64,000 bases of DNA from Dimorphilus gyrociliatus (taxonomy: Eukaryota > Animalia > Annelida), in contig CAJFCJ010000019.1 in NCBI GenBank assembly GCA_904063045.1, forward strand, positions 2,920,684-2,984,683, in the 5' to 3' direction. Under the pieces are notes generated by a model. The model was not told where the DNA came from. It did not search any database and saw only the letters and a program-made list of their open reading frames with translations. The position numbers were made by a program, and so were the translations under genes. Positions 1-64,000 of the stretch are shown piece by piece. Each line of letters opens with the position of its first letter. The first letter of the stretch is position 1.

Positions 1-438
1 AAGTGGCGAGGAGAAGGAAACGCCCATACATACGTTCATAAAAGGGTGGAAATCGTTAGGCGTAAACTGGATTGGAGGTTGCTGTCGTGTCAACCCGAGG
101 GATATACGTTTAATTCATAGAGAAATGAGTTCGTAATTGTTTCAAAATAAAGGACTTTAATGTTCAATGTCGCTTTGTTGCAATACTAAAAAGAAATACA
201 TGTATATGTAACACCTAAGACCAGTAAAGCACCGCCGAAAATCTCCCAGGGTGAGACGCGCTCGTTGTGTAGAAGATTATTGCATAATATGTGTGGTGGC
301 CGCTCACTAATTCAAACCTACCTCCTTCCTTCTCAAGCGGCCAATGTCGTGAAGAAGCGCAACAGATGCAGGAAACGACTGAACGTAATTGATCTGTGCG
401 GGCTTGACGTCTCGCGTTAGAATCCGTACCCAAAAAAT

Positions 439-776
439 TTCTCACGAAATATTCAAAAGAAACCTACCGACATTTATGAATAATAGAAACGTTGTCAGCT
501 GGTCTGCTGCTAAAGCTTTTTCCTAATCAATTATCTATTAGCCTCGAGTGTTTATTTACTGGCGTTGAAATTGCCAATGGAGGCTCGTGCCCTCAAGGCC
601 TACGGCACGCGACGCCGTTATCTGATTCTAAGGTCCTTTACATGAACCGTACGTGTATCCCGTTGATTTCATCCATTATCATTCCTACCAAAATTTATAA
701 AGCTAATTGACGTTCCTTATGAATACGCGCGCCATAGGACTATAATGGATGCTCATTTACAAGGAATTTGTGAGAA
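439..776 (+). promoter_or_regulatory. Atonal upstream regulatory cluster: Hairy/E(spl) class C site and two Su(H)/CSL-type sites
   Basis: GGCACGCGAC at 604-613; CGTGAGAA on the minus strand at 439-446; TGTGAGAA at 769-776; TATAA at 741-745. Confidence 0.5.
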
Positions 777-835
777 ATCCAAGCTTAATTAAACACTCGA
801 ACAGAGGCGGAGCTTGAATAAAAGGCGGGGCTTGT

Positions 836-1198
836 ATGGGCGACCCCTATCGACTAGACGCTCGTTTCCGCATTGATATTTCCCGAACGATGGAAGGCGA
901 ATGTTGGTGTCAATTTCAAGCGAATCCTCAGTTTTCAATAATGTCAACGAAAAAGAAACGTGGCCCTCCGAAACAAACAACAACAAAAGAAGTGGTAAAG
1001 AAAAGAAGGTTAGCAGCAAACGCCAGAGAACGAAAAAGAATGACTAGCTTAAATGTAGCGTTTGATAAATTGCGAGAAGTTGTCCCATCCATAAGTTCGG
1101 AGAGGAAGCTGAGTAAATATGAAACGCTGCAAATGGCTCAAAGTTATATTGCCGCATTAGAGAAATTACTACAAAATGCGGACGGAAGTTCACCATGA
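836..1198 (+). CDS. ato: Atonal-family proneural bHLH transcription factor (atonal/amos/ATOH1-7 like), single exon
   Basis: ORF contains [54 protein letters not shown], the diagnostic atonal-class basic region and HLH. Confidence 0.93.
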
Positions 1199-2713
1199 TT
1201 TTACTTTTATCGACTGCATAGATTCTTTTTGTTACGAACATTTAAAAAATTTCTTTCTTTATTTGTCATTTCGCTTAATTTTTGTATTTTTCATACGTTT
1301 TTTAAATTTCTTCTTTGAGGAAAATTAATACAACAGAAGCTATTGCGTATGCGTGTGTAAATAACATGCTTCTCTTCCACGAACTACCTTAATTAATGAC
1401 ATAACTCAAATCGAATTGCGACAGGTAAGACGCATGTCAAGCCAGCATGACGCCACATTGATGATCACTTGTAGATTCTTTAAAAATTCTCATCATTTTC
1501 AGAGGCACATTTATACAAATGAAATAAATAGCAATGAACAAAGGCGTCTTTTACTCTTTGCATTCTTCAAAGAGATGTAATTTAGCGTCCTATTACAAAA
1601 AAAGTTTGTTATAATTGCTTGCGGGACAATCCATTAAAGAGGTAGGTCAAAGCTGATCGGACAAGACGTCAAGTAGGGAAGAAGAAGAGTTGGAGGTTAA
1701 GAAGGTCCACCTCCTCCTACGCTTGATAAATGCATCAAAAGAAAACGAGTATGTTTTTTCGCTTTTACCAATTGATTATTTTTGCGTGTTGCATTTTCGT
1801 CGATAGAATGTGTCATTATGTAATTCAATACAATCGTTTTGAAGTATAATTATAATAGATGGCGCTCTCTTTCGCGAAAAAAACAAAGGAACTTATAACG
1901 CAAGCTCAACGTAAATAAGCAGATTGGAAATGAAGCGTGATCTTATTCCGACTCACTGCTTTATCGGAATTAGAAGATACATGTCCTATAGGACTGTATT
2001 CTGACGGAAGAAGAAATGAAATTTGTGCGTGACTTAAACCGATATATAGAAATGTCACATGGCGACAATTTGTCGTCAAAATTCTTAACGATTAAACCGT
2101 TAATATCTCAATAAAAAGAGACAATTCAACAAAACTAAAAGTTAAAATTCATTCAAACATTTTTGTTTGTTTGTTTTTTTTTCTTTTTATCATAAAATTT
2201 AATGTTTTTGTAGTAAAAAAAAAAATAAACTGTTAACTTTCAAAGGTAAAATATTCAGAAAAAAATTATAATTAGATAAATTCTCAACAGTAGAATTTCG
2301 CTTGTCGGCTAAGCAAAATCACTTTGATTTTGTTATTTAAAATGATATGCTTTGTTTTTTTTGCTTTCCTTGTAATACTGAAGTTCAACACAACTGCAGG
2401 CCTTTTTTTCTTTTTCATTTAAACTTTATAAAAAAAAAAACAACTTCCTACTAAACGAATGCTATTCTTTCTTCATAAACTGTAACGAAATAAAAGGTAT
2501 AATTAGAAATGTAATATAATTGATATATAAATAAATAGATAAATAAATAGTATGTGTTTTGTGCAATAGCCGTTTTCAATTTTGAAAGTGCGAATAAATA
2601 ATTGACAAGGTCGTAGAGAGAAGGACGAACTGAGGGTATGGGGGGGGATGAGAGAAGGAGGGGAGAAAATTTTGTATGATAACGACATCTATCGGCAAAA
2701 ACTTTACCTACGA

Positions 2714-5700
2714 CTAAGGTTTTGAGAGTCTAGACGCTTTCAACCGTTCCATAATTGGTGTTCGCACTGTTTGTTTTGTTTGTACCTTGTATACTAAAAA
2801 CTAGATAGATTATCGGACAAAATTATACATACTTGGTGATTTTGAGTTAGTAGTTGAGGATGCTTGCGACCCATGCGACCCTATATTTTTCGCTATCCGC
2901 TGTTGATGGATGGCATCTTCATAACGAGGTAGAGGGGGTCTTGAAGTGCAGCGCTTAGTACCTGATTAAAAAAAATCTATGAGAAGCCTTGCGCAAGTTC
3001 TTTATATTAAATTAAACAGCGGTGTATATACAACATACAATATATTTGTATGTATCTTACAATATACAATTTTCTGCATATTAAAAAAAGACAAAAAACT
3101 TGTCGTCGTTAGCAGAGCGTAGAAAAAGTGTCGATGTGTACCTGATAAACGACTATTAGTCGAAAGTTGCTTGACAGCATCGTCGTAGGAAGGTAGGGGA
3201 GGTCTGATTTCTTGTCGTGCTATATATATACCCATTAATAAACAGCAAGAGCTATACTAGAAAATACTTTAACCTACTTTCTGAAAAGTGACTTTCTACA
3301 CTCGACACGCTGTTATTACCCGAATCGGAATCATTCGATGTCGTTTTAGGCGGACGAGGAGGAGGACGATGATTAGCCTGGGGCGATAAAGCATGCCTCG
3401 GTATTGGATTGTGTTTATCATTATGAGGTCTCGTCTTGGAACGGAGGCTAATTAATTTGTTTACGTTATCCACATTATCCACTCCTGAAATTAAGATTGA
3501 AATTACTTGAATAATAATAAAGCTTTAAGAATTCTACAGATTCAGAAACGAATAAATGAAATGGGAAAAAGAGTTGACTAATAGTTAAACGTAGTTACAA
3601 ACATTTCATTGATAGAGAAACGAAAGCAAGCAAAAATATAAAATAAAGTGTGCAAAAAATCTCTTTCAATATCTAAAAATAAGTGTTGATGGTTCGTTGA
3701 CTTCCATGCTCTAATTTACGTAAAACAACATATGAACCCTCCCTACCATGAACATAAACTGATTGAGTTCTTTTTATCTTTTCTCCAAAGGTCCAGCTAC
3801 GCTTTCTTATGGCGCTAAGACCAAGGTCTATTGCTTTTTAGAGGCAATCATAGATATCGAAAAAAAAGTTACATTTAACAAATGTACACGCAGAATATAG
3901 TAGTAAATTAGATATGAGATGCTAAATTGTTTCTACGGCTTACCGAAAGCATGAGGAGCCAGATTTGGTGAGGATGCTTGATCTCGTTTTAGACTCTGTG
4001 AGGATCCTGTTAAAATACGTCATAATAAGAAAAAAAAATACACCAATCTGACGGTTTACAAAAAAAAAAGAATGTTTTTGACAGAATTTTCTAGATTATC
4101 TAAAAACAAACTGTGTATAAAAAAATTATATATCGTTCTAGGTCTAATTTAAGATAATAATAATAAGAAAAAAATGTCATGTACACAATATGCATTAGAT
4201 TTTCTAGGGGTCATGCATCAAAGATTTCCGCATGAATACAAACTAGAATAAAAAATAACGTTATATAAAAACAAATATATGTAATAAATAAATAAATAAA
4301 TAAATAAATATATATATATATATATATACTATACTATATATAGTATATATCTATATACTTAGAGATAGATATATAGATGGATAGAAACGTATTTACAGCA
4401 TATATATCGTATCTTGAATGTTTATATGCTGTACATATCTACAGTATACAAATAAGCTACTGGTCTGGAAGATACTGTTTGATTTAAATCTTTTTATATC
4501 CTTTTTTTTTCGGCTAACGAAGACATGCTAAAGGAAGAATAAACGGGCTTATTTTCTTTCAAATCACTCACTCGTTTTTATAATTAGGTGACTTTGAAGT
4601 TGACACCTTTCGTTTTGTATAAAAAGCACGTTTGGAAATATATTATTGGTACAAAAATATTAAAAGGTTATTTTTACCTTGATTGTTTTCACATTGAAAA
4701 GACAAGTCTCGTAATACATCTGTATTCTCTATCACTTTTATCTTGCTTAAGTAATCTCTTGATTTCCTAACCATTAACGTATCGTCGTACATCTTCTTCA
4801 AGTTAATTGTTGATGATGACCTTCGTTTTCGTCTTAGGGTTGCCACAGTTGGAGTAGAATTTGTAGATTGATCCCGGCAACCAAAGGCGCTAAAAATTTT
4901 GTCAGAATGTGCTGTTGAGGCTGGCTGACCTTTGAAGAATAACGGTTGCAATGAGCTATGAACTGTTGCCATGTTACAAGCATTGCGGATTTCCTTAGCT
5001 AGCATACGCATCTTCTCAAAATTGATCAAACCATCCACTTTATCGTCGTTTCCCAAATGGATAAAAGACAAATCCTTTTTCAGTAGAGGGAAGAACGGAA
5101 TCATAGGCGGTTGAACCCTCTCGCTACTTACTATATTGCGGTAGTTAGCAAAGTTCCTTATCGGATTTAAAATGTCTTTCATTTCTTCTAACCATTGCAT
5201 ATGTTTGTGATTTACTTTCTCCCAAGTTGAATGAAGTCTAGTTACATGAGTATGATCTAGTCCACTAACAATAGCAAACATTGAATTAAAGTTCTTTAAT
5301 TCCCTACAGTGTCGTGCAATTTTAATGAAGTGTTTTAGAAGTTTAACTCTTCTTATGAGATTTGATTCGTTCAACACTTCAGTAACTACCCAGTATGTTT
5401 CCTTATTTACGAGACGAACGAACGGTGTTAAATTCGGCGTCCCAAAGCGGCTAGACCGATCGAATAATTCGTCAATATACTCCGTCGATTGAATTTGATG
5501 GAACAAATGAAAGTCGTTAAGCGTCAATTGTGCCGCTACTTCAGCCGCCTGTAACTGCAGGAGTGGCGAACGACTTTCGGCCAAAAGCTCGTATTTTTGT
5601 TCATCCGGAATGAGAGGCTGAGTTTCTGAATTTTCTTTAATATAGTACCTATAATCACGGGTTTATTGCAAGGTATAGAGTAATTAACTGGTCTTTCATT

Positions 5701-8700
5701 TAAGCACGAACCTGCCGTTTAACGAGCTCCTTTCCGCCAAATTAGTAAGCTGATCGGGTAGACGCCGCTGCTTAACAACGTCTTCGCTTTCGACAGTTAC
5801 TTCACATAGAGAATAATTCGAACAGTTTTCCGTGATTCCAAACTGCTTTAAGCTAGCCAAAACGGTTTGATGTGCTGTAGTTTGCTGTAAATGTTACAGC
5901 TGGTGTTATTTAATGAAATCTATAATAGACAACAAGTGCCTACTTTACCTTATTGAGGCATATTAGTTTGAATGTTTGATCTGATTTGAACACTTTTATA
6001 ACGGAATCATGTACGGTTCGTATATCACTATCGTCAAGGCATAGAGAGGATAAGTCTGGATTTGAGGCAGACAAATTGAGACGACTTGAACTTGATGAAC
6101 TTAAACTTCTTCTGAGACGACCATCATCAGATGCTCTATCATCGATTATCTCGGATTTTGGTTTGGTATACAATTTCATCAGCGCTTTACGTAGTCTCAG
6201 AGCTTTCGGTCCGCTGCTAATAAATCCCTTCTTTTTCACTACTTCCTTACCTGCAGATGGTGTTCTCACGACTGGTTTCGTTCTTTGAGCTAAAGAATCG
6301 CAGCTACTGGAACTCGACCGACTGCCTGAAGATAAGCGCCGTGCAGCGAAGGTTTCGGTAGTTTCTTGCAATAGTTCATTAAACGCTGAAAATCGAATTT
6401 CTTATATTGAAGTAAATAAATCGAGAGTGAAATTTCACACCCACACATTAAATTCGATTTAACGGTAATCGATAAGTGCATCGAACCCCGTAATATGTCT
6501 TCCGCTCCTTTTTCACTAATGTTTTCGAAATCCGTATTGTTTACTTCTAAAATTTGATCGGCTCTCTTTAAACCAGCCTCGTAAGCCTTACTATTTTTTT
6601 GAACGCTTGCGACGAAAATCGGTGCAGCTTTGTCGTAGCCTCCAATGATTTTAAACTTTAAATCCTCGTATTTTTCGCATTTGCATATTTTAATAATCCT
6701 AGTCCTAGCTTTAGTCGAACACGCAATATTTAATAGTCGTAATTGCCCATTCATTCCTTCATGTCGCAACAAATTTTCAAATTTTTCTAGGAACTCGCTC
6801 ATACAAGCCTCATTTTCGAAGTCATTGAAGTGATTGTTGACCCACAGTAGAACGACCCGTGTTACCTGGAAATGGCGTTATTATCACCCAAGCGTAAAAG
6901 CAGTTTGAAGAGAAAGTACTTACACGATCCCTCAACCTCTTATCGTCAAACCAGTCTAGTAACTTGCACGTCAATTCCGTAGGTGATTTCAGAAACGTGC
7001 GGCACGTGAGTAGAAAATCTTCAACGTATGTTGGATCGACTGTTGAGTGCTCTTGGACTAGTTGCCACATCAATTTTTCATTCGTTCCCTGCAGTATAGC
7101 AGATAACGTTGGCTCATTTAGATAAGAACCTATCTATTACGAACCCTTATTACTATATAACCGCTCTTTGATCCTGCGTCTAATACTCGATATTCCGTCA
7201 CTAAAACGACTTTGTCATTCTCTTCGTGTCTAACTGTATTTTGTTCTCCCTTTGTAGAGATAGAATAGTCTCGGAATTAATTAAGACTTGTAAGTGAGCT
7301 TACATACCTGAGTGAGTATCCGATAATAATTTTCCTGATCTATACAAAGGAATTGGCAGTTATCGACTTTTGTCTTCATGATACCAATGTGTTTTTGAAC
7401 GTTGCGACTTGGTGTGATGCCAAAACTGCATTGTATAAACGAATTAGCATCTAAAGCAATTGCTACTATAAATGTTGTTTTTTTGCGAAATAACAATCTC
7501 GGAAAATGCGCATATCAATGGTAAACGATAAAGCATAGAATAAAATTCCACATATATAACTACTAGAAATGGATTGCAAATGGCTTAATAAGATAAAGTA
7601 AAACGCATTTTACCTATCTCCCATATGCAAGTGAGATATGGTCTTATCCATTTTTTCAACTTCGACGTGCCCATTGAGAATCACAGACCAGGAATCTAAC
7701 TGTTCCCCATTTTGCAGAACAATAGTATTTGACTTTTCTACAACTGCAAAGACCATAACCTTGCAAAGCTCCCGCCTTGTGGCTAGAGTCATGTTGGCAA
7801 AGGCCGGAAGGTGCTGAAAGTTTTCGAGTAAAACGTCAATATCTTCTTCAGTTCGTTCCTTTCTCTCTTTTTCCAAAATTTCTCTAACATTATCCCGCAT
7901 AAGAGACTGAATAGGGGGAGGGAGAAAAATGAAAAAATTACAAACGTTATTGAAGTTTTAGATTCATCAGTACGCTGCACGAATAAATAGCACACCTGCG
8001 TTAAACGAATAAATTGCATATTATAAGAAAATAGAAAATTTTCAAACAATTTCGACATGTTTGCTAATTAATTCCTCGCTAATCCAATCAGAATAATAAA
8101 AGTTTGTCGGTTCAATTAGGCGCTTCTTTACATATATGTCCTATATTGATTGCTGAAAATTGCTAGTAGAACACTACGATATCCAAATAATGAAAATAAA
8201 CGACTAGGTAGAACGTCGAATATGTACAAATGATCAAACGTTCCGGTAGCGAGCTCTAGGCGAACTGCAAAAAAAAAAAAAAACCTAGCGTTCGCTTGCC
8301 GGCATCTCTATAGCCGATCTCATCGATTCGACAACGCCGTTTTTATTATTCATTTCCAAATATGGCCTACTTGCCCATTCATTGCTAAGAATTCTACTGG
8401 CGGCTATAATGTCGTTAACGCCAACGAATACACTAATAGGATATAATTTTTCAAATTGCAACTTCTTATTCCCAAACCACTTTAAACGAATAAGGAAAAA
8501 TACGAAGTAAAAGATTATTCAAAAATTATGCGTTTGCGTGACAGGAAATAAGCGACGCCAAACTCAGCGAAAAATTCTTTCCTTTGACGTAGTTTGTAAT
8601 AATTCTGTCAAGCTACTACTACTAATTGAGAGACTATGGGGGGGGGAGGGGAACTGCAGGAAAGGAAAGTAAGGCGCCAGCAAAACGTAAAAAAAAACTC

Positions 8701-9251
8701 TCGAAAAATTGATTGTCCTTAAAAAAGAATTCAATAAACCTAAAAGCGCCATCTATAGTCAATTATTACTTACAGTTTCGCCGAAATCTAAGTAACTCTC
8801 TTCTTCATCCGAATCGACTAATGTTTCGCTTAATCCCGATAGATCTGCATTTATTTCTCCACTTATTGAACTTTGCATAACGTCTGAACCACTGTAAGCA
8901 CTAGATGTATCGGAGGCGTGTGAATTTCGTTTACCAAACGTCGTAAAAGTCATATGGGATCTGGACAGGTTGACGTCATCACTCGTAGTCTGAAAAACAG
9001 ATAGTATGAATGTATATATTAATATATTTATATATAAATCAAGAAATAGTTTTAATTTGTACAAATTTTAAAAAAAAACTTAATTGAAGGTTGTATTTTT
9101 CACACAATACGTGAATGGAATATTTTTTTTTTATAAAAAAAATCGTATTAGTGAGTAAATTTACCCGATTTAGAAATCCATCTGACGAATGATATTGGTA
9201 ACGAGTCAGTTTAGTTCCGCTGTAATCGTTCGTGAAATTCTGTTTCGGCAT
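2714..9251 (-). CDS. RAPGEF2: Rap guanine nucleotide exchange factor 2/6 (PDZ-GEF; cNMP-binding, REM, PDZ, RA, RasGEF domains), multi-exon; extreme 3' exon uncertain
   Basis: Spliced exons give [50 protein letters not shown] (cNMP), [12 protein letters not shown] (REM), [12 protein letters not shown] (PDZ), [17 protein letters not shown] (RA) and [32 protein letters not shown] (CDC25). The GT-AG junctions I checked keep the frame. Confidence 0.93.
4283..4375. repeat. (AAAT)n followed by (TA)n microsatellite, intronic
   Basis: aataaataaataaataaataaataaatatatatatatatatatact visible directly. Confidence 0.8.
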
Positions 9252-9940
9252 GATATCGCGATCGGCGTTCCTATATTCCGTCTATTTTTAAACGGGGAAA
9301 GAGCAAATATCTCTTTTACTACTGATACTGTGTGTGTTTTTTTTTTAAAATTGGTAGGCCTATTAAATGCTTACTAACCAGTATCAGCCCATCGTCGAAA
9401 TCGTATAACCAACAGTCCTTGTTAGCCGGCACCTTTTTATCAAACCTGAAAAATTTAAGAGAAAGAATTTATTAGTCGATCAATAAAAATTCGATCTGTG
9501 TAATGTTGTCAGCATCGTCGTTATCAATTTAAATAGATATCTTACGTATATCGCTTCTTACGAATCATCCTTAATTAGCTATTAAAGTTGTAAAATCTTC
9601 CATATTGTTTTCTAATAAGATTTATAGATTAATAAATTGTATAATTTGATTAACAGTTTTCTCCTACGCCCGCCATAAAACATAAACAACACGCCATTCT
9701 CTGACTCATCCAGGTGCTGCTATTCTCGCGTATACCTGAGCGCCACCTCGGAATTTCTCATTATTAGTCAAAGGCGACTATACGCTCTTTCTTTAATGGC
9801 CAATAGTAAATTCGTTTTGGCGCTAAGTTGTGCAAACACCAAAAAATTAATCGTGACCCGGTTACTCCGTGCCGTTTATTTATAAAACCAACATTGATAA
9901 ATGTCGAACAAATGGGAGACAAATTTCTACACAAAACGTT

Positions 9941-10834
9941 CTACCTGAAGATAACAAACAAAACCCCAACCATGCCCGCTAAAATTGTTACTGTCAACGA
10001 GAAAGGAGTTTGTACATTCCACCAGTTTGCGTATTTTGAGTCTCCAGAGTAAACGATGACGTCATCTACTTTGCGCTTTCTAATGTTTTTTGTAACAAAA
10101 TTCCCCGAAGCGTTTTTAACAGACTTTTGGAAAGAGTTAATTTGTTGAGTTGAAAGAGGCACATGACCATCCAAAATATACCAGCGGACACCCTTTGAAC
10201 ATGGGGGCGTTGTTAGAGATCCTCTATAAAAAAAGTAGCTTCCTAAATTAGTTGGAAGAAGTGAGAGTAATGCAACTGGACGAAGTTTCGCACCAAGGCC
10301 TATTGCTTTGGAAAGTGAAGATATAATTTGAGTATAGCCAGGATTGTGTTTTTTAGAATCTTCGATATGAAAAGCCCAAACTGCAATACCGTCTTCTTTA
10401 CCAATAGCATCCTCGTAAGATTTATAAGTTTTAGAAAAATGATAGACTTGTACTTCCATTCTCATTTCTCTATTATCTATAACATGCTCCACTCCTCCCC
10501 AATGGAAGACGACATGACTAGTCTTATATTCTCCTTCTAAACCACCATCCCAAACCAAATAATCTCCTTTCAATTCTAAGTGAACGGTGTTTTCTTTGAC
10601 TACCAAGTTCCATTCAGCTCCTGGTGGGACACTCTCGTGTCCTCTTAATTGAAAGAAAGTGAGATGAGGAAAATATTGGACGGAAGAAGTAGTATTGATT
10701 CGTATAGGAGATTGTCCGCTTTCACAGAGAGGGTATTTTTCGGACCATTTCTCCTGGTGTGAGTAATCCCACGTTTCTTTTAGAAAAACGAAAGAAAGCC
10801 GAGAGATTATGAAAAAGATCTTGTAAATTCCCAT
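9941..10834 (-). CDS. Alpha-carbonic anhydrase-like protein with putative signal peptide and C-terminal hydrophobic anchor; probably acatalytic (CARP-like)
   Basis: WDY..W..C..GQSPI, FHWG..VEH, GSLTTPPC motifs; hydrophobic N- and C-termini; two zinc-ligand His positions replaced (HVVFHWG, MEVQVYH). Confidence 0.88.
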   Translation of the reverse strand: MGIYKIFFIISRLSFVFLKETWDYSHQEKWSEKYPLCESGQSPIRINTTSSVQYFPHLTFFQLRGHESVPPGAEWNLVVKENTVHLELKGDYLVWDGGLEGEYKTSHVVFHWGGVEHVIDNREMRMEVQVYHFSKTYKSYEDAIGKEDGIAVWAFHIEDSKKHNPGYTQIISSLSKAIGLGAKLRPVALLSLLPTNLGSYFFYRGSLTTPPCSKGVRWYILDGHVPLSTQQINSFQKSVKNASGNFVTKNIRKRKVDDVIVYSGDSKYANWWNVQTPFSLTVTILAGMVGVLFVIFR

Positions 10835-12408
10835 CTGTAGATGGTAGCTTGTCGTCTGCTATTGCAGTATACCCTTCTATGACGTCATAAACGGAGAGCT
10901 CGTGACGGACTGGTTTTCAGTTTTCGTTTAGCCATTTTTATGCTTGTTCCCAAAAGAATAATCAAATAGAGCGAAAAAATAGCAAATAATGGAATATTTA
11001 TTGATTTCTACTCCAGTTGCAGTTTATTCTGTTCACATAAACTAGATGGCGCACAGAACTTAGAAGATCAATAGACAGATGTTTTTTTCAAAGTCATAAG
11101 AAAAATGTATTATTTTGTTTTTAGTGTAGATATATAAATATATCTAATATAAGTATTATTGTCATATCAATTATCTATAATTAATGAGTTACATAAGAAA
11201 AATACAATTATCTTTATCTATTTCAAATCTGAAAAATCTATATAATAATTGATAATCATTTTATTTCCACGGTTCAGCAAACTTTGAATGAAAGAATCGT
11301 TCATTTATATGCAAGTTTCTATCTCCTCTTCTTATTCTAAATTTCGGTAGAATCTTTCCATCGTTACGGAATAAAGTCCCATTTTGGCGAGTAATTTCTT
11401 TGTTTAGTATCTTCTCTCTTTGCGCGTTTGGCCGATAGAACATGTTTATTTCGCGTTCCATTTTTCACAAATATCTTTGAAGTTTAAATTTCTTCTTCTA
11501 TCGAGAGAAAGAGAGGGAGAGAGAGACCTTTTACGAATGTGTCGCTGTCAAGTGCTTACCGGATTAGGGCCGTTTTATGTTAAATAAACAAGAATGTGAA
11601 AGTTTTTTAGATTGGTATATTTGAAAAAGCTGGCAAATATATAACTAGTTGTGAAGAGAAAGAATCTATGCTATTAGTTTATCCGATTAATCAAGGAGAA
11701 AGGATTTTAGCTCAAAAACAAAAAGTTATTACCGGAAATCTTTTCTAAATATTTATTATTTTTTAGAGGGTTAAAAAAAACTTTTCTCTGACGTAAATAC
11801 CGTTTATTTCGTAAATAAACAATAATATTAACATGACAAAACGCGTAGTAAAAGCCATAGGATATTAGAAAATGGGATATATAATCCTCCTTTCGTTCGC
11901 TAAATAAATATTCAGCCTATTTGAAACAGTGCTCCAAAATTAAATTATCCTCAGATCAGTTCCTTAACTAAAGAAGAATTAATCTATAGATTGGATCCAG
12001 ATTAAAAGCCTAAAATATTTCGGATAAAGTAGATAAAATATATTTGATAAGACAATAACCATTATCTCTCTTTTTTAATTATTTATTTACTAAAAAAGAT
12101 AGAGAAAATAACTCAATTCGCTAAATTAATAATGAGAGAAAATTCTCCATTGAAATTTGGTTCTAATATTTTATAATCTTATTATTTTATTAAAAATTAG
12201 AGTAATAAAAGTGCGTTGACATGCCAGCAATCGATTTTAAATTTAAATAAATTGGAATTTGAATATTACTATTTGTTTATCCCCATCGAGTCTGTCCGTG
12301 TCGAAGAAGTCGGAGATTACGCACTTTTTCAGTGCAACGGCGACTTCATTGTCAATAAAATATATCTCAGAACAATTCATTCGTTGTTCAACCTCTTAAC
12401 AGCTAATT

Positions 12409-14117
12409 ATGGCTCAGTAAGTTTTCATAGTATTACGAATTTGCAAAGTGAATTGAAATTTATCTATTTCCAGCTGTACACCAGCTGTATACGATACCAC
12501 ATATAAGAATGATTTTTGTGGCTCCAGTGGAAGTCCTCGAACCACGCTTCTTTATGGGGATCGTGTCGGCAGCCATTGGTTTCCCAAAGACTACACCGAA
12601 GGTAGATTTGGAAATTGGCATAATACTCCGTAAGTTTTGTTTTAAAACAATTAACTAACTATCTCGAAAGCTTGTTTATCTGCATTTTTCGAATTTTCGG
12701 AATGTCCTCTGCTTTAAAGCTTCATAATATAAATCAAAATAATAGGCTTGATAATGCTATTTAATAGACAATATCCTGTATATACGTATAAGAAAATTGA
12801 GCGTAGTTAATGAATAAATACAGTATATACAGTATATGTAGGTGAGGTTTATAGCTCGAGGACTGCACCTGCACATTTGAGCGTCCTGTTTGCAGGTCAA
12901 ACAAGAACAAAGATCACGATAAGGCTCCTCCAAAGCAACATGTTAACGTCACATATTCGAATCCGATGGACGACAGATACAGATCGGTCTACCAATCTGA
13001 CTACGGTCTTTTATATCCATCTATGGGGAGAATTCCACTACAGGATATGGCAGCTTTTGGCTATGCCTCAGTAGCTCATCCTAGAAATGAAAGTTCCTAT
13101 GTAACTCCGGCTAATCACTGCGAGAAAGGTTGTAATCTACGATTTTCTCGCCATTTTGCCGATCATACTCCTGATCCCTCTTTGGGATCGGCACCACAAG
13201 GAGCTTGTTACCATCAAACAGCCCATTGTTCCTGTAGAAACTACTTGGGACACGTGTGTACGAGATTGCACGATTCGATGCCTTGTTGCTGCTAATCATC
13301 CCCGTCTTCTTTTCCTCTTTCGTCTGCCTATGTCTACAAGTCATGTACCAATTATTTAATTAATATACATATAGATTTACGAAACAAGAAGATGTGACGA
13401 CCTATGGCCGTGATTTCGGCTGGCAAGCGCCATCTCCTCGTTCTCAAGTTGCACGGTTGCATGGATATACTCGGCACGCTCCCCTCGATCAGGATAGAGC
13501 CTTTCCTTGGGATTGGCCAGATCCCCCCAGAGCTGCTCGACACGTCGATCAGCATTGGGCACGCGTGTATTGTCCACTTCACGGTTGTTTCCATGGTTCA
13601 GAGGATCAACGCTGTCCTCTTTTCTCTTTCGAAACACATTCTGAACAAAAGGACTGTCCCCATGCTCACTCGTGCTCTTGCAGTCCCCGACATAAGAAGC
13701 CTATTCATACCGGAAAACGCATAGAAATTAAATCTTAATTATTTAAGCGCTAGTTTATCTTAGCTTCTACCTTTCATTTAATACAGTGGAGTCGGCCCTC
13801 ATTCTCATCCCCCAATAAACGGCTGCTGCCCGCGTCCTTATTCGGATTTTGGTTATCAGACGGCTTACAAAGATTTTTACAGTTTTGTTGATTCGAAGTG
13901 GCCGATGTTCTCGCGCCATCGATACGGTGAAACTTGTGGAATTACAGATAAAACTTCGATTGACCGGCAATTCACCGACCGTTCTAGAAATGCTACCTAT
14001 TACAGCTATCCGAACGGCGGATATTGCGTTAAACAACCTATCTGCGTTCCTCCGAATCGCCGTACTAAAGCGTGCTGTAAATCTTGTGAAGCTAAAACGA
14101 GCTCGTATGTGTATTAA
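12409..14117 (+). CDS. Orphan Cys/His-rich protein with T-x-Y-x-x-D-F/Y-like motifs; exons 12409-12416 and 12474-12629, then alternative terminal exons 12896-13295, 13375-13738 or 13787-14117
   Basis: ATG GCT CA|gtaagt..ttccag|C TGT; exon 2 encodes CTPAVYDTTYKNDF..WFPKDYTEGRFGNWHNT and ends in phase 2 (cc|gtaagt); three downstream AG acceptors each open a stop-free frame of 330-400 nt in phase 2. Confidence 0.72.
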
Positions 14118-14171
14118 GTCAAAGGCATAAAATAAAAAGCAATAAATCATCAATGAAACAAAACATTATTT

Positions 14172-15689
14172 TTAAAAATATGATTCTAGAGTTCCTTTTC
14201 TTCTAACATCGCATGTCCAGCAATGGAACCCACCTCCCAAAGAATTCGCGTATCGAAGCGGCACACGAATACACTCAATACCCAAACTTTCAAACATAGC
14301 AATCGTAGTTTTTTCTTCCTCCTCAACTAGCACTCTTTTAGGATCTAACATCAATACATTCATTGATAGCCATTTAGATGACATCCATAGAGGATGTTCG
14401 TCTGGTACCAATGGTGTTGGTGGGTGAACGATTTTCCAACCGGCCTTTCGGAACATGTCAATTTGTAAACATGGTCGGTCGGGATTTGATAACACTAGTC
14501 CCGGCCCAATGATATTGAATGTTGCATCAATATGCATTGGGTTGGGATCCTTGAAGCTTAGAGTGTGAACTCTAATTCCTTTACCCTCAAGATGTCTACG
14601 CATCCATTCTATACCCATGTAATTTGTCACTTGAGATCTTTGAGCGAAAACGTCTCGACCAGCACGAATGAAATCAGCAGCATCGAAGCATGGCTCAAAT
14701 TCAGTGGTGACAAATTTTCCATCCGCAGCCAAACGATGTCTATCTTGGACAGATTTCATAGGATAGTCTTGATCATACAGGTCATCTGACATTTGCGGCT
14801 TGGGGGCCGTAGTCCAAGAAGCACCTTGTCTGAAATAATCTTTGATCAAAGATCTATATGCTCTATATTCAAAAAATCTTGAACGCCATGCCATTGGTGC
14901 TTCTATAATTTCATCACCAACTACCATGAGAATATCTCGAGGCATTGCCGAATATAATCCTGTGAAAATTTATTCGTTAAAAGGGAGAAAGTGATAATTT
15001 AACTGGACTATAATTACTTACCAGAGCTGGTAAAATCGGGCGTTTGAAACTTTTCCACAAAGTCAATTGGATCTGGACGTCTAACAACTACACCTTCCTT
15101 TCTTAAAATATCACACATATTTTCGATCTCCTTTCTGGCTTTTTCCATATGCTCAGCAGGGAAGTGAGAACCTCCATTTTGATTGAAAAAGTTCCAATGC
15201 TTTTCATTGGTATTTGCCTACATATTTCAAGAAAAACACAAAGTTAACAAATTGATATACAACTCTGAATTTTTTTATCCTTTTTTTAAAACTATTTAAA
15301 GAACGAGGTCATAAACTTTCTTAACTCAGAAGTAGCTAGATATATCTATTAGATTGTTATATATAGACATGTAAGTCAAATTTGCCATCTGCTTATCATC
15401 AAAACTATTTCCATACCTTAACTTCGATAGTCAAAGGAGGGACGGTAGCACCTTCAACTCTGCCGACAATAACCTCTTCTAGTGGATCCCACTCATTCCA
15501 TGCCCATACTGGGGAGTTAGAGTATTTCATTTCTGTATGCTCAAAACTTTCATGTTTCAAATCTGGGCGCTGGCTTTTTTGACTCGAGATCGAAAAATAT
15601 CTTCCAAGTTTTTTCGAAACTTGAGCGAGAGGGAAGCGATAAGCCTCTCTCCCTCTGCATCCTCCTTTGGCAATTCTAATTCCAATCAT
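14172..15689 (-). CDS. GATM: Glycine amidinotransferase (AGAT) with mitochondrial-type presequence, 3 coding exons
   Basis: [29 protein letters not shown] (catalytic His), GGGFHCWT (catalytic Cys); exons join as EVK|ANT and SG|LYSAMPRD. Confidence 0.96.
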
Positions 15690-16172
15690 ATTGCTACCTT
15701 TTGTGCATAGAAGTTGTTTAACAGGCAAGTAAATCCGTTTCTTTTTGACAGTTTGTTATATATCTTCTGATAGCCAATCAGCGATGAATGGATATCTCTG
15801 AATCTGACCTCCGAAAAGGTGACTTTAGTTGGCTGAAATGTAACCTTTATGACAACTAACCAATACAAATCGATCAATTTTATCTTTTTATCGTTGTTTC
15901 TTTAAGCACGTAATTTCAAACTCTTAAGTTCGAAAGTCAACCTTAACCATACAAAGAATTATATTTTATTTTAATGTATAAAAGTAGGTACATATTTAAA
16001 CATGTATTAATATTATATATAACAAAGCATGTCATTCTGAAATGAATATAAATATCAGGAGATAAAAACAAAAATAACGACAGGTGGTTTATAAGTGGGA
16101 CTCGTCCAATATTTCTGACGATGTTCTTACTGCAAAATACAAATAGCTTTAAATGTTTATGACAACAAATGT

Positions 16173-19100
16173 TCATTCCCACATACGTGTCAATTGAGAA
16201 TGAGAATCGATAGCGTCGTCTAAGACATTTAATGCTTCTTCCACTGATTTATCATTTTTAACTGAATTCTTACGCTTTTTCATTTGTTCCACAAATGCAT
16301 CGTGTAAATCCTTAGCTTGTTGAGTGAAACTAGACTTAGAAGATCTAATTTCAATTGAACTTGTCGTCTTTAAGGATTTATCTGAAACAATAAAAGGTTT
16401 TTGGAATAATTTACGTTCTGTTTCCTGTTAGGACAATAAAAAAAAATGGGACATTAGTTTCATATTGATCCAACTTGAAATTAATATTCTATACTTTATA
16501 TAACTGAATGAATTCTGATATAGTTTTAAAGAAATCGTATGGTTCAGTCACGTCTGGTGTTTCTCCATATAGACTACAGACAAGATTCCATTTTTCTGTC
16601 ATCGTTCGAAAACTTTTCTGTATTTCCTCCAAAGAACTGTTGCTTTGTTGTAAAAGTTTCTATAATTAAAAATTGCAGTTTATAACCGAATTGTCTTTAG
16701 TAAAAAGTATTAAGATAACTAAAGAAACCTCTAAATTTTTTTTATTAACGCAACTTTTCGTTTCTTCGCATGCAATGCTGTGTTTCTTTTCAAGATTATC
16801 TATTTCGAGTTTGATGGATTTGTACGAAACTTAAAGAATATCAAGTATTAAAATTTCAGATTAAATGTTAATGCGCAATTATATTAATACCTCCTTTTTC
16901 AACTTTAAACGTTAAAGTTTCGTGAAATGTAACTAGTTCGGGAAACTTATCATGTATCACTCCAAGTACGTATTGTAATAAGTTCTGTTTCTTATCATTC
17001 GATTTGACCTCTGCTAGCTAATAGTTTTGGAATATGATATTCAGGAAAAAGTGATAACTATTGTTGTTTACCTTACTAAGAGAGTTAATTCTATAGCCGA
17101 ATGTGTATTGTTTTTTTCCATAGTTTGTAAAATTGCCAATATAGAGAACGATCTGAATTTAAATAAACAAAATAAACAAAACAGAGCATCCTTTAAAGTC
17201 TAACCTACTTTTAAGAATGCAAAAAATCTTCTGTTATCAATCAAGGAGAGACTTGCTTTTGTAATTGAACCTATAACAGGTGATAGCCTGCCAATACTGT
17301 CATCGAATTGATTCAGGAAGTAGATGGTTTCTAATTTATTTGCTAACCGCTCAATTTGAGACAACTAAAGCAATAAAATATCATAAAATACTTATATACC
17401 AATATAAAGTACGAATAACAGACCTGATATATAAACTCTTCAGCTTCACCATAATGGCTTCGCTTACTAACACTTTTCGCTAAGTCCTCAAGTTCTTGAT
17501 CCGTAGGGATAAATTTAATAAGAATCTCCGCAACGTCAGATAGAATTAGGTCAATCTTTAAATTCTCAATTGCGTCCCTAATTTCTACTGCTGTTAAATT
17601 TATTCTTTTCCTTGTGATAATAATATTTTTGGACCTATTAGTCTCAACAAAGAAAAACGTTGACGAGGACTTGTCAATCATACGCTTGAAACGTTGGCTG
17701 CCGACAGGTGATGAAGTACAGAATTGACGTTCGAAATCCTCAAAATCTATATTGTCTAATATTGATTTATCATTATGGTTTAAATTCTCGAAAATGGTTC
17801 CTTCCAAGTCCCTAATTGGAGTCCAATTATATAATGGCATTCTTTCCTTTGGCTTTATTTTTAATGTGTCGATGCATAACTCACGCTTTTCAGATGATTG
17901 ATTTATAATTCCAAGGTTTATGGGAGGAGCTATTGGAATAGAATCTGTTCTATTGTTTTTTTTTTCCGTTTTAACTTCTTTCTCTACTTTTAAAAGACAT
18001 GCTGTCGTGTGTTTTTCTTCGGTTTTAAATTTTGCTGATTCTGCTAACTGCTTTAAGAGTTTCTTATTCTCCTCTCGAAGTAATTGTAATTCGTGTGATG
18101 AATCACTTTTAAATGAGTCAACATCAATTAAGTTTTTATGATACTCGTTAAGTGAATCTCTCAGGTCGTCTGAGGACTCCAATAGATCAAGCTTATTAGC
18201 GTGAAAACCAGCAGAAACTAACTCATATTGAAACCATATCTAGATATGGAAAAGATAAATATTGTTGTAAAAGCTATACTGTGTCTTGTCGAAATAAATT
18301 AAGAAACCTGCTCTTCGTTGTCCCTAGTGTGTTTTATCATTGTATTTACAAGCCTAATTAGGGCAAGGGCTGTTCTTTCCGTTATATATTCCCAACGTTG
18401 AATGTTAACTATGGGACCAAATAAGCTATATCGCTCTGAAGTTTTTTTTCTCTTAGACAGAGAAGAGATCAAATTCCCGAAACCTTGATGGTTTCGTATT
18501 GCCAATTGTAAAACTTCTAAGGCGATCGTTGTAATTTTTCTCCCGAAAGAATCATTAAGACAATATATCACTGATTCATAAAATTCCGTCGAGTCAGAGA
18601 GTGTAAATGATAAATTCTGTTCAGTTATAATTTGCAATATTTAATTGTAGTCAATTTATAACTTACCTTTCTGCAAAAGAAATTTATGCAGACGAGAGAA
18701 TCATGTATAATGAAATGGTATGAATCCCTTTGAAAAAGTGATAAAGGTTTGTTAACCAAAGATTTGACTCCATCTGACAAAACCGAGACCACATGTACGA
18801 TGATGTTACCTTTCTCCAATTCATTGAGAAGACTTTCATCATTCACAAGTAAATGCCTTTTAAGGTTTCGTAAAGTTGATAATATTTCCCGTTTTTGTTT
18901 CAAATTAATTAGATAAAGAGAACTCGAACACTTTTTGGTCAATCTAATTTGTTTCAAGATGTAACGCCATTGATCCGTTTTATCTAATTTATTAATGTGA
19001 TTTTTTTCGGATTCGGAAACAGGAGCTAGGGCATCAAACCAGTCATTTAATCTCTCTTTTATTTGGTTTTCAGAGGGTAATGTAGATGGATCTATTTTCT

Positions 19101-19402
19101 CTTCAGGCGGTTCAGGTGCATGTGTTTTTTTCATACTGTGCCTCCGATTAGAATTCTTCGATGACAAAGAAGGGGGCGTATGTTCTGCAATTATATTTAC
19201 GCTGATCAATTCATTTAGAGGACTAAACGATGGTTAAAATTTAAGAAGTTATTGTAATACCATCTTCCTTATCTATGCAGTGGTCATCGAGGTCTAAAAA
19301 GTCTGAAAAAGCTTCATATGCACTATGTCCATTTTTGGGTTTTGGCAGGCTGGCAAGGGTTGAGGCAACTCCACTCGACGTTCTCTTTACCGATACAGAC
19401 AT
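16173..19402 (-). CDS. FMNL-like formin (GBD/FH3-like region, coiled coil, FH2), divergent, with no poly-proline FH1
   Basis: FH2 lasso RMPLYNW, NRSKNIII, LIKFIPTDQE, IVLYIGNFTN..FGYRINSLSK, EVKSNDKKQNLLQY match FH2/FMNL motifs; several short GT-AG introns. Confidence 0.8.
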
Positions 19403-20157
19403 GTTTGTAAACTAAAGGGATATTTGTGATAGGTAAACTGTAGAAATAGTCCGTGACTATACTTCATATACTTGTCTGTTATTAATGATACTAACGATAA
19501 GCGAGTAGTTTGAGTATAGATAAAGTCTGTTCGCTCACCTAGTTTACTATCACTGAATCTGCATTCACTGATAAAGTAGCATTAAGTGCTTTGCATAATA
19601 CACAGTTAAATGTTCTGTTTATCCGCTTCCTTTAAAAGCATATCTCTTGTGTTTAAACAAGCGTAATATAAAATTCAATCACAATTCAAAAAATAATAAA
19701 GTTCAAATTATTTTTCCATTAAACTCTATGCAGATACTAACGACATCTTTAGAAATTATTCTTTAACTAAAGGAACTTTTTACAATGGATAGTCAGTATC
19801 AGTTGTGTAGGACTAATCTCTAAAATGCTAATAAGTCTAAAATTCCAATTCAATTGTTATTCCGACATATTGTATTAGTAAATTACTTTAGTTCGTTTTT
19901 GTGAAAGTCAAATTGAAGAATCTTAAAAATTCGATAAGATATATAGGCTTATTCTTGTCATAAACAAAACATATAATTAACAAACATTGTAAATTGGTTA
20001 ATTTAATATCTATTTCAAACATTTGCGCCATATGTCGTTTGTACGGGACTACTCATTTGATATATTGAGACATTTTTTCGTTTTGCTAAACAGTCAACTC
20101 TATTTGCCTTTCTGCTATAAATATCTTTAAATTCAAAGGAACTTTTCCTCATAAAGT

Positions 20158-23100
20158 ATGTTATGCGTAATACTAGTAGCGGGACATGGTACCCTTTTAG
20201 AAGAAGAAATTCAGGTGAAGCTTGATCTAATATTATATTATCGCTCATAGTCATATTCACGACAGGCTTCGCAAAAGTACTCGTCCCTAGCAGGAGTCCC
20301 TAAAGCCCTCCTTCCCACACATAAAGGTAAAACAATTCTTGATGCATGGTGGTCTGCAGTGAGAAGCAGACAACTTTTTTCCGATGTACTCCTAGTAACA
20401 AATGCCGCAAAATATAAACACTACGAGCGATGGGCAACAGCATCCGAATTCCCCATACACAATATTATAAATGACGGAACAACTACTGAATCATCGAGAT
20501 TGGGTGCATGCTTGGATTTACAATTAGCTTTGGCTGTGAACAAAAAACAGTTTGACTCAATTCTGGTGGTAGCTGGTGAAATGTTATTTGAAGAGAGTAA
20601 GCTAGATATGGTGACTGTTATTCAACAATCTCAAAAATTCGATAATTTGGCTGTGTATTATGAACTAGGAGAAAATGAGTCTCCTGAAACAAGGGGAATT
20701 GTTGAAATAGAACCGGCTAGTGGGAGGATAAAGGCTTTGTATGAGAAGCCAATCGCCTCTGTGACTAATTCTAAATTGGCGAGTGTTGTATTTTATTGCT
20801 TAAACTTTCGCACTATTCAAACATTGTCAGAGTTTAATATTCTTCATAAAGAAAGTCCTCGTAGTTTAGGACATTTCATGTCATGGTTAATAGAAAGAGA
20901 TACACCTATATACGGCCTAAAGTTACCAACAGCTTTCAAATTAATAGGATCAAATGTTACTTTGGAACAATACGAATTAGCAATAGAATATTTTTCTGAC
21001 TTGGCCTCTAAGGAAGTAAGATCCATAACGAAACGGGTATTCGCAAGGGTAGGTCTAATGGGCAATCCATCTGATGGATTTAATGGGAAAACTATTGCTC
21101 TTTCAATAAAAAATTTTTGGGCTGATGTTACGATAACAGAATCTGATAAATTAGTGTTATGTCCCCATCCATTAAATGATCCGACTGAATTCGGATCCCT
21201 TTGGGATTTACACGCTATATCTCGTAGGGAAGGATATTTAGGCGGATTAAGATTGGTTCAGGCAACTTGCAAGAAATTTTATCAGTATTGTTCTGATAAA
21301 GGGTATATAAAGTGGACGACATGTATATATGGACACCGTAAATTTTGATAGGCCAATTTTTAATTAACGGTTAAAATTGTTTGTCCTCTGCAAATTAGTA
21401 TTTTTTGTCTAAATTTATATAGAAAAAGAGTTAAATTGACATAATATTGAAAAAAATGATAATATTTTGTGAAGATTATTAGCAAAAATTTTTAATAATT
21501 TTCATAAGTTTTTTCTTTATTTGGCCGCGCGACATGTTTATTGGAACATTGAGTTGACATCTGGTTTGACATTCAAATAGACGTCTCAAACAAAAAAATT
21601 TTCAACTTTTTTCCTGTTTTAAGTTAAGTTAATTTGTTATTGAATATTAAAAATTACTGTACATAATTTATATTGTATTTTTTTAATTATGGTTTGGAGT
21701 CAAGATATAAGGGATTTGGTAATCAAGAAATATAGTGAAATAGGCAAATTAAGGGCAACAGCAAGAGTTTTAGGAATGGCACCATCATCAATTAGCAACA
21801 TACTAAAGTATAAGAAGCCAGAACAAGACAATAGGGGAGGTCCGAAGAAGCTTTCCGACAGAGAGATAGCGAGGATGAAAAGAATTTTAAAGAAACTGAA
21901 AGATAACTAGCAAAGAGTGACAGCAGCAAAGATATTAAAAGAATTAGAAGTAGATGTAAGCATAAGAACAATACAGAGGGAGCTGAAAAGACAAAATTTC
22001 AAATATAAAAGAGTCAGACAAAGAACTGATCTCACCTCCAAAGACTGTAAACGCAGAAAAGCGTACTGCCTCAAAGTTATTAGCGAAAATCTAGACTGGT
22101 CTAGGGTTATTTTTACTGATGAGGCTAGGTTTTCGCTAAGTGGACCTGACGATTTTAGGACTTGGACCAGTAACAGCGAAAAGGACTTCAGGGTCACAAA
22201 AAATATGGGGAGAGGTGGAGTATTGGTGTGGGGGTTGATAACCTCTGACCAAAAATTTAACTATTTAACATTGTTCCAATAAACATGTCGCGCGGCCAAA
22301 TAAGAAAAAAAAATCAGAAAACTATGGTAATTTCTATAAAAAAAAAAATATGTAAAAACGTACCTAACTGCTGTTTTAAAGAAATTTATATAAAATTGCA
22401 AGTTTAACCTATTATTAAACACTAAAAAAAAAAAATAATAATCTTTTTTCATCACGAAAAAGATTTTTAATATTTGGCCTATAAAAATTTCAGGTGTTCC
22501 AACATACCTGTCGTCCACTTTATATATATTTTTTGTAATTCCTTGATTAATCTAAACTGCACGCAGGATAGCCATAGGAAAACGAAACTTTACTCTTAAA
22601 TACGACACAAACATTCCTCGTCAAGTCGGTCTAGCTGGATCTAGTGCTATTGTAACTGCCACTTTACAGTGTCTGTTAAGTTTTTATGAGCTAAACTCTA
22701 ACGATATGCCATTACATACTCAACCCCAGTTCGTTTTGGATGTTGAAACAGAGGAACTTTTTATACAGGCAGGATTACAGGACAGAGTGGTCCAGACCTA
22801 CGAAGGTCTTGTTTATATGGATTTCAGTAAAGAACTGTTTCAGCAACAGAATTATGGGCATTACGAACGACTTGATAACGTTGAATTACCACAATTTTTT
22901 CTTGCTTATTTAAGAGATCCGTCTGATTCTGGAAGAATACATAGCGACGTTGGCGCAAGGTGGCGCCGAGGCGACGAACAAGTTGTTAAGGCTATGAAAA
23001 AATTCTCTCTTCTCACTGATCAGGCTCGGTAAATTATTGAGAAACAGACTATAATTTATGTAATTAATAATTCATATTTTCAGTGAAGCTATTGAGGCGA

Positions 23101-23437
23101 AAGATTGGGAAACCTTGAAACTTCTAATGAGTGAGAACTTCAATTTGAGGAGGTTAAATTAAATACTTTTAATCGAAACATGACTGACTATCGTAATAAT
23201 TTTTCAAGAGAGATTTACACTGACCCAGCCTTAGGAGAGAGTAATCTACGTTTAATTGAAATAGCGCGATCTCATAACGCGTCAGCTAAATTTCCAGGCT
23301 CAGGAGGTGCTGTTGTTGGCCTGTGCACCGATGAAGATAGCAGAGAGAAGCTGAAGTTGGCTTATCAGAGTGAAGGATTTGTGTTCGTCGATATTTTACC
23401 TAACTCTGGAGGTCATAATCATAATCCTGTTAAATAA
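20158..23437 (+). CDS. gkup: Glucuronokinase fused to an N-terminal nucleotidyltransferase (putative uridylyl pyrophosphorylase) domain
   Basis: MLCVILVAGHGT..GVPKALLP (NTP-transferase start); ARVGLMGNPSDGF, YDTNIPRQVGLAGSSAI, AGLQDRVVQTYEG, KFPGSGGAVVG (GHMP kinase). Intron 2 (21303-22566) contains the transposon. Confidence 0.92.
21306..22524 (+). mobile_element. Defective Tc1/mariner-superfamily DNA transposon (IR/DR type), internally deleted
   Basis: Imperfect terminal inverted repeats of about 53 bp (tataaagtggacgaca..ataggccaa) flanked by TA; perfect 32-bp inner inverted repeat at 21517-21548 and 22272-22303; transposase remnant with HTH, VIFTDEARF and GGVLVWG. Confidence 0.93.
21689..22282 (+). 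pseudogene. Tc1-like transposase pseudogene
   Basis: In-frame TAG at 21908-21910 splits the HTH region; the frame ends shortly after the first catalytic Asp motif, so the rest of the DDE domain is missing. Confidence 0.88.
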
Positions 23438-23480
23438 AAATAAATTTAAACTGAAAGAGAAAGGTTGTTTTTAGAATTTT

Positions 23481-23850
23481 AGCTGTCTGCCTTTGAGGAA
23501 TGGAGAAAGTACATCTTCGTACAGTCATCTTTCCCCCCGGCATGTTTATTTTAACGAATTCGGTTTAGACTAATGCACTTTATTATTGAGTCAGTGATGT
23601 GAGTGAGGTCCTCGTCCAACAATCGCAATCACTGGGACTCTTTACTGTACATAAGCGCCATTTTGATTCCGAACAGGTTGACTTCAACGCGTCACGTTAG
23701 CCACTTTTTTTTAATTATTTTATTCAATTCATCTCCATGTAGACTGAACAGTGGATGAAAACAGACTACGTGTGCAGGGAGAGAATTCTAAGTCAGGGTT
23801 AGAAAAGAGGGCCGCGAGACGCCACCCCCATCGTGACGGGCCGAGGTCTG
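23481..23850 (-). ncRNA. TERC: Candidate telomerase RNA (template-pseudoknot plus box H/ACA domain), about 370 nt; 5' end uncertain
   Basis: Minus strand: CUAACCCUGAC template (23802-23792) after a U-rich linker; P2a AAUUCUCUCC/GGAGAUGAAUU; P2b GUAGUCUG/CAGUCUAC; UUUUC loop; P3 CCACUGUU/AAAAGUGG after an A-rich tract; a long arm closing next to an ANANNA H box (23551-23546); 3' hairpin GGGGAAAG/CUUUCUCC and UGCC/GGCA; ACA at 23486-23484. Confidence 0.72.
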
Positions 23851-24502
23851 AGTATTTCGTAATTTTTGGTACGAAAAGGCCATAACAACAGCAGCGCCAC
23901 CTATTTTGAAATAGCTTTTGTACTAATTATTTTAACGTTGTACTTAACAAGAGTTTTATTATCTACTTATATTTGCCCCAACTTAAATCTCCTTAAAGTT
24001 ACTTTATCATCTCTTAAATTATTATTTTTAATATTTTACAGCTGAAAGAGTAGAATTTGATATAACGAAATCTCTCGTAAATAAATGATTAGAACACAAG
24101 AGCATTATTTACTTTCTTTTATAGCCTGCTTATCAACCCTAGGTAATCGCGACCTTCAGCGTTGAATTTCGTTATTGTATGATAAGACCATCGAATGAAA
24201 TTGATATTGAACCAACTTATGTACTTGAATTCAACTAGTATTGTTTTCAGTCATTCTCTTCTTGAAAATATTAGAATAAGTTGATGAAAAACGCGAAATT
24301 CAGGACAAATTAAATTTAAAAATACATTCAAAATATCTATTTTGACCATTAAGATGTTCAAGTGCCCCCCAAATCTTAAAAAAAATGACACTCCAAAGTG
24401 TAATAAATTAAATTTCTAGTTCCAGCCGGTTTAATGTAAAATAAAAATGCTTGAATTTCGACGGAGAAGTCACAACGGTTTGGTAAAGCAAAGAGGCGAA
24501 GT

Positions 24503-27500
24503 ATGAAATCAACTGGAGAAAAAGTGAGAAGAGATCCATTCGCTCAATCAAGTTTTATTTCAAAACTTTTCTTTTGGTACTATCATCTATTTTGTTTGTT
24601 TGAAAGCTTTAATGTCAATCTAATATCTTTCTTTCGTTTTTAGGTGGTTGAATCCACTTTTTAGAAAATGTCACAAACAAAGTTTAACACCAAAAGATGT
24701 TTATGACGTTCCAATGATATGTTCAACTGAAAGAACTGCGAAAAATTTGAAACAGTAAGCCCCATAGAGATTTTTTAAATATAGTAAACTATATATACGA
24801 CAAATCTTCATTAATAGGCACTCGCTCCTCAGAGAGAGTGGTTAATTCACATAATGTGAGAAATACGAAAATCAACAGAAGAATTATTACATGCACTTAA
24901 GTCGTTCTCTGTCTGTATGAATAGAAATAAACTTTCGTTCATTAACTTTAGATACTGGGACAAAGAATGTATGAAGATGAAGAGAGGTAAAGAACCGTCG
25001 CTGCTTCTTGCCGTGTTGGCATGTTTCAAATGGCACTTTATTTTTGCAGCAACTGGCTTTACTGCTCTGGTACGTCGTATACAATATAGAATAATTTTGA
25101 TGTGAAACTAATTAAATTTTGCTAAATATAGTACTACCTGCAACTGGCTCCCCCTTTATTGACCGGATACCTATTGGATTATTTCGATAGCCCTCCAAAT
25201 ATTAGTGAGAAAAGTGCTTGGCTCTACGGCCTTGGATTGGCTATAGTCTCTCTTTCATCGTGGCTACCAGGAGTCATCATCGCCCATGCAGTAGCCATAT
25301 GTCCAACTTGTTTACGAGCATCTTTTAGTGCTCTTATTTTTAAAAAGGTAATATTCTTAACAAAAAGTAAAATTCAATTAATTATCGTTTGATCTAGACA
25401 CTGCTGTTAAGCTCAACTGGACGATCGAAAACATCAACTGGCCAAATCATGACATTCCTCTCGACAGATCTTGAAAAGTTTTATTGGGTATATTTTCAGT
25501 AAATAATTTTATGTTCTTGTTTAATGATTTATTACGTATTTCAGTTTTTTCTCTACTCGAGTTACGTAATTATCTCTCCAGGTCTAGCAGCTGTTATTGG
25601 CTATATGCTTTACAGAGAATTCGACTACTATGGTCTAGCAGCTATTGGTATTTTAGTTTTTTTGGTTCCAATCCAACATTTTGTGGCACGTCTTTATGGT
25701 AAACTAAGGTAGCTATCGATCAATTAGTGAGTTAATTGAACAATATGTAATTAGAAAACATCATTTCTTTTATACAGAGTTAACATAGCTGATGGAACTG
25801 ATGCTCGCTTGAATATGATGGAACAAGTTCTTTCTGGTATGAGAGTTATCAAGATGTACTGTTGGGAGAAACCATTTGAAAAAATTCTGACTAGATTGAG
25901 AGATAATGAAGTGAATTACATTCGAAAATCGTATTTTATAAGAGGCTTAAATTGGGTCGGATACTTCGCTATTGGAAAACTATCGCTTTTGGCCATAATA
26001 ATTCCATATGTGTTAACTGGTAATACGCTAAAACCTAAAACAATATATGTGACGATAGCATGGATTGAAGTATTGAGACCTGTAGTATTTTGGTTCTTAC
26101 CCACTAGTATTGAGACAGTAACCGAAATTAAAGAATCTCTAAGGAGAATACAAGTTTTTCTCTTACTTGAGGAAAAGTGTGCCGATGACGCTCCTGTAGA
26201 AGTTTGGGAAGATGAAGACACTGTAATTAAGCTATTAAACTTGGTAACTGTTTGGCCAACAAAAGAGCAAGAGTCAGGATTTAAAATGAAAAAGCTGGAC
26301 TTTACCGCTAAGAGAGGGGAACTAATTTCAGTAGTAGGCCAAGTTGGTTCTGGGAAAAGTTCATTCCTATATACTTTATTAAATGAAATGCGTATTGAAT
26401 CGGGTAGTAGGAAAATAAATGGAGTTTTATCCTACGCCAGTCAGGAAGCATGGATATTTTCTGGTTCTGTGCGAGATAATATTTTATATAATCAACCTTA
26501 TGAGGAAACTCGTTATAAAGCTGTTATTAGAGCATGTTGTTTAGAAGATGATATAAAAGGCTTTCAAAATGGTGACCGGAACTTTGTTGGAGAAAATGGA
26601 TCAGCTTTGAGTGGAGGACAAAAGGCAAGAATCAACCTGGCTAGAGCTGTTTACAAAGAAGCTGATGTTTACCTTTTGGACGATCCTCTCAGTGCAGTAG
26701 ATACTAAAGTCTGTAAACGAATTTTCAATGATTGCATTGAGGAGTTTTTAGGTGACAAAACAAGAATCTTAGTCACTCATCAAGTACAATTCTTGAAAAA
26801 AGTTGATAGAATTTTAGTTTTACAAGATGGAAAAACAATTATGGATGGCCCATACGAGGAATTTCTGAATAAACAGACGCAATATTTCCCTGTATTATCT
26901 ATGATTCAGAATAATGAAGATAATCAGTCACTGGATGATGTTTCCTTGCACTCTTTTACTACCCACAGAGTTCGTACTAGAACGATGAGCTTTGGTGAAG
27001 AGGAAACGCGACAGAGAGTTCTTAGTGTGACTTCAATCGACGCAGTCAGCCCAACTGGAGTACAGATTGGTACCGTAATGGAAGAATACGAAGGCCTCGA
27101 AGATAACGAAGGCTCTAGCTTTGAAACAAAAAGTTCGGCTAAGCAGACTTTCATTTCTCTTCTCGATTATATCAAGGCTGGAAAGGGGGGTATTTTCTTA
27201 CCCTTTCTTTTAGTAATATCTGTATCCGCACAAGTCTTGTATATTTTCATTGATGTTTTATTAACAAAGTGGGCTGAGGATATGTTTGAAACTGAAAGGA
27301 AAGGAGACAATCATAGTAACTTTCTAGATAAAGATACTTATCTCCCCCTATCTTCGGGACTTACAGGAGCAATGATTGTTGGGGGTATAGCCAGATGTTT
27401 ATTGTTCTATTCCATGACTGCATGTGCAAGTCGAGTACTTCACGCAACAATGTTGAAATCCGTTTTAAGAAGCCCCACGCAATTTTTCAACACAAACCCT

Positions 27501-29216
27501 GTAGGACGGATTTTAAACAGATTTTCGAGAGATCTTGGATTTATTGACGAATATCTTCCGTATATCTCCTTCGATGTTCTCTATGTAAGTTTTTCTTAAA
27601 ATCAATGATTTTATGTCTAATTAACTTTTTTCTATTTTTAGTTCTCTATTCATTATTTGGGTGTGTTAGTTTACACAGTTATTTCCAACCCTTGGATGGG
27701 TCTGATGGTCGCTCCCGTTCTATTTATTGTTTTCATAGTACGATATTTCGCTGTTCCAGCAATCCGGGAAATGAAAAAATTAGAGGCACTAGCAAGAAAT
27801 CCGGTCTACACACAATTCGATTCAATGCTCAAAGGTATTAACACAATAAGAGCGTTAAAAAGCGAGAAATTTCATGAAAAGACATTCATGACTCAACAAG
27901 ATGCGCATTCGGCTGCGTGGTTTCATTATGTAATGTGTGATAGATGGTTTACTAACAAACTTGAAATAATCGTCGGGTCATATATCACGGGACTTGTATT
28001 CGTTTCTATTGCAACTTCAACAAGTAAATAGCATTCTATCATCTCTTTCATAAATTTAATCTATTCATTTTCCTTAAAGGTTTGGATCAAACATCTTTTG
28101 GATTATCTATTATCTATACTCTAGGAATGTTGAGTATATTCCAATATATTGTTCGCCGTACAGTTGAACTTGAAAGTACCGTAAGTCTCGATAAAGATGT
28201 TTGTTTTTTTTAAAAAAGTTTCATTGTAAAATATTTTATTTCATTCATAGTTAACATCAGTTCAAAGAGTTAGTCAATATGGAAGTCTACCTATGGAAGC
28301 TAGATTTGAATCTGACAACACTCCAGGACCAGCGTGGCCTGAAAATGGATCTATAAAATTTGATTGCGTTTCGCTTTCCTATGACCAGAATGAGGTGTAT
28401 CAATTATGTAATGTCTCATTCGATGTAAAAGGAGGTGATAAAGTTGGAATTGTTGGTAGATCAGGAGCTGGAAAGAGTACAATAATGACAGCTATATTAC
28501 GTCTTGCGGAGCCAGAGGGAAAAGTAATAATTGATGGTATTGATGTCAGTCAAATTGGCTTACATGAACTGCGAATGGTTATAAGCATTATTCCTCAAGA
28601 TCCTATTCTTTTCACTGGAACTCTTAGGGAAAATATGGATCCTTTCTCTGAATTTAGTGACGAAGAGATCTGGAATGTACTCCGGAATGTGCAAATGAAA
28701 AATAAAATATTCGGAATCGTTGGACAACTATTGAGTCCTGTGGAGGCCTCTGGAAGCAACTTTTCGGCCGGTGAACGTCAATTGCTGTGCCTAGCAAGAG
28801 CAATGTTGAGGAAAAATAAAATTTTGATTATCGATGAGGCAACTGCAAACGTTGACTCGAATACTGATTCTTTAATACAAGAGGTTGTAAGGGAAAGATT
28901 TGAAAATTGCACGGTTTTGACTATTGCCCACAGATTGGAGACAATTATAGATTCTGACAGAGTATTTGTTGTTGATGCTGGTAGAATAGCTGAGAATGAT
29001 CATCCTTATAATCTGCTTCAGAATGAAGCTGGACTATTCTATAAACTTGTTGAACAGGGTGGTAAAAAGAAAGCAGATTCTCTTAGACAAAGCGCCTACA
29101 ATTCATATTTGGGGCATTCTCCTCAATATGTTAAATCCGGAGGTCTATCAGCTGTTCCTGAAATATCACATATAGATCTTATTGAAGATGATGAAGAATC
29201 CACCGTTCACTTGTAG
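24503..29216 (+). CDS. ABCC4: ABC transporter subfamily C (MRP4/ABCC4-like, no TMD0)
   Basis: N-terminus DPFAQSSFISKLFFW|WLNPLF; NBD1 GQVGSGKS and LSGGQKARINLARAVYKEADVYLLDDPLSAVD; NBD2 GRSGAGKS and NFSAGERQLLCLARA..ILIIDEATANVD; PVGRILNRFSRD. Confidence 0.92.
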
Positions 29217-29579
29217 ACTGCTACAAGACAAGAAAGGATTTTAATTGACATTAAACTTTTTAAAGGTTATTTTTAATATATAATGCTATACTCATTTTAA
29301 TTCTACTGCATAATGTCATCTATAATGCTTAATTTCAGTATCATAACTTTTAGTATAGCAATGTATGTATACTTGTTAATTATTTAAAACACATATATAT
29401 ATAAATTTATATATATATTAGTAAATATGTATATATAATCAATATTAATATATACTGTGTATATATATGTTTATTGTATTTGCATTCATTAAGTAAATTA
29501 TATGTTTATATTGGCCGCATCGGCCGGTATCACTCTATGATCTTCATCTTGACAGTTATTTAAGAATACATTTTTTTGG

Positions 29580-32577
29580 CTATTTAATTATTGCCAGTAG
29601 CATGTTTTTGAAATCCTTCTTACATTCTTTATCAATTGTTGTCTCCAACGTTTCACTATAGGTTTTCTGATAACATTTCTTGATCTCTGGTAGGTCAATC
29701 TACACAGAAGATTATTAATGAGTTAACAAATTGTATTGCCTTTATATATTATTATAATATTTTTACCTCTTGCCTGGATACTATCAAGCGAATAAGCATG
29801 TCGTCATCGTTCGTTGTTAAAGATTTACGAATTTTTTGTGTAAACAATAAAACTGGATCTTGAATGGCTCGAACTATTTACAAAGTAAAGATCTTTCAAT
29901 ATTTTTTTAATACTAGCCTAAATACACCATTTACCTAAAATACAAAAGCTCAATTCATCGTCACCTTCTTGGTTTGTTTTGATATCATCCAGAAGGTCAT
30001 TGGAGGCAAGCTGTTAACAATACAATTAAAACTGTTAGTATTTCCTTCAAGAAGCTTCGTTACTCTTCGGACACTTACTATTTTATACTGATTGATTATT
30101 TCTTTAGCCTGATTTTTACTGTTCTTTGCTAAAGCCTCAATGAGTGATGCGTCACTTAATCCAGCCTGTTTTTAGAGATAATAAATAAGAGGACAATATT
30201 CTTCAAGGGTGGACTTACCTCAATTAGCATTTCGGCATTAGCTTTGGCTTCGTTTATATCAATTTCTCCATCTTTTGGACCATCGTAAACCAACAAAGTG
30301 TTAAGAAGTGTTTTAAAACCTCCGCTAGTATCATCGGCGATATCTTCAGAAAGATCCGATTTATATATCTTATTGTAGTCACTAGATATAGCTCTAATTT
30401 CCTGCATAGATAGAATATTAGATATTAGATAACAGAGAGTATTCTATTCACAAACTTTAGAATTCCTCGTTGATAGGATTGTTATTAATACATTTTCATC
30501 AGTGCCCAATCCTTTAACAGCCTTATTTAAACAATACGCATCATACTCGGATGGCGTCATTAGGAGAGCTAATATCAATTCTTCAAAATCTCCGCTTAAT
30601 TCGGATTTTAGAACATCGCTTAAATCTTTTTTATACTTTTCTGAATATTGCTTCTTTAGTTCTTGCCTTTGTTTATTATTACGTCGGGCAAAAATTTCTA
30701 TTAAATCATCTTCATTTGTACCCCAGCCTTTAATAGCATCTTGTATTCTATCAATTTCCTTGTTTGGTGACTTGCTATCTTTCTTCCGTGGAGTAACACT
30801 ACCTTGCTTTGTGGGCGAAGCGACGTCACGTCTGGGAGATATCATTGGTCCCTTCTTTCTTAAGGGATTATTTTCTAGATTATCTTCCGTTGATCCTTTG
30901 CTGACATCTGGCCGTTTGAGTGGAGCCTTTCTTGGAGGAGGAGGAATTGGAACGCCATTAACTCTTCTTCCGGGAGACTAATTCACATAATTTGAATTAA
31001 TAAATATCAAAAGGAGTTATGTTACTACTCACCTTATCTTTTTGAGGTTTACTTGGAGGATATTTTTGAGGTAACTGAGGCACTTTCGCAGCGATCTGCG
31101 CGATTAAAGGGCCAGCCTTGTCACCGCATTTTTTTAGAATAGATTCAATCAAATCTTGACCATAAATCTTTCTGTAAGCCTTACGTATGGAAGGCGTATC
31201 TATCTGCATTACGAGACCAATTGCTAATGTTATTTTTCACTAAATAATGATAAATTTACTTGATACCTCTGAACGAATAAGTAGCAAGTGCACGAGTTCT
31301 GGGTTATTCGGTTTTAACATTTTATGAAGACTTTCAGCGAAATATTTTTCGCTCGAAGACAAACAGGACACTGATTTACGTACATTCGCTTAAAAACTTA
31401 TGAAAGAATATTCAAGTTATCTTACCTAATACTTTAACTGTTTTAATGTAATCTTGAGAGCATGCATCCTTAGCCATTGTCTCTGTTAAATCTTCTCCAC
31501 CGGATACCTTTGTAAAGTTAGATTCTAGCAGTTTTCAATTAATATCTATCAAATCTTACGTTTCTATACAAAGTTATAATGTAACTCAATTGATGCAGGC
31601 AGCTTACAGAAACCTTTTTATGAAAGATCCCACCAGTTGTAAATCGCCTCTCATCACCTTCAAATAATTCTAAGGCATCGTTATTTGCTTGAGTTTTATC
31701 AATCTCTTCATATTTTTCTGTCTATTTGCAAAACGTTATTAATCTATGATTATTGTTTAATGTTATGACTGCAAACCTGAAATAATGCTTTCAGAAAAGA
31801 TCGACTATCCTCATCCTTAATATGCTCATCAATTAAATCTTCCAGAGGCTTTTTATTAACTATAGAAAACAATAGAGATAATTACAGGTATATACTTAAT
31901 TATAAACTCTAACTTTTAACAAGGGCTTTCTTTGTTCCAGCAATTGAAGCAGGTGGTCTAGAACAGCAATATTCAACTGCGGTTGCCGAATCATTATTCT
32001 ATAATTGATATAAAAACATTTTGTTTATAAAAGTCATTAAAAGTAGTTCGAAAGGTTATTATCTCACTTCGATAGCTCTTGACAAAATTTCTGCATCTTT
32101 AGAGTCTCTATTTGACAGTAGACAATCAACCATAAAGTGTAGATCTGCATGTGTACCATCTTTTAATTCAGTTTCTAAGTCCTAAAGAAACTAGAGTGTA
32201 TAAAATAGTTTTAATATGAGCAAATATTTACCAAGTCGAATTTTTCAAAGAATTTCTGCTTAATTTGCATTCTATGGGCATGTGTTCGTCTTATTAAACA
32301 CCGGACAATAACTTCCTCCGCCCTTGCTAAAATACATAATAATATTTTCTATACTAAGTAGGCCTAATACAGCGTAGTTTTAGCTCACCTAATTTTTTAC
32401 AAGCTTTGAACAGTTGTTTTGTGTCATTTTCCACGATAGACTCCTATAAATAAAATATTTTCTATTAACTATAAAAATCTATAGATTTATAATTTAAATT
32501 CAACCGAGTGAATATGTTAGCAAATAATCCTTACTGACCTTGTGATCATATTCTCTTGGAGTGGCTTCTTTGTTATT
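29580..32577 (-). CDS. Annexin with two tandem four-repeat cores (degenerate N-terminal core, Pro/Lys-rich linker, more canonical C-terminal core); start exon not identified
   Basis: C-terminal core: KGWGTNEDDLIEIFARR..LKSELSGDFEELILAL, KGLGTDENVLITILSTR..IADDTSG, LIRLIVSRQE|IDL. Upstream exons give a second annexin pattern: EEVIVRCLIRRTHAHRMQIKQKF, DLETELKD, EIDKTQANNDALELFEG, LLIRSE, DLIESILKKCG. Confidence 0.85.
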
Positions 32578-32921
32578 CTTTAATAAGTTATAAAACACAA
32601 ACAGATTAATTTCAAGATATTAAAGTGTCTAATCAATGCTTTTTCTTTTGCGTTATATATGTTATTTCATGATCTTGTTTAGTGAATTTTTTTTCCTAAT
32701 ACAATTGGCGTAATGATCATAATGATTTTTCAACTCGTCTTCAATATCCTCTTGCAAATGATCAATATTAAAAAGAGACAATTTTTAACTGATTCAAGTA
32801 TCTATGATACAAATTATTGCGAGAATTGATCTATTTCAATAATGTATATGTATAACTATAAATAGTTGTTGCTTAAACATTGATATTTGTGAAAGTTATC
32901 AAGTGTGATAGTTAAAACTTG

Positions 32922-34159
32922 TTAACGTGAACTCAAATCATTCGAAATCTTATTAAATATATAAAAAAACTAATACCTTTTGTTGAGTTTTAACTTTGTT
33001 TAATTTCTTTCCTTGTGATTCCCGCCCTCCTTCTTTTGAATCCTGTTCAAATAGATCGATATAAGCAGAAGTTTTTTTAATCTTAGTAATTTAAGAAGCT
33101 TGAAAGCGTATGGATTAACAGAGATTGAGACAGCCTTATAAATAGAACTTACAACTGCACTCCGGCTAGGCCTAGAGGTAGTATCATCTTCGAAGTCACT
33201 TTCGTAATCGTATCTCTGCACATTTCACAACATAAAGCAAGGCTTTCAGTCATAACATCAAAAGAAAGAAGTCAAAAAAAAAACATGCATATGTGTAACA
33301 TTACAATAAAAATGAAATTTGTTGATTTAATAATAATAATAAACTTAAAGATTTGAATGTCACGAAAAGAGGAATACTGTTAAATCGTAACTTACATTAC
33401 TGCTTGACCGTTTGTTTCTAGGTGTAAAAATGTCATATTCTTTTGTTGTTTCCCTCCACATGTCCAAAAAATATTCATGTTTATGAAAGTCTTGTTCCTA
33501 TTCAAATGAATTTAATGAATGTATAAAATCTTTAATAAAAGTTAATTAACTGACCCAATTATTAACATTATATAAAGGTTGAACCGAATCTAAATATTTG
33601 GCAATCTTCATATTTTCGTCGGCAATCCTTTCTTGCTGTTTTTCTCTATGACCATGATTCAAACTGCAATAAAATAATTCAATAAAAAAAGGGAAATATT
33701 GGAAGATATATCTTTTAATTAAAGTAAATATTTGCCTTTTTTGTTGATATTCATTCCAGTTATCAACCAATCCTCTATGTTTCATAATGTTTGTAAGTCT
33801 TCTCAACAATAGTTCGTTATTGTGATCAATTTCAGCTTGTTTCTCTTCTTGTATCTATTCAAGTGTAAACTTAAAGAAAAGGTACTTTGTTCATTATCAA
33901 CATACTTGTATCTTTTTCAATCTCAAATCCAAATGGGGATATCTCTTTGGTGTTGAATTGTTGACGCCAGATTTCATAGCATTTATCTAAATTAAACACA
34001 TTTATTGAAATTAACAAATTATACAATCTTATCGAATGTTAGCAAAATATACAATGGGTTTCGAACCTTCTGATTATGAATTCTTTGCTTTCTCTCCTCC
34101 CATTTCTTCTGTAAAAGTTTACTGCCAGCCGGAAAAGTAAAGCCGGATACCTTCGGCAT
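32922..34159 (-). CDS. CFAP97-domain (KIAA1430/hemingway-like) ciliary protein; 3' end uncertain
   Basis: MPKVSGFTFPAGSKLLQKKWEERKQRIHNQK|INAMKSGVNNSTPKRYPHLDLRLKKIQ|IQEEKQAEIDHNNELLLRRLTNIM..SLNHGHREKQQERIADEN..P.Y follows the CFAP97-domain pattern. Confidence 0.75.
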
Positions 34160-34218
34160 AGTTTTTCCTGTGTTCTTCCACCCCGTCCAAAAGGCTAAAT
34201 TCTACAATAAATTAAGTC

Positions 34219-34232
34219 GTTTTCATAGCGAC
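34219..34232 (-). promoter_or_regulatory. RFX X-box upstream of the CFAP97-domain gene
   Basis: GTCGCTATGAAAAC on the minus strand fits GTHNYYATRRNAAC, 60 bp upstream of the ATG. Confidence 0.55.
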
Positions 34233-34976
34233 AACTAAAAACATATTGAAAATATAAGGTGAAGGAAACGTCTGCTTTGAACGGTTATATTACGACAAAC
34301 AAACTCTTATTGAACGAACAGTTTTGCAACGAATACGAAAGAACTGATCAATTATATAAGAAACTATGTAATTACAAGATTTAAGGATTTATTTATTCAT
34401 TAAATAAAAGAGACTACATTTCGAAAAGTTTAGAAAGTAACGTTAACTATTTATAATTACTTTCTCTTTTCACTTTATACATAAATTCTTACTTACATTG
34501 TTTCTACGTAGTTAAAGCTTGTATGATACGTTCAGAGAAAGAAACTATCCGATTCGATATCTGAAATGTTGTATAATTCAAGATTATACACTTTTTTCAA
34601 TCTGATTAAAATGAATATAAGAAAAAAAGGGAAATTGTATAGACCCTGTTCTAAAGTCGTTAGCGTTACCGTTGCCAACAAGTATAGGTCTATATGAATG
34701 GATTTTATACGAATGACTATGCAGTGTAAATATAAGATTTATATTCGACTGTCGAGTGCCACAGGAAATTAAGCGATTTCGGTTGAATATCACAATGAAA
34801 CTTTATGAAAGCAATCGATCTTAGAGTTTTTCCCCACCATTTAAAGTTTAATAAATATATCTGTTGAAAATTCTTACATGTAAAAAAACAATACACTTGT
34901 AGCTAAATCTTAAATAGGCTTAAACTGATAAGTTAACAACGAGATAACGTTCAATTTTGCTGGAGTCATATTAAAT

Positions 34977-35786
34977 ATGGCTTCAGGTCAAAACAACAAT
35001 GATCCACCAGCTATATCTATAATTTTTGTAAGTAATTTTCGTCTTTATAGTCGTATAATGTAATTTAATCAAAAATACTAACAGAACAACTATGAAAGTC
35101 CCCCGCCGTATTCAACTGTACAATTAACGACAAATGTAAATCCTAGTGAGTCAACTGAACCGCCTCCATATAATGATAACGTTTATCCCCATGAGCCTCC
35201 TCCAACCTACAACAGCTTATACGGTCAAGTAATGGAAGCTAGAAACCAATCATCTAGCTCAATCGATTTTATTAATAAACTTTTAAATATTTTAAAGGTT
35301 TCATTGGGTTATATATTGTTCTTTTGTATTTCCCTTGCTTTATCATTATCGTTCATCGTTATGGGGATTAAGTACAGAAACCAATGTCAGCTAGATAGAC
35401 GAATACCCATATTTATGATTTTTGGAGGTTGTATGTGGATGATTAAAAATTTATTGTATATAGGCGAGAGTATATATTTTACGTGTCGAAAGGACAGGGA
35501 GGAGAATGAGAATGAGTATGGAAACTCATCAGCATGCGTATCCAGAACTCACACGTTTTTAAGTATCTGTCTATTTCCGTGGTTTATAACAATGAACATT
35601 TGGATGTTTGTTTTGTTTTCAAGAGTTTCATCAGATGCAAACGATGAACGTTACTGTAATTCAGTGTTCTTCAATTTCGTCTTTGGCTCCCTACTATCTA
35701 TTGTTCTTGCTTATATGTCAGTCTTATTTATTTTGTGTGCCTGTCGAGGTTTCCGTCCCAAAGAAAATACAACCTCAGAAAACTAA
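34977..35786 (+). CDS. TMEM272-like four-helix membrane protein with N-terminal PPxY motifs, 2 exons
   Basis: MASGQNNNDPPAISIIF|NNYESPPPY..EPPPY..EPPPTY; four hydrophobic segments; C..DRRIPIFMIFGG and YC..VFFNFVF patterns. Confidence 0.7.
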
Positions 35787-35933
35787 GTTTACAAAGTCAA
35801 ATTAATATAAAACATAAATATTAAGGTAGAGAGTGTTTGCGTATGTTTAGTACCGATCCTTTATTGACCTTTCAGTCTTCAACGTTCTTTAAATATCTAA
35901 AAAGGGAAGGAGCTGATATATTCTCTTTTAAAT

Positions 35934-38267
35934 ATGAGTGATGACGAAGAAGTTGAAGAATTAGGCTCAGGTGACGTTGATTCGGAGAACTTGACGGCTA
36001 TTAAAATATCTGAGAAACTCGTTGAGGCTATTCGCTTAAATAATCCTCCAAGATTTAGACGTCTGATAAATAAATATCAACAACAAGCAGCTCAGATCTG
36101 TAATACCCCAGGACCAGACCTATATTGTGCGACTACCGCAGCAGCTGATCTTGGTAATACGTCTCTCCTCTCTGAGTTATTTGAGAAAAATGTCCCCTTA
36201 CATTGGTCAGATGGACATGGCTGGATGCCTCTACATGTTGCTTCTAGAAGTGGGAGAGTTGAAGCCGTAAAATTTCTTATAGAGGAAGTAAAAGTAAACC
36301 TTGATTATAAAACTCGAAGCGGTTGGACAGCTCTTCATCTTGCCATTCTAAAAGATCACGACTCTGTAGCCGAGCTTCTAATAAGACATAGAGCAAATGT
36401 AAACGCTCCAGGCCCCAATAACTGGACACCAATCCATATTGCAGCCCATGGCGGTTTTGATCAAATACTAAGTAAAATTATTTATTTTGCTGAAAAGAGA
36501 ATTGATTTATCAGCGAAAACCGATGGGGGTAGCACAGCTATATCTTTGTCTTTAGCTCAACAAAGAACTGAGGCTTTCAGGCAGCTTATAGCTATCAAAG
36601 GATCAAATATACTAAAAGATGGTCTATACCCTATTCATCTTATTTGTCTTTACTCCAGAATAGATGCCTTTAAAGCTTATATAGAAACAGAAGGATATGA
36701 TTTAAATACTATGTCAGAAGATGGTAAGGGAATGACAGGTCTTCATATAAGTTGTCAAAGAAATGATGTAGACATGGTTCGCTTACTGCTCGGTAAAGGA
36801 GCCGACCCAAACTTAAAAGATGTTGAAGGGCGAATGTCTACACACTATGCGGCTGAATATGGGGATGCTAAGCTAATGCAGGTTCTGTTAAGTCATCGCG
36901 CCTACCTGAATACTCCTGATATAAAAGGGAATATTCCGCTTCACATCGCAATTGAGAAAGGAAATAGATCGGTTGCTCGTCATATTATCCCACTCTCAGA
37001 GATAAATAGTAGAAATGTAGATGGCTTCGCGCCACTCACTAGTTGTGCCATCTACTGTCTTCCAGATATCGCAGATTTATTAATATCAGAGAAAGGGCGA
37101 ATTGACTGTAATATTCGCGATTCAAAAAAACGAACTCCCCTTCATCATGCTGCTAATAAGGGAAACTCCCAAATGATAAGAAGTTTAATAAAAAATGGAG
37201 CAGCAGGTTGGCTCCAGGATGAGAACGGCAAAACGCCTTTACATATAACAAGTGCTAGAGGTTTTAGTCAATGCATGAAAATTTTACTAAAATCCGGAAG
37301 TGTAGTAGACAGTCGTACATACGAAAATCTAACTCCTTTACATATGGTAGCCAATGAAGAGGTCTGCAAGTTACTTTTGGAGCATGATGCTACAGTAAGT
37401 GCCAGTTGTGATTGTGAATCTTGGATGCCAATTCATTTTGCAGCCTACAAAGGTTTAGCTGAAGTTTGCGAACTATTGTTGGAGGCAGGTGCGGGAGTCG
37501 ATTCTTTAGCAGCAGATAATATTACACCACTTCATTTAAGTGCATTTCAAGGTCAAGTAGATATCTTAACATTATTTTTGGAGAAAGGTGCAGCCGTTAA
37601 TAAGATTTCTCAAAAAGGTCGTTGGACATCTTTACATATCGTTTCTGAGAAAGGTTATCATGAGTGTTCAAAAATACTTCTTGACTATGGCGCTTTACCT
37701 AGCCTTTGGAGCAGAACAGGAGATACATCGTTGCACACAGCTTGCAGATGGGGTTTCGACAAAATTGTAAACGAAATTTTGAATAGGCCTAATATAGAAA
37801 TAGATTACGATGCCGCAAACTCAGTTGGGTTGACTGCTGTTGCTTTGGCCTCTCGATATGGCCATGTATTATGTGTACAGCGATTGATACAGAGCAAAGT
37901 TAATATAGAGAAAAAGGATGATGACGGAGATTCACCCCTTCACTTAGCTGTAAGGAATAATCACGAAGATGTTGTCAAAATGTTAGCTTCAAATAAGGCT
38001 GATGTTAATTCTTATGGTTGTGGCGGCTGGACACCTTTACACCTTGCTTCGTCGTTTGGCTACATTAGTGTTATTGATTCACTGTTATCTTCACCTGAAA
38101 TTGAAGTTGACAAACCAACAAATGACGAAAATCGCTTGACAGCCATCTCCTTAGCAGCTATTGAATCTAAAGAAGATTGTGTCAGATTGCTGGCAAGTGC
38201 TGGTGCAGCTCATAATCAACCTTCAAGATTGGGCCAGCGGATTCGTTCATTTTTGCAATCACAATAA
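35934..38267 (+). CDS. Ankyrin-repeat protein (roughly 20 repeats), coding region intronless
   Basis: 777-aa ORF with repeated G.TPLH.AA..G...v..LL..GA motifs from start to end. Confidence 0.93.
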   Translation: MSDDEEVEELGSGDVDSENLTAIKISEKLVEAIRLNNPPRFRRLINKYQQQAAQICNTPGPDLYCATTAAADLGNTSLLSELFEKNVPLHWSDGHGWMPLHVASRSGRVEAVKFLIEEVKVNLDYKTRSGWTALHLAILKDHDSVAELLIRHRANVNAPGPNNWTPIHIAAHGGFDQILSKIIYFAEKRIDLSAKTDGGSTAISLSLAQQRTEAFRQLIAIKGSNILKDGLYPIHLICLYSRIDAFKAYIETEGYDLNTMSEDGKGMTGLHISCQRNDVDMVRLLLGKGADPNLKDVEGRMSTHYAAEYGDAKLMQVLLSHRAYLNTPDIKGNIPLHIAIEKGNRSVARHIIPLSEINSRNVDGFAPLTSCAIYCLPDIADLLISEKGRIDCNIRDSKKRTPLHHAANKGNSQMIRSLIKNGAAGWLQDENGKTPLHITSARGFSQCMKILLKSGSVVDSRTYENLTPLHMVANEEVCKLLLEHDATVSASCDCESWMPIHFAAYKGLAEVCELLLEAGAGVDSLAADNITPLHLSAFQGQVDILTLFLEKGAAVNKISQKGRWTSLHIVSEKGYHECSKILLDYGALPSLWSRTGDTSLHTACRWGFDKIVNEILNRPNIEIDYDAANSVGLTAVALASRYGHVLCVQRLIQSKVNIEKKDDDGDSPLHLAVRNNHEDVVKMLASNKADVNSYGCGGWTPLHLASSFGYISVIDSLLSSPEIEVDKPTNDENRLTAISLAAIESKEDCVRLLASAGAAHNQPSRLGQRIRSFLQSQ

Positions 38268-38395
38268 TTCCAATTGTTAAGTTTATTTACGTATTGAATA
38301 TATGTATAACAAAGCTTAAAGTTGCCTTTTAAAGGTCTGACAGTGAGACAAATTGGTTTGCGAATCAATTTTATTCCAGTAGAGAATAAGGTTTT

Positions 38396-40904
38396 TCAAT
38401 TTAGATCTTCGAATAAATGACCAAAATCTGGAAGTAGAGGCTCAGCAATCTCCACTTTTTTAAGCCTATATAAACATAAATCATATGAAAAATTTTTCAT
38501 AATGAATCCATAATTAATTACTTTGTAGTGACTTGTTTTAAATTTATTTGACAAGCAGCCGGTTGCAAAGTATATCCCGATTGTTCATCATCTAAATGGA
38601 AATAAGTATATGTTAAATTTAAAGTATTTATAAAATAATTGTACCATGTATCCCTTCTGGAACATCTTCGAAGATTGTATGAAATGGCACGGTAGTAGAC
38701 TCTTGGCGCGCGTTAGGATGTAGTAAAATAAAACCATTGGCTACAAGAGGCGAATTTTCAAAATATAAATTTCTAAGCAGTAATGAGAGACTATTTTTCT
38801 TCTTATCTGGTTTTAGGATATCTTCCAATCGTAATTGATGAATTATGACACCACAACCTACGAATAAAGAATATTTTTTAATATTAATTTTAATGTCCTT
38901 ATTCTATACAATTAACAATACAACTTGTATTTATCTTAACTGCGAGAGCTAATTGGGCAGTCGGAGATGCCTTTTGAGATTGTGCTATTTCGCTTGTATT
39001 TTCAGAGAATCTTAGTAGAAATGTACCAGTTTCTTGATCATTAAGAATTTTAGCAGCTTTGCTTTTGCTCACAAATCCATAAATTATCCTGTAGAGATGA
39101 TGAACAAAGTTTATTTAATTGGCCTACTTCAAATGGAAGAGATGAAAACACAGAAAATACTTTCCCCTTTTCCCAATAGTTTTGCAATTCATCAATTGCC
39201 AAGTTCATACAACATTGCCACCATCTCCAAACAGTTACTCCTTTAGCGTTTTTCGATAAAAAGTGCTGTTAGAAAGTTATATATAAGTAAAGATAAACAA
39301 GAAGCAGTATATTTATAATTCTACTTTTTCAAATGAACCCTTTGTGAGAACATCATCCTCTAACTCTGTTTAAATTGGTTTGTAAAGAAGTTATCATATT
39401 TATAAGAACTCTTTATGAACAATAAACTAACCAAACAACTCTTTTAAATAACTGAAATGCTCATCGGCCAGTGACATTTTTAAATGTTTATTCCATTCTT
39501 GCTTTAGAGCATTAGCGAATACTGACCATTCGACTTTCATAAGAGGTTTGATTATTCTTAATTTCAAATCCATCTTGGCCTAACGTAATTAATTACACAA
39601 TTAAAACTATGAAGGGATATATTGAGACTTTGAAACTGACTTCTGAGAAATATTTGCACCAAAACAGAGCAGCTTTTGCTTCAACTTCCTGAGATGTTTG
39701 TGTAATGATAACTAATGGGCTTGATAGCGCTATACAATTATTTAATCCCCAAAATATTAAATCTTTTTCAGAAAAATTGGCCCTATATAATACATAATAA
39801 ACTTTTCCAGCAACAGGTAAGTTATTTTCTCTTGATCTATCTCTTTGTTGGTTAGTTTGACCTCTTCTATCTCTTTCAAACTGAATAAAGATTATTGTGT
39901 ATAATTGTTATTAATTTAAAATAAAACTATTAATAAACCTTAATATTGAAGGTAGCTGAAACCGCTCCAGGATGATTTTGTTTGCATTCAAGTTGATAAT
40001 ATATCCCATTTTCCCAATTACCCTGTATAAGACGTTCTTGTTCTATGATAAATGCTTCGTAATTTACACGTGAAAAGAATTTCGAACCCAGTAGCCTTTT
40101 GGATTTTATCTAAATATCAAACAATGTAAATAATAGAATGAATAATATTTACCAAATTTCCGTGCTATCAATATCCGCTTTTGCTCTAGTAGATAAAATT
40201 GGATTTGGATTCTTCTTGACTATAAGCAACTCGTTAATAAAGTCTTTTACATTTGTCCTAAAATCATAACAGGCTGTTGAATATAAATCAGATGACTCTA
40301 AGTCATTTATCTCTATAATCTTAATCAATTCCTCCATAATATCTAGAACTTCCTTTACTCTGAATTGTTTGAATTAAGATAATACAGTCAATTAATTGCA
40401 ATTAATCAGACGTAAGATATTTACATCGAATCAATGACCTCCAGAGTTGTGTCATTAACCGGCTGAAATTGTTTTTGACAAGCGGAGAAATGGATTATCT
40501 TCTCCTTAAGAATCGAACAGGTAGTTCGTATATCTTTGAAAGGAATTAGTATATTAACCAGAGCTTCGGGTCTGATCTTTAAGTTAAAAATATGTATATA
40601 AATATTTAAAATCAATAAATTATTCTAAAAAATTCTATTAAACTTACAAAATCAGCTTTTTTCGCATCTTTTATATATCTTTTATACTCCTAGTTCAGAA
40701 GAAAAGTGCACATAGAAAAAGGTAAATTATCAGTCAATTATAAATATACAAGCCAATTCGATTTTAAGATATCATGCTTCATTTCCTTCCGACACTCTTC
40801 ATACATTTCGTTAGAGCTTCGTCTTCTAAAAAAATTAATGTTTATTATATGAAATTCACACGAATTAACAACCTCCTCTTCAACCTTTTGCATGTACTAT
40901 ACAT
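38396..40904 (-). CDS. STAT: Divergent, N-terminally short STAT transcription factor, about 12-13 small exons
   Basis: Spliced exons give SSPLVIITQTSQEVEAKAALFWCKYFSE (DNA-binding domain end), KVEWSVFANALKQEW..LADEHFSYLKELF and TVWRWWQCCMNLAIDELQNYWEKG (linker), IIYGFVSKSKAAKILNDQETGTFLLRFSE (SH2) and a C-terminal SGYTLQP tyrosine motif. Confidence 0.85.
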
Positions 40905-41464
40905 TGTTAGGGACCAAATGAAAATTTTCGCAAAATCTACAGTTTTGTAACCTAATGATAGTTTCGTTTCCCCGAAATCAATGTTTAGACTATAGATGGC
41001 GCTTAAAAAATATGGCGTCCCAAATCGTTAAGTTTCGATATTAAGTCGTACCTGTTTATTATACTTATTCTAAAAAACTAAAAATAGAACAGGACAATAT
41101 TGAATTTTCCTATAAATAAAACTGAATAATTTGAGTGTACTCATTAGCTGAGCATTTTATTTCCAAATGTTAGAATACTGTAAAATGATCAATATTTACA
41201 ACTATTAAATTTCTAATCATTTTTTTTTGATATAAGATGTAAATATAGTCTAAATTGATGTAAGTAGTATACAAGTATGAAGGAGGATCTTAGCATTGTT
41301 TGAATAAATGAACATTCAAAAAAAGAACATTTTATGTTACAGTTTGAGGAATATAATATTTTAGAAAGATATTGACACTATCGTACAATATTGACATATT
41401 GACAGCTATATAGGATAAAATGCATTTTCAACAGTGATAATAATTTAAGCATCAGATAGCAGCA

Positions 41465-44400
41465 TCAAATAGCGGATTCTTTCCCTCTCCTTCTTTGCCT
41501 GGCAGGTGGCATATATGGCAAATCATTGATCTGTTGTCAATAACATTCATATTTTAAAAGATATTTATAAATTATTTCATTATACGAACATCATCTGGTG
41601 ATGTAACTAATAAACAACTCGTCTTTTTTACTCGTCTAGACGATCGTGGAGCGGTTAAAGACTTTGAATCTGCGCTAGGTGTGCTTAAAAGATTCTCCGT
41701 TGCTGGAGTAAGAACTCCATCTGTTTAAAAGCAATAGGTCTAATTTTAGTAAAAGAAAAAAAAGAGCATTTATTCTTATATTACCTTCGTGCGATATTTT
41801 AGCTCTACCACCCCGTCTGGGTCGAAGTTTCGGAAACTCATTTTTCGATGATTCAGAACTACTAAGGTCGATTACGCAAGATGAATCATTCAAATCAAGT
41901 GTTATAGGCTCAGTGGCCGGTTTCTTTTTTTTCCCCTTTCTTACAGCTTTTTCTTTCTTTTCATTTTCATCAGCAACTGTAATTCGTTTTTTCCTTGTTT
42001 TCGGTTTCGGCTTTTCGGGTGTGTCATCCTTAGCTTGATAATCTTTCATTTTCATGTTATTTAACTGCTCTAATTCTTCAGTAAGTAGATTAATCTTTTC
42101 ATCTTTTTCCTTCATAATTGTTTCAATTTGCCGAACTAAAAGATCTTTTTCACTTCGAAATTTCTATATTAAGCAATTTTTAATGTAATTACTTTTAATA
42201 TACAATAACAACAAAGAAAGAAACTAACGGTTGTATTTTCGTCTAGACTCTTATTCTCTTCTTTTAATTGTTCATTTCTCTCTTTCAGCACTGTGCATTT
42301 CTCTTCGAGAGCCTATAATATTTTATTACTCTTTCAATATACTTTTAAAAAAAATTGTACTATCATTTAAACCTTAAACTTCTTTTTTAAAGCCAGAACA
42401 GTCTCTTCGCTATTGTGTACTTTCGTTTCGCTGACCTCCATATTAGAGAGTTTCGTTTTCAAATCTATTTTGAAAAAACAATCAAGCTATATTTAACTAC
42501 AAAAGAAAATTAATAAATCTTATCTGATCCAATTATATATACCTTGATTTTCGCTCTCTAATCGACTACTTTCAGCTTCGAAAACTTTAGAGTCCATTAA
42601 GAATTTATCACGTTCATTTTTCAATTTTTCGCATAGATCGTTATATTTTTTTCTATCGTTTATAATTTTATTATTCATTTCGTCAATTTCATTTTGTAAT
42701 CTTGTTTTTGTTTCTAAGACTTCGGCATTTTTAAATTCATGAGAATTTTTAAAGGAATTCAATTCTGAAAGAACGAAAAAATAAACTATAATATTAGAAA
42801 AAGCCTTTTGAAAAAACAAACCTTCCGACAAAGAATCTATTCTTTCGTTAAGCGACTTTATGTCTTCGGTCTTTTGATCTATAATCAAATCGAGATCTTC
42901 TATAACCATATCTTGATCTTTTAGACCAGATTCAAGTTTTTTCAATTCTTCATCTCGAGCTGAAATATAGATTTAACAATTAAATTAATTAATCTTTGAA
43001 ATACAGTTTAAAATGACTTACATTTAATTGTCTCCTCTAATCTATGATTTTCCTCTTGTTCGTTTCTCAACTCATCTAGTAGTTTCTCTATATCGTAGTG
43101 ATTATCTAACGTCTAATTAATAAAAAACAAATCAGTTTCTTATCAATAGATAACCATTCAATAGCCTACCGTTTTCAATTTCTCGTTATATTCTAATTCT
43201 CTGCTTTTCATATCTTCAATAAGGCTTTTATTCTCTTCAATTGTTTTAACGTATAAAGATTTCGAAGAATTAAGTTCTTCTTCCGTATCTTTTAATTTTC
43301 GCGATAACTCGTCATTCTAATTAGAAAGATTATTTAGAAATTAATTAACAATTAACAATATTCAGATTTTTAAACCTCTTTTTCAGAATTATCAAGTTCA
43401 CTCTCAAGTTTAGTAATTCCTCTCTTTAACCCATCAATTTTTTCAATACTATCATGATTTATTGCGTTCAATTCATTGAAATCGGCCTCCAATTTTGCAA
43501 CAGTTTTAGTAAGTTGATCGTTCTGTAATAATATTTATAAAGTCGACTGTTTGATATGAATTAAAACATATTATATACTTGATCAGTTTTCTGTTTAAGG
43601 GTAGTTTTGAGTTCTTCAACTCGTTCTGTAAGAACCTCTTTATCTACATCGCTACTCTTACACAACGCACGACTATTAAGAAGCTTTTCCTTCAAATCAG
43701 CAATAGTTTTTTTAAGTTCTTCGTTCTGCAATAATTTAATGTTTATAAGTAGAAAATATGAAAATTCATATTGTTACCTCAACGTTTCTTTCTCCGCCAT
43801 CTTTTTCAAATTTATTTAATTGATTTTTAAGAATTTCATTCTCGTCCGAAAAATCTTTACAACAATCTTCACTATCAAATAATTTACTTTCCAGTGAGCA
43901 AATCTTTTCTTTAAGATTCGTCTCTTTTTGAGAAAAAGTATTTTCCAATTCTTTTATTTTTCGATCATTATCTTGTTGAGTTTCTTCTAATCTATCGTGT
44001 AAATTTTTAATTTCAATTTGAGAACTTTTCTGACTTTCAGCTTCTTTTTCAACAAGTTTATTTTCTAAATCTTTCAATTGATTCTCATAAATCTTCTGTG
44101 CTTCCTTCATGGAGTTTTCCATATTTGTAATTTTCTCCTCATATTCGGTTTGTTTTTGTGATAATTCACCTTCCAAATATTCAATCCGCTGCTTCGCAGT
44201 TTCTTGATTTTCTAAGAGTTGATTTTCCAAAACTTTAATTTCTTGTTTTGAATCTTCTTTATTTTTAGTGATCTGTCTCTTTAAATCTTCAGTGGCTCGT
44301 GCAAGATTTTCCTGACTTTCAGACAATTGGCACTCTAGATCCTTTATTTTTTTATCAGAACTTTCTTCTTTATCCGATAATTCGATTTTTAGATTTTGAA

Positions 44401-47400
44401 TTGCTAATTCGGAAAATTCTTCTTTCTCTGTGAGTTGATTCTCAATATATTCAATTTTTTTATGATAGAGTTCTTCTTTTTCAGAAAATTGTCTTTCAAA
44501 ATCCTCAGTCTTCCTTTCAGAATAATCTTGCTTTTCGGCAAGCTGCTTCTTCAAATTTTCAATTATTTGATTAGAACTTTCCTGCTCTTCGGAAAGCTGC
44601 TTTTGTAAAGACTCAATTTTTTGTTTTAAATTCTCTTGTTTTTCGGAAAATTCACTCTCTAAGCTTTCAAACTTTTGCTTGGAAATTGTTCGACTATCAG
44701 AAAGAGTATTTTCTAATTCTTTAATTTGAGTTTTATAATCCAGTTGATTTGTAGAAAAATCAGTTTCCATACTTTTAATTTTCTCATCAAACTTTAATTG
44801 ATTCTCAGATATTAAGGCTTCTAGTTGTTCAACCTTCTCCTTGTAGCAACCACTCTGCATTTAAAACAAATACTATAAATCTATTTATTATAATACTTTT
44901 AATTACCTCAGATGCTTTGCGATCAGCGACACTTTCAAAAGCTGCTAAATCTTTCTTCAAATTAATAGTTTCTTCACTTTTACTGTCATACAACTGTTGA
45001 ACATTGAGCAGCTCTTCTTTTAAAACTGAAATCTGGTTTTGCAGTTGCCGATTCTAAAATTTATAACATAGATTTTGTAAGAATAGAATATGAAAAGTGA
45101 TGATATAAAATCAAACCTCTTCACATTTCTTTGCATCAGCGATTTCCTTCTCGGAAATGATCGACTCTAAAGAAGTAATTTTTTTATTCTTATCATCACC
45201 ATGTACCATTGAATTTTCAATTTCCTTTCGCACTACTTTAATTTTTTCTAATAACTCTTCTTTCTACAATTAATTATTACTAATGAAGTAATATATATCA
45301 GTATGTATAATGTTACCTCTAAGACTAATGACTTTATCTCTTCTGAAAGTTCCAAGTTATTCTTATTTAATATCTTGCAATTCTTTTCCGTTTCTGTGTT
45401 CGAATTTCTTTCAGCAATTAACTTCTCTTCGTAAAACTTGATCTGTTTCTTCATATCTTCATTCTTAAAGTATTTAAAGAGTTTTTATCATAATGAAGCA
45501 GTTGAAATTTTTTTTTATCAAAAATTACCTCTTTCCTTTGTAAACCGAACTGAAGCTCGAATTTCGTTAGAGCAGCATTTAAATTTTCATTTTCGGATAC
45601 AGTATTTTTATAAGATGTTTTCGTATTGTCCAGTTGCAATTCCAAATCATTTATTTTATTCTTGAGATCATCAATCTGTTAATTTAAATGTATTATAACT
45701 ATTTATAAAACATAATAATCTGGAGATTTACTTGTGTTTCATAGTCGTGTGAACTTGTATCAGACAGTGAGTCATTTAAGAGACATCTTCGTTTTTTAGG
45801 CTTTTTAACCGTATCCACAACATTTTCAATTTTTTGCTCATATTTCGTTTCTAATCTGGAAAATTAATGTTTTTTTTTAATTATATATTTCATTTTTAAA
45901 ATTTAATTAACCTACCTCAATTCTAAATCAATAAGATCCTGCTCGTGTCTCTCTTCTATCTCTTTGATAAGATTATCATAATTTTTGCACAGTTTTTCTC
46001 TATCAAGCAAAAATTCTTCCTCTTTCTTCTCTTTGTCTTTTTCCAATTTTTCAAACAAAATCAGCATCTCGTCCACTGTGAGAGTTGAATTACCGTCGCA
46101 GTCAAGCGTATTTAATGTATTGTTTGCATGGCATTTTGGAGTTGCTTCAGCTTCGTCTAGAGAGACACGATAGTGATTTAATGAAGAATTTTCACTTTCT
46201 ATATCTGTTTCATCTGTTTCATCGTAAATACCAAAATTCTTTGGATCCATATGAGCAGCAATAGTTGCAGGTGATCCCCAGGGGACGGTAATATCAGCAG
46301 ATTTAGTTCTAGCCAATCTTTCTAAAAGTGGTTTAGGCTCTTGATTCTGAACGAGGACTACCTCCTGAGCGATTGCAGAAAACTTTAGAGCATGCAATGT
46401 TTCATCAAATACACTTTCTGATTGATTAATATTAACAATCATTGTAACGGATCCGTTTCCGCAGAAAAAGTTTTGAAAGAGTCTTGTTAATTTTGAATCA
46501 CGAAATGGAACAATATTTTTCTTCCTTGTATCTTTTTGATTAATTTTTAATTGTGTTATACATCGCCCTAATGCGAGTAACGAAGTATTAATATTCCCTG
46601 ATTCTTTCAATTGAACTCCCACAGCTTCTGTTTTCGACGAACGTTCAGCTCCTGCCAAGTCGCAGAATGCCAGCATATTGACTTTAATGCTTCGACTACT
46701 AGCTAACTGTTGTTTGTTAATTATACTTTTAGGAATTCGAACAAGTCTTATTGTGAAAATGCCATGAGATCTGCTTGAATGTTGATTCAATTTGGTACAG
46801 GCGAATTTTAGATTTTTCTTTCCAACAATCAATAACTTTGCCGCTTCTTCCGCATTGGTAATTTGTACTTCTCTTAAACCTCTAATATATGGTAACTTTT
46901 TTTTATCTTCAGTTAAACGCAAGGCCTGTACGTAAAAGTTCTTTTTTAAGTATTATCCATTAAAAGAAAATTACAAACCGTTCTTCTACGCTTCTTGGGA
47001 ACAGGAGAAAGTAAATCGTAAATAAATTCATTGTAAATTTCTGCGTAACTAGCGTAGACTGCAAAATAATAATCTTCGTTATCTAGCTCCACACTACTAC
47101 TTTCTCTTTCGCGAGCAATTTCTTCTTCAAGAAATTTCCTTATTCCTTCCTCGTCATCTGCATTACTACTAACAATTGAAGACTTTGAATTAAACGATGA
47201 CAACGAATTCATTTCCGAGGATGAATCAGGAACACTTGATGCATTTGGTAAACTACCGGAATCATCTTCAAGAGGAGGAGGTATATCTGCCATTTTTAAA
47301 ATATCTTCTTTTAACTTTTGCTCTTGTTCAATCTCGCTTTTCGATAAATCAACCAGGGAGCAAAATCCAAAAGGTTTTACAGTTGTTGCCAACCATTGTC

Positions 47401-48018
47401 TAGTTCCTATACTGTTAAAAATAACATCTAAAGAACGTGGCATGACACCCGGGTTTTTAGGTTCTCCTTGCATAGTATATGTTTTGCCACTGTTTGTCAC
47501 CCCATATGTAAAAAGTAGAGAATTTTGTCCTGATAAAAACGTCTTAACTGCAGGTAACATTGTGTTATCAAAAAATACTTTCTGAGATGTATTTTCTTCA
47601 AATATTCTTGAAAAAGTAAATTTTGATGCCTGAACTTTCCCTTGGGTATGAATTTGATTTTTATAACGATGGCTATCCTTTGGAGCATGCATCAATAGGG
47701 TTCGATTGGATGTTATATCTACCATATCCTAAAAAAGAATTAATACTTCATTTGGAAAGTAAGTATAACACTAATATCAACTTACCCTAGGTCCCTCCGA
47801 TTCCCGTTTGCCATTTTCATCTTGAGGTTTGACTCTAAGATATACTTTCATATGTTCATCGTTTACATTTTCCCCCTCACACGCTTTGAAATCATTGTCC
47901 AAATCTCGTTTTAATAATCCAATTTTTGGAATATCCGTACTTATTGAACCCTTCCGAAATGAGGGGTCCAAATATGACTCGTACAGCTCCACGGTCAATC
48001 GATTCATAACTTTGTCAT
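41465..48018 (-). CDS. KIF20B: Kinesin-6 (KIF20A/KIF20B-like) with long coiled-coil stalk; last exons approximate
   Basis: KVYLRVKP, GVTNSGKT P-loop, large loop-6 insertion before SYAEIYNEFIYDLL, NQHSSRSH, CDLAGAER, NINTSLLALGRCI, VPFRDSKLTRLFQ; more than 1000 aa of coiled coil; basic C-terminal tail. Confidence 0.88.
43800..44845 (-). repeat. Degenerate 54-bp (18-aa) tandem repeat, about 17-18 copies, in one large kinesin exon
   Basis: Consecutive 18-mers such as QKFESLESEFSEKQENLK / QKIESLQKQLSEEQESSN / QIIENLKKQLAEKQDYSE / RKTEDFERQFSEKEELYH / KKIEYIENQLTEKEEFSE. Confidence 0.8.
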
Positions 48019-48199
48019 GAAGTCTTTCTTTCTGACTAGATTCTCAAGATCAGACAAAAGATATGGTTACCTCTGAAAAATAAGTCACAGTTCCGAGAAA
48101 AAAACGATTTTTTTTGTGATAACAATATTAGAATTTTCTTCGTTTAAATATTTAATTTTTGCTCTTCTTTAAAATTTAATCAGTAAAAGATTGACGGAA

Positions 48200-48335
48200 T
48201 TCAAACTTCATGTAGCCAGCTAACGTCCAAATTTTCGTTCAATGGTTGACCAATCAACGGCCAGCTAAGAGTTTAAAAACGATTTCACGATTGGTTTAAA
48301 TATTTCAAAACATTGGACTACTGCCATCTGGTGGC
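48200..48335 (-). promoter_or_regulatory. Kinesin-6 promoter: three CCAAT boxes, two TTTGAA (CHR-like) elements and a CTCF-like motif
   Basis: CCAAT/ATTGG at 48250-54, 48290-94 and 48312-16; TTTGAA (minus) at 48200-05 and 48304-09; GCCACCAGATGGCAG (minus) at 48321-35. Confidence 0.45.
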
Positions 48336-48588
48336 AAATCATATAACTAATGGGAATTTTAAAGAATGCCTTGACGACTATTTTTTTGTGAAGAATTTAT
48401 AAAAAAGAAAAAAGAAACATAAATAAATTTTTTAATAAGAAATAGTATATTTTATTTAAATCGATATTCTATTATGTTTAAAGTACATTGTAATATAAAA
48501 TCTCAACGAAAGGTAACAATTTTTTCATTAATTAAAACTGTCAAAGCTTTTCTTCCTAAGAAATTATCTAAAAGCAATTCTGAATTGG

Positions 48589-49856
48589 TTATTCAGGTGC
48601 TTCATCAGCCATAGTTCCATCATTTCCCCTCGAACGATTACTTCCACTCGGTAACGTCAAATAGCTGTTAGCAGAAGATAAAGGGATTTCTGGTTCCTGC
48701 GTTGAAGTATCCGTAAGATTCATATCTTTTCTGCATATTGGGCATGTGCCGTGCTATATATATATATATAGACATATATATAGTCAGTATCGTTATTTAA
48801 AAAATGAACTATCAACAAACCAATTTTAACCACGGCATAATACATTCTTCATGATATCGATGTTTGCAAGGCATTGCTTTTGCTTTCTCTTCCAATTTAA
48901 AGGTTTCCCAACATACTGAACATTGGAGGGAATGAGAAACCTCTTCTGAACTAATTTTAACATCTACTAAGGACTTCATTTCATCTTCGGTTGCTGGTGG
49001 AGCTCCCGAACTTTCTAATTGATTTAATAATTGGGTAACGACTGAGTCTATCCCTCCCGGCCCCCAAGCGTAGTCACCAGGATCACCATGAAGGGTACTG
49101 AAAAGTACATAGCATATGTTAATAGTAATAATCGTTATTTTTTCATAGAAAATATATTACTTCAGTGAATTAGTCTACTATATGAACAAGTTATATAAAA
49201 GAAAACTTACTAAGTTCCAGCATTTCCAAATAATCTACCGCCTAAAACGTCCCGTAGCAACTGATCTAAAATGCTGTAAAGTAAATGTCGTTTAGCACAT
49301 AGATGATTACGAATGGAACTTATACAACGTTTCAATAGGCCCATTCGTTGTGCGGGGTCCATGTCTGTTGAGAGGATGACCAATAACAAAGTGCTCTATC
49401 TCATCCTCATCGTCACTACCTTCATTAGATATCTCCATCACACCTTGATCAAATATCTGAAATAGAGAAATGTTAGATTTTATAAGGAAACATACTCTTT
49501 TCTTACATTAAAAGTTGAAGGTCCATCCAACGTAGCACTCGTTCTGTTTTCAAGTAAATTTTACATAAGTAAATAAAAACTATATACAATCTTACGTTTC
49601 AGGATTTTCGATTTCTTCTATAAAGCCGAAATTACAAACGGGACATTGGAGATCCTGGTCAAAAAGAATTAAAGGGTTTGATATGCTATCGTGTAACAAG
49701 TGAAAATATCGTTCATCAGTCAAGTTGCCGTAAAATTAAGATAGAAACTAAAAAATATAATCTAACTTGACTAGATGACTGTGGTGTAATATATCGAGAG
49801 CATTTATGACAGTAAAAACGCTTGCGGTTCGGCCTTGCACGATATCTAGACTCCAT
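48589..49856 (-). CDS. RNF126: RING-H2 E3 ubiquitin ligase RNF115/RNF126-like
   Basis: RFYCHKC..|DLQCPVCNFGFIEEI zinc finger; WGPGGIDSVVTQLLNQLESSGAPPA; CSVCWETF..MPCKHRYHEECIMPWLK..|HGTCPICRK. Confidence 0.92.
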
Positions 49857-50100
49857 TTTGTTTCTGTTGGAGAAAGTTGTGTAAAAGATTGTGATACTTC
49901 AAAAAAAACCTGGTTATAGCTGTTAAAACAAAATTGCTTGTTTTTAAAATAAATAATGATTTATCTATTACATGATGGTTTTGTGACAGTAAAATATTTT
50001 ATATTTAAATGGTAATCAAATTAGCTGGTTATTATTGCTATTATACGATGGTGATTGGTCCATACCAGTTGTTATAGCACAAGAGATTCAGTTTATTTCC

Positions 50101-50115
50101 GTTTCCTGTGGCAAC
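50101..50115 (+). promoter_or_regulatory. Possible RFX X-box in the RNF126/iRhom bidirectional promoter
   Basis: GTTTCC-TGT-GGCAAC, 50 bp upstream of the iRhom ATG. Confidence 0.35.
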
Positions 50116-50164
50116 ACCAAACTTTGTAAATCTTTCACAACTGCGAAACGAGGAAACTTAAGAT

Positions 50165-53100
50165 ATGTCGCGGAATGAGATTGAAATGGATTATCATCCG
50201 AGCTGGAGTAGACAAGCAAGTCGAATGAGTACAAAAACTTCAAGATCCAGTGAAACAAAGCCTCCGATTGGCAAGTGAGTTAAGCGTCGTATTAGTATTC
50301 TTAAAAATTTTTTCGGACCAATTTCAGACGGGTTATTAATGGTATATCAGAGTTTTTTGGAGTAGTTGATACCGATCCCGCGGAAAATGAATCGTGGAAA
50401 AATAGAAAAATTCGATTGGCGTCATCTCATGGTAAACTTGACTCAGGAAAGGGAGAAGATTACCTAAACAAAGTATAATTTTATTTCAAATTGCGATGAT
50501 TCTCCCATATTGTATTTATTCCCCCAGGGATATTATGATACTACGGACAACGTATTTTTATCTTCTCCTACATATAATAGAGATATTAGCAGAAAATCTG
50601 AAGAGCATAAAGTTTATAGAGGAATTTCCACAGCATCAGGCACTTATAAAAGATGCTTATCTTCCCAAAAACAACGTCGTGGACGCACAAAAGAGTCAGT
50701 TCTTAAAATGACTGTAAATGGTATACGGAATTTGACGGTAATTAAAATAATTTACAATTTATTATTTTTAATTTATCATTTTTCAGACTCCCGTAAAAAA
50801 GTCTGAGAGGAAACCGCGTATGCATAGCAGGAGCTTTACACCTGCTAGCTTATCATCATTTCATGAAGATTATCTAGTGGTAAATTGTTTTATCTTAGCA
50901 AAACTGTATTATACTAACATCTTCTTATTTAGGACTCTGAAAAAAGTCGATTATCAATTACCGATGCCCTTTTTGAGGATGGGTTTTTCAGGGTTGCCAC
51001 ACCAACGTCCCCCCTACCTACAAATACTTTAAATCAAAAAATTTCTTTTCAACCAAAGACCATTCCAAGGAGGGGAGAAGGAGACGTCGTCGACAGTGGA
51101 GGATCTCGGCTGATAGCTCCCGAAGAGTGAGAGATCGGAAAATTTTCAAGATAAAATTGCAAATATAACTTTTTTTTTAGAGCTCGCCCAGTTAAAGCGG
51201 GATGGCAAATAGGAAGATCAAAACCTGCAGACGTGCCTGATACCCCTTTTGACTTTGTGGATAGTCCTTTTGCCGAAATGAAAAAAATTACAAGCAACAT
51301 GATGGATAGCGCCTTAAAATCAAACGAAAAAAGGTCTGTAGGTGTTGGCTTTGTTGGAAGATGTTTTGGCCGAGAGTATAAAAAAGGAGTTGATCGAAAT
51401 GAAGATATTAGAAAGCAAATTGATGAAATGGATTTATACAGACCTTATTTTACGTATTGGGTGTGCACCGTGCAGATATTAGTATTGTAGGCTATATAAA
51501 TTGATTTCAAGTAGCGAATACTAATAAAAGCTTTTTATTCAGCATTGTTGCTGTATCTGTGTATGGATTTGCACCAATTGGTTTTTCAGAAAAAGAAATT
51601 AAAGGAGAAGTATGTATCTATAAGCTTCATATAGCTATTCATCTAGTTCCTTTACCAGGTTATAACAGTAAGCTTAGCGTATCATCAAGTTTCCTATTTC
51701 GAAAAAGAAAACTTATGGATTGGTCCTAGAACGGTAAGAAAATTATTTTAAATTTCAGTGCAGATATCTTACATGTTTTGTTTCAAATAGGCTGATCTGA
51801 TTCATTTGGGATCGAAATATTCACCCTGCATGAGGAAAGATGAGAGTATTGAAAGTGGGATAAATAAAGCTAGAGAGATAGAGAAGAACACGGCCTGTTG
51901 TATCAGAAATGACGGTATCTAACAAGATATATTTTCAGCTTAATCAGTTCAAATACTGAATTTCACATGACAATTAGATTCTGGATGCGTCCAAACCGAT
52001 GAAGAGTCTTGCTCCAATATTCTATCATCTTGGCAAAAATGGACTAAGGATAAGCCTGGAAGTCAAGGGCTTACTTCTGGTTCCGTGTGTGGCCAAGATC
52101 CAGAGTATTTATATCATAATTATAATCCACTCCTTAATAACTTTCTTATCTATTTGCGACAGACTTTGTGACGACCCAGCCTCCAGTGGATCATTTAAAT
52201 GGAAAGATGATATCACTACCTGGCCTGTAAATTGATTGACTCTAGATATGAATAATAATAATAATAATTTTATCATATTTATATAGATTTGCAAAAGTAC
52301 TCGAAACGCATCCAAATCGGATGCAACAAAACGACATATGACTTGCGGACTTGTTGGTCGTCCTTGTTGTTTAGGAGTTAAAGGAAAATGTATGATAACA
52401 ACAAGAGAGTATTGTGATTTTAAGAGAGGATACTTTCATGAAGAAGCTACTCTTTGTTCTCAAGTGTCTTGCATGAATGAAATATGTGGTATGATAGATT
52501 TTTGGGATCCTAACAGACCGGATCAGTTTTATCGATTGTTTACATCTCTCTTTCTGCATGGAGGGTTGGTAGAATTTACATTTTTTACTTAAAAAGCTAA
52601 GTTGATTTTTTTTCGCTCAGAGTGGTTCAGCTTATCATTACTCTTTTGTTTCAATTTTTTATTATGAGAGATTTAGAAAAACTCGCTGGTTGGTTAAGAA
52701 TTGGTATAATTTACATAGGATCTGGTATTGCAGGATCTTTAATGTCTGCAATATTCTTACCCTATTATGTTGAGGTTTGTTACCTAATATATTAATATAA
52801 AAAGAATATATTACATATTACTTATTTCTCTTGTCAGGCTGGACCTTCCGGCTCCCAATTTGGCCTTTTAGCTTGCCTTTTTGTTGAAGTTTTCCAATCT
52901 TGGCAGATTTTGGCAAGTCCCTGGAAATCGTTGCTAAAACTGGGGTTGATTTTATTAGTACTCTTCATTGTTGGCCTTCTCCCTATGATTGATAACTATG
53001 CCCACATAGCTGGTTTCTTTTTTGGGCTGTTATTAGCGTTTGCTCTATTGCCATATCTTAAATTTGGAAAATTTGATAAAACGAGAAAGTTAATAACAAT

Positions 53101-53269
53101 AATCGTATCTTTACTTATAGCGATAGGTTTATTTGTTCTTTTAATCATACTTTTCTATGTTATACCTATATACGATTGCAAATATTGTCATTATTTCAAC
53201 TGCATTCCATTTACAAGCACCTTCTGTAAAAATCAAATTCTAAGCAATGAAACTGTTGTTAATGTCTAA
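50165..53269 (+). CDS. RHBDF1: Inactive rhomboid (iRhom, RHBDF1/2)
   Basis: [31 protein letters not shown], Cys-rich iRhom homology domain ([26 protein letters not shown]), [24 protein letters not shown] (the GPx pseudo-active site), DNYAHIAGF. Confidence 0.93.
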
Positions 53270-53618
53270 ACTTTTTAAACTTTCATTTTTATGTTTCTTT
53301 TCAAAAATTTATTTGACTTTACATCAAGTATACTCAATTTTTCAGAGCTTATTTTTAACTAATCCTGCTCAATTTTAGGTTGCTGTAACATTTACTTTTA
53401 TTCAATTAAGTCTTGTTTTTTATTTGCTACATGTTAATACAGGATATAAATCATTCTAATAATATTGTATTGATCGGGAATTTCTCTTATTTCTCATAGA
53501 ATTTTCAGTGTATTCCATAATATTTTATAAATAAACAAAAAAAGAGCGCGTAGTCAATCTACGAGTCACGTGATTTCTAGAGTAACGCCCTCTTTATTGT
53601 GAGTTTGTGTATACAAGA

Positions 53619-56455
53619 ATGTCCGTCTCTGAAAAAGTGCCATTTGAAGAATTAGCCGGCTTATTAGAGAAGATCAGCCGTAAATCGGGTACAGAAACAA
53701 AGAAGGACTTATTAAGATTGTTTTTTGAGAAATGGAGAGCGTCTCACCAAAAAATTCATGAAGATGATAAAGATTCGGTTATAGATTTAATTTTTTTCTA
53801 TTTCTAGTCTATAAGTTCAAATTTATCAAATATAGAAGGATTCAGTATACCCAGCTATGCGTCTGATGCTACCCCAATTAGAACGAGAAAGAGATGCATA
53901 TGGTATGAAGGAGCACACTTTAGGGAAATACTACATCGACATTCTCGGTTTGGGGGGAAGTTCTGCTAAAAAATTACTGAATTATCGAGCTCCGACGAAT
54001 AAAAAGGGTACTCAGGATTCATCTGGAGACTTTGCCGCAGTTGCCTACTTTATATTAAAAAGTAGATTACCCGAAAAGGGAGACTTAAGCATTAGCGAAG
54101 TGAACGATCAGTTGGACAAAATATCACATGGCCATGCCAATAAAGAAAAATCACAAATTAAAAATGCTTTAACATTCCTATTAACTCACACATCGCCTTT
54201 ACAACACAAATGGTTAATAAGGATGCTTTTGAAAGATATGAAAATTGGAATGAGTCAGACAACTATTCTTAACGCTTATCATAAAGACGCCGATGATCTA
54301 TTTAATGTTAAAATGAACCTTCGAGAAGTTTGTGAATTGCTACGTGAACCGTCGAAACATCTTCATGAAATTGAAGTATCACTTTTTGCTGCTTTCAGAC
54401 CTATGTTGGCAGATCGTGCTCAGCCGCAAAATGCTTTAGAATCTTTAAATACACCCTTGTACTATATTGAAACAAAATACGACGGAGAACGAATTCAGTT
54501 GCATAAAGACGGAGATGAATATCGATACTTTTCACGTAATGGGCACGATTACACTCTAAGCTTTGGTAAAACTCCCTACGATGGATCATTGACTCCATAT
54601 ATATCTCACTGTTGGCCTGATGATATTGAGACTGTTATTCTTGATGGAGAAATGGTAGGCTACGACTCCACGACAAAAACAATTGGATCAAAAGCGGATA
54701 GTTTTGATGTGAAATCAGCATCTGGTGAAGGCGACTTATATCCTTGCTTTGTAGTATTTGATATTCTTTTGAAAAATAAAAAGGTTCTAACGAATCTTCC
54801 TTTGAGAGAGAGAAAAAAGGAATTAGAAGGAGCCTTCTGTCCAATAGACGGACGTATAGTGTTGACAGTTACAGCTGAGGCGACCTCGAATAATGAATGT
54901 ATAAAGGCGCTGAATGATGCTATAGATAATCGCTACGAAGGGATAATGATCAAGTCACCAGAATCTGTTTACAAGCCCCACTCAAGAAAAGCTGGGTGGT
55001 TTAAAATCAAGCCTGAGTACGTCGGAGGATTAATGGATGAATTAGACGTTTTAGTTGTCGGAGGTTCATTCGGAAGTGGACATAGATCTGGAATCTTGTC
55101 ACATTTTCTATGCGCCGTCGCCGATACTGAAGGAGTGATAAATGAAAACACAGTTTTTCATTCTTTTTGTAAAGTAGGAAGTGGCTACTCTCAAAAGGAG
55201 TTGTTAGAATTTAATAGAAAAATTAAAGATCACGTCAAAGATGCCAAGAAAGGAATTCCCAGCTGGTTAGAGTTAGCTTCTGGTCGACAAAAGCCTGATT
55301 GCATAATAGAACCATCCAAATCTGCAATTTTACAAATAAAGGCAGCAGAAATAGTGGAATCGGATCAATATAGGACTGGGTGTACTCTAAGATTCCCGCG
55401 AGTGATGAAAATAAGGGACGATAAAAGTTGGACAGATAGTATGACGGTTGAAGAGTTAAAACAACTACAAAAACAAGGAAAGTTGTACGGTAAGAAACAT
55501 ATGGAAGAAGACGACGGCTTAAACTTCGAAGATGAACCTAAAACTAAACGAAGACGAGGAGGTGGTACAAAACGAATTGTTAAGCCTACAGTAGCCGCGC
55601 ATCTGAGAGGTGTTGACGTTGATACCGTGGAAAAGTTGGATGAGCTTCTCCTGGGAAAAGAATTTTGTGTGGTGAACGCTGAAAGGAATCAAAGCAAGAT
55701 TCAATTGGAAAGTGATATTGTTGCTCATGGAGGAACAGCCGTTCAACATCCTGGTGAGAATACATGGTGTTGTCTAGCTGCAAAAACTAGCGTCAGGGTG
55801 AAAAATATGATAGCTAGTAAGCAACATGATATAGTCAAAGTGGAATGGTTATTAAGGTAAGTAATAGCTAAAAAATTTATGATTATTATCTCTAAAATAT
55901 TTCATTATTTTTAGTTGTTTCGAACAACAAAAACTTCTTTCATGGTCTCCTAAAGATATGATTTTTGCAAAATCAATAACCACCAATCAATTAGCAGAAA
56001 GATTTGATGAACATGGCGACAGTTTCACAAGTGACATCAATGATATTGATTGTCTAAAAGATATTTTTCGACAAGTCAAGTCGACTTGCCGCCTGAATTA
56101 TAAGGAAATTGCTGAAGTCGAAGAAGAATATTTTCCTCATGACTGCCGTTACGGACTTTTTCGTCTGTGTACTATTTACGGCGACTCGTACGAAGTTTTA
56201 TCGGATGAAAACACTGCTCGAAGCGAAAGTTCTCTTCCAGCCTACTTGTATTTAGCATCAGTATATGGAGCAAATATATCGAGTCGCCTAGACAAATCGG
56301 TTACACACGTGATAGTAGAAAACGATGATCATTTTAATGATTTGAATATTGTAAATCGATCTAGAAGGCAGAAATTTCGCATAGTAAGAAAAGATTGGAT
56401 CGACGAGTGCGTGAAAGAGGGAAAACTTTTAGATGAATCAAATTTTAAAGCTTGA
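53619..56455 (+). CDS. LIG4: DNA ligase IV, 3 exons
   Basis: RLMLPQLERERDAYGMKE, ETKYDGER adenylation motif, EGIMIK, WFKIKPEY, TLRFPRV, two C-terminal BRCT-like domains. Confidence 0.96.
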
Positions 56456-57091
56456 TATTAAACCAACATACGGATTATTATAATCTATGATTATCTCTCT
56501 CTTTTAAATTGTACAGTATTCTTGTTTAGACTTTATTTTTTTTAATCAAATGTAAATTGCAAATGTTTATTAAAAATTTGAATCAAAAATTGTTCAAAAA
56601 TAGGATTTTTAAAAATAGATCATCTATATATTTTCTTTTTAATTAACGTTTAATAAGCTAAAATTTATTAATTACTTTATTAAGTTATTAAATATACATT
56701 CTGTATATTTCACATACTATTTACAATATACAATATTTATACAGTATATACTGCATTATAGTTAAACGAAAATCTTTATCTTGAGCATTAGGTTACTCAT
56801 TTCTTTAAATGGAATGAACATTTTTTTAATCATTATCTATGAGCTAGAAAAGAATGATTGAGAAGATTATTATTTACTTTTCTTTTTAAGGAAATGAGTT
56901 AAAATTTGATATTAGAGATAATACTAAAGCACTTGAGATGTTGTTAGCTTCGATTAATTCCTTTTTAAAATCAATAAATTATTCATTAACCAATGATTCT
57001 AAAATTGGTATGATTTACCAATCTTAGGTTTTTAATTGTCTCAATGTAAAAAAATGTTTTAATTTGATACTCTCAATTAGATAATTACGTT

Positions 57092-60000
57092 CTATAAGTC
57101 TCGATTTGTACATTTCTCATATTGACAATTTTTCGGCCTATTTTCTATGTCTAAATCGTAATAAATTCTCCCGTCTTCTCCTTTACATGGGAGAGGCAGA
57201 GTTCTAACGTGACTGTAATGGCTACAATAGGCTGTAGGTGGAGCCGTGTTTCTTACTTTCTTTTCCATCCTTTTCTTGACAATAAAGAGAACAATTAGAG
57301 GAATAACGAAGGCTATTAAGACACCTGCTATTAGCGACAGTGTCACTGGTAAATCTCTGTCGAACGCCTTCTCCCACTCGGTAGATCTAGCTGCTGAATA
57401 AGAGAGTTGTATTTATATCAAAGCATGTAATCTACTTCTCTTTACCTTTATAGCAATTAGGAAGAGAGGGTTTCCAGCCAGTCGCAAAGCAAGTGTGGAC
57501 AGTTGTTTGATGAGAATTGGAATTACAAGTCAGTCTTATAGAGCCGTTACCATAATTATAAGTCTTGAATGATGTTAATTGAGATATAGGACAAGCCATT
57601 ATTACTGCAATTTATAATAAACTATTACTAATAATAATATATACAGTACATTTGAAAATGAAGAAAATGGAGACTTTTCTAATATTAAAAAGAGGACATG
57701 GAATATATTAGAAATAAGCTAAAATAGATCACAACTTTTGTCTTTTATTGTAAGCTAATTCATACACGTATTGTCTTTCCAGTTGCCAGAATTTTACTAT
57801 ATGCTCTCTAATCTAAAGCAGCTTTTGAAGATTACTTATCCTTTTATCCCAAGTTGAATAAAGTATCTGAGAAAGTTTAAATGATCTCCCACGAGATTTA
57901 TAACTTTAAGTATTGGAAAAAGTGCCATTGTTAAAAATAATCCAAAAGTAAATTAACTATTTAGCTCAAAGATTCAATCGAAATAGAAAATTTGATAAAA
58001 CAATAAATCAGTTTTGTCTATGAATAAATACCTCTATATAAGATGGTAACGTTCCAATCCTTAACTACTGTGATTTTATGAGATACAGATAGAAAGCTAG
58101 TGGCACAGACGTCCTTTTCATTCTGCCAATTGTCTTCTAATACTCTAAAATTGCATGGTTTGGCTCTAGACACAACAGATAACTCAAATCGAAAACCAAT
58201 TTTCGTATTGAAGATTATAGGGCAGCATGTTTCTTCATTTTTTTTTGGTGAAAGTATTGCTGTTTGTACACCAGTCGGCTCGAGATAATAAGGGTTTCTT
58301 TTGCAACCATGGCAAATATTCCTGTGAATTGCTGAAAAACATAAACGTCAAGAATAATGAGTATGCTCTTTTAAGAAATAAATAAATATAGTAAAAAAGA
58401 AACAGTCTTGAAGGTATATATTTTAGCGAAATAATTACGCCAAACCATCTGTGTATATGTTTAAACAATACTACCTAAAGAATAAGATAAATCTAAATAC
58501 TAAGGAAATTTACGGGGTTAAAACAACCCATTACGAAAAGCTAAATTTTCAGCAACCTAAAACGTCATGATACGCTCTTCTTCCACAAAAGAGAAAACGT
58601 TCTGTTTGTAGTATAACAAAATACCGCATTTGCTCATCGCAATTACTAAATGCAAACAAATATGAAGGTCGAAAAATAACAGTAATTTTATACTAGTAAA
58701 ATGATGTTTCATATCCCATGAGAGACCTGGTACGTCAGTTTTAGTTTGATAAAGATATGCAATATACTCTATGTGCATAGCATATATACAGTATATATAC
58801 TGTATAAGTTTATATGCAAAGCAAATAGAATGTCTGGCTCAGGTATGGGCAATAGTTTAATATTCGTAAATGAAGATATGATAAAAAATACCCCAAGGCA
58901 CTTTCCTTCGCTTGATATAAATCCTTTACTCTATTTATTGTTAAAGACTTAATGTACTTTATTCAGGTATTTCAAACCGTATTTATATCATTAAATGATT
59001 TTTGTCTTATATTTAATTCGACTTCGACTATAGAAGTAAAAAGCTACACACTTGTTACTGTAAGTACCAATGTTTCCATATCCATATAGTTTATGAATTA
59101 TTCAACGCTCAATTAACAGCTACCAGACGTTAATTTTCATGACTTTCTCAGTATACAACAAATATAGGATAGGATTATAAGAAGTTTTACCTTTTACACA
59201 ATCGTAACCAATATCCAGGTAATTTTTCAGTTCGTTATTCTTGCAAGGTTTCCTTCCTTCCAAGTGACCGTCAGGAATTAGAAATTTACAGGTAGCGTTC
59301 CCGTTGCATTTTTTCTGATAGTATTCCAAAGCATTGACACTACAGCCAATATGACCCATCGTCTCTTCCACGCAACTGCAATGATATAAAGAAACACTTT
59401 AATGTTCGAATTTTCAAAGAGTAAAAGCACTACTGTATTTTATTCTGTACTTTGTCTTTTATTGAGCAGAGAGATTAAAAATTGCTTATAATTTACTAAG
59501 TATTGAACAATCCAAAGTGAAAATTATACGATTTTCTCTTGTCTCTTTTATGTCCCCAAATGCCCATTCAATGTTTGCACTTACTAATGGGAACTGATAA
59601 CGGGTCGCCTGGGTCATATTTTCTTATTTATATAGACGTTTTATGCCATTTACTAAATTCTGAATACGTGGAAAAGTTCGTATTCCACCATGCAGAATAT
59701 TCTGCAATACTACTGTATAAATAATTATGTCATCTGGAAAAGTTCTCTATCGTTTTTCCGACATTTCTGGGCCTATGTAGAAAATAGGTAGCACATTTTA
59801 ATCTCTTGAGAGAAAGTAATCCCTAGTGAAACAGAGATCAAACGTTAAGTTTTATTATAATATTCTTTTATTTTTTTGTCCATAATTCAAAGCGGAAACG
59901 TAATTTGGTAGCAAAAGCGTATTTATTATCTATTTATAATGGGATATCCCCTTTTTAGCGTTAATTGATATTATAAAAGTAGCACATATTGAGCTGGTAG

Positions 60001-61604
60001 ACGTAATTCTTAGACCGGTTCAATTTCTCTATTAGATCAACTGAAAAATCTATGCAGAACACTTTATCTCTTTGTTCTTTTTTGTAGCGTTTTTTGTTTC
60101 TTGAATAATACCAAGTTCTCTCCGTATTGTAACTATGTTTTCAAGATCTGTTAGGTTGGCGTGCTTATATTAGATGTAAACACGATGTCGTGTTTCTAAC
60201 TTGTTTAGACTAACTCTGCTATAGATAAGTCCTGTACTAAATAATTAGTAACCGAAAAGGCATCTGCTCAATCCCCAAGCTTTTGGTGAGTAAAGCCAAA
60301 TCATTATTTTTTTTTGTAGTACAACAGTTAGATATGTAAAATATGTTTTAAAATGTACTATAGCTTTTTAATTGATTTGGAGCATTCTATTTCAGACTAA
60401 AATACCTAAAAGAAAGAAAAATCATGATGCATCAATGACTAGAATAAGTTTCATTTTACAATATCATTGATTTTGTTGCACCTGTCTTCAGTTACTGAAA
60501 AGTAATTACAGTTAAAGGCGAATTATGACTTTTTACATTACATTTTTTCACTTTTTTTTACAAAAAAAGAGATAGATAATTCTTTTAATTAAAAGGTGTA
60601 CTTCATCATTTCCTATTTTGAATGAGTATTTTTATAATGATTAAACAAAATACGGATATGTTATTATATTTAAATATTCTGCTACATTTAACTAGGCAAT
60701 ATAAAGATTTGATCAATCAAATCCTATTAAATATACTAATTTAATTATAATAATTTCATTGATGTAATTAGTTAGTTTATTTTTTTACTATTGGCGTGTG
60801 TTGAATTTTCCCTCGTAAATTCGATAAAGATGAAAGTAGTTCATGCTTCTTTGTTAAAGAGCACGATTAGATTTTTCTAAAGCTTTCAAGAAAAGAGACC
60901 CAACTATACTACTATAGGCCTTTGAAAAACTGAAAATTTTAGTACAAAAGCGATATATGATAGGGAAAAAATGAAGGAAAAAGAAAAATTATGGAAATCA
61001 TTTCCCTTCCATTGGCGTAATAAAAATGTGTGTAATTTCTCATCACTGGATATTCTTAAGAATTTATCTCGATGGAGCAAACAGAATTCCCGTGAAAAAA
61101 ATTATGACTAATAGGAATATTTTCACGATCTTTTTAAAATATTCCCAACTATCAAATAGAATAAAAGATCTAAACGTATGACGTTGTTATCTGTTTGATC
61201 ACTCTTAATCAAATCATTAATTTTTATTTCAACCTTAATTAAATTAGCCATTTATTTCAGTTCTATAAGAATTTTTCTATAGACTATTTTTGGAGAATTA
61301 AATATTTTTATATTATTCTAACATCCAGAACAGTTTTTTCATTAATTTGAAAAGCCCAAGTAAATGCCTAAGAAAATTAATAGCTCCCAGCAGATTAATA
61401 TTTTAAATTTATCATTTCGTAAATGAAATCTCGAATTTTAACGTTTGCATTTTCACTTAGCAGAGAATAGATATGAAAGTACTAACTTTCCCACTCGTTC
61501 TCGACCATAGAAAGCTCTTTTTACAATGATGATATGGCCGCGAGAGCACGAGATACTACGCTTTTCACCGTTGATTGCTGTACACAATTCCTCGTTTACC
61601 AAAG
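57092..61604 (-). CDS. Type I membrane protein with SUEL/Gal-lectin, degenerate CUB-like and sushi-like domains; signal-peptide exon not located, middle exons uncertain
   Basis: Exon 61604-61487 (ELCTAINGEKRSISCSRGHIIIVKRAFYGRERVG) joins in phase 2 to the exon near 59380 (NCVEETMGHIGCSVNALEYYQKKCNGNATC..PC..YLDIGYDC); CUB-like exon near 58040-58320; sushi-like exon near 57450-57590; TM LIAGVLIAFVIPLIVLFIV followed by KKR. Confidence 0.7.
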
Positions 61605-64000
61605 CTGCAAAACAAACTTTTATTACTATTTTTGAACAAGATTAAGTTAGCCTATTCATTCTTCCATATATAATTGAAAAAAAAATAAACACATTATACT
61701 TCATCAATTATGAATAATATCTTACTCTTTGCACTAATTTGGTAAATACGCGAAAAGATGTTATCATCTTAACAAGGTGAAAAATGTCATAAAGATAGAT
61801 TAATATCTATTTAAATATGCTTCATTTGAATGGATCTGCCTCCGATTATACCAAGAAAGCAAGCAAATCGAAAATAAATGACCAGTTGGCTTGATAGGTT
61901 CCCATACATCACATTCAGAAGACGCTCATTTGCTTTTTCACCATCACTTTACTTCTTCTTGGCAGAAAGAAACAGACAAGGCTCGTTTTATTAGAACTTG
62001 TAAGAAAATTCTTACAAGCCCTTGGAGCCTTTATTTTTGTCGCTTCCTTAATAAGCGAATCGATTGTCTATAACTGAGAAAATTTGACGCCCCCTCAACC
62101 TTTCGTCTTACCGACTCTTTGGCATGAAAATTTTTTACATATAGAATTAGATAAATATCGATCAGTTGGATATTTACCAACTTTCATGATGCCATCTGTT
62201 TTATCTGATCATTTAAGTATGTGTTTTCCATTTATATCCATTAATATTTTTAAAAGTGTTGACTGTTGTCATATAACCTCACAAGTTGATACATTAATTA
62301 TGTAAATAAGTTTACCGTCTTCCCCTTTTGCAAACGAATCGATAAGAGACACGAAAGAAAAGATAATTATATATGTTAATTTAGCACAAGGAAATTTATG
62401 CATATCCAAGGATTTAAAAATAACAAATGAAATTATTTTGCATTTTTATGTGTTTGCTTAAATGATTAAATATGTCATTTCATTGCATTCGACAGATGAA
62501 AAGCTAAAATTTGCTGTATTATGTGATCAGTAACGCATACAACTCAAATATATTTGTTGCCTAAAATGCACTCGGCCTCTTTTCTCATTATTTATGCTCA
62601 ACTTTTTGAGATTCATCTATACTCTATTAAAAATCCTGTATATTTAAATAGGTTAATTAAGTATTCTAAGCCAATCTTGTCTATGTTACAGACCACGGCT
62701 AATCAAGGGAACTTTGTTTAAATATTTCATTGTCTATAAAAGAAGCATCATTTATAAATGAATAACCTTTGGCAGAAGTTTACTTGTTTGTTTTTTTCTC
62801 TTTGTAAAAGAATTGTTAAGGATTACCATTAAATATTGAAGAAATATACATAAGGATTATCGAAAATGTTAATTATAATGAAATTTTATTCAGTGTCATG
62901 AAAGAATAATCATAAATTAAGGAATCAACCGAAATAATGAATAATCCAGAATGTTACTTTTCATTTAAGTTACTTAATTAATCACAACTTAATTGTTGGG
63001 GTATCCAACATAAATATGACTGAATAATAAAAGACAATACAACAATATATTCAAATTCAAAATCAAAATCAAACTTTGATCTGATTCCTTCTCTAGGGAA
63101 ACAGTATATTTAAAACTCGTATACTACATTTGATAAACATGGATCATTTGTTATTCTTTGTTCTTAAAGTCGATATGCAGCTTTCGAAAAAGACCTTGAC
63201 CAGTAATAACTTTAACAGCAATTTTTAATATTTTCTATGAACTCTCATTTATTGTCTTTAGTAATAACTACTATAATGATAGTTAACTATTATATATTAA
63301 TCATAGAGATACATATACTAGATATATATATATCTTATATCGTAGTAAACCCATTACTTTGAAGCTGAATAACACGTAAACAGCTGGATATAAATTATAT
63401 TTTCTTCTAAACCGTATTGCTGGTATATACAGTATACTCTCTACTGCAAAATAAGGGTACATATTTAATAATTCATATTTAAAGATAAAACTCACACTTC
63501 AAAAATATGATCTAATAAAAAGAGAATAGTTAAACAACCTAATTAAAGCAGGCGAAAAACATTGGACACGCCTTGCTTTCCATCAAATTAAGTTGGCATG
63601 ATAACAGTTTATGAGCTTGTATAAAATCGCTTTTAAAAATTTGTATTATGAAACGTAAGATTAATTAGAATAGACAATAAACACAGAGAGAAATTTTCAT
63701 GCGTGCTATAGTTCTTTTGTAATTGACATTTTCCTAACAACGATTATACTGAAGGAAAAAATGCCAGCAGCTGCAAATGACATTACGACATTATCCTATA
63801 ATCGCGTGCATGTCACTCTCTTAATAAAATTTTCAAAATATTCTTTATAATGGAACTTGTAAGATATATTCTATTCTACGAATAAAATAATTGCGTAACT
63901 TACCTTCTGCTAGGCAAAAAGTTGAAATACAAATAGCGAAAGCTAAGAGTGATATTCTCGTGAAAGCGTTCATTATATGGTAGTAAATTAATCTTAATAA

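Follow-up and report, generated by a model that had tools for sequence, protein, structure and literature searches.

The window (the whole stretch of DNA analysed, 64,000 nucleotides from Dimorphilus gyrociliatus) contains a compact gene of ~1.75 kb on the plus strand that was previously unannotated, in a compact genome of the annelid type. It is flanked by two ORFs on the minus strand, one carbonic-anhydrase-like (9941-10834) and one amidinotransferase-like (14172-14945). The start codon at 12409 lies in a favourable context, with A at -3 and G at +4, and the 5'-most transcript position in the contigs described below is 12396 (contig 1 of run X5). A candidate TATA-like element, AATAAAATATAT, is present in the 5' flank at 12354-12365. 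The gene has two short constant exons followed by three consecutive variable regions, here designated 3a, 3b and 3c (Table 1). The G+C content is 0.42-0.53 over these three regions, compared with 0.22-0.35 for the flanks and introns. An Rfam scan of 11000-14400 gave no credible match.

Table 1. Features of the gene. Positions are counted from the first letter of the window; L001 is the corresponding locus of a related species; a slash marks the splice site.
Feature	Position	Strand	Remarks
Conserved 5' flank with putative promoter and short 5' UTR	12251-12408	+	75% identity to related species versus 43-54% for introns
Exon 1, coding part (ATGGCTCA; 8 nt, phase 2)	12409-12416	+	Followed by donor CA/gtaagt; identical in L001
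Intron 1 (57 nt)	12417-12473	+	Skipped in X5 contig 1; 43% identity between species
Constant exon 2	12474-12629	+	Ends in phase 2 at common donor CC/gtaagt; covered by X5 and X7 contigs
Conserved intronic block before acceptor 3a	12821-12895	+	89% identity between species (remainder of intron 2, 54%)
Variable region 3a (132 codons + stop)	12896-13295	+	Acceptor ttgcag/G; X7 joint 12629->12896
Spacer a-b	13296-13374	+	3' UTR of isoform a; pyrimidine tract/branch region of acceptor 3b
Variable region 3b (120 codons + stop)	13375-13738	+	Acceptor atatag/A; X7 joint 12629->13375
Spacer b-c	13739-13786	+	Pyrimidine tract of acceptor 3c; 90% identity between species
Variable region 3c (109 codons + stop)	13787-14117	+	Acceptor atacag/T; X7 and X5 joint 12629->13787
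Apparent common 3' UTR	14118-14171	+	AATAAA at 14131 and 14141; adjoins the stop of the convergent amidinotransferase-like gene (14172, minus)

All three acceptors continue the phase of exon 2 exactly. The arithmetic of the sequence gives products of 187, 175 and 164 residues, each consisting of the same 55-residue N-terminal head and a tail of 132, 120 or 109 residues, in agreement with the calculation made when the locus was first read from its sequence. Exon 2 contains the unit TTYKNDF, which resembles the Mn motif discussed below, and a C-terminal FGNW patch. In 3a, the unit SVYQSDY is followed by a Cys/His-rich tail with a terminal PCCC (stop TAA at 13293-13295); 3b carries TTYGRDF....SPRS, echoing exon 2, and is rich in His, Cys and Trp (stop TAA at 13736-13738); 3c has YSDFGYQTAYKDFY and a tail containing CCKSC (stop TAA at 14115-14117). 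Each tail holds 6-9 Cys residues; there are 10-11 His residues in 3a and 3b and only three in 3c. Region 3b, with six Cys and 11 His, has no Met at all, and internal ATGs are present in 3a and 3c. No usable in-phase donor was found within 3a or 3b, the best phase-2 GT matching four of the nine donor consensus positions. The sequence-only reading had placed AATAAA signals solely inside or after the third variable region. This holds for the sites at 13814 (inside 3c), 14131 and 14141, but a further AATAAA occurs at 12813 in intron 2 and the variant ATTAAA occurs at 13727, just before the stop of 3b.

Transcript contigs on the locus came from two sequencing runs, X7 and X5, and runs X1 and X3 gave none. 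The contigs from X7 are 100% identical to the window; the type of this run is not on record and it was taken as cDNA because the introns are without coverage. Three joints in X7, all of GT..AG type, leave the donor at 12629, with k-mer depths of 198 to 3a, 241 to 3b and 256 to 3c (contig depth being a rough guide only to isoform ratios), and an 85-nt contig that ends at 12629 has a depth of 618, close to the three branch depths added together. All three of the junctions predicted from the sequence are therefore present, at similar depth. Run X5 is a marine metatranscriptome with contigs 95-99% identical to the window. Its contig 1 (463 nt) joins 12396-12416, 12474-12629 and 13787-14071, that is exon 1, exon 2 and 3c, with 156 nt on the shorter side of the joint to 3c; the joint over intron 1 (12416->12474) is likewise of GT..AG type. 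This is the sole tail junction among the X5 contigs; a separate contig lies over 3b (13415-13575) and none was placed over 3a. One donor is thus joined to three acceptors in the transcripts of X7, and the joint to 3c is also found in X5.

The X7 contigs also show what follows each variable region. Contig 5 is unbroken from 12896 to 13404, passing the stop of 3a and entering 3b, and contig 7, with a depth of 508, is unbroken from 13375 to 13816, passing the stop of 3b and entering 3c. Contig 9 covers 13787-14400 and spans both 3c and the amidinotransferase-like gene. Among the contig joints of X7 and X5 there was none between variable regions, in line with the earlier statement that no strong in-phase donor links them.

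The sole database relative of 3a is a 109-residue ORF (P0001), 90% identical, on a 50-kb Logan contig. The locus on this contig, L001, has the syntenic order carbonic anhydrase, the present gene, amidinotransferase-like ORF and FH2 gene, and is 88% identical to the window at the nucleotide level over 2 kb. The ATG, the two donors, the four acceptors and the three stops are all retained there, as is every frame; the only difference in length is an in-frame 3-nt insertion in 3b. The dN/dS ratio between the two loci is 0.056 for exon 2 (third codon positions account for 22 of 27 differences), 0.069 for 3a (45 of 63), 0.046 for 3b (33 of 40) and 0.083 for 3c (50 of 78), with dS in the range 0.6-1.6. 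Strong purifying selection acts on each of the four coding pieces, and from these ratios and the bias to third positions it follows that all three tails are real coding sequence in the predicted frames. Almost every Cys and His of 3a and 3b is unchanged between the two loci, as are most of those in 3c. By our own reading of the X5 variant table, all entries for exon 2 and 3b are at third codon positions; some of those for 3c replace residues, for example Cys by Tyr.

The conservation also bears on how the tails are translated. In both 3a and 3c, conservation of the coding type extends 5' of the first internal ATG, back to the acceptor, and these regions accordingly require splicing to the constant exons for their translation. 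Region 3b, being without Met, is translatable only after splicing. The tails show no similarity to one another beyond the motif by BLASTP or hhalign, and no paralogue of the exons was found by tblastn in the window or in L001. An origin of the tails by recent tandem duplication was considered and rejected, since they cannot be aligned with one another.

Because the 3a contig runs into 3b and the 3b contig into 3c, the three acceptors are nested and do not belong to separate last exons. We are highly confident in the resulting architecture, a set of alternative 3' splice sites within one long terminal exon. The description in the sequence-only reading, mutually exclusive terminal exons, is thereby kept as regards three alternative tails and revised as regards separate exons; its suggestion that acceptor choice decides which ORF is translated from a common 3' end agrees with the contigs that read on into the next region. 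In this arrangement, the single donor of exon 2 is joined to one acceptor, at 12896, 13375 or 13787. Use of an upstream acceptor would leave the downstream coding regions to be carried as 3' UTR, so that a transcript in which 3a had been chosen would contain both 3b and 3c in this form. The outcome would be a nested set of mRNAs, which appear to be 3'-co-terminal with one common 3' end. Contigs cannot show the ends of molecules, and the poly(A) site is placed by its likely signals, AATAAA at 14131 and 14141.

The same contigs could be reconciled with classical alternative last exons, each having its own poly(A) site, if the read-through contigs represented a minor or unprocessed fraction. The invisibility of molecule ends in the contigs leaves room for this arrangement, and the ATTAAA at 13727 and the AATAAA at 13814 are both kept in L001. 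Both candidate signals sit inside coding sequence, however, and their conservation is explained by that position itself. The variable regions do not each have a poly(A) signal of their own: neither AATAAA nor ATTAAA occurs between the stop of 3a and the acceptor of 3b, although the ATTAAA leaves a small doubt for 3b. In addition, the 3a contig (depth 198) enters 3b undiminished, and the depth of the 3b contig is at least 198 + 241, as expected if all 3a transcripts continue. Separate last exons are accordingly judged improbable.

It could also be supposed that a single isoform is functional, the other junctions being splicing noise into fortuitous open frames. The product with the 3c tail would be the natural candidate, as X5 provides a junction for 3c only and no contig over 3a, and as 3c adjoins the poly(A) signals. 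Noise of this kind is difficult to reconcile with three frames that have dN/dS values of 0.05-0.08, differences at third positions and preserved stops, with the similar depth of the three junctions in X7, or with acceptors and upstream sequences that are ~90% conserved, and we regard a single functional isoform as very improbable. Least probable of all is that each region has a promoter of its own, as one of three genes (independent or duplicated in tandem) or as an ORF with internal initiation: the ORFs are consecutive with their own stops and there are internal ATGs in 3a and 3c, but the junction contigs begin in exon 2, conservation of the coding type starts exactly at the acceptors and before those ATGs, 3b is without any Met, the spacers are pyrimidine-rich acceptor regions of only 48-79 nt and the tails show no paralogy. 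Exclusive use of one acceptor, serial splicing of the variable regions and independent promoters, any of which would have contradicted the sequence-only reading, were each looked for and none was seen.

In the nested arrangement, the choice between acceptors may be regulated by sequences immediately upstream of them. The 48-79 nt before each acceptor are ~90% identical between the window and L001, compared with 43-54% for ordinary intron sequence. The values are 89% for the 75 nt before acceptor 3a, 89% for spacer a-b and 90% for spacer b-c, and 43 of the last 44 nt before acceptor 3a are identical. The block before 3a is a likely splice-control site, as judged by its conservation. A possible 7-bp stem, UGUAGGU/ACCUGCA, is predicted within it in both species, and, by eye, ACCUGCA could instead pair without mismatch with UGCAGGU at the acceptor. 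The stability of the local fold is unremarkable (z-score of -0.54), and two invariant sequences allow no covariation. Long-range inverted repeats of the Dscam-like docking/selector type were sought as well: several pairs with 70-80% complementarity were found, and the two that were compared with L001 (I2 and I6) are not kept there.

The possible function of the products was approached through the repeated Tyr motif, which had been likened to the repeats of microtubule inner proteins (MIPs). The minimal tubulin-binding Mn unit of MIPs is [TS]-[TS]-x(4)-[YF], and an NWE-Mn-Mn module, in which [ILV]LIGNWxE is followed by two Mn units, is found in the seam proteins CFAP95, CFAP107, SPAG8 and CFAP68 (PMC10973386). 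Mn proteins are reported to be disordered (PMC13087473). The motifs named in the sequence-only reading, TTYKNDF, SVYQSDY, TTYGRDF and (Q)TAYKDF(Y), are all present, the last, in 3c, fitting a looser pattern only. The strict signature is exact in exon 2 and 3b, and 3a, like 3c, has only the looser form. Five matches to the pattern [TS]xYxxx[FY] are spread over all four coding pieces, versus 0.47 expected (P ~1.5e-4 from 20,000 shuffles), and [TS]xYxxD[FY] occurs three times versus 0.03 expected; the strict signature was not enriched by shuffling (P = 0.087). One or two Mn-like units are present per tail, 8-36 residues from the start of the exon. Exon 2 and 3b have in common a longer unit, TTY..DF.....SPR[TS], which resembles TTYRAHY.....EPRV of FAP363.

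Comparison with known MIPs gave several leads of limited strength. The best match among PDB sequences, a weak one obtained for exon 2 only, pairs residues 2-23 of the exon with residues 170-191 of Chlamydomonas FAP363, in its Mn repeats (E = 0.075 with phmmer). The end of exon 2, RFGNWHN (RFGNWQN in L001), keeps the G-N-W of the NWE consensus but has neither its Glu nor its Leu-Ile, so the full pattern [ILV]-L-I-G-N-W-x-E is not matched. The neighbours of 3a in a language-model embedding (Atlas) are CFAP68, CFAP107, SPAG8, CFAP95 and TEX37, at 0.84-0.85, which is below the reliable range. The AlphaFold2 pLDDT of 33-34 for 3a and 3b fits disorder and is not specific. The profile search for Mn/SAXO-type families that had been suggested gave no support: with Pfam no family was found for any exon at E up to 10, in a scan that should include the CFAP95, CFAP107, SPAG8/CFAP143 and CFAP68 profiles. 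Matches of the tails to PDB sequences with phmmer were at chance level only, and a profile built from eight motif segments found nothing in the PDB. Each of these searches and folds took one exon at a time, and an NWE-Mn-Mn module would straddle the junction.

On these leads, a microtubule-binding function is proposed tentatively. The products would be intrinsically disordered cytoplasmic proteins rich in Tyr, Pro, His and Cys, in which the [TS]xYxxx[FY] units might bind tubulin as Mn units do in ciliary or centriolar MIPs; the constant head would then serve as a common anchor and the alternative tails could address different partners or sites. About equally likely is that the architecture is right and the protein has another role, for example as a Cys/His-rich metal-binding protein or a disulfide-crosslinked structural protein, perhaps in sperm or a specialized cell, the Tyr motif then serving some other interaction. 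The Cys/His-rich tails, with these residues largely invariant between species, favour such a role, as does the lack of a significant match to any MIP family and of an RFX X-box in the 5' flank of either species. Against it, all existing sequence leads point to Mn-type MIPs, no metal-binding domain is recognized by Pfam, and the predicted products have no signal peptide or transmembrane segment. The chance that the alternative is correct is somewhat short of even.

The most specific form of the microtubule proposal, in which one lineage-restricted gene would make three MIP-like proteins by fusing a single tubulin-anchoring head, with its Mn unit and GNW patch, to three unrelated Cys/His-rich tails, acceptor choice being set by conserved RNA elements (possibly by competing stems that hide or expose the acceptor of 3a), is for the present doubtful. 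Such a gene would be a cellular parallel, in compact form, to the 3'-co-terminal splicing of viruses, and would diversify the lumen of cilia or centrioles. Nested acceptor choice is, with good confidence, the best explanation of the locus.

The breadth of the gene appears to be narrow. Word-index protein searches with 3a, 3b and 3c recovered only the 90% identical ORF of the related species, look-ups of the exact products of the 3a and 3c ORFs of the window returned no record, and scans of metagenome contigs with 3b and exon 2 found nothing. An exhaustive phmmer search of 3b against 1.84 billion representatives gave no credible homologue; the query's own cluster is missing from that library, so spliced eukaryotic genes are poorly covered there and absence from it is weak evidence. 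Two matches to 3b in the phmmer search, with E ~2e-4, are translations of tandem repeats and were discarded as spurious. The gene is provisionally considered to be lineage-restricted. Since it is absent from the protein collections searched, its description here is a new annotation.

Alternative 3' splice sites usually change a protein by a few residues, gained or lost, or act as an on-off switch for a product. At the present locus, one donor and acceptors up to 1.16 kb away give three full-length proteins with unrelated tails, each of them maintained by selection. Choice among alternative 3' splice sites is in itself a known kind of mechanism, of which the locus is an uncommon variant: a small orphan gene in which one coding leader precedes a series of three C-terminal modules that are unrelated to one another and are all under selection. 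At 1.75 kb and genetically tractable, the locus could serve as a model for the competition between distal and proximal acceptors and for the role of conserved pre-acceptor elements. If the Mn-like motifs do bind tubulin, diversity of MIPs would arise here from the splicing of one gene and not from paralogues; we know of no earlier case of this.

At the protein level, the products resemble the Mn proteins FAP363, SAXO/MAP6 and MDM1/SAXO6 in having units of the [TS][TS]x4[YF] type within small, probably disordered proteins rich in aromatic residues and Pro (PMC10973386; PMC13087473). A GNW patch with Mn-like units after it recalls the NWE-Mn-Mn proteins CFAP95, CFAP107, SPAG8 and CFAP68. The products differ from both groups in that no profile match is significant, in having FGNW(H/Q)N in place of LIGNWxE, and in their Cys/His-rich tails, for which no counterpart was found.

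At the level of the gene, a constant N-terminal part combined with alternative C-terminal coding modules is shared with Drosophila loci of the lola, mod(mdg4) and broad type. Those are large loci in which constant 5' exons are joined to alternative 3' exons, and their variable exons, paralogous duplicates (zinc-finger or FLYWCH), each bring a poly(A) site or are added by trans-splicing; the tails described here are unrelated, lie within 1.2 kb and apparently have one common 3' end. The clustered protocadherin and UGT1A arrays have variable 5' first exons with promoters of their own, the choice being made by promoter. The constant-plus-variable logic and the production of several proteins from one locus are the same, but at the present locus it is an acceptor that is chosen and the 3' part that varies, so that the arrangement could be described as a mirror image of these arrays, much as the sequence-only reading had proposed. 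In Drosophila transformer, proximal and distal 3' splice sites compete within one exon and only the distal site gives a functional protein. The present gene has in common with transformer the serial competing acceptors, the earlier stop when a proximal acceptor is used and conserved acceptor elements as a control point, a putative one here; unlike transformer, all three of its acceptor choices give conserved products. Together with that mirror image, the closest parallel in logic is viral splicing of the early-region kind. In the polyomavirus early region and in HIV-1, one donor is used with several acceptors and a common poly(A) site to give nested 3'-co-terminal mRNAs, and the polyomavirus T antigens have a common N-terminus, continued in frame. 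As in these viral mRNAs, the first ORF past the junction would be translated and the later ORFs would ride along as 3' UTR; unlike the viral cases, this gene is cellular, syntenic in two species and devoid of viral features.

The gene, whose exon 2 donor can join one of three nested acceptors leading to the alternative C-terminal coding regions 3a, 3b and 3c, lies between two minus-strand neighbours. The downstream, convergent ORF looks like the terminal exon of a GATM-like (glycine amidinotransferase) gene, and only 54 nt separate its end from the 3c stop codon. Contig 9 (13787-14400) of X7, a run identical to the window and taken as cDNA, spans both 3c and the amidinotransferase-like gene without a break; the 3' UTRs of the two convergent genes therefore probably overlap. 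Between the window and L001, the syntenic locus of a related species, identity in the 3' UTR falls to 63%, whereas the spacers before each acceptor are 89-90% identical, and L001 carries a 17-nt insertion (6152-6170) directly past the 3c stop codon.

Neighbouring ORFs of the gene
Feature	Position	Strand	Length
Carbonic-anhydrase-like ORF, upstream and divergent	9941-10834	minus	
Amidinotransferase-like ORF	14172-14945	minus	257 aa

The L001 counterpart (1918-2751) of the upstream ORF has Pfam PF00194 on record. An AT-rich gap of 1.6 kb separates this ORF from the gene, and the promoters of both presumably lie within it.

Two features were observed in the pre-3a block, the conserved intronic sequence directly before acceptor 3a. 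The first is TATATGTAG (12833-12841), bordered by acag| and |gtgagg and kept in L001; as a 9-nt micro-exon it would leave the frame from exon 2 into 3a open, and no joints using this candidate were found in the X7 or X5 contigs. The second is a 27-nt stretch (12856-12882) that shows 74% complementarity with the final part of the 3b coding sequence (13664-13690), with both arms nearly invariant in L001. This complementarity could be due to chance or could reflect long-range pairing that affects acceptor choice.

The marine metatranscriptome X5 carries a 95-99% identical variant of the gene and the adjoining amidinotransferase-like gene (window 12396-14400), and all seven of the variants listed in the amidinotransferase-like ORF fall at third codon positions. 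Its contigs represent 3b and 3c, and none covers 3a. This hints at isoform ratios that vary from one sample to another, although a hole in contig coverage proves nothing. Given the variant that X5 carries, either the worm itself or one of its sister lineages is present and active in this marine sample.

Follow-up and report, generated by a model that had tools for sequence, protein, structure and literature searches.

A candidate H/ACA-type telomerase RNA gene in the compact genome of the annelid Dimorphilus gyrociliatus

We analyzed a 64,000-nucleotide stretch of DNA from Dimorphilus gyrociliatus (the window, whose coordinates are used throughout) and found that a locus between a gkup-like gene and ABCC4 is very probably an H/ACA-type telomerase RNA (TR) gene of this compact-genome annelid, with a predicted templating function. 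An earlier note on this DNA had read the locus as a TR gene, a view that is supported by the order of its elements, covariation, synteny, RNA contigs and an Rfam alignment. Our own assignment draws on the domain order, the Rfam match, the presence of the locus in RNA-derived contigs, conserved synteny, an invariant template, compensatory changes in the helices, and the end of similarity to a distant relative just past ACA+3. We infer the transcript strand, exact ends, protein partners and templating activity of the candidate TR. As predicted from its sequence, the candidate matches the published architecture of protostome TRs point by point; the annotation is new, and the layout is already known from annelids and molluscs. 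Among the papers searched, none ties Dimorphilus gyrociliatus to a telomerase RNA.

Genomic setting and parts of the candidate gene

Genes of this worm are very compact, with introns of about 56 nt, and near-identical sequence occurs under two organism labels. With its ends as estimated here, the candidate TR is 363-369 nt long. The plus-strand gene upstream of it encodes NTP_transferase and GHMP-kinase-C domains, and we therefore call it gkup-like; its stop codon is at 23435-37, followed by AATAAA at 23439-44. The next plus-strand gene after the candidate is an ABC transporter (ABCC4). The candidate is thus oriented tail-to-tail with gkup, from whose 3' end it is separated by an estimated 6-26 nt, and head-to-head with ABCC4. 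These are the flanking genes that the earlier note had named, and every motif that it quoted is found on the minus strand where, and in the order in which, it had placed them. The parts of the candidate, as revised here, are the following.

23481..23849, minus strand: candidate telomerase RNA gene; 3' end taken as ACA+3 (23481), 5' end estimated at 23843-23849
23860..23872, minus strand: A/T-rich upstream block TACCAAAAATTA
23832..23844, minus strand: P1 5' strand (outer part 23844-40, inner part CGUCACG 23838-32), pairing with 23696-23684
23807..23829, minus strand: P1.1 hairpin, ending 4 nt 5' of the template
23792..23802, minus strand: putative template CUAACCCUGAC (23802-23792)
23778..23787, minus strand: P2a 5' strand, pairing with 23736-23726
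23762..23769, minus strand: P2b 5' strand GUAGUCUG, pairing with CAGUCUAC at 23746-39
23747..23761, minus strand: J2b/3 (UUUUCAU, 23761-55), then P3 5' strand CCACUGUU (23754-47); the Rfam alignment places CUGUUUU here at high posterior probability
23726..23746, minus strand: P2b 3' strand (23746-39) and P2a 3' strand (23736-26), from the alignment and the fold of the distant relative
23701..23725, minus strand: A-rich J2a/3 (23725-09) and P3 3' strand AAAAGUGG (23708-01), from the Rfam alignment and comparison with the distant relative
23684..23696, minus strand: P1 3' strand (CGUGACG 23696-90, outer part 23688-84), pairing with 23844-32
23553..23679, minus strand: P4 (23679-69 / 23563-53) with one long arm, a putative eCR4/5-like domain, from covariation in both relatives
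23543..23552, minus strand: hinge AAAAUAAACA, with box-H-like AAAAUA / AAAUAA (23552-46)
23488..23542, minus strand: 3' hairpin (UGCC/GGCA, GGGGA/UCCUC, GA/UC, GUAC/GUAC, loop GAAGAU), from covariation with the distant relative
23484..23486, minus strand: box ACA, conserved, 3 nt before the inferred 3' end at 23481

The block that aligns with the distant relative extends from 23851 to 23481. Identity falls to 36% immediately past 23481, and similarity collapses at 23480-23470, between the candidate and gkup. The ACA is conserved, and the 3' end originally proposed, 3 nt after it, coincides with the point where similarity stops. Near the other end is the sequence CTCAGA with its A at 23849, which we read as an Inr-like start element. 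Further upstream, the A/T-rich block TACCAAAAATTA is kept in the distant relative although the adjacent upstream bases carry an indel, and it is possibly an RNA polymerase II core-promoter element.

Two observations concern the neighboring gene. The poly(A) signal of gkup (23439-44) faces the inferred TR 3' end (23481) with about 40 nt between them. Since one RNA assembly joins the two, their converging transcripts may overlap until they are processed. An ORF on the plus strand at 21917-22282, between the NTP_transferase and GHMP-kinase parts of the gkup-like gene, encodes a Tc3/mariner-type transposase HTH domain and is probably a transposon remnant in a gkup intron.

Conservation, covariation and transcripts in two relatives

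A search with the LIG4 ORF of the window led to an ORF of 84% identity on a genomic contig of 50 kb from a distant relative. A contig walk from LIG4 then led to a locus (L130) at which the arrangement gkup-candidate-ABCC4 is kept, in agreement with the position originally claimed for the gene. The TR loci of this sample (L130:11445-14817) and of a second one (L131:5301-8709) are identical, and the called ORFs of the accompanying ABCC4 gene have lengths of 314/113/595 and 292/110/607 residues respectively, a difference that points to distinct haplotypes or strains or to errors of assembly. A second, closer relative (organism C) was also compared.

The candidate TR differs from that of the distant relative by 85 substitutions in 365 positions. 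Seven base pairs have changed on both sides and still pair (a number also given by RNAalifold): 23784/23729 in P2a, 23750/23705 in P3, 23670/23562 in P4, 23637/23591, 23632/23594 and 23630/23596 in the arm, and 23519/23512 in P8. Covariation in relatives had been suggested beforehand as a check on the proposal, and the outcome favors it: compensatory pairs number 7 where chance would give 2.55 (P = 0.009, 5000 random placements), and broken pairs number 9 where it would give 25 (0/5000 random placements). The broken pairs are mostly at helix ends; a tenth pair, in the P1.1 apex, was lost through a 2-nt deletion. Fourteen further changes are one-sided wobble exchanges that keep the pairing.

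In organism C, the core at 23680-23811 (132 nt) contains a single substitution, at the bulged U23731, and there are four differences at 23812-23833. For comparison, the gkup exon has 17/147 differences (about 12% in neighboring coding exons) and the arm has 20/151. None of these 20 arm substitutions breaks a consensus pair: one is a G-C to A-U change, four are wobble exchanges, and the rest are in loops. When substitutions in the arm were placed at random, 0/400 placements preserved the fold equally well.

The template is the best-conserved single segment of the candidate, with 11/11 positions identical in the distant relative and no change in organism C. Its core, CUAACCCU at 23802-23795, is complementary to GGTTAG, and the template as a whole is complementary to more than one telomeric repeat; the 10-mer occurs only once in the window. 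Its position, 23802-23792, is the one that the earlier note had given. The G, A and C that follow CUAACCCU are invariant in both relatives where readable, and the bases on either side, 23791 and 23803, vary, both differing in the distant relative. Annelid telomeres generally consist of TTAGGG, as would presumably those of this worm; the 64-kb window is free of (TTAGGG)3 arrays. It is conceivable, if rather unlikely, that G23794 in the alignment part of the template is functional: through an rG.dT wobble with the realigned DNA end it would adjust translocation and repeat-addition processivity, or now and then lead to variant repeats.

P1, which closes the template-pseudoknot domain, consists of 12 pairs, and in the distant relative two one-sided wobble exchanges (G.U to A-U and U-A to U.G) keep its pairing. 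Two alternatives for P1 had been offered earlier. One of them, CGUCACG (23838-32) with CGUGACG (23696-90), is P1; the other, GCGUCUCG, had to be abandoned and belongs, as its apex, to a different hairpin (23829-23807) that had gone unrecognized. This hairpin, P1.1, has a 6-bp base (GGGGGU/GCCCUC) that is identical in the distant relative, where an unrelated loop, with a deletion of 2 nt, takes the place of the apex. By analogy, P1.1 is likely to be a template boundary element of the protostome type.

The pseudoknot elements first described for this locus–P2a, P2b, a U-rich loop, and P3 after an A-rich tract–are all where they had been placed, P2a with a bulged U23731 and P2b with one U.U mismatch. 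P2a shows a U-A to C-G change at 23784/23729 in the distant relative plus two wobble changes, and P2b shows no change among the window species and the two relatives within the stretches that could be read. In P3, CCACU(G)UU at 23754-47 pairs with AA(A)AGUGG at 23708-01, and the distant relative has U-A to C-G at 23750/23705 and C-G to U.G at 23751/23704. The weak spot of P3 is formed by two U-A pairs beyond a G.A mismatch, which are not both kept in the distant relative. The sequence points to a P2b/P3 pseudoknot with a U-rich J2b/3 and an A-rich J2a/3, and to a putative triple helix.

P4 and the long arm beyond it contain 4-5 compensatory pairs, and their fold is retained at 13-29% divergence. 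The compensatory changes in the distant relative are at 23670/23562, 23637/23591, 23632/23594 and 23630/23596, and two P4 mismatches become pairs there. P4 and the distal helix of the arm as first drawn hold up, and the register of the middle helix is ambiguous: in the distant relative GCGCUU/AAGUGC remains intact, and in organism C one of its pairs is lost. By analogy with other protostome TRs, the arm is a putative eCR4/5-like TERT-activating domain.

The window's hinge matches the box H consensus ANANNA, and the aligned hinge of the distant relative, UUAUUAAACA, has only 2/3 of the consensus A's in any register and hence no perfect match; box H is loose. In the 3' hairpin, the basal UGCC/GGCA and apical GUAC/GUAC pairings suggested previously stand. 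The upper stem GGGGAAAG/CUUUCUCC does not, as C23509 would have to serve in it twice and the distant relative cannot form it intact; the supported register is GGGGA/UCCUC (23536-32 / 23499-95), which is kept through a G.U to A-U change at 23535/23496. The distant relative also has C-G to U-A at 23519/23512 (P8) and keeps the loop sequence AAGAU. The loop at 23513-23518 is GAAGAU in the window and CAAGAU in the distant relative, with A-G kept at loop positions 3-4. The vertebrate CAB box, with the consensus ugAG, has A-G likewise; the loop may be a Cajal-body localization signal.

Our RNA evidence consists of unstranded assembled contigs. Run X2 (organism label A) yielded a contig that spans 23207-23843 at high depth without a single difference and stops at 23843; spliced gkup exons, with a GT..AG intron on the plus strand, are joined to it. 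Four runs from organism C, which the splicing of gkup identifies as RNA, have coverage of the candidate that stops at 23833-23838 with nothing upstream, and they leave positions 23452-23518, which separate gkup from the candidate, uncovered. The edges of the RNA contigs, at 23833-23843, are thus near the proposed 5' end of the TR, as approximate edges of unstranded assemblies. Many conserved G.U pairs, and exchanges between G.U and A-U or U.G and C-G in the comparison with the distant relative, work only on the minus strand, and the strand was assigned on this basis. The contigs fit an expressed candidate TR, with the minus strand coming from the G.U covariation. A 175-nt piece, 23598-23772, also turns up in a coral metatranscriptome (run X1), where it has a single mismatch and runs straight into a sequencing adapter; the coral sample therefore contained this worm or a very close relative.

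The unbroken junction in the X2 contig between spliced gkup exons and 23207-23843 could be taken to mean that the conserved block is a 3' untranslated or downstream regulatory region of plus-strand gkup, with no separate minus-strand gene. We consider this highly unlikely because AATAAA (23439-44) lies right after the gkup stop codon and there is no plus-strand poly(A) signal near 23843, because organism C has the coverage gap at 23452-23518 and similarity to the distant relative collapses at 23480-23470, between both genes, and because the G.U pairs of the covarying helices would be C.A on the plus strand. A separate TR gene on the minus strand is the reading that we retain.

Rfam models, control loci and known telomerase RNAs

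At gathering thresholds Rfam gave no matches in the whole window, in keeping with the earlier remark that TRs are missed by standard annotation. With relaxed thresholds, the sole match in the region is Telomerase-vert (RF00024), with 17.4 bits and E = 0.019-0.05 for the stretch searched. The alignment spans only model positions 11-190, comprising P1, the template, P2 and both P3 strands. A search with covariance models, which the earlier note had put forward as a check, thus aligned the template-pseudoknot part but stayed below the threshold, at 17.4 bits against a gathering score of 70 bits. Extrapolation from the E-value gives about one chance match this strong per genome of this size, and the score would not stand alone genome-wide. 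A sub-threshold score against this model is what is expected of a protostome TR, and the locus should not be filed in the vertebrate family.

We also scanned metagenomes for the combination of template, CUGUUUU and A6, and found at least 120 loci. Among the matches listed (120 control loci), 0/120 had the P2b + P3 arrangement, and nhmmer found no similarity to the candidate TR; these loci were rejected as TR homologs and are chance matches. None of the 20 motif-matched control loci that were run gave an Rfam telomerase match, and a 17-bit match would have shown. Since these controls have the same three motifs, the Rfam match of the candidate reflects its helices and not the motifs alone.

Fold prediction, another of the proposed checks, gave a divided answer. 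The window sequence folds only weakly better than its shuffles (z = -1.3), whereas the minimum-free-energy fold of the distant relative's own sequence reproduces P1, P1.1, P2a/P2b, P4, the arm and the 3' hairpin (z = -4.3). The weak z-score of the window and the sub-threshold Rfam score are what one would expect if the motifs had come together by chance in intergenic DNA. That explanation is hardly credible in view of conservation above that of neighboring coding exons, the significant excess of compensatory changes, the kept synteny, the presence of the locus in RNA assemblies, and the negative motif-matched controls (0/20 for Rfam, and 0/120 for P2b + P3 among the matches listed).

A conserved, structured RNA with a 3' hairpin, an ACA and a hinge might instead be an H/ACA small nucleolar or Cajal-body RNA of the usual kind, or some other structured noncoding RNA, that has no telomerase role and carries a telomere-like 8-11-mer by chance; by our own arithmetic about a dozen telomere-permutation 8-mers are expected by chance in 64 kb. 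We judge this to be improbable. The 5' half is a closed template-pseudoknot domain and not an H/ACA guide hairpin, and Rfam aligns it to telomerase RNA only; the template is identical at 11/11 positions with both flanking bases varying; and P3 of the pseudoknot covaries. A search of Rfam with the 3' half alone gave no match and no snoRNA family, so it provides no link to a known snoRNA family. Telomerase RNA remains our interpretation of the locus, and it can be compared with TRs that have already been described.

Logeswaran et al. 2020 (Logeswaran, Li, Podlevsky, Chen) reported 82 new animal TRs, seven of them from annelids: Capitella teleta (365 nt), Arenicola marina, Hydroides elegans, Eisenia fetida, Lumbricus rubellus, Olavius algarvensis and Amynthas corticis (PMC8480181). 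Protostome TRs have a template-pseudoknot core, a P1.1 boundary element, no CR4/5-P6.1, one or two long P4 stems, and an H/ACA end (PMC8480181). The arm and P4 of the candidate have no P6.1. The earlier note had not seen a canonical P6.1 either and had worried about it; its absence is normal for protostome TRs (PMC8480181), which resolves that concern. Compared by published description, the annelid TRs are of similar size to the candidate, about 365-440 nt (PMC8480181), and share with it a core closed by P1, a P1.1, the lack of P6.1, long P4 stem(s), and an H/ACA domain with the ACA 3 nt from the end. The candidate differs from the published annelid set in having a single long arm. Its host is not Capitella, because the LIG4 ortholog of Capitella teleta is only 53% identical to that of the window. 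The window species appears to be absent from the seven published annelid species, and the other published lengths do not fit.

The TR of the apple snail Pomacea diffusa, which has been functionally reconstituted, has a short 8-nt template core, a P1.1 boundary, an eCR4/5 made of long P4 stems, and an H/ACA domain (PMC8480181), and the candidate, from sequence alone, has the like. The mollusc RNA is 408 nt long, carries two stems (P5 + P6) on P4, and has had its activity shown by experiment (PMC8480181), whereas the candidate has one arm. With vertebrate TRs (RF00024) the candidate shares CUAACCCU with N-A-C/U-U-N-AGAA after it, the motif CUGUUUU where P2b meets J2b-3, a run of A's preceding the 3' strand of P3, closure by P1, and an H/ACA 3' domain. 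It differs from them in lacking CR4/5-P6.1, in having P1.1, in a 3' half that does not align to the model, and in the alignment region of the template, where it has G and vertebrates have A.

Proposed function and meaning

We propose that RNA polymerase II would initiate near 23843-23849 and that the 3' H/ACA module would recruit the dyskerin complex, with the mature 3' end set 3 nt past the ACA. P1 would close the template-pseudoknot domain, and P1.1, 4 nt upstream of C23802, would halt reverse transcription at the 5' edge of the template. CUAACCCU would template GGTTAG, and the GAC after it may aid realignment of the DNA end via an rG.dT wobble. TERT would be bound and activated by the P2b/P3 pseudoknot, one of whose joining strands is U-rich and the other A-rich, together with the P4 arm as the equivalent of eCR4/5.

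TRs evolve so fast that standard annotation overlooks them. The candidate leaves the picture of how animal TRs are built unchanged; it adds a well-supported candidate TR from an annelid with a compact genome, its orthologs in two relatives, and covariation data for the protostome pseudoknot, P4 and eCR4/5-like arm. It also opens the way to experimental study of telomerase in this lineage, with relevance to regeneration, ageing and miniaturized genomes.
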